Part shown: in pieces, positions 1 to 20,000 of the stretch
Position numbering within the stretch: the first letter of the stretch is position 1
Layout of the letters: each line of letters starts with the position of its first letter
DNA from: an uncultured virus (IMG/VR IMGVR_UViG_3300044451_000218)
Taxonomy: Duplodnaviria; Heunggongvirae; Uroviricota; Caudoviricetes
Reading direction: 5' to 3' (one strand)
IMG/VR virus record: IMGVR_UViG_3300044451_000218
DNA length: 20,000 bases
Position numbers and translations under genes: made by a program
Notes under the pieces: generated by a model
Seen by the model: the letters and a program-made list of their open reading frames with translations, nothing else
Databases searched by the model: none
What the model was told of the DNA's origin: nothing

Positions 1-33
1 CGCACGAAGAATCCAACCATAACTGGAGCTAAC

Positions 34-525
34 ATGGGCCTCATCCGTCGCGGCGCGTTCTGCAACGAATCCACGCTGTTCCAGCGGGTCTGTGCGCCTC
101 GAAAGACTTCCGTCTTCTGCTTCGGCGGCGGGGGTTCTGGCCTCTCCAAAGAATCGCAGGAAATGATCGACAAGTATTTCGGGTGGGAGTACATGGGCGA
201 GGCACAGTTCGAGTTCGGCAAAGCCGCCGAGTGCCTCGCGTTCATGTTCGAGAACCGTGACAAACTCGTCACCTGCGAGAACAACGGCTACTTCTTCCTC
301 GTTCGCGAGGACGTGAAGGACCAAGCCTTCGCACAGTTCGCGGCGGTTGAGAAGAAGGGCGGCGGTCACGGCCGCAGTCTGGGGCTGAAGCGAGCCGAAA
401 CCCTCGGCTGGTTCGATTTCGAGAACGGTTACTTCGTCGGCCGCACGGCCGAGATCCGAGACGCGGTCAAGCAACTGCTCGATGAGGACGCGGAAGATGA
501 AGCCCCAAACGATCTTGCCAATTGA
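34..525 (+). CDS. hypothetical phage protein
   Basis: 163-aa ORF with GGAG RBS upstream and GC3-rich codon usage. Confidence 0.75.
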   Translation: MGLIRRGAFCNESTLFQRVCAPRKTSVFCFGGGGSGLSKESQEMIDKYFGWEYMGEAQFEFGKAAECLAFMFENRDKLVTCENNGYFFLVREDVKDQAFAQFAAVEKKGGGHGRSLGLKRAETLGWFDFENGYFVGRTAEIRDAVKQLLDEDAEDEAPNDLAN

Positions 526-1057
526 AGGCCCGATCAGGTTCAAACCGGACGCCGACAAGGGCTACAGGGAACTTGTCGGCGCACTCAGGCCGCACTACGC
601 CTCGATCAGCGGCTACGATCCGAAGACCGTAGTTCATTTGCTGGCGAGCATGTGGGCGCACCCGGCCAACGAGTACGAAGCCACGAAGCTTCTGACTGGC
701 AAGCCCGCGCAGATCTACCACCACCTTCAGCCGCCCGAAGGGGACTACAAGATCGAGGCGATGGGCGTCAGCAGCAACCTAGTGCGATTCCTACACGGTT
801 GCGACATCCTGTTTTATCGGTACGAGAAAGATAACCCGCTCGAAATCATCAGCATGTTCGCCAAAGACAGGTGCTTCCTGTCGCTCGATCCGATTTCGAC
901 CACGGATTTTGAAGCCGGGATGTTCGGTGAGTACGATTACCGGGGCGTATTCGTCGTCTACCAGTTGGGCGTCCGCGCCTTCCCCGAATGGTCCGAAGCC
1001 GTGTGGAAGTCCTTCCAGTGCGAAGTACAGCCGCACATCATTTTCTCAATGCCGTAA
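497..1057 (+). CDS. hypothetical protein
   Basis: ORF overlapping the end of the previous gene; start may be 482 or 497. Confidence 0.7.
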   Translation: MKPQTILPIEGPIRFKPDADKGYRELVGALRPHYASISGYDPKTVVHLLASMWAHPANEYEATKLLTGKPAQIYHHLQPPEGDYKIEAMGVSSNLVRFLHGCDILFYRYEKDNPLEIISMFAKDRCFLSLDPISTTDFEAGMFGEYDYRGVFVVYQLGVRAFPEWSEAVWKSFQCEVQPHIIFSMP

Positions 1058-1078
1058 CGCAATTTCGGAGACATGGTT
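1058..1078 (+). promoter_or_regulatory. repeated intergenic motif CGCAATTTCGGAGACWTGGTT (copy 1)
   Basis: 20/21 identical to 19614-19634; both copies lie 40-50 nt upstream of a gene start. Confidence 0.55.
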
Positions 1079-1129
1079 CCTGAACGCTTGTTAGTTGCGG
1101 GTTCCACTCAAACTCGATGAGGAAGTGCA

Positions 1130-1474
1130 ATGCCTGTCACGCTCGCGGCACCGAGGGAGTTGACTTTGGTGCCTGTGTTTCATGTGAAGAACGCCGAAGA
1201 ACTTGAACGCCTCCAGAACGAGTTCTCCCAGTTCAAACGCCGATTCGAGTTGGCCTCCTACATCGGCGAGGACAAGGTCATCAACGTGTTCGTGAGCAAC
1301 GAGTACACCACTCTTTCCGAGCGGACGGTTATCACGGTCTGCGCCTGCAAGATTACGCTAAGGGACACGCGCGATCTCGGCGAAGTGTGGTCCTCTCCGG
1401 TCGAAACCTTTTACCGTTTCGGTAACGGTATCAAAGCCCAAATCTTCGTCATCCGCAACACGATGCCAAAATGA
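1130..1474 (+). CDS. hypothetical protein
   Basis: 114-aa ORF, GAGGA RBS, ATGA overlap with the next gene. Confidence 0.75.
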   Translation: MPVTLAAPRELTLVPVFHVKNAEELERLQNEFSQFKRRFELASYIGEDKVINVFVSNEYTTLSERTVITVCACKITLRDTRDLGEVWSSPVETFYRFGNGIKAQIFVIRNTMPK

Positions 1475-2253
1475 AACCAATACCCGAACTCGGCAAACGC
1501 TACTATCGCAAACGCGGCATGACCGCGTCCGTTCGCCTTGTCACCAAGATCGAAGGTGACAAGGTGTTCTGGCGTTTGCTCTACGGCCCCGGAGCCAAAA
1601 AACACCCAGAAGGACAAACCACGCTCAACGGGATGAAGAGGTGGATGACGGCCGAATACAGCGGCGACGAAAACTACTACAGGCTCGACGGCGCGGTGAT
1701 CTACCAAAGCTACCTCGTCCAGAACGTTGACGGCGAAACAGCGTTCCGCTGCGGTCGCAAACGCGCCCTGTTCTACCTCCGCAAAGGATACGCCGTTGAG
1801 GTCGGTGATCACCTCATCAAGCTCGTTACTTCTGAAACGGTGGACCGCCTGAAGCAATTGCACGGCGAGGAACTCACCCCGTTCTTCATGGCTGTTAAGA
1901 ATCAAAAATGCGTCGTCTGCGGCGTTGACCGGCCGCTCACACGGCACCACGTCGTGCCGCGCCGTGTCACGAAGATCCTGCCCAAGACGGTGAAGTGCCG
2001 TATCTCGAACATCCTGTTCGTTTGTGTGAAGTGTCACTCGAAGTACAACGACAACGACATCCAACACGAAGAACTCGATCCGCAAGCTTGGGTCGATCAC
2101 TTCAACAAGGTGATGGAGCCGAAACAACTGCCAGAAGGATGGACGATTTTCACTGTCAAAGAGGGCGTTTTAGACGAAAACGGAGATCCGCCGCCACTTC
2201 AGCCGGTTCCGGTCTATACTGACCAAGTTGTCGAAACCCCTGGTGGAGTCTGA
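1471..2253 (+). CDS. HNH endonuclease (EXD2-C-terminal-like / PLMP-like N-terminal segment)
   Basis: CVVCG...LTRHHVVP...NILFVCVKCHSKY zinc-binding HNH motif. Confidence 0.85.
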   Translation: MKPIPELGKRYYRKRGMTASVRLVTKIEGDKVFWRLLYGPGAKKHPEGQTTLNGMKRWMTAEYSGDENYYRLDGAVIYQSYLVQNVDGETAFRCGRKRALFYLRKGYAVEVGDHLIKLVTSETVDRLKQLHGEELTPFFMAVKNQKCVVCGVDRPLTRHHVVPRRVTKILPKTVKCRISNILFVCVKCHSKYNDNDIQHEELDPQAWVDHFNKVMEPKQLPEGWTIFTVKEGVLDENGDPPPLQPVPVYTDQVVETPGGV

Positions 2254-2255
2254 AC

Positions 2256-2630
2256 ATGGGCAAGATGAACATCAACGGCGTCGAGTACGACGTTCCTAAC
2301 GGTTCGAGTGTGTCGGTGGTCAACGGTGTGGTGACAATCGGCGGCAAACAGGTTACGAGCTACACCGAGCCGGTCAAGCTGAACGTGTTCATCACCGGCG
2401 ACGTGGGCAGCGTCAACGCGGCCGGCAACGTCGAGGTTCGCGGCAACTCGAAGGCCGTCGATGCCGGCGGGAGCGTGGATGTCGGCGGCAACGTGGACGG
2501 CAAGGTGGATGCCGGCGGGAGTGTCACCTGCAAGGATGTGAAGGGCGATGTGGACGCGGGCGGCAGCGTCACCTGCGGGAACGTTTCCGGCAGCGTGGAC
2601 GCGGGCGGCAGTGTTAGTTACCGAAAGTAA
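2256..2630 (+). CDS. Gly/Val-rich beta-helix repeat protein (bactofilin/adhesin-like)
   Basis: Repeated V.G.VDAGGSV(T/D) peptide units. Confidence 0.7.
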   Translation: MGKMNINGVEYDVPNGSSVSVVNGVVTIGGKQVTSYTEPVKLNVFITGDVGSVNAAGNVEVRGNSKAVDAGGSVDVGGNVDGKVDAGGSVTCKDVKGDVDAGGSVTCGNVSGSVDAGGSVSYRK

Positions 2631-2640
2631 AGGTGCAATC

Positions 2641-2997
2641 GTGAGCGGAACCAACGCAGTTGTCGAAGTTGACATCGGCATCGACAACGTCTACGGCCAC
2701 CAATTCGTTCAGAACGAAGAGGTGCGAAACACGGATCGCGGCCAGCAGGCCGTCTACCCACTGAGCCAGACCAACTTGGTCGTGGGCGGGCTGTGTGGTT
2801 CCGTTTACCTCGGCGACCAGCACATCGGGTTGGTCGCCGACACAACCGATGGGTACAAGATCATCGACCCCACCGGCAAAATCGAGTCGGTGCGGATCAA
2901 CCGCACTACCGGCAAACTCTTCATCAACTGGAAGGAACCGATCAAGGCGGGCGAATCCCGCGTGATCGTCTCCTACGAGTACGGCACAAAGGGCTGA
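2641..2997 (+). CDS. hypothetical protein
   Basis: GTG start after AAAGGT RBS, directly after the previous stop. Confidence 0.7.
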   Translation: MSGTNAVVEVDIGIDNVYGHQFVQNEEVRNTDRGQQAVYPLSQTNLVVGGLCGSVYLGDQHIGLVADTTDGYKIIDPTGKIESVRINRTTGKLFINWKEPIKAGESRVIVSYEYGTKG

Positions 2998-2998
2998 G

Positions 2999-4114
2999 AT
3001 GAACATCCTCCGCAAACTCGTACTACGCATTCACGAAACTCCGACCCGTGCCGTCCTCGCCATCACCGGGGGCGGCACGGAAGCAATCGGGGAGCTTCTG
3101 CGTTATGGACAAGGCTCCAGCACCATTCTGGAAGCCGTCGTCCCATACGACCAACAAGCGTTCCGCGACTTCGTCAAAGGCACGCCCGACAAGTATTGCT
3201 CGTCGGAAGCCGCCAACGATCTCGCGGCATCGGCTTATCTTCGCGCCCGCCAATTAACGAGCGAAGGGCCGGTCGTCGGCGTGGGCGTCACCTGTTCGCT
3301 CACGAAGGACGGAGAGCGAGCGGGCCGCAAGCACAACGCATACATCGCCGTACAGGGTGACGACTCGACATACGAGTGCGAGGTTCTGCTGAAAGATGCC
3401 GTTCGCACCCGCGCCGAACAAGAGGCTCGTGTGGCCGAGGCCATCATCGGCTGTCTGGCGATGATGTGCGGAATCCCGGCGTCCGAAAATTGCATGTCAC
3501 ACAACCTCATCTGCAACGGCACCCACTACGGCGTCGGGCAAGAACTGATGGATGTGTGCAGGGGGCAACTGGACGTTACGCCGCAGTGCAGCCGCGAAAA
3601 TCGCGTCATCTTCTCCGGGGCGTTCAATCCGCTCCACGCGCAACACGAAAAGATCGCGGCGAAGGTGGCCGAACTCACCGGGCAACGTGTCGATCTGGAA
3701 GTCTGCATCAAGAACGTGGACAAGCCCGCGCTCAGTCACGCGGTCATTCATCAACGGCGTGACCATTTGAGTGTGGCTATGTACCAGAAGGATTGGGCCG
3801 GTTCACTGTTCTGGACCAGCACACCCACCTTCAAGCAGAAGGCTCTGGCCTTCCCGAAGTCCACCTTCGTCATCGGGTGGGACACCTTCACGCGGCTCAA
3901 CGATCCCAAGTACGGCGATCTTGACGAAGCCGTGGCCGTGTTCAGGAAGATGGGTACAAAATTCCTTGTCTTCCATCGTATCATCAACGGCGTATCCAGT
4001 GCGGACGCCCCGGCGACCGAATGGCGAATGGCCGAGTTCGCCAAGATCATCTCGGCCGAGGAACTTCCTCCGGTCGATATTTCCAGCACTCAGATCCGTA
4101 ACGCGGGAACCTGA
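2999..4114 (+). CDS. CinA/PncC-like domain fused to a NadD/NMNAT-type nucleotidyltransferase
   Basis: N-terminal ITGGG...GSSTILEAVVPY CinA-like region; FSGAFNPLHAQH (HxGH-like), IGWDTFTRL and C-terminal ISSTQIR motifs. Confidence 0.8.
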   Translation: MNILRKLVLRIHETPTRAVLAITGGGTEAIGELLRYGQGSSTILEAVVPYDQQAFRDFVKGTPDKYCSSEAANDLAASAYLRARQLTSEGPVVGVGVTCSLTKDGERAGRKHNAYIAVQGDDSTYECEVLLKDAVRTRAEQEARVAEAIIGCLAMMCGIPASENCMSHNLICNGTHYGVGQELMDVCRGQLDVTPQCSRENRVIFSGAFNPLHAQHEKIAAKVAELTGQRVDLEVCIKNVDKPALSHAVIHQRRDHLSVAMYQKDWAGSLFWTSTPTFKQKALAFPKSTFVIGWDTFTRLNDPKYGDLDEAVAVFRKMGTKFLVFHRIINGVSSADAPATEWRMAEFAKIISAEELPPVDISSTQIRNAGT

Positions 4115-4116
4115 AC

Positions 4117-4494
4117 ATGGAACTCAAGGCGCTATACACCGAAGGCAACAAGCCCGAAAGCGTCGATAAGGCCGAGGAAACAAGAAAAGTCTTCCTCGAC
4201 GCCATGAAGACTTTTCTGGCGATGCCGACCAATCCGGTTCTTAGCGCCGAGCAGAAGAAGAAGATCACGGACAAGGTCGAGTGGCTGCTGGCGAACGAGT
4301 TCCGGCCGACGTTCTGGCGAAATCTGGACTGCCAACTGAACCTCCGGGTCATCGAAGGCGTCGTTCAGATGACGCCGAAGCTGCTCGTGTGGGCAGAATA
4401 CCGGAAACAGTCCGTTCCGAAGGTGAAGGAAGGCCAGACCATCCCTCACGCCAAGAACGGGAAAATCATCAGAAGCGCAAAGGGACTGTCATGA
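4117..4494 (+). CDS. hypothetical protein
   Basis: 125-aa ORF in the operon, ATGA overlap with the next gene. Confidence 0.7.
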   Translation: MELKALYTEGNKPESVDKAEETRKVFLDAMKTFLAMPTNPVLSAEQKKKITDKVEWLLANEFRPTFWRNLDCQLNLRVIEGVVQMTPKLLVWAEYRKQSVPKVKEGQTIPHAKNGKIIRSAKGLS

Positions 4495-5096
4495 AGAACG
4501 TCTACAAGGTCAACGGGCTTCCGTTCTGGAACGCCAACGAGATTGCCGAACGCGAACACCTCGTTCGCGTTTTCCCTCTTTACCTAGAAGAGTTTTTGCG
4601 AACCGAGAACGCCGCGTGGCACTCGCACCGCATCGAAGCTCCCGTCCTGACGCCGCACGACCACATCAACCCCAACTACACTGATCAGGACGTGTGCAAA
4701 GTGTACGACCGCCACATCGAGAACGGCGAGCCGCACAAAGCCTACTTCGAGTGGGCGGTTCGCGGCTGGCTCTCCGACGAAGCACACCGCTACCCGATGG
4801 GGAAAGGCGCTAAACCCGAATACTCCTACTGGGACGGCCAGAAACTCAGCTACGTCGAAGCCCGCAAGAAGATCTACGCCCCGCTGTACGCCGGCGCGGT
4901 CGAACACACCGACGCCTTCAAACGCCTCAAAGAGATCTACGAGGCCGAGAAAGAGATCTGGCTCTGGGACTTCGACGCCTACGACCACCACAAGCTCGGC
5001 ATGACCTACGAGCAGGTGATCAATTCGGAAACAAGAAAGATGGGCCACTGCTTCGTCCTCGGCATGCTACTCGAAAACCAACGGGTGTGGGAATGA
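4491..5096 (+). CDS. hypothetical protein, possibly chimeric (C-terminus DUF6939-like)
   Basis: ATG at 4491 overlaps the previous stop; RYPMGKGAKP...LSYVEARKKIYAPLY motif. Confidence 0.65.
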   Translation: MKNVYKVNGLPFWNANEIAEREHLVRVFPLYLEEFLRTENAAWHSHRIEAPVLTPHDHINPNYTDQDVCKVYDRHIENGEPHKAYFEWAVRGWLSDEAHRYPMGKGAKPEYSYWDGQKLSYVEARKKIYAPLYAGAVEHTDAFKRLKEIYEAEKEIWLWDFDAYDHHKLGMTYEQVINSETRKMGHCFVLGMLLENQRVWE

Positions 5097-5332
5097 ACGA
5101 AAAGAAACTGATACTCGTTCGGGTCGAACAGTACGTCAGCCCCGAATGGGGACAAGACCGCACCCAGTGGGTCAGGTACTTCTTGGCACCCGACCTCGAA
5201 ACTGTCAAAAAGACCGTGTACGAGCGGTACGGCAAGCCACACTACTACAGCATGGACCGCGAAGAACTGAAATACAGCTTCAGCGAAGAACAGTTCGAGA
5301 CACTCGACACGAGGATCGAAGACCGTGAGTGA
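5093..5332 (+). CDS. hypothetical protein
   Basis: ATGA-coupled 79-aa ORF. Confidence 0.65.
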   Translation: MNEKKLILVRVEQYVSPEWGQDRTQWVRYFLAPDLETVKKTVYERYGKPHYYSMDREELKYSFSEEQFETLDTRIEDRE

Positions 5333-5333
5333 T

Positions 5334-5453
5334 ATGAAAAACAAACTGCAAAAGGTCGTCTTCCTCAAAGACCACCGCTGTTTCAAAGCCGGCGAAGAGG
5401 TCGAGTTCGGCCCCGCCGTCAACCTGCTTGAAACCTGTCATGAGCGTATGTAG
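5334..5453 (+). pseudogene. truncated N-terminus of an ABC/SMC-type ATPase
   Basis: MKNKLQKVVFLKDHRCFKAGEEVEFGPAVNLL then breaks off where a Walker A would normally follow. Confidence 0.4.
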
Positions 5454-5486
5454 TATTACAAGACAAAGTTAAAAAAGGAGATAGCC

Positions 5487-5651
5487 GTGACCAAGTGGAA
5501 AGCGACGTGGCGGTGCGACCTAGAAGAAGAATTCTGCACCGACTTCCACGTCTACGAACTCGACACCCAGACACTCAGCGAAGCCGCACTGTTCATCGAA
5601 CAGGACATCGGCTGTCGCGGCACCCTCATCAGCCTCGAACGCGAACTATGA
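5487..5651 (+). CDS. small hypothetical protein (54 aa, not in ORF track)
   Basis: AAGGAG RBS, GTG start, MTKWKATWRCDLEEEF..., stop overlaps ATG at 5648. Confidence 0.6.
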   Translation: MTKWKATWRCDLEEEFCTDFHVYELDTQTLSEAALFIEQDIGCRGTLISLEREL

Positions 5652-5977
5652 ACTACACGCGGCAATCGATCCTCGAAGCCCTCAAACTCGCCGGCAAGCC
5701 CATCAACCGCGACAAGCTATTCAAAGAGTGGATCGAATACGCCGACATGGACCTCGTCCGCTTCAGCGAACAAGTGGTGACGGGCAGCGGCACGCTAATG
5801 GTCTTCAACGCCGCCGTCGTAGACCTCCTCAACAGTCATGAACCCCGCACAAGAAGTGTGTTTCAAACTGATCGTCAAATTGACACGCGGCCTCGAAGCA
5901 CAAGGGGTACTCGCCACTTATCCGTACCTAAGAGAACAATCGGGCAAACAAGCTCCAAGCACGATCCCGCACTTTGA
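5648..5977 (+). CDS. hypothetical protein
   Basis: ATGA-coupled start; 3' part overlaps the next ORF by 140 nt, so the end is uncertain. Confidence 0.5.
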   Translation: MNYTRQSILEALKLAGKPINRDKLFKEWIEYADMDLVRFSEQVVTGSGTLMVFNAAVVDLLNSHEPRTRSVFQTDRQIDTRPRSTRGTRHLSVPKRTIGQTSSKHDPAL

Positions 5978-6089
5978 ACACTGCTTCCGGCAAGCACTCA
6001 AAGACGAACTGATCTTCGACATCAAGGGGTTGTATTCCACCAAGCGGCCCGGCGGCATCCGCGACCTCGATGACGGCTGGCAATCATGA
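5838..6089 (+). CDS. hypothetical protein
   Basis: 83-aa ORF, ATGA overlap with the next gene. Confidence 0.55.
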   Translation: MNPAQEVCFKLIVKLTRGLEAQGVLATYPYLREQSGKQAPSTIPHFEHCFRQALKDELIFDIKGLYSTKRPGGIRDLDDGWQS

Positions 6090-6418
6090 CCGACAGTTAC
6101 AACCCAAGCCCGACCGAAGGTTACATCTGTCGAAAGTGCCGTTGCACGCAAGGGTTCCTCTTGCCGTCCGGCATGACCGTAGTCTGCCTGAACTGTCCGT
6201 GGGAAGAAATGGTTCCAGCAATGATACCCACAGCACCAGCGAACTACCAAAAAGACGGAGTCCCCAAGCACTTCAACGACTTGAAGGACTACGAGTACCA
6301 ACTGCTCGTACTCTTCAAGAAACTCCTCGAAAACGGCCCGCAAAGCCCCGACCAACTTTTCGAGTGGTCGAGCCGCCAGTATCGCTTTGAACACCCCGTC
6401 GCGAGCTATCGGTTTTAG
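6086..6418 (+). CDS. zinc-ribbon-containing hypothetical protein
   Basis: CRKC...CLNC pair. Confidence 0.6.
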   Translation: MTDSYNPSPTEGYICRKCRCTQGFLLPSGMTVVCLNCPWEEMVPAMIPTAPANYQKDGVPKHFNDLKDYEYQLLVLFKKLLENGPQSPDQLFEWSSRQYRFEHPVASYRF

Positions 6419-6562
6419 GCCGCAGCCACCGACCCCGCAGTCAACCGCCTCTGCCTCCTTGCCTTCTTGCACCAAGAATATCTCGAAATGCACGACGGCA
6501 AGATCACCCTGCCCCAACCGCGAACGCTCGACGCGTCGTGGCGGGCCTAACCGGAGAAACAC

Positions 6563-6778
6563 ATGCAGTCCCTCAAGCTCGCCCTCGACCTCTTCCCCGG
6601 ACTTGACACGGGCGAAAAGACATGCACCATCCGCAAGGGGAAACGAGATATTGACCTCGGCCCCCTGCTCCTCGCATCCCCTTGCGGCAATCAGAGCCGC
6701 GAAGTCTACGTCTACGAGGTGCGGGTCAAAACCCTCCACAACCTCACCCAAGACGAGGCATACGCGGACGAAGCCTAA
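6563..6778 (+). CDS. ASCH-domain protein, apparently C-terminally short
   Basis: GEKTCTIRKG signature and L..LT.DEA..D motif; GGAG RBS; only 71 aa. Confidence 0.65.
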   Translation: MQSLKLALDLFPGLDTGEKTCTIRKGKRDIDLGPLLLASPCGNQSREVYVYEVRVKTLHNLTQDEAYADEA

Positions 6779-6779
6779 A

Positions 6780-6813
6780 CGAAGAAGGGGGAACCGAAAC
6801 TCCCCCTTCTTCG
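6780..6813 (+). terminator. stem-loop, probable terminator
   Basis: CGAAGAAGGGGGA / TCCCCCTTCTTCG 13-bp inverted repeat right after the stop codon; weak U-tract. Confidence 0.55.
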
Positions 6814-7329
6814 CTACCGTGGCGGCGGGGCCGGCATCGGGTAAGGTACGGCTGGTGGCGGAATCATCACGTCGTCGCATTGGCACTTCTTCTTGCGGTG
6901 GACGCAACCCACACACAGAACCACCGCCAGCAGCAGAATCACATTCTTCATGACGAACTCCTTTAGTTGGGCCGGATCAGTCTACACCGCCACAACCAGT
7001 ACCGGAGGCCGAACAATGAATCAAGACCAACAACCGCCAGCTACAGACCCGCACGCCCCGAAACACCTGAAACCGCTCCGCATCTTACGCAGAACCCCGA
7101 ACAGATCACCGAGGAACTCAAAGCGAGAGCCTCGAAGGTCAAGAAGAAGATCGCACGACTCGAAAAGCTGAAACGGGTCAGCCACGAAGTCATGCGGATG
7201 CGGTGTTGCGCGGCTCCCTAGTTAAGAACAAACTAGCAGAGCGTCATGCCAAAAAAGTGATTTCCCCAATGGGAGATGCCATTTTGGTCTATACTGACAT
7301 CCTCGTGATTAAGGGCGAGGGCGACAGCA

Positions 7330-8805
7330 GTGAAGAACTTCAACGTGGCAACAGATTCCTTGTTCTTTGTCGCCGAGGGCGATCAAGAAAAGCTCGTTTC
7401 TGCTCTCGACATCGAGAAGAACGGCAAGAAGTATTCACAGTTTCTTGGCTCGCCAATGCAACAGGCGACCTACATGAACGCCATCGTCGCCATCCTCAGC
7501 GATTTGAAGGCCAATGGGAACACGTCCCAATACGACATGTCCACCTTCATGCAGCAGCCCGACTTGTCAACCAAGTACAACATCTACTTCCCGTGGAAAA
7601 CGCTCGCGAAAAACGATGTGCATCGCGAGATCGGCTATTGCAGTTCACGGATTCCTGTAGGCCAAAACGAAGCGTATCGTTTTAACCCGCACCCACAAGC
7701 TTTTGAGTACGAGCTTTGCCAACGATGCTGCGCATATGGTTTTTTGGAAAACATCCTGTTTGCCCGTAGTGGTGGGCAAGGATGGAGTCCTGCTTTGGCC
7801 GGTGAAAACCCCCTGTATGTCTGGAAGACCGGGGAGAACCTCGCCGACTTCATTCAACTGAACAGCGGCCAGCCTGAAAAGGCCGGGTGGGACGTTCTGA
7901 AAACCCTCGGTACTCCAGAATCTCCCAACTTGCTAACGCGCAATCAAACATACACATACAACCCAAGACTGATGGAATGTGTGTGGAAGGCACCGCTACA
8001 ACCTTGCTTTTTGTGCGGCGACTGTGAAATGCCTCATGGCAGTGAAATGTATTCTCGTGGGATCAATACGAAGTTTACCAAAGAGTCACTTTTGAAAGGC
8101 TTTCAGAAGAAATGGCACGGGTTCAAACCGACCGAGAAGGAACATTTCTTAATTGTCCCGTGCGAAGATGATAGGAAACTTGTGCGTAAAGACGGCAAAC
8201 GCATGATCGCTACGGCAGACAACAAAACTATTGCCGAAGCCGCCTACGCTCAATTTGGTGACAAATGGATCGCAATCGGAATGATGGTTGAAAGTGTTAA
8301 GAAGTCCTCGATTTTCGAGCAGTATCTCGTGACCCCTGACACTTGCCCGCAGCGAAGGAAACAGCCCCCGCACAAAAACTTCAAGAAGAGGCTTGACGGC
8401 TCAAGGCCCAAAGTCGTTGTTCCAAAACCGATCATCTCTACAGCGGAGGTAAGCCGCGAGATGATCGCAAAGGCCGTCGCATGCCTGAGCGAGATCCCCC
8501 AAGAAAAGCTCGCAATGTTACGCAACGCCTGTTACGGCGCGAGGCATGAAAGCGATGCCGAGGTGTTGGATTTTCTGGACGGTCTTTGGCGGAAGGTTTA
8601 CCAGAAGACCCGACTGACTTTCAAGAGGGTCTTTTTTCAACTGGTTCTCGCCTACGCCTGCAACCCGCGCAGTCGCAAGAGCGGTTACCTTGCTAAACAT
8701 TTGGCTCGCAACGTTCAGCTATTGGCACAATCGCCCTGTTCTGCCGTTGTGTTCGGCGAAGTCGATTGGTACTGTGTTTTCTCAACCATGTGTGGAGTGA
8801 AGTAA
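7330..8805 (+). CDS. cas8e: Cas8e (Cse1/CasA)-like large subunit with a C-terminal Cas11 (Cse2)-like region
   Basis: N-terminal FNV.....F.V...VS..D, LCQRCCA....FARSGGQG....GENL..FIQLN and CFLCG motifs as in Cse1; first gene of the cas operon. Confidence 0.8.
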   Translation: MKNFNVATDSLFFVAEGDQEKLVSALDIEKNGKKYSQFLGSPMQQATYMNAIVAILSDLKANGNTSQYDMSTFMQQPDLSTKYNIYFPWKTLAKNDVHREIGYCSSRIPVGQNEAYRFNPHPQAFEYELCQRCCAYGFLENILFARSGGQGWSPALAGENPLYVWKTGENLADFIQLNSGQPEKAGWDVLKTLGTPESPNLLTRNQTYTYNPRLMECVWKAPLQPCFLCGDCEMPHGSEMYSRGINTKFTKESLLKGFQKKWHGFKPTEKEHFLIVPCEDDRKLVRKDGKRMIATADNKTIAEAAYAQFGDKWIAIGMMVESVKKSSIFEQYLVTPDTCPQRRKQPPHKNFKKRLDGSRPKVVVPKPIISTAEVSREMIAKAVACLSEIPQEKLAMLRNACYGARHESDAEVLDFLDGLWRKVYQKTRLTFKRVFFQLVLAYACNPRSRKSGYLAKHLARNVQLLAQSPCSAVVFGEVDWYCVFSTMCGVK

Positions 8806-8806
8806 A

Positions 8807-10318
8807 ATGGCTACGCTCAGAAATGTGTTCCTCGGCATGTCGCAAATTACGCACTACGGTGCGGGACTTCCGAATCGCGACAAGAGCGGTGTGTACAAAC
8901 ATATCCCCGTGGGCAACGTGGATCGCGGGATGGTGTCGCCACAGTGCCGCCGTCAGCACGTTCGTGAAGAGATCGTCAAGCGTATGCCGCACCTCGAACT
9001 TTCCGACCAGACGCGGCACTACCCAGACATCCTCATCCCGATGTTGACAGACACGTCCGATAAATTCGGCGGCGTCGCGTTGACCGAATCGGAAGCAAAT
9101 GTGGTCATGCAGTATTTCCGCACCCTGCTACAGAAGAAGACCCGCGAAACGAAAAACGGTCGTTCAAACGCCACCTACAAACATTGGCCGGACTCCATGC
9201 GACTGGTGGCTGCGGCATGTCGAAAAATCAAAGAGAATGGCGGGCAACAATGGTCCGACATTTCCACCCCGTCATCCACCATCGTCATCGAGAACATTCT
9301 CGCCGATCTGGGGCTTGAGAAACAGGACAAAAACGATGACGATGATGATGACAAGAAAGATCCCGAACTGGAAGCCACTCGCAACCGAATCCTCAAAGAA
9401 CTCCCCGGCCGCATGGAGGCCGCGAAGATCGGTTACGATCAAGGTAACGAATTGAAGGCACTCGTTATCGCCATCCGCGATAACGTGCCGCAAGAGCAGC
9501 CGGAACAAGCGGAGAAAATCGAGAAGCCCAACCAGAAGCCTCAAGCCGGTGGCAAGAGGGGTGCCAAGAAGACCGTCGAAACCAGCGGACTGGATGAAAT
9601 TCGCGATAATTTCAAGAAAGCCTTGCTCGCAGAGACGAGCAAAATCAAGGGCAAGAAAATGCTTCGGCTTTCTGACTGGTGTGTGCCGCCATTCGACGTA
9701 GCCCTGTTCGGCAACATGCCCAACGAGAACCTCCACCGGCAGGTTACGCCCGCCATGAACAACACGGCGGCTATCTCAGTCAACCCGTTGGCCCCGGTCA
9801 CCGTTTTCAATACCATCGTTGATACCAAACGGCCGGAATCGAACATGGTGCCGGATCAGAGCTACATGTACGACGCCGTTATGTACTCGTTCGACATGCT
9901 TGACTCCAACCAGTTGTTCCAGAACATGGAGCGAGAGGCCACGGTCGCAGAAGTCGAAGCACTGATCGCGTCGTTCATCGAGTCACTGCCCGGTGCCAAA
10001 CGCGGCACCTCGGCGATCAATTCGCCGCCGATTCTCGTATCAATCGTGCTGTCGGAGTACAACCAACTGTGTTGCGAACGCGCCTTCGTAGAGGCAATCA
10101 ATACGCAAACGGATGATGTTTCACGCATCGCCACCGAACGGCTGTACGGTTTCATGCAGAAGAACCAAGAACAGTGGGAACCTCTCGATACGTTCGTCTA
10201 CTCGGTCGATCCCGTACCAGAGAAACTCAAAGCCCGAACCTACCGCAACACGCGGAAGTTCGCGCGAGCCGTCGCCGAACGCTACGTTGAACTGCGTTGT
10301 AGCGTGACCAAGAAGTAA
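8807..10318 (+). CDS. cas7: Cas7e (Cse4/CasC) backbone subunit, enlarged
   Basis: PNRDKSG..K....G...R..VSPQC.R, DVALFGNM, AISVN, SLPGAK motifs matching Cse4. Confidence 0.88.
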   Translation: MATLRNVFLGMSQITHYGAGLPNRDKSGVYKHIPVGNVDRGMVSPQCRRQHVREEIVKRMPHLELSDQTRHYPDILIPMLTDTSDKFGGVALTESEANVVMQYFRTLLQKKTRETKNGRSNATYKHWPDSMRLVAAACRKIKENGGQQWSDISTPSSTIVIENILADLGLEKQDKNDDDDDDKKDPELEATRNRILKELPGRMEAAKIGYDQGNELKALVIAIRDNVPQEQPEQAEKIEKPNQKPQAGGKRGAKKTVETSGLDEIRDNFKKALLAETSKIKGKKMLRLSDWCVPPFDVALFGNMPNENLHRQVTPAMNNTAAISVNPLAPVTVFNTIVDTKRPESNMVPDQSYMYDAVMYSFDMLDSNQLFQNMEREATVAEVEALIASFIESLPGAKRGTSAINSPPILVSIVLSEYNQLCCERAFVEAINTQTDDVSRIATERLYGFMQKNQEQWEPLDTFVYSVDPVPEKLKARTYRNTRKFARAVAERYVELRCSVTKK

Positions 10319-10371
10319 AACGAAGACCACATTTCCCGATTTATCGGGAGTCACCAATAAAGGTCCAAGAC

Positions 10372-11430
10372 ATGAGCGTCATCAAACTGTTTTTGGCCGG
10401 CTCACGACAGTGTTACGGACTCGAAAATATCGGCCAAACCAAGCCGTGGCCGACCAAAAGCGCCGTCGCTGGCATCGTGGCAAATGCGCTCGGCCTCGAC
10501 TACAAAGACACGACCGAATTCCTCAAAGATTTCAATAAGACCAAAGTACACGTTCGCGTGGACTCTCCCGGTTCTATCTGCGAAGACTTCCAAGTCGCCA
10601 CCGGGTTTGGTGATGCAAACGGCCGCGCCCGCACAATGAAGGAAAAGGTTGCTTACGTCGATAACGGGGTCGTTAAAGAATATAACGCCCCGAAAAAAAC
10701 CATGTTTACACCCACATACCTCTGCGATGCGAGGTTCATGGTTTTTATCGAAGGCCGACGCGAGGTTCTCGAAACTTGGGTCGCCGATCTCGAACGGCCC
10801 AAACGTCCCCTTTATCTCGGACGGTCGTCATGCCTCCCAAGTGAAAACATCTTCGTGTCCCACGAGGACCGAGACATTCAGGAACTGATCGAGAACAGTG
10901 TACTCGAACTACTGCCGGGAACCAAATACGAGGGTCAAAAAACACTCAATACGATCATGGAAGTCCAGAGTGGCGGGTACTTCATCCGAGATGTCGTTCT
11001 TACGTTCAAACCGAGCCACACACACGGTTCACGAATGGTTGTTCAAAAGCCAGTGGTCGTGAAAAATGTTGTCCCGTGGCTGCAAGGCGTGGGCCTTTCC
11101 GGGCGAAGAAATCGTCCGAGTAAAAAGGCACGCGATGAACGCCTTTCATATGACAACAATCGTTGCGTCGAGTGCGGGGCAGTCAAGGACGTGCAATATC
11201 ACCACGTCACATACGAGAACTATGGGTGTGAAAAGCTCGAAGACGCCCGAACCCTCTGCGTCATTTGTCACCGCGCCTGCACGCTTCTCAACAGTCAATT
11301 CGGTCACTTTGATCCGAGGGAACTGCCAGAAGAAGATTACGAGGTCTACCGGAACGTGCGTGACCAGATCGCGGTAGAACATATGAGGATTTTGGAATCA
11401 AGAAAGCAACTGCCGAAGTTGCCCTACTGA
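10372..11430 (+). CDS. cas5: Cas5e fused to a C-terminal HNH nuclease
   Basis: PTKSAVAGIVANALG, YLCDARF, LYLGRSSCLPS (Cas5e); C-terminal CVECG...YHHVTY...TLCVICH (HNH). Confidence 0.92.
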   Translation: MSVIKLFLAGSRQCYGLENIGQTKPWPTKSAVAGIVANALGLDYKDTTEFLKDFNKTKVHVRVDSPGSICEDFQVATGFGDANGRARTMKEKVAYVDNGVVKEYNAPKKTMFTPTYLCDARFMVFIEGRREVLETWVADLERPKRPLYLGRSSCLPSENIFVSHEDRDIQELIENSVLELLPGTKYEGQKTLNTIMEVQSGGYFIRDVVLTFKPSHTHGSRMVVQKPVVVKNVVPWLQGVGLSGRRNRPSKKARDERLSYDNNRCVECGAVKDVQYHHVTYENYGCEKLEDARTLCVICHRACTLLNSQFGHFDPRELPEEDYEVYRNVRDQIAVEHMRILESRKQLPKLPY

Positions 11431-11471
11431 TTCAGCCCATTCCACTATGTCCCATTTTTTGGGAGACTCTT

Positions 11472-12086
11472 ATGTATCGATGCTTCCTGAAGGTCAAACC
11501 CAGTGCCATGATGTCCAGACTGTACGACTGGCACGGGTGGTATGGAATCATTCTCAACGGGTGGCAAGACACTAGGTTTCATCAACAGCCTCGGTCAGAA
11601 AATCGATCCATCCTGTACCGGGTCGAGAACGAACAGATTGTCGTTCAAAGTACAGAACGGCCAGATCAGCCAATCCGCGCACCAGAGATCGCCAGTTGTG
11701 TGATCGAGGAGTATAACCCGAAACCATTCGGGAAGACCAACATCGAAGTGGTCATGGCCGTTTACACGCGGGGCAAGCGGACCAAAGGCGTTGCGCCGCC
11801 CGGAGTCAGAAAGAACCCCACTGCCGGACTATACCTGCCACTCGAAAAGCGACAGTTCTTCCTCCGCAAAATGCAAGACAACGGGTTCGTCGGCGACATC
11901 ATTTCGCTATCGGTCGGCCAGACGTTTTCGTTCTCTTCACCTCACGGTCAAAGTAGAATTGAACTGCCGGTGGCAAACTTCAAAGCCACAGTGGACATCA
12001 AGGACACTAACGCCTTCCTCGACATGATGAAACGAGGCGTCAGCCGCAACAAAGATTCTGGCTGTGGACTTATCGTTCTGCGATAA
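11472..12086 (+). CDS. cas6: Cas6e crRNA-processing endoribonuclease
   Basis: ILYRVE...IVVQS..RP and C-terminal Gly-rich loop GVSRNKDSGCGL; directly upstream of the array. Confidence 0.85.
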   Translation: MYRCFLKVKPSAMMSRLYDWHGWYGIILNGWQDTRFHQQPRSENRSILYRVENEQIVVQSTERPDQPIRAPEIASCVIEEYNPKPFGKTNIEVVMAVYTRGKRTKGVAPPGVRKNPTAGLYLPLEKRQFFLRKMQDNGFVGDIISLSVGQTFSFSSPHGQSRIELPVANFKATVDIKDTNAFLDMMKRGVSRNKDSGCGLIVLR

Positions 12087-12230
12087 TACGCGAGAGCAGA
12101 GGTGTTGAACACTTCCTCTGAATTCGATCTTTGAAAACTTAGACAATTACGCCACGCGAGCTACGCACAAGGCAACCCCTCGCGTGGCGTAATTGTAGTA
12201 CCGATAATAGTTCGATTTGTGGCCATGAGC
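12087..12230 (+). promoter_or_regulatory. CRISPR leader with an 18-bp perfect inverted repeat (12143-12196)
   Basis: Non-coding stretch between cas6 and the conserved end of the array; ACAATTACGCCACGCGAG / CTCGCGTGGCGTAATTGT. Confidence 0.65.
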
Positions 12231-13125
12231 CTCAAACCCTCAATCCCATTCATTGGGAGTTGTCATCTTACCAAGCTCGATGTTCAAGTGACGCCCGCAG
12301 ACCTCAAACCCTCAATCCCATTCATTGGGAGTTGTCATAATTGCTCTTTGAGACGCAGCAACTTCGAGACTTCCGACTCAAACCCTCAATCCCATTCATT
12401 GGGAGTTGTCATGGCGAGCGGCTGCTTCGGGTGATCCAGAAGAAAGAACTCAAACCCTCAATCCCATTCATTGGGAGTTGTCATCCGATCTTCATGGGCA
12501 ACCTTCAGGAAGGCACAACCCCGCCTCAAACCCTCAATCCCATTCATTGGGAGTTGTCATCGCTCGGTGCTGGTCTGCGAGTCGGACGGTGAATGCTCAA
12601 ACCCTCAATCCCATTCATTGGGAGTTGTCATACGAAGGACGGCAAAGGGAAACTTGGCATGGTCCGGCTCAAACCCTCAATCCCATTCATTGGGAGTTGT
12701 CATCTCTGGGTTCTGGTCCGGCGGCAGCAGCTTCTTCATCAAACCCTCAATCCCATTCATTGGGAGTTGTCATCCGTACCCGACCGCTTTGGAAACAAGA
12801 ATGCCCGCCTTAATCCCTCAATCCCATTCATTGGGAGTCGTCATAGCAGCTCAGTGTCGATGGTCGCGAGTTGCGAGTCCGCTCAAGTCCCAATCCCATC
12901 TTTTGGGAGTTGTCATCTGGGAGCCGCAAGCCGATGGGTAGAAGACCAGCAATTTTTGTAACTAATCCCATTTCGTTCGGAGTCGTCATAAGACCGACAG
13001 ATGGGCAGCATGACTGGCTGCAAATTCAATCCCATTTTTTTGTTGGGAGTTGTCATGACGGGTTCGATGGCCTGGATTGCGCTGATGGCACACTTCTCAA
13101 ACTCGTCCCATTCATTGGGAGCTAC
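12231..13125 (+). CRISPR. CRISPR array 1: 13 repeats CTCAAACCCTCAATCCCATTCATTGGGAGTTGTCAT (36 nt), 12 spacers
   Basis: Identical repeats at 12231, 12303, 12377, 12449, 12525, 12596, 12668; progressively degenerate at 12738, 12809, 12882, ~12954, ~13018, 13096; first nine spacers 34-40 nt; TCCCA/TGGGA stem followed by exactly 8 nt. Confidence 0.97.
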
Positions 13126-13754
13126 CTGACTAACTCAATCACCTTCGGCGGCACCTTTTCCGAAACGTAATAGGACGGCCACCTGCTGTCCTCCGAACCA
13201 CGCCCGTCATTCTGCAACTTGTCTTCCAACACCGACCGCTTCACCTTCAACACCACCACCGGCGACGGCCGATCCGAATTGTGTTCCTCATGTTCCTCCA
13301 CCCTCTGCTTCCAGAACTTCACCCCGCCCTTCTCGGCAAAAAACACCTTGCCCGAACTGTAGTCCGAGTAGTTCGTAAACTGCTTGACTGCCGTAGGAGA
13401 CAACCCGTTCTTGCGAATCAGCGGCAACCGCGATTTCGTCGTAACGTGGTAAAGGTAATCGTCCTTACCTTCCTTCTGAATGGCCTCGCGGTCCAACCTA
13501 GCGGCCAATTTCTCGTGATCGACGTTCCTGTAACGCTTCGCCAGTTCGCGGTAAACGAACGCGGCGTAACCCTCGGACACGCCGAGCTTTTTGCCAATCT
13601 CCGCAATCGACAAACGACCCGTCGCAGCCAGTTGCTGCATCGCCCACGGCTTGATGGAAGGCTCAATCGAGGTGTACCACGCTTCCCACGCCTCCCACGG
13701 GTCGCCGGCAGAAGGCGGAACACTCATTTCTAGCCACAGTTTGAAAGTCGTCAT
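13122..13754 (-). CDS. HTH plus ADP-ribosyltransferase-fold (KptA/Tpt1-like) protein
   Basis: Start MTTFKLWLE; LSIAEIGKKLGVS HTH; LYHVT....L..I...GL.P, VFFA, VVLKV, VPPKVI ART-like motifs. Confidence 0.65.
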   Translation of the reverse strand: MTTFKLWLEMSVPPSAGDPWEAWEAWYTSIEPSIKPWAMQQLAATGRLSIAEIGKKLGVSEGYAAFVYRELAKRYRNVDHEKLAARLDREAIQKEGKDDYLYHVTTKSRLPLIRKNGLSPTAVKQFTNYSDYSSGKVFFAEKGGVKFWKQRVEEHEEHNSDRPSPVVVLKVKRSVLEDKLQNDGRGSEDSRWPSYYVSEKVPPKVIELVR

Positions 13755-13759
13755 GACCC

Positions 13760-13766
13760 TATTTAG
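13760..13766 (-). promoter_or_regulatory. T4-like late-promoter motif (TAAATA)
   Basis: Minus strand reads CCCTAAATAGGGTC-ATG immediately before the 13754 start. Confidence 0.4.
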
Positions 13767-13769
13767 GGC

Positions 13770-13798
13770 TTGACGCACATCAACAAAAAGCCTAATCT
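13770..13798 (+). promoter_or_regulatory. sigma70-like promoter
   Basis: TTGACG-17 nt-TAATCT upstream of the RBS and ATG at 13833. Confidence 0.5.
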
Positions 13799-13832
13799 GA
13801 CTTCCACACAGAACAACAAAAGGAATTCCGAC

Positions 13833-14385
13833 ATGAGCCGCTCCGTCATCTGCCGCTGCCGCCACGAAGACTGCGGGCAAGACACCTTCGTCGCACACAT
13901 TGACGACAACCGCCTGCTGCCCCGAATGCGGACGGCAACAGTCACCCGACGTACTCGGCGTCCCCAACGGCCTGTACAAGCACTACAAGGGCAACACCTA
14001 CCGCGTCACCGGCTACGGTCTGCTCACCGACCCCGAAACGCGAGTGGTTTACTACCACAACATCGAGACGCCCGACCAACTGATGGCCCGGCCGACTACA
14101 ATGTTCATCGAGAACGTCAACGGTCAGCCCCGGTTCCAATACATCGGCGGCGAAAGCCCCAACACGTTCCCCGCCCTCGTGAAAGCCGAACTGGAACGCG
14201 CCCGCAGACTGCATCCGGGCAACCAACGCTGCCTGCACGAAGCATACGGCGTTCTTCAGGAAGAAGTTGACGAGTTCTGGGATCTCGTCAAATTCAAGAA
14301 ACCCGACCCCAAGAAGGTACTGGAAGAACTGGTTCAGGTCGCTGCTATGGCACAGAGAAGTGCCGAAGATCTGGAACTCACATGA
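13833..14385 (+). CDS. zinc ribbon + DUF1653 + MazG-like fusion, with an apparent frameshift near 13900
   Basis: GLYKHYKGNTY...ARP..MF...PRF (DUF1653); HEAYGVLQEEVDEFW...EELVQVAAMA (MazG-like); the RBS-supported ATG at 13833 is out of frame with 13900-14385. Confidence 0.7.
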
Positions 14386-14549
14386 GACGACACAACACGT
14401 TGCCCGACGATGAATTCGACTACTACCCGGAAGAGAAGCCCCCGCCGAGACAACCACAGTGGCTCGGCATCGTCGCCCTCGTCGCCCTGCTCGTGATCCT
14501 TGTGTTCGTCTTACACGATTCGGCCGTCAAACTCGGACTCGTCAAATGA
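14382..14549 (+). CDS. small single-pass membrane protein (55 aa, not in ORF track)
   Basis: ATGA-coupled start; WLGIVALVALLVILVFVL hydrophobic helix. Confidence 0.65.
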   Translation: MRRHNTLPDDEFDYYPEEKPPPRQPQWLGIVALVALLVILVFVLHDSAVKLGLVK

Positions 14550-14850
14550 AAAAGGCATTCAACGTGTTCGCCCAGTTGTTCCTCGCCACAAAACACCACA
14601 CGGCAGCTACATGCCAGACTTTGAGTATCCTGATCGTTTTGTGGAGGTGAAAAGCCCGTGGACACTTGCAATTTGCAAAGGCGAGAAACCAAGTAAAAAC
14701 AACTTGTGTAGTGATGTGCAATGGCGTAAGATCCAGTACGTTAACGACCACTTCAAAACGGTTGAAGTGGTCGTACTATCCAAAGCGGAAGCCGCAAAGC
14801 TTTTCGCCAAAGCTCAAACGGGAGTCCTCCAATTCGCTACGCCAGCATAG
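14500..14850 (+). CDS. PD-(D/E)XK nuclease domain, probably N-terminally truncated
   Basis: TPHGSYMPDFEYPDRFVEVKS motif; no convincing start or RBS. Confidence 0.55.
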   Translation: MCSSYTIRPSNSDSSNEKGIQRVRPVVPRHKTPHGSYMPDFEYPDRFVEVKSPWTLAICKGEKPSKNNLCSDVQWRKIQYVNDHFKTVEVVVLSKAEAAKLFAKAQTGVLQFATPA

Positions 14851-14937
14851 TACCTCCCCGACCTCAAAACCTGCCTGCAACGCGCCGGGATCACCGAAAC
14901 CAACGTCAAACTGAAGGGTTTCCATGAAGACGGCAGC

Positions 14938-15921
14938 AGACCAATGGCTTAGGCAGGTGCAGGCAAGGTTGTATGCGATTCGCTTACGGTCTGCAAGCTA
15001 TCGGTCAAGACCAATGGCTTAGGCAGCAGTCAGCCTTGAGGACTACGAAAGAACGCATGTCTGCAAGCTATCGGTCAAGACCAATGGCTTAGGCAGATTC
15101 CGCTCATCTGGTTCCACTTGGGGTATATCGAATCTGCGAGCTATCGGTTACGACCGATAGCTCAGGCAGGAGGGTTGGCGACGGCAGGCATCGGCGCTCT
15201 GCGTGCTATTGGTTACGACCAATCGCTCAGGCAGCCGTCCGTGTCTGGGATTGCGACGACGTGCAGCATCTGCGAGCTATTGCTTACGACCAATGGCTCA
15301 GGCAGTAGCTGATGCCGAGTTCATCGGCAACCTGCGAGTTATCGGCTAAGGCCAATGACTCAGGCAGGACGACTACCTCGATCTGACGCCACTTCTGCGA
15401 GTTATCGGCTAAGGCCAATCGCTCAGGCAGAACCGCTGCCTCGTGTTGCCAATGATGACCGCGACCCTGCGTGCTATTGGTTACGACCAATCGCTCAGGC
15501 AGCCCCAGTCGAACAGGACGTTGGCGACGGCGTTCATCTGCGTGCTATTGGTTACGACCAATGGTTCAAGCAGATTCGGCAGCATTACGGATCTTTTCGA
15601 TGAACCTGCGAGCTATCGGTCAAGACCAATGGCTCAGGCAGAACTATAAGCCCGTGTCGCCTGTCTGCGAACCATCTGCCACGGCTCATGGTTCAAGCAG
15701 GTTCAAGCAGGACATCCTGCTGTTCGACTCTCTGACCGCAAACGACTGCGAGCTATCGGCTAAGGCCAATCGCTCAGGCAGTGTTGGATGTATGCGAAGT
15801 CGCCGTTGCTCGCCTGCGGGCCATCGGTTGCGACCAATGGCTCAAGCAGATCTTGAAGTTCGCGTCATTGCATTTGTTCTGATACCTGCGAGCCATCGGT
15901 TACGGCCAATGGCTCAAGCAG
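14938..15921. CRISPR. orphan CRISPR-like array 2: 14 full plus 1 partial 36-nt hairpin repeats (consensus CTGCGAGCTATCGGTTACGACCAATGGCTCAGGCAG), 14 unique spacers
   Basis: Full repeats at 14991, 15061, 15134, 15199, 15270, 15332, 15395, 15467, 15538, 15606, 15665, 15746, 15814, 15886; 3' half-repeat at 14938-14956; spacers 23-37 nt. Confidence 0.85.
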
Positions 15922-16188
15922 AAGCACTACGTCGCACTCGCCACAGGCTCGCAACCTAAACACCCCGAACACCCGTAAAACGACAACGGCCAACCCGTCA
16001 CCAGATCGTCACCACGACGCTCAAAAACCAACCCGGCATCTTCAACAGCTACCAAGAGGCCATCACAACACTCGCGCAATACGCACAACACGCTCCCCGA
16101 TTCAAACTCGGCGACCAAACCGACTACGAACTCCACCTCAAAACGTTCACCGATAACTACAACTACGACAACTGAAAGGCACACAACC

Positions 16189-16620
16189 ATGAACCGCCGC
16201 GAACTCCTCTCCCTCCCACTGCTCGCCCTCACACCCCCACAAAACCCCCTCCAAGTCCAAATGATCAACTACCAGGGACCGGGAAGACCCAACGATGTCG
16301 ATCCCAAATGGGCAGAAAGGCTCCTAGAAGGCTCTACAATCGATCTTCCGAACACGCAAACCCGCTACCTACACCAACGAAAACAAAACGTGAGCATCCA
16401 AGCCACTAACTTCCTACACGCCAACGTCTTCAACCACGTTGACGAGGTCAAAAAGAAAGCCGCCAAAGCCTTCCCACACTCCTACAAAGGCTTCTGGCAA
16501 GATCACACACACATTCACCTCCAACTGGACCAAATTGTTCACTCCATCCCGCAACCCGCCCCTACCCCGTGGAACGACGAACAGTCGGTCCACAGGGGCA
16601 ATGATGGGCAAGGCTATTAA
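16189..16620 (+). CDS. hypothetical protein with a twin-arginine-like N-terminus
   Basis: MNRRELLSLPLLAL start; GAAAGG RBS. Confidence 0.6.
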   Translation: MNRRELLSLPLLALTPPQNPLQVQMINYQGPGRPNDVDPKWAERLLEGSTIDLPNTQTRYLHQRKQNVSIQATNFLHANVFNHVDEVKKKAAKAFPHSYKGFWQDHTHIHLQLDQIVHSIPQPAPTPWNDEQSVHRGNDGQGY

Positions 16621-16638
16621 CAACTGGGGTCCGAAACC

Positions 16639-16875
16639 ATGAGTGACTTCATCTGCATCCACTGCCGCAAAGAGAAAGCCAAACCACTCACGGAAGAGGA
16701 ACGGCCGTACTTCTGTACCAAGACCTGCGCCACCAAATACGCACTCAACATCGCCAACAAACTCGCCGACTGCCCCAACTGCAAATCTACCCTCACACAC
16801 AGACGGGGTGGAGGGTACTACTACGACAATGATCGCAGGTGCGGGGAGTGCGGACACACATGGGAGCCGAAATGA
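16639..16875 (+). CDS. Cys-rich zinc-finger protein
   Basis: CIHC, CTKTC, CPNC, CGEC motifs. Confidence 0.7.
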   Translation: MSDFICIHCRKEKAKPLTEEERPYFCTKTCATKYALNIANKLADCPNCKSTLTHRRGGGYYYDNDRRCGECGHTWEPK

Positions 16876-17093
16876 ATAAGGAAGACAAACGCCGACTCCG
16901 AAACCTCAAGAAGAACATCAAGAAGCTCGGTCACCAGAAACAACGACACAAAACCAAACAACTCCTCAACCAAGACCCGACCAACGAGGAGCTACAACAG
17001 GACAATACCGACTACGGCAAACTTGCCTCCGATACCCTCAACGGACTCGACAAGGATAAGACACGGAAGACCGAGTGGCACCAGAATACATAA
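16872..17093 (+). CDS. small basic hypothetical protein
   Basis: ATGA-coupled start, GGGAG RBS, Lys/Arg-rich. Confidence 0.6.
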   Translation: MNKEDKRRLRNLKKNIKKLGHQKQRHKTKQLLNQDPTNEELQQDNTDYGKLASDTLNGLDKDKTRKTEWHQNT

Positions 17094-17097
17094 CGAC

Positions 17098-18069
17098 ATG
17101 GAAATCTACCAAGACATCGTCGTCAAGGGGAACCTAGTCAAAAAAGGAATTCGCCCCTGCGAGGAACGCTACCAAGCCGTCAGAAACGTCTGCCGACTCT
17201 TCCAAAGACCTATCACCGTACTCGACATCGGCGCGAACCTCGGCTACTTCTCCTTCAAACTCGCACAAGAGTTCAAAGGCACCTTCGTCATGATCGAAGG
17301 CGGCAAAGAAGAACAAAATTACCTCCTCACCCTCTGCAAACTCAACGACAACAACCAAGTCGTTCTACTCAACAAACACATCACCCTACAAGACCTCAAC
17401 GAACTCGCAAACACCGAACACTTCGACATCACTCTCGCACTCAGCGTCATACACTACTTCAACGAACCACTCGACCAAGTCTTCAAAGCCATGACCAGAC
17501 TCGGCAACTACCTCGTCATCGAAATGCCACACCCACAAGAACACGCCCACAACCAACACCGCGTACAACAAGAACCACTCCCCCTACACGAATACCACAC
17601 CGAAATCCTCACCCAAACACCCACACACACCGCGCCCGGACTCAACAGGGACACAATACTCGTTCACTGCCCACAGAAGACACTCGACAAACCGTACTGG
17701 GACTGGCTCCCACACAACAGCTTCTACCAGAAACCCGAAATCGTCTCCACACACGAACTCAAATACATCCAGTTCCAACGCAAACCCGACTCCCGACACT
17801 GGATCGATGGCATCAACTTCTCCACCTTCATCGCACTCAAAGGCAACTTCCCCACCAAACACAAACTCGTTCAGCAACTCAAGAAAATCGATACCTCAAA
17901 CTCCACCGACACCCGACAGTGGAACATGATCCTCTCCAGAGACACAATCACACCCATCGACCACAAAGACCCACAAGCACCACACACCAACCCACAACAC
18001 GAAAGAAATTGCCTCGACACCATCATCCAACGCTTCCAGAACGACCAACTCGCACCCAACGCCCTCTAA
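17098..18069 (+). CDS. class I SAM-dependent methyltransferase with a kinase-like C-terminus (WbdD-like)
   Basis: VLDIGANLGYFS motif I, FDITLALSVIHYF; C-terminal DTRQWNMIL...PID resembling a kinase catalytic loop. Confidence 0.78.
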   Translation: MEIYQDIVVKGNLVKKGIRPCEERYQAVRNVCRLFQRPITVLDIGANLGYFSFKLAQEFKGTFVMIEGGKEEQNYLLTLCKLNDNNQVVLLNKHITLQDLNELANTEHFDITLALSVIHYFNEPLDQVFKAMTRLGNYLVIEMPHPQEHAHNQHRVQQEPLPLHEYHTEILTQTPTHTAPGLNRDTILVHCPQKTLDKPYWDWLPHNSFYQKPEIVSTHELKYIQFQRKPDSRHWIDGINFSTFIALKGNFPTKHKLVQQLKKIDTSNSTDTRQWNMILSRDTITPIDHKDPQAPHTNPQHERNCLDTIIQRFQNDQLAPNAL

Positions 18070-18182
18070 ACACGCGACAATAGCTCACAGGCTATATCCC
18101 CGCGCTACTATAGCCCCACGCGACAATAGCCCCAGAGCTATAGCTTCACGAGGCTATATCCTCACCGGAGCTATAGCCCCAT
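18070..18182. repeat. cluster of short imperfect repeats (CACGCGACAATAGC x2, GGCTATATCC x2, CTATAGC x3)
   Basis: Read directly from the sequence. Confidence 0.6.
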
Positions 18183-19490
18183 GCACACATACACACACCA
18201 AATACCATCCACATATACTCCCACACATCTATCACCACATTCTAATCAGCCCCGCAAAAAGTCTGTGCTAAAACATGAACAGCATACACCCTGGACCAAA
18301 CAGAACCCTGTGCAGACATAATCAGCACAAACACAAATATGTTTTACTTCGCCCAAAATGTCCGAGCCGCTGATTTCAAAGCAATCCATACACACAAATA
18401 AACATCAATGCCAACTAATAGAAACTCGCAGATCGGCGACTAATAGCACCCGAATCCTCACCAACTACTATTAGAAAGTTGTGTGCAACAGGCCGACAAC
18501 ACACCCCTTGACCCAGGTAAAGTCTGATCCACTCAAGCCAAATACCTCTGTGCAAAGGACTTCTGAACAAATCGGTGTATCTCAGATAAATTACGCTCAG
18601 GAAGGCGTCGAGAACTGATTGACTGGATTGTCTTTGTGTCGGTTGGAGGCGCTTGATCCAAGTGGTGGTTTGGTAGCGAGATGGGAGCGGAATAGAAAAT
18701 GGGCCTAGTCCGTTTGCCACCCCGCCCGCCAAAAATCCTCACGCCCAGGTGCGATAAGACATGAGGAACAAATCCCAATCAAATTCAACTTGAAGAAACG
18801 ATGTGTGCAGAATGATTTTCAAAGTGAGATAATGTGGGACAGTGGTAATACAACCCCACCGAACATGTTGAAATTCAAGACAAATAAGCATGTAATTGTT
18901 TGACTTATACCTGAATTGTGTCGAAACCATCGAGCTAAAACATGCCGGGGCAGAGTCACTCCGGGGGGTCTGTGCAAGCTGGTGAGAGTCACTTTGTGCT
19001 AGGGGAGAGGTAATCGCGCCGCGACCCCTGGATTAGCTCTGGGGGTTCTGTGCAAGGTGTTTGGCGTATAACTTTGCTGGTTCTCGGAGGAGTTAGTTGG
19101 CCTATCGGGTGAGCATGGCTTTGCCGGGGCAGAACGGTACATAAGCGTCATTATCGGACTGACTGTAGTTCTGTGCAGATGGTTCTTAGGGAGAGGGACA
19201 TATGGACAATGGATATTTCTACTGTCCATATGGCGAAAAATGACCGAACGGCGAGCATCTTGTCGGGAGAAACACGGACAAACTCAGGGGGAAACGCGAC
19301 ATTCATTTCCGCACAACAGGATCTCGCGTTCCCAGTTGTGTGCAGTGCGGTTCCCAGTTGAGTACCGAGCGGCGCGGCAGTACCTGGGGAGTACCTCCAG
19401 GCTCCCGCGTCCCGCCTGAGTACCTTTCGGCTCCCGGTCGGGGGTTCCGGGGCAGCGGCGACCGAAACTAAAGCGATCTTCAGAATGAAG

Positions 19491-19579
19491 TTTTCAAAGC
19501 GTTGTACTTTGCCTTTCGGCAAAGGTTTTTCATGGCGTTGTACCGGCGATAGTGCTATTTGTTTTTCATAGCGTTGTAC
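19491..19579 (+). repeat. three 17-bp direct repeats TTTTCAWRGCGTTGTAC at a 36-bp period
   Basis: Copies at 19491, 19527, 19563; related copies near 19921 and 19984. Confidence 0.75.
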
Positions 19580-19613
19580 CTGCTGGGTTTCACACCATGT
19601 GCGGGCGGTGCCG

Positions 19614-19634
19614 CGCAATTTCGGAGACTTGGTT
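19614..19634 (+). promoter_or_regulatory. repeated intergenic motif (copy 2)
   Basis: 20/21 identical to 1058-1078. Confidence 0.55.
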
Positions 19635-19672
19635 TGCGCCGCGTGTAGGGTTACACGAACTTGGAGGTTGTC

Positions 19673-19855
19673 ATGCTGATGGCAGAACGGCTCGCGCTGG
19701 CTTGGATGGACGGCGAGTACAGCCTGATGGCGAACTTGCTGCGTGAGTTGGACACGCCGCGAGCGTTCCGCATGGGCGTGCGTGTCTACACGATGATCGA
19801 AGCCCAGTGGGGCAACGGCGCGGACTTCCTCAAGTGGCTCGAAGAGAACATCTAA
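19673..19855 (+). CDS. small hypothetical protein
   Basis: GGAGGT RBS, followed by a terminator. Confidence 0.7.
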   Translation: MLMAERLALAWMDGEYSLMANLLRELDTPRAFRMGVRVYTMIEAQWGNGADFLKWLEENI

Positions 19856-19864
19856 CCCCGGAAC

Positions 19865-19905
19865 AACAAGAACCCCGGAGAGAACCCCTCTCCGGGGTTC
19901 TTGTT
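19865..19905 (+). terminator. intrinsic terminator-like hairpin
   Basis: 18-bp perfect stem AACAAGAACCCCGGAGAG / CTCTCCGGGGTTCTTGTT, 5-nt loop. Confidence 0.7.
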
Positions 19906-20000
19906 TGCGCGGCGGGCCGGTTCATAGCGTTGTACCTGCTGGGGTTCCCCCTCTCCGGGGTTCTTGTTTGCGCGGCGGGCCGGTTCATAGCGTTGTACCT
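19885..20000. repeat. 63-bp-period tandem duplication running off the window end
   Basis: CCCCTCTCCGGGGTTCTTGTTTGCGCGGCGGGCCGGTTCATAGCGTTGTACCT at 19885 and 19948. Confidence 0.85.

Follow-up and report, generated by a model that had tools for sequence, protein, structure and literature searches.

We have found, in a 20,000-nt stretch of DNA analysed as a whole (hereafter the window), a four-gene CRISPR-Cas locus that is likely a divergent member of I-E2, the Cas5-HNH variant of type I-E, predicted to encode an RNA-guided DNA nuclease complex for which Cas3 is not needed. The locus was assigned to this variant because its Cas5-HNH protein matches the solved subunit 8YB6 over both domains and keeps the active-site residues as well as the CxxC pairs. 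The system is real, and the predicted nuclease is probably active. Cas5-HNH systems have been known since 2023, and the present locus is a rare, remodelled branch of them rather than a new class; its relatives are very few (two to three protein clusters).

Gene content and class of the locus

Positions 7330–13130 carry, in this order, cas8e, cas7e, cas5e-HNH, cas6e and a CRISPR array of 13 repeats, as established by HMM searches and from the sequence (Table 1). The HMM and structure searches that the original prediction had proposed for the four proteins identified them as Cas8e, Cas7e, Cas5e-HNH and Cas6e, with every family assigned by HMMs (Pfam, TIGR01868, PADLOC), and all four ORFs are intact. 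The genes for the type I-E proteins Cas8e, Cas7e and Cas6e form a single operon with the array, as in I-E2. No gene lies between the end of cas8 (8805) and the start of cas7 (8807), and the arrangement is not the five-gene form with a separate cas11.

Table 1. Features of the Cas5-HNH locus and its CRISPR array (positions in the window)
Feature	Position	Strand	Description
cas8e	7330..8805	+	491 aa, GTG start; Cse1-type N-domain (residues 1-340), linker, Cas11-like C-terminal domain
Putative internal start in cas8e	8445..8463	+	GGAGG (8445-8449) 11 nt upstream of in-frame ATG 8461 (Met378); sequence
Cas11-like (mini-Cse2) domain of Cas8	8455..8802	+	residues 376-491
cas7e	8807..10318	+	503 aa; Pfam, PADLOC; ~130 extra residues between N-terminal motif and palm
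cas5e-HNH	10372..11430	+	352 aa; Cas5 domain (~1-215), linker, HNH (~255-320)
HNH core (C265-H300)	11164..11271	+	two CxxC pairs; H278, D291, H300
cas6e	11472..12086	+	204 aa; Pfam CRISPR_assoc 2e-12; PADLOC Cas6, Cas6e
Leader	12087..12230	+	perfect 18-bp-stem inverted repeat 12143-12160 / 12179-12196 (sequence)
CRISPR array 1	12231..13130	+	36-nt repeat CTCAAACCCTCAATCCCATTCATTGGGAGTTGTCAT; 13 repeats, 12 spacers of 34-40 nt

In loci of the E. coli type the repeats measure ~29 nt and the spacers ~32 nt, and cas3 and cas1-cas2 are found alongside. The present locus departs from this canonical layout in the length of its repeats (36 nt) and spacers (34–40 nt) and in its gene content: Cas models detected no cas1, cas2, cas3 or separate cas11 among the 121–122 ORFs of the window, an absence that refers to 20 kb out of a contig of ~476 kb. 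It could be argued that interference still needs a Cas3 from another part of the genome, with the HNH domain as an accessory, given that our view covers only this 20-kb part and that rare loci with cas3 remnants nearby have been mentioned (Altae-Tran 2023, PMC10910872). We consider this very unlikely, since I-E2 loci are described as typically lacking cas3, with the HNH alone cutting both strands (PMC10910872, PMC12669027), and the solved complex is reported to have the HNH in place of a Cas11 and to dispense with Cas3 (PMC11794572).

Homology to the described Cas5-HNH systems bears out the expectation of a four-gene, highly divergent Cascade that derives from type I-E, has no Cas3 and carries a Cas5-HNH of intact appearance. 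With 1550 aa in its four proteins, the nuclease was too generously labelled ‘compact’, and its kind is already known.

The HNH nuclease of Cas5

The Cas5 domain matches TIGR01868 (7e-24, residues 6–176), and residues 244–332 match HNH endonucleases of PHROG. A single alignment with the solved Cas5-HNH subunit (PDB 8yb6_A; residues 20–311, E 5e-21) covers the Cas5 domain, the linker and the HNH domain. Residues H278, D291 and H300 align with H310, D324 and H333 of 8YB6, so that all three reported active-site residues are kept; together with the four cysteines C265, C268, C296 and C299 they are invariant in all three homologues, which are only 35–45% identical.

Queries with Cas5-HNH and Cas8 yielded no relative among IMG/VR viral contigs or among metagenome contigs, while 13 loci were found in genome contigs, every one with a plain Cas5e (220–248 aa) lacking the HNH motif. 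A tblastn search with Cas5 against phages retrieved one record of 20.7 kb, in which only the Cas5 part was covered.

A Cas11-like domain fused to Cas8

The C-terminal domain of Cas8 has a Cas11-like fold and is joined to the N-terminal domain by a basic linker (residues 320–371) that is disordered in the model. Structure comparison matched the two domains best to Cse1 and Cas11 of the Cloacimonetes I-E2 system. A first hhalign comparison of the C-terminal domain gave a weak signal, and a Pfam search with four Cas8 C-domains returned nothing. We infer that a shortened Cas11 domain stands in for the helical bundle normally found at the Cas8 C-terminus and would fill the role of the small subunit. 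The original prediction of ‘no separate cas11’ was right as to the gene; Cas11 itself is present in this shortened, fused form.

Alternatively, the domain might be nothing but a diverged Cas8e helical bundle, with Cas11 truly lost and the belly of the complex filled by the enlarged Cas7 (or by nothing). This is quite unlikely in view of the searches that stand against it. In an unbiased search with the C-terminal domain, all five Cse2 representatives came out on top, the I-E2 Cas11 first. The HMM of the canonical Cse1 C-domain, which matches the true Cse1-Cse2 fusion P0020 at residues 360–474 (2e-16), finds no match in P0002, P0014, P0015 or P0016. A chain of similarity also leads from verified Cse2 to P0021/P0026, from these to P0022/P0017 and on to P0002.

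Given a fused Cas11-like domain, Met378 is a candidate for a separate start that may yield a free Cas11 of 114 aa. The GGAGG-ATG pair sits exactly at the boundary of the Cas11-like domain, and a GGAG precedes the start of cas7 at the same spacing. The window has only nine copies of GGAGG on the + strand, the one at 8445–8449 among them. Against such a start, position 378 is not kept as Met in the three relatives.

Cas7 and Cas6

The two parts of Cas7 that flank its extra region (residues 22–56 and 294–434) align to residues 18–52 and 156–301 of E. coli CasC. The extra region is also present in the sole relative, P0013 (488 aa, 43% identity). The match to 8yb6_D was not significant (E 0.16), and the predicted model, built on a two-sequence alignment, was poor (pLDDT 38.6). 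An Atlas structure search with residues 60–290 gave only Cas7e fragments with TM below 0.4, and tblastn of Cas7 against phages gave no match. In Cas6e, the glycine-rich C-terminal loop aligns to that of E. coli CasE.

The CRISPR array and its targets

Seven of the repeats in array 1 are exact copies, two have one to three changes and the four at the distal end are degenerate. In the folded repeat, 8 nt follow a core hairpin of 5 bp, which fits the handle rule of type I-E. Rfam assigned no CRISPR repeat family, and its match to the leader hairpin was a chance one; the scan for promoters and terminators stayed at chance level, and there are no tRNAs in the window. A second, different CRISPR array (array 2, with 14 spacers) lies near array 1.

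The exact repeat of array 1 was absent from IMG/VR viral contigs and from metagenome contigs. No protospacer, and with it no PAM, was found in the material searched: blastn of positions 12200–16000 against phages and plasmids matched no spacer, the window holds no self-matches of spacers, and IMG/VR viral contigs gave no match to spacer 1 or spacer 2 when each sixth base was left open. The locus was found again, at at least 99% identity, in contigs of four out of four lake-water runs recorded as 2018 and 2025. These contigs, which break in the arrays and in which rare variants are invisible, showed no alternative spacers; the 13 listed runs include no RNA runs. Array 1 may be old and static, since its spacers are 34–40 nt long and four of its distal repeats have decayed.

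One could go further and suppose an inactive nuclease or a decaying locus, with a complex that only binds DNA (silencing) or does nothing. The lack of targets, the degenerate distal repeats, the absence of adaptation genes and the spacer content, unchanged across the four runs within the limits of their contigs, would all agree with this. Still, the four ORFs are intact, seven repeats are identical, and homologues of low identity keep the active-site residues and the zinc ligands; there is only a slim chance of either.

The carrier

The most likely carrier of this predicted active system is a huge phage of ~476 kb from lake water. The proteins of the window map to a 475,914-bp contig from such water, and phage carriage is likely on indirect evidence, namely this contig size and two of the proteins, whose best or only matches in the phage collection are huge phages. 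For the NadD-like protein, two uncultured huge phages were the sole matches, with none among plasmids; the domain encoded by ORF 4281–5096 occurs in 74 phage records, including phages of 462–735 kb, against seven plasmid records.

A megaplasmid, or some other large extrachromosomal or chromosomal element, would make the Cascade a means of ordinary defence or of competition between plasmids. In its favour, the 20-kb window has no capsid, portal, terminase or tail genes, the IMG/VR search gave nothing related, the ORF 4281–5096 domain is also found on six conjugative megaplasmids (356–599 kb, 46–50% identity), and large plasmid-like sequences have been described beside huge phages (Al-Shayeb 2020, PMC7162821). 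We regard such a carrier as somewhat unlikely, given the record counts of the two proteins above and the character of the window, whose genes lie close together on one strand and mostly resist annotation, with PHROG matches in five of the 24 main ORFs. Against GenBank phages, megablast with the full window found nothing, and in the 21-kb neighbourhood of huge phage LR745208 the NadD-like gene is the only one shared with the window.

Proposed mechanism and significance

We propose that transcription would run rightwards into array 1 from the leader that follows cas6, and that Cas6e would cleave every repeat at the 3′ base of the small hairpin. The predicted crRNA would have an 8-nt 5′ handle (GUUGUCAU), a guide of 34–40 nt and a 28-nt 3′ handle with the hairpin. 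It would be bound by Cas5 at the 5′ handle, by six or seven copies of Cas7, by Cas6 at the hairpin and by Cas8, whose N-domain would read the PAM and open the DNA. The HNH domain, on a linker of ~45 residues from Cas5, would then cut close to the PAM-distal end, where the solved Cloacimonetes complex also cuts. The mini-Cas11 would stay tethered by the flexible basic linker, and a free 114-aa copy may arise from the internal start. With no adaptation genes nearby, the system may borrow adaptation machinery, as the original prediction supposed, and would act against rival elements or host genes.

Taken together, these elements could form one larger picture, which we offer tentatively and think rather unlikely to hold in all its parts. 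A lineage of huge phages would have remodelled the inner surface of an HNH Cascade that lacks Cas3: the Cas8 bundle would be lost, the tethered mini-Cas11 would also be made free through an internal start (a first in type I-E), Cas7 would have gained a conserved module of ~130 residues, and the complex would be lengthened for guides of ~36 nt. The adaptation-free nuclease and the neighbouring Cas-lambda-style array would then be a two-system arsenal against rivals.

Cas5-HNH Cascades are of interest as Cas3-independent, precise type I genome editors. While the locus opens no new class of system, its branch shows how far the scaffold tolerates remodelling with the nuclease kept (small subunit fused and shortened, Cas8 bundle dropped, Cas7 enlarged, guides longer), and offers a natural experiment that asks which contacts in the belly of the complex the HNH requires. 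If the carrier is a phage, I-E2 is one more CRISPR type that huge phages use, a case for which we found no precedent in the portions of the literature searched.

Comparison with known systems

For the Cas5-HNH family, PAM-dependent dsDNA cleavage that is abolished by HNH mutation has been reported (Altae-Tran 2023, PMC10910872); such cutting of dsDNA by the HNH under crRNA guidance is known only for the Cloacimonetes system. The structure of this system has been solved (PMC11794572; 8YB6, 8YHA, 8ZLU, 9JXS), and the variant was named I-E2 (Makarova 2025, PMC12669027). Like the I-E2 system of Candidatus Cloacimonetes bacterium ADurb.Bin088, the present one has an HNH at the C-terminus of Cas5e on a long linker, with a catalytic triad and zinc ligands shared by both, and type I-E Cas8, Cas7 and Cas6 in a locus without cas3. 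The two differ in gene number (four here versus five), in Cas11 (116 aa, fused to Cas8 in place of the helical bundle, versus 174 aa), in Cas7 (503 versus 378 aa) and in the guide (36-nt repeats and 34–40-nt spacers here; a 61-nt crRNA with a 32-nt spacer there; PMC10910872, PMC11794572). Sequence identity between them is low, and the carrier here is probably a phage.

Huge phages have been described with variant type I CRISPR-Cas systems, including a type I-C variant in which a helicase replaces Cas3 (Al-Shayeb 2020, PMC7162821). Our locus resembles these in its large phage-like genome, in a type I effector that is accompanied by none of Cas1, Cas2 and Cas3, and in compact arrays with a second, different array nearby; that study does not mention Cas5-HNH (‘HNH’ has 0 occurrences).

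In types I-B, I-C and I-D, Cas11 is reported to be translated internally (McBride et al., bioRxiv 10.1101/2020.04.18.045682), the small-subunit domain lying, as here, towards the 3′ end of the gene for the large subunit. Unlike those cases, the internal start proposed here is known from a sequence signal alone and its Met is not kept in relatives; for type I-E, the literature searched, as far as its text was available, gave no case of internal Cas11 translation.

Some Cas5-HNH loci are reported to have cas8 fused to cas11 (Altae-Tran 2023, PMC10910872), and the Cse1-Cse2 fusions P0018, P0020 and P0036 (633–662 aa) likewise carry the small subunit at the C-terminus of the large one. These fusions keep a full Cse1, with P0020 showing the C-domain at 360–474 and then a full Cse2, whereas the Cas8 of the window (491 aa) has no detectable Cse1 C-domain and ends in a mini-Cas11 only.

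Operon organization and gene identities

The window locus encodes a divergent Cas5-HNH Cascade, a kind of system known since 2023 for which structures have been solved and which the 2025 classification includes. Four closely packed ORFs, then an array (array 1), lie on the + strand, and three of the four ORFs were named directly by HMM scans: Cas7e (Pfam Cas_CT1975, 6e-30; PADLOC Cas7e, 8e-33), Cas5e (TIGR01868, 7e-24, exceeding its cut-off) and Cas6e (Pfam CRISPR_assoc, 2e-12). Direct Cas8e matches of the first ORF were faint (PADLOC, E 0.0046). At E ≤ 1e-3, an exhaustive HMMER search with its product, Cas8, gave 24 proteins, Cas8 itself included; 16 were aligned (eight shorter ones were excluded) and 14 of these match Pfam Cse1. 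Two full-length relatives, P0015 and P0016, both exceed the Pfam Cse1 cut-off.

PADLOC detected no other Cas or defence protein in 121 of the 122 window ORFs of at least 60 aa (the remaining one is a nested shorter start), which bears out the original prediction that cas3, cas1 and cas2 are missing from the window. No adaptation genes were found within these 20 kb.

Features of the Cas5-HNH locus and its surroundings
Feature	Position	Strand	Description
HNH protein	1471-2253		260 aa, free-standing
NadD-like protein	2999-4114		nucleotidyltransferase
ORF with conserved C-terminal domain	4281-5096
cas8e	7330-8805	+	491 aa
GGAGG in cas8e	8445-8449	+
cas7e	8807-10318	+	503 aa
cas5e-HNH	10372-11430	+	352 aa
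HNH core	11164-11271
cas6e	11472-12086	+	204 aa
Leader inverted repeat	12143-12196		18-bp stem, 18-nt loop
CRISPR array 1	12231-13130	+	36-nt repeat, twelve spacers of 34-40 nt
Repeat-spacer array 2	14941-15921		14 repeats of 36 nt and a half repeat
Methyltransferase gene	17023-18069

The Cas5-HNH nuclease

Residues 20–311 of Cas5 align to the solved Cas5-HNH subunit (PDB 8YB6 chain A, E 5e-21) across the Cas5 domain, linker and HNH. H278, D291 and H300 align with H310, D324 and H333, named as key residues of the solved protein in a passage of PMC11794572. These three residues, together with C265, C268, C296 and C299, are invariant in P0005 (44% identity) and P0006 (35%), the only full-length relatives among ∼5.8 billion clusters. 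The HNH domain had been predicted to look intact, and these residues and the alignment uphold that description; the position predicted for it was also correct. For the Cas5-HNH family, excerpted text of PMC10910872 describes PAM-dependent, HNH-dependent cutting of dsDNA without Cas3, and a passage of PMC12669027 names the family variant I-E2; type I-E variants with Cas5-HNH in place of Cas3 had therefore, as predicted, already been described. The cas operon is preceded, at a distance of 5 kb, by the gene of a separate HNH protein (Pfam HNH, 4e-4; IscB HNH region, weakly, 1.8e-5; PHROG HNH endonucleases).

Cas8 and its putative Cas11 domain

The Cas8 model comprises a Cse1-type N-domain (residues 1–340), a basic disordered linker (320–371) and a seven-helix domain (376–487). 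On alignment of the model to 48,161 representative PDB chains with no prefilter, the top five structural matches of residues 376–491 were all Cse2/CasB/Cas11: 8yb6_K, the Cas11 of Cas5-HNH Cascade (8.6; 112 aligned, rmsd 3.4), 2zca_A, Cse2 of Thermus thermophilus (6.8), 5h9e_B, Cse2 of E. coli (6.6), 4h79_A, CasB of Thermobifida fusca (6.3), and 3wa8_B, CasB of M. ruber (5.6). The next chain, at 5.3, was unrelated.

Three Cse1-Cse2 fusions verified with Pfam served to build a Cse2 profile, which matches P0021 (1e-14), P0026 (1e-11) and then P0022 and P0017; extended by these four proteins, the profile matches Cas8 residues 389–452 (E 5.7e-4 among 36 proteins), and Cas8 was its best match among 243 window ORFs (E 0.0039). 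The canonical Cse1 C-domain profile, found in the true fusion P0020 (residues 360–474, 2e-16), has no match in Cas8 or its three close relatives. The profile searches agree with the structural match, and Cas11 thus appears, from model and sequence, to be fused to Cas8 rather than missing. The original prediction of no separate cas11 stands in so far as the PADLOC scan gave no separate Cas11 protein, but the structural and profile matches place Cas11 at the C terminus of Cas8. Since a cas8-cas11 fusion in some Cas5-HNH loci is mentioned in a single sentence of the excerpted Altae-Tran 2023 (PMC10910872), fusion alone is no novelty; what may be new is that the Cas8 bundle appears to be lost and that Cas11 is shortened.

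In types I-B, I-C and I-D, according to bioRxiv 10.1101/2020.04.18.045682, the gene of the large subunit is translated internally to give Cas11. In cas8e a GGAGG, one of only nine on the window's + strand, sits 11 nt upstream of an in-frame ATG at 8461; this codon encodes Met378, which lies two residues inside the Cas11-like domain. The cas7 start has a GGAG at equal spacing. Met378 is not conserved in three Cas8 relatives. Judged from these signals, an internal start at Met378 yielding separate Cas11 is a tentative, rather doubtful possibility.

Repeat-spacer arrays

The repeats of array 1 comprise seven exact copies, two with 1–3 changes and four decayed at the far end; the 36-nt repeat has a 5-bp core hairpin, then exactly 8 nt. 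In type I-E, Cas6e cuts at the stem base to leave an 8-nt 5′ handle, and the repeat fits such processing. Spacers 5 (12561–12595) and 7 (12704–12737) are alike in their first 15 nt, and repeat family D3 extends into both; they may have been taken up in two events from related targets. The spacers had no match in GenBank phages, PLSDB plasmids or the window itself, nor did two of them in IMG/VR. Between cas6 and the first repeat lies a perfect inverted repeat with no T-run after the stem and only a chance hairpin match in Rfam; possible functions are operon termination, processing or the binding of a regulator.

Array 2 is an orphan, with 12 distinct repeat sequences and spacers of 23–45 nt. 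Each repeat forms one full-length hairpin (4-bp closing stem CUGC/GCAG, 2-nt 3′-side bulge, 11-bp inner stem); five pairs show compensatory changes, a number reached by 1 of 500 shuffles. The shape is similar to that of the Cas-lambda2 crRNA scaffold, given in a passage of PMC12141684 as 36 nt with a stem, a stem-loop and a 2-nt junction, a ruler cut in the spacer setting guide length. The window has no Cas12-size ORF, and the repeat pattern was not found in viral_contigs or genome_contigs.

Carrier and occurrence

Database records place the window's proteins on a 475,914-bp contig. The window's ORFs are mostly small, on a single strand and unannotatable, with PHROG matches for 5 of 24 main ORFs. 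The NadD-like protein, whose N-terminal half is unannotated, matched only two uncultured phages (485 and 595 kb) and no plasmids; the conserved C-terminal domain of the 4281–5096 product occurs in 74 phage records, some of them from uncultured phages 462–735 kb in size (up to 47% identity), and also on six conjugative megaplasmids. Both proteins link the window with huge phages, and the locus is probably carried by a phage.

The locus was present at ≥99% identity in contigs of all four runs examined, and each of the 13 listed runs bears the label lake-water metagenome. Positions 7000–16200 are nearly invariant across contigs of the four runs, whose recorded years are 2018 and 2025; one run alone differs, by eight G>T or C>A changes, all in contigs of low depth. 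Contig pieces covering the arrays in the four runs held no alternative spacers. The + strand at 16001–18000, spanning small ORFs and the methyltransferase gene (PHROG methyltransferase and glycosyltransferase matches), is very strongly skewed (GC skew −0.31 to −0.42, AT skew +0.41 to +0.43).

Comparison with known Cas5-HNH systems

The term ‘phage’ is absent from the Cas5-HNH structure paper (PMC11794572), the excerpts of PMC10910872 and PMC12669027 do not mention phage carriage of such systems, and HNH does not occur in Al-Shayeb 2020 (PMC7162821).

Residues 22–56 and 294–434 of Cas7 align to E. coli CasC 18–52 and 156–301, and the gap therefore corresponds to ∼130 extra Cas7 residues in the finger region. 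The sole relative, P0013 (43% identity), retains them, and they include conserved motifs and a charged stretch of low complexity; no structural look-alike of the region was found. This extra region sets the window Cas7 apart from the model I-E2 system, the solved Cloacimonetes complex. The length of the array 1 repeat is a further difference, as are its guides, which at 34–40 nt exceed the 32 nt given for the model system in a passage of PMC10910872 and suggest a longer backbone.

Follow-up and report, generated by a model that had tools for sequence, protein, structure and literature searches.

The cas operon carried on the 20,000-nucleotide stretch of viral DNA analyzed here (hereafter the window) contains two hairpins that resemble the core of the repeat in its own CRISPR array. 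One of them, H3, both resembles the main RNA target of Cas6 and overlaps the ribosome-binding site of cas6; the other, H2, lies in the gap between cas7 and cas5-HNH. Judging from their sequence and placement, we see an even chance that the Cas6 of this operon uses H2 and H3 as secondary binding sites, and that they are neither leftover repeats nor chance likenesses. We hold in the same balance the accompanying proposal that Cas6 binds or cuts these mimics and that the Shine-Dalgarno sequence of cas6 would thereby be hidden or lost, producing negative feedback.

The cas locus and its relatives

The operon lies on the plus strand and runs from a likely cas8 (7330 to 8805, 491 aa) through cas7 (8807 to 10318, 503 aa) and cas5-HNH (10372 to 11430, 352 aa, between H2 and H3) to cas6 (11472 to 12086, 204 aa). 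It is followed on the same strand by a leader (12087 to 12230) and by CRISPR array 1 (12231 to 13128), in which a repeat of about 36 nt occurs 13 times, the four final copies being degenerate. The cas7 product is a type I-E Cas7 by its matches to PF09344 (E = 6e-30) and PADLOC Cas7e (E = 8e-33), and residues 6 to 176 of Cas5-HNH match the Cas5e model TIGR01868 at 84.8 bits (cut-off 68.95). Residues 253 to 339 of Cas5-HNH give a weak IscB-type HNH match (E = 0.004), and when its two relatives are aligned, C265, C268, H277, H278, C296, C299, and H300 are invariant in all three sequences. The likely cas8 is assigned from a weak PADLOC match to Cas8e (E = 0.005) and otherwise from its position in the operon. 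No match to the Cas3 family was found among the 23 open reading frames of the 20-kb window. By its gene content, the locus belongs to the type I-E Cas5-HNH Cascades that lack Cas3, which have been known since 2023, and it has been found in lake-water metagenomes and also on a contig of as much as 476 kb.

Like the type I-E Cas5-HNH Cascade already described (Altae-Tran 2023, PMC10910872; PMC11794572), this locus has Cas8, Cas7, Cas5-HNH, and Cas6e, an adjacent array, and (in the window) no Cas3. Set apart from that Cascade as a divergent branch, it lacks a separate cas11, its Cas7 is 503 aa long, and its repeats measure 36 nt with a 5-bp stem, against 29 nt and a 7-bp stem there. Hairpins between cas genes are not mentioned in the passages of PMC10910872 and PMC11794572 retrieved by word search.

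The label cas6 that the earlier note gave to the last gene of the operon is upheld by a match of its product to PF08798, the Cas6e/CasE family, at 48.1 bits (cut-off 25; E = 2.1e-12) and by matches of the Escherichia coli CasE chains in the PDB at E = 3e-8; PADLOC likewise returned Cas6/Cas6e (E = 3e-13 and 1e-10). The product scores 24.6 bits against the NCBIfam equivalog TIGR01907, under the cut-off of 45.2, and the encoded Cas6 is thus a divergent member of Cas6e. Two observations support translation from the ATG at 11472: it is the first start codon of the 204-aa reading frame, and it falls in the same alignment column as the start of the relative P0011. In the C-terminal glycine-rich loop, an element of Cas6 described as touching the RNA backbone (PMC3902920), G189, R192, G197, G199, and L200 are invariant in six of six aligned relatives. 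His21, within the motif D-W-H-G-W, is a candidate for the catalytic histidine that Cas6e enzymes have near the N-terminus and is kept in P0011 and P0012; the alignment with the CasE structures begins only at residue 47.

The clade is very small in protein databases. Three relatives of Cas6 (P0011, P0012, and P0013) were found among 1.8 billion protein representatives, while only two were found for Cas5-HNH (P0003 and P0004, at 44% and 35% identity) and one for Cas7 (P0018). These relatives are known as proteins alone. No relative of the clade was recovered with the single Cas6 protein or the repeat pattern against viral contigs, with the Cas6 alignment or the Cas5-HNH alignment against metagenome and viral contigs, or with tblastn against phage records. 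Genome contigs searched with the Cas5-HNH alignment yielded only 13 canonical Cas5e loci, at 26 to 32% identity, and tblastn against plasmids returned 182 records, none spanning at least 80% of Cas5-HNH. The N-terminus of P0012 (L-G-D-F-T-V-Y) fits an upstream TTGGGAGAY but fits other Shine-Dalgarno-like strings equally well and is silent on the 5' arm of the hairpin, and it was left unused.

A repeat-like hairpin at the cas6 ribosome-binding site

The repeat of array 1, CTCAAACCCTCAATCCCATTCATTGGGAGTTGTCAT, contains a 5-bp stem with a 5-nt loop followed by a G, and its hairpin core and following G are invariant in all 13 repeats (columns T14 to T19, T23, T24, and G26 to G29). The earlier note had described a hairpin TCCCA-TTTTT-TGGGA-G upstream of cas6, and it is present in the sequence as claimed: tcccattttttgggag, read directly, occupies 11450 to 11465 on the plus strand, with its arms TCCCA at 11450 to 11454 and TGGGA at 11460 to 11464, a TTTTT loop, and the next base, G, at 11465. 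This element, H3 (UCCCA-UUUUU-UGGGA then G in the RNA), lies within the 41-nt intergenic gap between cas6 and the cas5 gene, which stops at 11430. Comparison of the two sequences confirms the match to the array 1 repeat that had also been put forward, as the stem is identical, the loop is of equal length, and a G follows the stem. The GGGAG at 11461 to 11465 is separated by 6 nt (ACTCTT) from the cas6 ATG at 11472, so that the sequence and spacing are those previously ascribed to a Shine-Dalgarno sequence; on these grounds it is likely that of cas6. The 3' arm of H3 supplies four of its five bases.

A search of the window with the pattern TCCCANNNNNTGGGAG returned 12 matches, 11 within array 1 and the remaining one at 11450; the expected count is 0.01, and the maximum in 200 shuffles was one. 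H3 equals the repeat at all core columns that are invariant in the 13 repeats and keeps 14 of 16 core positions. Its two departures lie in the loop, where three of five bases are identical to those of the repeat, and both of these positions also vary among the degenerate repeats. The predicted stability of H3 is close to that of the array 1 repeat (-7.4 vs. -7.6 kcal/mol, each in a 36-nt context). This context of H3 is mildly unusual, with 18 of 200 shuffles equally stable, and the 91-nt context around H3 folds no better than shuffles (z = +1.07). Four DNA runs were compared, among which only X7, from another lake sample, spans H3 (X8 begins at 11515, and X9 and X11 do not extend to it). X7 has no differences over 11367 to 11937, and as it is identical at H3, the comparison is uninformative on variation.

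Specificity of the repeat likeness and a second hairpin

A covariance model trained solely on the 13 array repeats was used to scan the 40,000 strand positions of the window. Its two top matches outside the array are H3 (16.5 bits, E = 0.015) and H2 (12.2 bits, E = 0.24), both on the sense strand and within the 94 nt of two operon gaps. The anatomy given in the earlier note is correct, and chance is a poor explanation for H3, the best non-array match of the repeat model. As control DNA, 98,608 bases from eight cas loci unrelated to this one were scanned on both strands; scores there peaked at 9.5 bits, and no match reached 12.2 bits. A sense-strand mimic at two mismatches or fewer was found in none of 11 canonical type I-E loci with arrays, a set made up of 10 of the 13 genome loci plus L014 (L005, L008, and L013 were excluded, their stretches having no array). 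Such a mimic is not a general type I-E feature. One antisense match with two mismatches was seen in each of L006 and L014 and was disregarded. Full-text literature searches found no natural precedent.

H2, which was first found by a mismatch search and goes unmentioned in the earlier note, occupies 10334 to 10350 on the plus strand, in the 53-nt gap between cas7 and cas5, and reads UCCCGA-UUUA-UCGGGA then G. Its top pair shows a compensatory change from A-U to G-C, with the four lower pairs and the 3' G-U kept. The fold is stable (-9.0 kcal/mol, z = -3.27), with one of 200 shuffles as stable. The ATG of cas5 lies 21 nt past the G of H2, no start codon occurs 5 to 12 nt after the GGGAG of H2, and the cas5 Shine-Dalgarno sequence, AAGG at 10360 to 10363, is downstream of the hairpin.

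The likeness of both hairpins to the repeat is confined mainly to the hairpin core. H3 aligns to positions 14 to 29 only of the 36-position model, and H2 to positions 14 to 35 with few identities past position 30; neither shows significant likeness to the 13-nt 5' segment of the repeat, and there is little to its 7-nt 3' tail. What both keep is the part that never varies among the 13 array copies, the lower stem (U-CCC/GGG-A) with the unpaired G that follows, and their departures from the consensus fall in the loop or are the compensatory change in the top pair. A likeness restricted to the core is what would be expected of selection on a protein-binding core, as opposed to the uniform decay of a whole repeat.

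A weak third candidate, H1 (AUUUCCC-CAAU-GGGAGAU, 7260 to 7277, plus strand, 53 nt upstream of the cas8 GTG), fits the form TCCC-N-GGGAG yet scores only 4.6 bits in the repeat model. The larger palindrome around it includes runs of A and of T, a terminator-like context, and this candidate was dropped. The leader between cas6 and array 1 contains an 18-bp perfect inverted repeat (about 12143 to 12196); an Rfam match in the leader was spurious, covering the palindrome only. The Rfam scan otherwise gave nothing relevant, a tRNA search found none, and no promoter-like site was seen in the leader or around the beginning of the operon, where counts equaled those in shuffles. A 13-nt identity between 7286 to 7298 and 2211 to 2223 was judged compatible with chance, as was a 12-nt complementarity between cas6 (11483 to 11494) and a spacer (12501 to 12512), which lies outside the seed.

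Other explanations for the hairpins

We think it fairly unlikely that H3 is an ordinary cis hairpin that sequesters the Shine-Dalgarno sequence and by itself, unaided by any protein, holds down Cas6 translation, H2 being an unrelated stable hairpin and the repeat likeness arising from the UGGGAG present in both H3 and the repeat. Both the MFE and the centroid fold contain H3 and show the Shine-Dalgarno sequence as paired, and Cascade requires less Cas6 than Cas7. The 3' arm UGGGA also dictates the 5' arm, and because GGGAG is Shine-Dalgarno-like, part of the H3 likeness would be forced in any hairpin occluding such a sequence. The Shine-Dalgarno sequence of the likely cas8 (GAGGG, 7317 to 7321) is likewise predicted to be paired, inside a 7-bp hairpin (7300 to 7321) that is not repeat-like, suggesting that cis occlusion without Cas6 occurs in this operon. 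Against this, such an origin needs stem register, loop length, three of five loop bases, and the unpaired G to coincide: with GGGAG held fixed, nine of the 11 other core positions of H3 equal the repeat (with the composition of the gap P = 6.9e-4, with a uniform one 1.3e-4). It also needs a second repeat-like hairpin to arise by chance, though no such score occurs in 98.6 kb of control DNA. As H2 is not at Shine-Dalgarno distance from a start codon, Shine-Dalgarno occlusion cannot account for it, which points to an RNA-binding factor common to H2 and H3; Cas6 is the obvious candidate.

If Cas6 does act here, message processing could be its main role. Cas6 would then cut at H2 and H3 in a polycistronic cas mRNA that may run on into the array, leaving separate messages with Cas6-capped 3' ends; differing stabilities of the pieces would set the Cascade subunit ratio, and loss of the Shine-Dalgarno sequence would be a by-product. 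The arrangement of the operon is in keeping with this: the two sites exactly flank cas5-HNH, H2 overlaps no ribosome-binding site, the cas8-cas7 junction, with its 1-nt gap, has no repeat-like site, and no strong intrinsic terminator turned up between cas6 and array 1 in a consensus scan of the plus strand. Processing as the main role is hard to tell from feedback, since both require Cas6 binding, and we rate it as unlikely.

The core-only likeness also bears on the proposal that H2 and H3 are decayed solitary-repeat relics of recombination or array rearrangement, now functionless. Stand-alone repeat-like sequences are described as arising sporadically in many type I loci (PMC10120712), and the distal repeats of array 1 illustrate such decay. 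Decay should nonetheless be roughly even over 36 nt, whereas here the core is kept (14 of 16 positions in H3, a compensatory pair in H2), and the model reaches neither 5' flank and only part of the 3' flank of H2. One relic would, moreover, need to have fallen exactly on the cas6 Shine-Dalgarno sequence, and we consider this origin decidedly improbable. That the hairpins belong to mini-arrays of the CreR/crlRNA type, whose guide-like RNAs park Cascade on the cas promoter, is very improbable even though such elements are reported to be common in I-E loci (PMC10120712; bioRxiv 10.1101/2023.03.10.532045), as there is no second repeat-like unit beside H2 or H3 at the array spacing of 62 to 76 nt, the gaps are only 53 and 41 nt with no spacer-like segment, and the 10-mers downstream of each hairpin match nothing near a promoter.

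A proposed role for Cas6 on its own message

The reading we favor remains that Cas6 acts on the message of its own operon. Cas6 enzymes of hairpin-type repeats are described as reading the C-G pairs of the lower stem via the major groove, cleaving at the 3' base of the stem, and then staying bound (PMC3902920; PMC11794572). Once there is more free Cas6 than full repeats in pre-crRNA to take it up, the enzyme would occupy H3, where either its bulk would mask GGGAG or it would cleave the RNA at the base of the stem on the 3' side, after 11464 (plus or minus 1 nt). Cleavage there would strip cas6 of its Shine-Dalgarno sequence and shorten its leader to 7 nt. By either route cas6 would be translated less, a negative feedback responsive to how much Cas6 there is relative to crRNA; since the GGGA of the Shine-Dalgarno sequence would be removed by cutting or masked by binding, repression is the expected sign.

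As a site is also present at the cas7-cas5 junction, any role of Cas6 here probably goes beyond autoregulation of cas6. A cut at H2 would split cas8-cas7 from cas5-HNH and leave the cas5 Shine-Dalgarno sequence intact, and the 3' end of the upstream message would carry a Cas6-capped hairpin. Cas6e is an enzyme that stays on its cleavage product. The short 5-bp stem, and the long 5' segment of the repeat that is missing from H2 and H3, speak against binding by Cas6. The weak-stem enzymes TtCas6A/B are described as unable to bind without the 5' single-stranded segment (PMC3902920), and binding of Cas6 to hairpins that lack this segment could thus be weak or absent.

We advance more tentatively, and as probably going too far, the view that the whole operon is punctuated like a CRISPR array, with Cas6 sites in the cas7/cas5-HNH and cas5-HNH/cas6 gaps and possibly continuing into the array itself. 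Cas6 would then cut the message into units, cap the upstream pieces, and stop its own translation once the crRNA repeats no longer absorb it.

Comparison with known regulatory systems

Autogenous control by target mimicry is known from the ribosomal proteins S8 and L1 on their operon mRNAs, from the threonyl-tRNA synthetase operator, and from the MS2 and Q-beta coat proteins on the replicase start hairpin. H3 is like these in being a small copy of the main-substrate structure at the ribosome-binding site of the protein's own gene, where surplus protein would stop its own synthesis. It differs in that the putative regulator is a CRISPR endoribonuclease, the operator may be cut, and a second site lies apart from any ribosome-binding site. 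Csy4 hairpins are used as operon insulators. H2 and H3 share with engineered Cas6f/Csy4 hairpins, which are reported to alter expression, whether by splitting operons or by repressing translation (PMC13478208), a placement between cistrons or near a ribosome-binding site, but unlike these synthetic uses they would be natural and part of a Cas6e system.

CreR/crlRNA and CreA are also repeat-derived elements in cas loci, described as feeding back on cas expression and sensing crRNA load. In CreR/crlRNA, a guide RNA, usually between two degenerate repeats, is reported to send the whole Cascade to a DNA promoter and so to act on transcription (PMC10120712; bioRxiv 10.1101/2023.03.10.532045; PMC8501985). 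H2 and H3, unlike CreR, are bare hairpins without a spacer that would act on RNA, in translation or processing, through Cas6 alone. Racrs, the solitary repeat units of phages, are similarly repeat mimics outside an array, borne on mobile elements, and are reported to engage Cas6; they copy host repeats and poison host complexes (PMC10651486), whereas H2 and H3 copy their own repeat between their own cas genes, and neither H3 (positions 14 to 29) nor H2 (14 to 35) resembles the whole 36-nt repeat, as a Racr-like solitary unit would. The ncRNA60 of Sulfolobus solfataricus is likewise a natural non-CRISPR RNA near cas6 with one repeat-like motif, reportedly cut by Cas6-3 in vitro; unlike H3, it is described as non-coding and as being taken up by a type III complex, and not as an operator at the cas6 ribosome-binding site (PMC4041471).

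Implications

If Cas6 does act at H3, the enzyme that processes the repeats would recognize a small version of its substrate on its own mRNA, much like ribosomal proteins and certain coat proteins of phages. CRISPR-Cas systems are known to regulate themselves by guide-like RNAs (tracr-L, CreR/crlRNA) that direct the effector to a promoter, and an operator for Cas6 at the ribosome-binding site of cas6 would be a second, simpler layer. Cascade needs many Cas7 subunits (six per Cas6), one Cas5, and one Cas6, and such an operator would show post-transcriptional tuning of an operon with very unequal subunit needs. Should the operon as a whole prove to be array-like, it would be a natural, protein-only circuit joining guide supply, Cas6 level, and Cascade subunit ratios, and a natural counterpart of engineered Csy4 operon insulators. 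The Cas5-HNH Cascade is of interest as a compact genome editor, so knowing the roles of its native non-coding parts is of practical value, and the operator would also provide a natural design rule for Cas6-based expression control. For the virus itself, it would explain how a phage-borne CRISPR system avoids a surplus of free Cas6.

The cas operon and its array

The operon runs on the + strand of the window in the order cas8?-cas7-cas5-HNH-cas6. The gene for Cas7 (8807-10318) matches PF09344 (E 6e-30); cas5-HNH (10372-11430) encodes a Cas5e domain, above the cut-off of TIGR01868, fused to an HNH domain recognized by an IscB-type HNH match and by invariant Cys/His columns; and cas6 (11472-12086) is above the cut-off of PF08798 and matches E. 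coli CasE in the PDB (E 3e-8). The cas6 start at 11472 is supported by P0011, a Cas6 relative that begins at the same alignment column. The first gene is a likely cas8 (7330-8805), with weak PADLOC Cas8e similarity only (E 0.005). The genes cas8 and cas7 are 1 nt apart, and the operon has only two real intergenic gaps, 94 nt together. No Cas3 was found among the 23 window ORFs scanned, and the system is a divergent copy of the type I-E Cas5-HNH Cascade that lacks Cas3, which was reported in 2023 (PMC10910872) and whose structure was solved in 2025 (PMC11794572). Relatives are few: 5.8 billion clusters contained two for Cas5-HNH, 44% and 35% identical to it, 1.8 billion representatives contained three for Cas6, and one was found for Cas7. 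The largest contig on which the proteins are recorded has 475,914 nt, the window stretch is present in lake-water metagenome runs, and a few neighboring ORFs match phage families. A free-standing HNH endonuclease ORF (1471-2253) has weak IscB-type and phage HNH matches, the protein of 2999-4114 has a C-terminal nicotinate/nicotinamide-nucleotide adenylyltransferase-like domain, and most other window ORFs are without a family match.

CRISPR array 1 (12231-13128) lies on the same strand as the operon, with a repeat of about 36 nt (CTCAAACCCTCAATCCCATTCATTGGGAGTTGTCAT). Degenerate repeats occupy its far end, which places the leader at 12087-12230 and makes the operon strand the reading strand of the array. 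Read this way, the repeat ends in 8 nt (GTTGTCAT) that would make up the usual 8-nt 5′ handle, and the Cas6 cut would accordingly fall at the stem's 3′ base. All 13 repeats, the four degenerate ones included, agree in both arms of the stem, in the first and the last base of the loop and in the G behind the stem; the 13-nt segment on the 5′ side and the tail on the 3′ side vary. The leader also holds an 18-bp perfect inverted repeat (12143-12196) with no T-run following, which could serve for processing, for protein binding or as an atypical terminator. The first spacer position (12267-12302) differs in sequence in contigs of two other lake samples (X7 and X9) that share the repeats, so array content varies between samples. 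A 12-nt complementarity between cas6 codons 4-8 (11483-11494) and the middle of an array 1 spacer (12501-12512) is outside the seed region and at about chance level.

Farther along, 14920-15925 is a second array-like region, in which a strongly palindromic 36-nt repeat (CTGCGAGCTATCGGTTACGACCAATGGCTCAGGCAG type) recurs in 14 or more units. These units differ mutually at many positions, often on both stem sides, and are separated by spacers of ~23 to 45 nt. It is unlike a normal CRISPR array, and no cas-like gene was recognized beside it. A short tandem array of 16/46-nt units lies at 18071-18181, and the window end (19885-20000) carries a perfect 53-nt direct repeat with a spacing of 63 nt.

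Repeat-like hairpins in both operon gaps

The 41-nt gap between cas5-HNH and cas6 holds a mimic of the array 1 repeat hairpin, H3. At 11450-11465 the window reads tcccattttttgggag, followed by actctt and the ATG at 11472; the arms TCCCA and TGGGA can pair around a loop of five T, an unpaired G follows the stem, and the GGGAG at 11461-11465 stands 6 nt from the cas6 start codon. Stem, loop length and following G are all identical to those of the repeat hairpin. The earlier note had described the stem, loop length, following G and GGGAG 6 nt before the ATG correctly in every detail, and the observation is stronger than it claimed, since a second mimic, H2 (10334-10350), is present between cas7 and cas5-HNH, in a gap of 53 nt. 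H3 matches every invariant core column of the repeat, and its two differences fall at loop positions where the degenerate repeats vary as well. When GGGAG is kept fixed as a Shine-Dalgarno sequence, 9/11 remaining core positions of H3 still equal the repeat (P = 6.9e-4, using the gap's own composition). The pattern TCCCANNNNNTGGGAG has 12 matches in the window, 11 in array 1 and one at 11450, against an expected count of 0.01 and a maximum of 1 over 200 shuffles. In a 36-nt context, the predicted stability of H3 is -7.4 kcal/mol, versus -7.6 kcal/mol for the repeat.

A covariance model with a 5-bp stem was built from the 13 repeats alone, and every window position was scored on both strands. 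After the 13 repeats the best match is 11450-11465 (16.5 bits, E 0.015), followed among non-array matches by 10334-10356, at H2 (12.2 bits, E 0.24), and 13727 (10.4 bits, E 0.8). The best two non-array matches in 40,000 strand positions are thus both on the sense strand and both in the operon's two gaps. As an empirical control, the same model was run over 98,608 bases from eight unrelated cas loci, where the best match reached 9.5 bits and none reached 12.2 bits. H2 reads UCCCGAUUUAUCGGGAGU; in the model alignment it shares with the repeat the four lower pairs and the G-U after the stem, and its top pair is changed on both sides from A-U to G-C. Alone it folds at -9.0 kcal/mol, with 1/200 shuffles equally stable. 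In H2, 21 nt separate GGGAG from the cas5 ATG, with no start codon in usable range after it, and cas5 has its own Shine-Dalgarno candidate, AAGG, 8 nt before its ATG. On these three grounds, H2 cannot be a Shine-Dalgarno-occluding hairpin.

A looser pattern, TCCC-N(3-12)-GGGAG, has 15 matches, all on the + strand (1.66 expected for the whole window). The array accounts for 12 of them, and the remaining three lie in non-coding operon sequence. Upstream of cas8, 7263-7275 was considered as a third mimic and rejected, as it scores only 4.6 bits and belongs to a larger palindrome (7248-7288) that has a repeat-like center (UCCC-CAAU-GGGA-G), an A-run before and a T-run after, and was called terminator-like on the minus strand by a terminator scan. 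By manual count, the 3′ flank ATGCCAT after its GGGAG equals the repeat tail at 5/7 bases. Just past this palindrome, the 13-nt sequence GGTCTATACTGAC (7286-7298) is identical to 2211-2223 at the 3′ end of the HNH-endonuclease ORF (chance expectation roughly 0.03).

Proposed recognition by Cas6 and its alternatives

Cas6 enzymes of hairpin repeats read the lower C-G stem pairs via the major groove, cleave the RNA at the 3′ base and retain the cleavage product (PMC3902920; PMC11794572). The part so read, the lower stem, is kept in both H2 and H3, and we therefore propose that the operon's Cas6 binds both, probably more weakly than full repeats. What is shown is the sequence likeness and its statistics; from these we infer binding, cutting and the direction of effect at the mimics, with the cut in H3 expected after 11464, plus or minus one nucleotide. 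That Cas6 recognizes the two hairpins in some way, be it for feedback or for mRNA processing, seems to us fairly probable; for Cas6-dependent feedback at cas6 in particular, we find the case evenly balanced.

At H3, occupancy or a cut after 11464 would cost the cas6 message its GGGA, and surplus Cas6 would thereby repress its own synthesis. A cut at H2 would split cas8-cas7 from cas5-HNH, leave the cas5 ribosome-binding site unharmed and give an upstream piece ending in a Cas6-capped 3′ hairpin. A less probable alternative is that Cas6 recognizes the hairpins mainly to cut the polycistronic cas mRNA into units.

Several observations count against the reading of H2 and H3 as Cas6 sites. GGGAG is Shine-Dalgarno-like, so part of the H3 likeness comes free once a Shine-Dalgarno-hiding hairpin exists. 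The likely cas8 Shine-Dalgarno, GAGGG (7317-7321, 8 nt before the GTG at 7330), likewise pairs within a predicted 7-bp hairpin (7300-7321) unlike the repeat, and in a 91-nt context the stability of H3 is not above that of shuffles (z +1.07). With only 5 pairs the stem is short, and the long 5′ segment of the repeat is missing from H2 and H3; in the weak-stem enzymes TtCas6A/B this segment is indispensable (PMC3902920). Scans of sequence collections and tblastn recovered no DNA of the few relatives, and the sole other sample covering H3 is identical over 11367-11937. A sense-strand mimic of the locus's own repeat hairpin, with at most two mismatches, was found in 0/11 canonical type I-E loci with arrays, so such mimicry is no general trait of type I-E. 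The 11 comprise one phage record and 10/13 genome loci; three were left out because the stretch retrieved for them contained no array. As a separate observation, the distance from cas5 to the start of the array is only ~1.3-3 kb in 10 canonical I-E loci from MAGs, and several have a single ORF of ~300 aa in this interval, so cas6e and the array may not be separated by the usual cas1-cas2 pair in these loci.

Mini-arrays of the CreR/crlRNA kind direct Cascade to cas promoters (PMC10120712; bioRxiv 10.1101/2023.03.10.532045) and differ in having a second repeat, spacer and promoter match, all missing at H2 and H3. A whole-repeat mimic, like the solitary repeat units (Racr) of phages (PMC10651486), was rejected, since in the model alignment the likeness is essentially confined to the hairpin: H3 covers positions 14-29 of 36 and nothing beyond, and H2 covers little beyond.

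Possible implications for cas6 regulation

Cas6-3 cuts a Sulfolobus non-coding RNA at one repeat-like motif (PMC4041471), and Cas6f has served in synthetic tools for translational repression (PMC13478208). Our full-text searches turned up no natural instance in which Cas6 acts on a mimic of the repeat, be it at the ribosome-binding site of cas6 itself or in the gaps of its cas operon. The principle is classical: ribosomal proteins, threonyl-tRNA synthetase and RNA-phage coat proteins each repress their own message through a miniature of the RNA that they mainly bind. The putative Cas6 autoregulation via the mimic is a plausible and specific reading drawn from this one lineage, in which Cas6 that outnumbers the repeats offered by pre-crRNA would repress translation of its own mRNA.

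Follow-up and report, generated by a model that had tools for sequence, protein, structure and literature searches.

A second repeat array conserving a hairpin by compensatory changes beside a Cas5-HNH Cascade on a large phage-like element

The DNA analysed here (the window, 20,000 nt of IMG/VR record IMGVR_UViG_3300044451_000218) belongs to a large phage-like element from lake water, and the Cas5-HNH protein that it encodes is present on contigs of up to 475,914 bp. The window carries a Cascade operon and two repeat arrays, array 1 and array 2, whose coordinates are collected in Table 1. A Cascade variant with Cas5-HNH is described in the accessible part of PMC10910872. Searches with the Cas7e protein against phages gave no match, and Cas5-HNH, used alone or as a three-sequence alignment, had no relative in IMG/VR. 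Among plasmids, Cas5-HNH retrieved canonical Cas5e only (182 records, none with 80% coverage). The repeats of array 1 are nearly identical and degenerate toward the 3' end, its spacers are 34-40 nt long, and each repeat consists, on the + strand, of a hairpin followed by 8 nt (GTTGTCAT). The Cascade lies 2.8 kb upstream of array 2, and the Cascade and array 1 together end 2 kb upstream of it. An earlier, sequence-only reading of this DNA had described array 2 as an orphan. That description does not fit the locus, given that a Cas8e-like, Cas7e, Cas5e-HNH and Cas6e operon and array 1 lie directly upstream; it survives in the narrow sense that no protein fitting the array 2 repeat was found among the window ORFs scanned.

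We confirmed that array 2 is an array of hairpin-conserving repeats. Every full repeat is exactly 36 nt long, and columns 1-4 (CTGC) and 33-36 (GCAG) are among the 16 of 36 columns that are invariant. Column identity averages 89%, and the 14 full repeats comprise 12 distinct sequences, with a mean pairwise difference of 6.3 between repeats. The 14 intervals are all unique and measure 23-37 nt with the single exception of one of 45 nt, which is that long because the last 10 nt of the repeat at 15665 are duplicated at 15690-15711; without the copy it would be 35 nt. The standard deviation of spacer length is 4.2 nt, as compared to 1.7 nt in array 1, and the repeat-to-repeat spacing is irregular (59-81 bp). 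A covariance model built from array 2 (R1) found those 14 copies and no others in the window, with scores of 52.7-62.3 bits, and the ORFs that cross the array have non-coding codon scores. Array 2 thus has the direct repeats and the unique spacers of similar size that are expected of a CRISPR array in general, while the identical or near-identical repeats that are also expected are absent.

Table 1. Features of array 2 and of the neighbouring Cascade locus (window coordinates)
Feature	Coordinates	Strand	Remarks
Cas3-less type I-E Cascade operon (context)	7330-12086	+	Pfam, PADLOC, NCBIfam, solved structures
Cas8e-like	7330-8805	+	
Cas7e	8807-10318	+	
Cas5e-HNH	10372-11430	+	Invariant Cys, His and Asn residues of HNH type
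Cas6e	11472-12086	+	
Array 1 (context)	12231-13125	+	Ten 36-nt repeats at 12231-12916, then three degenerate copies to about 13125
Array 2, whole	14940-15921	+	One truncated and 14 full 36-nt hairpin repeats, 14 unique intervals
5'-truncated first repeat	14940-14956	+	17 nt, repeat positions 20-36; same as 3' half of repeats at 14991 and 15061
Repeat 1	14991-15026	+	A5-U30 replaces G5-C30
Repeat 2	15061-15096	+	Same sequence as repeat 1
Repeat 3	15134-15169	+	Perfect 15-bp stem, -22.1 kcal/mol
Repeat 4	15199-15234	+	Same sequence as repeat 8; pair U12-A23 formed, 6:29 and 9:26 mismatched
Repeat 5	15270-15305	+	
Repeat 6	15332-15367	+	U8-A27 and C15-G20, both sides changed
Repeat 7	15395-15430	+	Chimera: 5' half of repeat 6 type, 3' half of repeat 12 type
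Repeat 8	15467-15502	+	Same sequence as repeat 4
Repeat 9	15538-15573	+	5' half of repeats 4/8 type, AA bulge
Repeat 10	15606-15641	+	
Repeat 11	15665-15700	+	Most divergent, 7-13 differences from others; A7-U28, C9-G26, C15-G20; fold -15.3 kcal/mol
10-nt unit GGTTCAAGCA, 2.2 copies	15690-15711	+	End of repeat 11 copied into next interval
Repeat 12	15746-15781	+	
Repeat 13	15814-15849	+	
Repeat 14	15886-15921	+	Last repeat

The array 2 repeat folds end to end. Its 4-bp base (CUGC/GCAG) is separated on the 3' side by the 2-nt bulge A-R, of which the A is invariant, from an upper stem of 11 bp, and a YNNG tetraloop closes the hairpin. When 11 of the repeats were folded on the + strand, all 11 formed end-to-end hairpins, with energies of -12.4 to -22.1 kcal/mol and z scores of -2.0 to -6.0. 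The length, the invariant ends and the end-to-end fold on which the sequence-only reading had been built are therefore borne out, and the co-varying variants and the perfect stem that it had listed are all present. We then measured covariation over 15 pair positions; these statistics come from the 12 distinct sequences of a single array. Under these conditions, 91.7% of 180 cells are paired, and 5 of the 15 pairs are changed on both sides as compared to 2.1 ± 0.8 in shuffles, with five or more reached in 1 of 500. The covariation score is 0.194, as compared to 0.130 for shuffled sequences, and was reached in 0 of 500 shuffles. Shifting the pairing partner by 1-3 columns lowers pairing to 15-40%. 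Within all 14 repeats, 192 of 210 cells are paired versus 185.2 ± 1.4 with random partners, a value reached in 0 of 5000 permutations, whereas the 3' arm of one repeat pairs with the 5' arm of the next at the random level (174 of 195 cells).

These data support the conclusion that the repeats of array 2 are held together by selection on the hairpin and not on the sequence. The earlier claim of structure conserved over sequence stands with respect to the five doubly changed pairs and the excess of pairing over permutations, but not every change is compensatory, since 18 of the 210 cells are unpaired. Those cells are mostly C12.A23, with some T.C and T.T mismatches that occur in repeats whose halves belong to different repeat types. 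While the repeats within a CRISPR array are normally copies of each other, 12 versions with compensatory changes coexist here. They therefore provide a natural mutational map of what a partner would need, namely the base of 4 bp, the A in the bulge and pairing in the upper stem. One result counts against reading the array as a set of guides: when the complete 1-kb transcript is folded at equilibrium, the minimum-energy structure contains no more than 5 of the 14 local hairpins, because the arms of different repeats can pair with one another.

Repeat variants are interleaved along the array, as had been noted, yet adjacent repeats resemble each other somewhat more than repeats paired at random do (mean Hamming distance 5.23 versus 6.34, P = 0.028). 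The heterogeneity of the repeats (mean 6.3 differences per pair), the chimeras of two repeat types, the truncated first repeat and the internal 10-nt duplication would all be expected of a stranded, disused array that had been captured from a host or another phage and whose repeats were decaying, as would the outcome of the searches described below, in which neither a partner nor targets were found. Decay, however, would not keep the pairing, the double changes and the advantage over random partners in 5000 of 5000 permutations, nor would it be expected to leave 16 of 36 columns invariant, both ends and the bulged A included, or the most diverged repeat still folding at -15.3 kcal/mol. Furthermore, array 2 is unchanged across assemblies of other lake-water runs, with no gain or loss of units seen, and is the same in runs dated 2018 and 2025. 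Five overlapping pieces from run X1 tile 12747-16500 with 0 differences, and run X8 (2018) covers 14926-15076 and 15214-15420 with 0-1 differences. We consider a stranded array improbable.

The repeats are near-palindromic, and the two DNA strands fold about equally well (192 paired cells on the + strand versus 191 on the - strand), as might be seen in a DNA-level element made of palindromic protein-binding sites or cruciforms for, e.g., replication, partition or recombination. Against such an element, double changes that keep pairing are ill-suited to sequence-specific DNA binding, G.T pairs are tolerated at 5 pair positions, the conserved 2-nt bulge breaks the symmetry, the irregular repeat-to-repeat spacing means that there is no helical phasing, and a relative in another phage, described below, folds on a single strand only. 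Taken with these points, a DNA-level role seems highly improbable. The + strand is favoured for array 2 because G.U pairs occur at 5 pair positions when the repeats are read on that strand, versus A.C at 1, and because the confidently coding neighbours that were scored are all on the + strand. A promoter and terminator scan of 12000-16400 gave 1 and 3 sites, respectively, which do not exceed shuffle counts, and none is positioned to serve array 2.

The sequence-only reading had described the spacers as unique and 23-37 nt long. They are indeed unique, but the range is exceeded by the 45-nt interval, and the spacers are not fully independent of one another. Their mutual likeness is above that of controls (P = 0.02, 0.000 and 0.005 versus shuffles; P = 0.067, 0.013 and 0.053 versus coding fragments), with one pair alike in opposite orientation, and suggests pieces taken from related targets. 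Two of the 14 intervals end in CAT right at the repeat, so that the reverse complement reads as a start codon and first codons, and in a coding-strand test the reverse complement had the better score for 9 of the 14 intervals, not a significant excess. The spacer BLAST proposed earlier as a check found no match in phages or plasmids: the spacers gave only E ≥ 1 against GenBank phages (best E = 1) and nothing against plasmids. No match was present within the window (best at least 7 mismatches), and a back-translated pattern for one target was absent from IMG/VR. A 10-kb region of the locus likewise had no BLAST match in phages.

Thirty-three window ORFs, extending 15 kb upstream and 4 kb downstream of array 2, were scanned for a partner protein. 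Among them we found no cognate effector for array 2, no Cas1, Cas2 or Cas4, no RuvC, TnpB or Cas12, and no HEPN-type protein; the Cascade genes were the sole members of Cas families among them. The neighbouring Cascade does not fill this gap. In type I-E systems the hairpin is followed by about 8 nt that provide the 5' handle of the crRNA, whereas the array 2 hairpin extends to the final base, base 36, and therefore leaves no handle; because the 8-nt handle is lacking, array 2 is a misfit with the Cas6e system. The two arrays reside on the same element and strand and are alike in their 36-nt repeat length and variable spacer lengths, but their repeats have no common sequence, and array 1 has the short hairpin plus 8 nt. 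This comparison agrees with the earlier statement that array 2 is unrelated to array 1 and has no 8-nt Cas6 handle. The Cascade next to array 2 is of a rare kind, with Cas5-HNH and no Cas3, and a single very large phage-like element thus seems to operate two guide systems that are unrelated to each other.

Several known systems invite comparison with array 2. Type VI-B (Cas13b) repeats, to whose fold the sequence-only reading had likened the array 2 repeat, are 36 nt long with ends that pair, and their arrays have a Cas13b with two HEPN motifs nearby and a repeat 3' of a roughly 30-nt spacer. The base of the array 2 hairpin may resemble the Cas6f hairpin of type I-F repeats. The phage type V system Casλ is alike in that its 36-nt repeat is the whole scaffold, the terminal stem borders directly on the guide with its last pair, an upper stem-loop is set off from that stem by a purine junction of 2 nt on the 3' side, and the carriers are very large phages. 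Compared by eye, array 2 has this layout of terminal stem, purine junction and upper stem-loop. According to the accessible part of PMC12141684, the Casλ scaffold demonstrates that a complete handle can consist of a hairpin of 36 nt paired end to end and interrupted by two junction purines on the 3' side, and a ruler mechanism trims the spacer, such that spacer length in the array matters little.

Other features separate array 2 from Casλ. In the available portion of the PMC11576732 supplement, two Casλ repeats start with ATTGTTGTA, end in AACAAC and have a T-rich centre; in these two, 3 bases at the 5' end are unpaired, the terminal stem has 5 bp and the loop is U-rich. In array 2, by contrast, CUGC/GCAG is flush with the repeat ends, the upper stem has 11 bp and the tetraloop is YNNG, with no sequence similarity, so that neither the family repeat sequence nor the U-rich loop is found relative to the two Casλ repeats compared. 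Likewise, the effector in an IMG/VR Casλ example lies one ORF from an array with spacers averaging 30 nt, whereas no RuvC gene adjoins array 2 among the ORFs scanned on either side.

TIGR-Tas systems are similar to array 2 in being phage-associated tandem arrays whose stems vary yet keep pairing (PMC12045711; bioRxiv 10.64898/2026.09.09.750476). In TIGR arrays the stems enclose two 8-12-nt spacers with box C/D motifs and a Nop-domain Tas is adjacent (same sources), whereas the array 2 stem closes a tetraloop and the unique sequence lies between hairpins. We rejected a TIGR array on three grounds. Nop matches were found in 0 of 33 ORFs at E ≤ 0.01, a threshold at which a very divergent Tas could be missed. 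Single box C/D 14-nt intervals numbered 6 on the + strand and 5 on the - strand, and 0 of 14 units had two, three array 2 intervals being shorter than 28 nt. Lastly, a guide-enclosing stem would pair the arms of neighbouring repeats, and these pair at random, while pairing within repeats surpasses all 5000 permutations.

The comparison with TIGR also bears on whether array 2 belongs to a new non-CRISPR phage RNA-guided system or is a precursor of multiple RNAs, with the hairpins acting as punctuation or handles and the segments as guides or antisense RNAs. Structure is kept more than sequence, as reported for TIGR arrays, no known effector family was found among the ORFs scanned, and the two intervals ending in CAT would correspond to gene starts. 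In addition, the array 2 repeat has no match among 4227 Rfam families, CRISPR-DR families included; a match to a known host CRISPR repeat, with random decay and no significant covariation, had been named beforehand as a result that would count against the sequence-only reading. On the other hand, the features that define TIGR arrays were not found, the intervals have no consistent strand bias, an ordinary repeat-spacer array explains the architecture fully, and no positive support for a new system was found within the window. We judge such a system to be quite unlikely.

We also searched for the repeat elsewhere. A strict pattern that accepts all 14 array 2 copies gave 0 matches in IMG/VR and 0 in JGI metagenome contigs, and in one genome per species for 185,579 species it gave one chance match inside coding DNA and no array. 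A two-repeat pattern that keeps only CTGC, AT, AT and GCAG gave 1 chance match, in a coding region. In 401 genomes of Planctomycetota, an arbitrary choice of phylum, matches were scattered in 26 genomes, at most three in each and on separate contigs, with no array, and the level of matches was similar to that of a reversed-pattern control. Thus, no host array with the array 2 repeat was found in either genome set. A three-repeat pattern that keeps only CTGC...GCAG matched at least 120 stretches each in IMG/VR and the metagenome contigs. Among the matches listed, 497 matches at 242 loci were screened with a crude filter (repeat identity ≥ 0.7, spacer identity ≤ 0.5), which passed 26 rows from 19 loci; by eye, one of these, L111, is the sole repeat-spacer array, and the others were set aside as short-period or coding tandem repeats. 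Three of the loci that passed the filter (L021, L075 and L088) have a period of 81 nt. A tighter two-repeat pattern around the common 3' motif found the L111 contig only.

The L111 contig (IMGVR_UViG_3300009177_000055) carries six identical 36-nt repeats with spacers of 36-40 nt. These repeats and array 2 have CUGC-GAG...CUC-A(U)G-GCAG in common, a likeness of about 20 bases of which four per end are imposed by the search pattern. The L111 repeat folds end to end on the matching strand only (-11.9 versus -5.4 kcal/mol), and model R1 picks out the six repeats as the six best matches in 20 kb of the contig, with E = 0.72 each. Judged by these sequence features, the L111 repeat appears to be a distant relative of the array 2 repeat. 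The search of phage metagenomes suggested earlier yielded this one distant relative in IMG/VR and nothing with the strict pattern. The contig is that of a tailed phage, and no cas gene was found among its 33 ORFs scanned; an array without a cas gene fits a partner encoded elsewhere. The L111 array has no match in plasmids or phages, and the window ORFs have none in the L111 contig at E ≤ 0.01 (tblastn).

Array 2 and L111 resemble cas-less phage arrays that rely on the host in that both lie on phage-like DNA whose scanned ORFs include no cas gene that matches them. PMC11656645, as far as its accessible text goes, reviews how mobile elements make use of CRISPR parts. Array 2 differs from such arrays in its length of 14 units, in the heterogeneity of its repeats and in its position beside a complete Cascade of another type. 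We see a small chance that phage-carried arrays used in trans form a family recognisable by the hairpin base CUGC-GAG...CUC-A(N)G-GCAG, with a partner outside the described Cas, Tas and Cas6 families; what would then be new is either an RNA-guided effector or a class of multi-copy RNA decoy. Members of this putative family would be the lake-water element and an unrelated tailed phage, and their repeats would evolve freely while the hairpin and its base are kept.

A decoy is also conceivable for array 2 taken by itself, in which case the 14 hairpins would mimic a host CRISPR repeat and soak up its processing nuclease or effector, with the intervals as filler. The loose interval length would suit an RNA sponge of this kind, coexisting repeat variants could cover host variants, the scanned ORFs of both phage contigs with this style of repeat include no matching cas gene, and no protospacer was found in the window, in GenBank phages or, for one back-translated target, in IMG/VR. 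Phage RNAs that mimic CRISPR repeats are documented in the accessible part of PMC10651486, and the Racrs described there are, like array 2, phage-encoded with CRISPR-repeat-like hairpins. However, those Racrs are solitary units that closely match a known host repeat, not arrays of 14 tandem units with spacer-sized unique intervals, and no lone copy of the array 2 repeat exists elsewhere in the window. Furthermore, the intervals hint at related coding sequences in both orientations, the L111 relative looks like an ordinary array, and no mimicked host repeat was found in Rfam or in the two genome sets. We therefore regard a decoy as unlikely; if array 2 were one, RNA anti-CRISPRs would comprise long arrays as well as single units.

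The explanation that we favour, at somewhat less than an even chance, is that array 2 is a working guide array for a second effector, which the host or another part of the element would encode, and that its repeats drift while selection maintains the hairpin. The regular repeat-spacer layout, the covariation within repeats and the stability between runs count for it. Counted against it are the 12 distinct sequences among 14 repeats, which would be unusual for a working array, a spread of spacer lengths that exceeds that of most types, and the fact that no effector in the window, spacer match, flanking promoter or terminator, or array of the same pattern was found in the searches above.

From these features we infer how array 2 would be transcribed and used, and where its partner would be found. 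The array would be read from the + strand, and each 36-nt repeat would fold on itself into a complete protein-binding handle composed of the invariant base of 4 bp, the likewise invariant A that bulges out on the 3' side, an 11-bp upper stem in which only pairing-keeping changes are allowed, and the tetraloop. The unique 23-37-nt segments would be the guides, and uneven spacers could be tolerated if the repeat-proximal part alone were used, as with ruler-trimming effectors. The partner would be an effector or processing nuclease coded beyond the 20-kb window, by the host or by another part of the element, and the system would not be linked to the adjoining Cascade. Given that no adaptation genes were found among the scanned ORFs, the repeats would not be rewritten from one template; they would instead drift and recombine, and only hairpin-keeping variants would persist. 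Should the partner be a compact effector of the sort already known from huge phages, it could have practical value. Elsewhere in the neighbourhood, a minus-strand gene has its best Protein Atlas score (0.88) with a viral hypothetical cluster.

The array reported by the sequence-only reading (array 2, 14940-15921) is real. It opens with a 17-nt fragment of the repeat's 3' end, after which come 14 complete repeats, each exactly 36 nt long, and its intervals are all unique (34, 34, 37, 29, 35, 26, 27, 36, 35, 32, 23, 45, 32 and 36 nt, in order); the 45-nt interval includes 10 nt duplicated from the end of the repeat before it. By codon score, ORFs traversing the array are non-coding. Of the 36 repeat columns, 16 do not vary, among them CTGC at 1-4, GCAG at 33-36, A10 T11, A24 T25, and A31. 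Column identity averages 89%, and the 14 repeats comprise 12 different sequences. Neighboring repeats are slightly closer to one another than random pairs (5.23 versus 6.34 differences, P = 0.028). Some repeats are mosaics in which each half corresponds to a different repeat type, a pattern suggestive of recombination among repeats, and these mosaics hold several unpaired cells.

All 11 repeats folded on the + strand share an end-to-end hairpin (-12.4 to -22.1 kcal/mol), the parts of which are listed in the table. The alignment has 91.7% of its 180 cells paired, and pairing falls to 15-40% once partner columns are slid by 1-3. The proposal that co-varying changes preserve this hairpin was borne out: two-sided changes occur at 5 of 15 pairs, as many as in only 1 of 500 shuffles, and the covariation score of 0.194 (0.130 ± 0.016 in shuffles) was matched by none of 500. 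When 5' and 3' arms are taken from the same repeat, 192 of 210 cells are paired, compared to 185.2 ± 1.4 for arms drawn from random repeats (0 of 5000 permutations reach 192). The variation is not compensatory throughout, since 18 cells are unpaired. Between neighbors, from one 3' arm to the following 5' arm, pairing is at the random level (174 of 195 cells). Since pairing within a repeat exceeds the random level and pairing between neighbors does not, the repeats fold on themselves and the unique sequence has no enclosing stem. Array 2 is unusual in one respect, namely that 12 repeat versions in a single array are kept together by compensatory change. When the full 1-kb transcript is folded at equilibrium, the minimum-energy structure retains only 5 of the 14 local hairpins, since arms of different repeats compete; local, co-transcriptional folding is therefore an assumption.

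A pattern matching all 14 repeats has no match in IMG/VR or in JGI metagenome contigs, and its one match in a set holding one genome for each of 185,579 species was rejected as chance. Among the matches listed for looser patterns, almost all are coding or tandem repeats. Three IMG/VR loci (L021, L075, and L088) are probably a coding tandem repeat; their 36-nt CTGC...GCAG units are 96% alike, their 45-nt intervals are about 45% alike, and the period is 81 nt. The exception is the IMG/VR contig IMGVR_UViG_3300009177_000055, which opens with an array (284-687) of six copies of one 36-nt repeat, CTGCTGCGAGTTGGAACATGCTGTGGCTCATGGCAG, and spacers of 36-40 nt, the DNA upstream being lost at the contig end. 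Beyond the CTGC and GCAG forced by the pattern, this repeat has GAG...CUC and GGCTCA(T)GGCAG in common with array 2. A covariance model built from array 2 gave these six repeats as its best matches in 20 kb, each a weak match (12.7 bits, E = 0.72) that covers the hairpin base, the upper part being unlike array 2. The contig belongs to a tailed phage and encodes a RecE-like exonuclease, helicases, DnaB, methylases, terminase, and portal; among its 33 ORFs scanned there was no match to a cas gene, and no proteins common to it and the window were found. With moderate confidence, its repeat is a probable distant member of the array 2 repeat family.

It is very improbable that array 2 is a DNA-level element. 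Its single repeats fold equally well on the + and - strands. G.U pairs occur at five pair positions on the + strand, versus A.C (G.U if the other strand is read) at one; all confidently coding neighbors by codon score, Cascade genes among them, lie on the + strand; and for CTGCTGCGAGTTGGAACATGCTGTGGCTCATGGCAG only one strand, the one matching in orientation, gives the end-to-end fold (-11.9 versus -5.4 kcal/mol). These observations favor reading of array 2 from the + strand.

Contrary to the earlier claim, the locus is not an orphan, since a type I-E Cascade that lacks Cas3 lies directly upstream of the arrays on the + strand. No cas1, cas2, or cas3 was found among the window ORFs scanned, nor a separate Cas11 gene in the Cascade region (7330-12086). 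The Cas5e-HNH fusion has the invariant Cys, His, and Asn of the HNH type, and among solved structures its best relative is a CasD chain of 388 aa (E = 5e-21; alignment over residues 20-311). The Cascade matches the Cas5-HNH variant as described in PMC10910872. A search of 5.8 billion sequences gave few relatives of the fusion, eight besides the window's own, and the nearest of them is 44% identical. The protein is found on six contigs, and because these run to 475,914 bp, most of the element lies outside the window. Cas7e is 503 aa long with family matches confined to residues 247-472, leaving about 240 N-terminal residues unexplained.

Features of the window and of the array 2 repeat hairpin
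Feature	Position	Strand	Description
Cas8e-like	7330-8805	+	weak: PADLOC E = 0.005; best solved relatives Cse1 chains, E = 0.13
Cas7e	8807-10318	+	Pfam E = 6e-30
Cas5e fused to HNH nuclease	10372-11430	+	NCBIfam Cas5e above cut-off; PHROG HNH, residues 244-332
Cas6e	11472-12086	+	Pfam, PADLOC
Array 1	12231 to about 13125	+	ten 36-nt repeats, 34-40-nt spacers, then three degenerate copies
HTH protein	13122-13754	-	sole likely minus-strand gene there; Atlas lead: viral hypothetical cluster, 0.88
DUF1653 protein	between / after arrays
Small fragment, restriction-endonuclease-like	between / after arrays		weak: Pfam RE_endonuc, E = 0.0008
Protein with apparent signal peptide (by eye)	between / after arrays
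Small zinc-ribbon ORFs	between / after arrays
Methyltransferase	between / after arrays
Hairpin base	repeat positions 1-4 with 33-36		4 bp
Hairpin bulge	repeat positions 31-32		2 nt; AG in 10 repeats, AA in 4
Hairpin upper stem	repeat positions 5-15 with 20-30		11 bp
Hairpin tetraloop			TACG, CAAG, TAAG, CACG or TGCG

On the + strand, the array 1 repeat forms a short hairpin followed by 8 nt, the layout needed by a Cas6e-type system. Its spacers are 34-40 nt long, whereas those of the characterized Cas5-HNH system are reported as 32 nt (PMC10910872). As the sequence-only reading held, the array 2 repeat has no sequence in common with that of array 1 and no 8-nt handle, its hairpin extending to the last repeat base. 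Because no handle is left and the repeats are unlike those of array 1, array 2 is very unlikely to be a crRNA source for the upstream Cascade. Between cas6e and array 1 lies a long perfect inverted repeat (12136-12200; GACAATTACGCCACGCGAG ... CTCGCGTGGCGTAATTGT), which is either an operon terminator or a leader element; Rfam matches to it as a miRNA were judged chance.

The spacers of array 2 have no match in the window or in GenBank phages or plasmids. They are more alike mutually than controls: their three best local alignments score 12, 11, and 10 (P = 0.02, 0.000, and 0.005 versus mononucleotide shuffles; P = 0.067, 0.013, and 0.053, sum 0.013, versus random coding fragments of the window). 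Spacers 4 and 9 have GTTGGCGACGGC in common, and the reverse complement of each of these spacers reads ATG and then x-A-V-A-N. The continuation of spacer 9 is overlapped by spacer 12 (forward), which is oppositely oriented and differs by a codon in frame. These likenesses are suggestive only, and the spacers may be pieces of related genes taken from both strands, as adaptation would give. A back-translated pattern for the x-A-V-A-N gene start is absent from IMG/VR, and the spacers have no overall coding-strand bias (9 of 14).

The array 2 repeats had been likened to type VI-B repeats, a resemblance that we take as presumptive. No Rfam family matched, either at gathering thresholds or at E <= 10 over 12100-16100. 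As in TIGR-Tas stem-loop arrays, the stems of array 2 differ in sequence yet keep pairing. Membership was rejected, with no Nop matches among 33 ORFs, no units with two box C/D intervals, and covariation that backs a within-repeat hairpin. We give a small chance to a new kind of RNA system.

The closest documented layout is that of Casλ. According to PMC12141684, its 36-nt repeat makes up the entire scaffold and consists of a 5-bp terminal stem that abuts the guide, a 3'-side two-adenine junction, and an upper stem-loop; Casλ is encoded by huge phages, and a ruler trims the spacer to 16-18 nt. Array 2 may function in the manner of a Casλ-type handle. The two Casλ repeats compared, from PMC11576732, have ATTGTTGTA...AACAAC and a T-rich loop, whereas array 2 has no such sequence, and the Casλ example has its effector one ORF from the array, whereas the window scan gave no RuvC gene. 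We do not class array 2 as a Casλ member. No recognizable RNA-guided effector is present among the genes between and after both arrays. The most likely reading, which we hold tentatively, makes array 2 a working guide array for a second system; the partner would lie beyond the window, either elsewhere on the element or in the host. A multi-copy decoy is unlikely, with a modest chance of being correct: Racr decoys, as PMC10651486 describes them, are solitary units matching a host repeat, whereas array 2 has 14 units, and a host repeat counterpart was not found.

Part of the 12000-16500 stretch is present in 13 coded lake-water sequencing runs from 13 studies, and 7 of these runs contain half or more of its sampled words; the source sample may be one of them. 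Four runs were compared along it, and no joint adding or removing a repeat-spacer unit was seen in them. We see a slim chance that array 2 is a stranded array. In run X1, five overlapping contig pieces cover 12747-16500 with 0 differences, and in run X8 (2018), pieces over 14926-15076 and 15214-15420 have 0-1 differences. One X8 contig (depth 7) has T at 15305, the last base of repeat 5 and the invariant G of GCAG.

Several further observations concern the rest of the window. The C-terminal half of the HTH protein resembles an ADP-ribosyltransferase when its sequence is read by eye, and another Atlas lead for it is a cluster with PARP in 16% of members (score 0.81). A PD-(D/E)xK-like motif is visible by eye in the translation of the RE_endonuc fragment. 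TGTGCAR is present in 11 copies (5.5 ± 2.2 expected in the whole window), 8 of which lie on the + strand within 1 kb (18309-19345) in an apparently non-coding stretch and may be a repeated promoter or operator motif. At 18071-18181 there are 16-nt and 46-nt tandem units built on CTATAGCCCC. In the 19529-20000 region, TTCATAGCGTTGTACCT occurs at 19565, 19921, and 19984, and in variant form, TTCATGGCGTTGTACC, at 19529; a 53-nt segment is duplicated exactly (19885 and 19948, 63 nt apart) and extends past the window end, each copy starting with the 3' arm of a G+C-rich hairpin.
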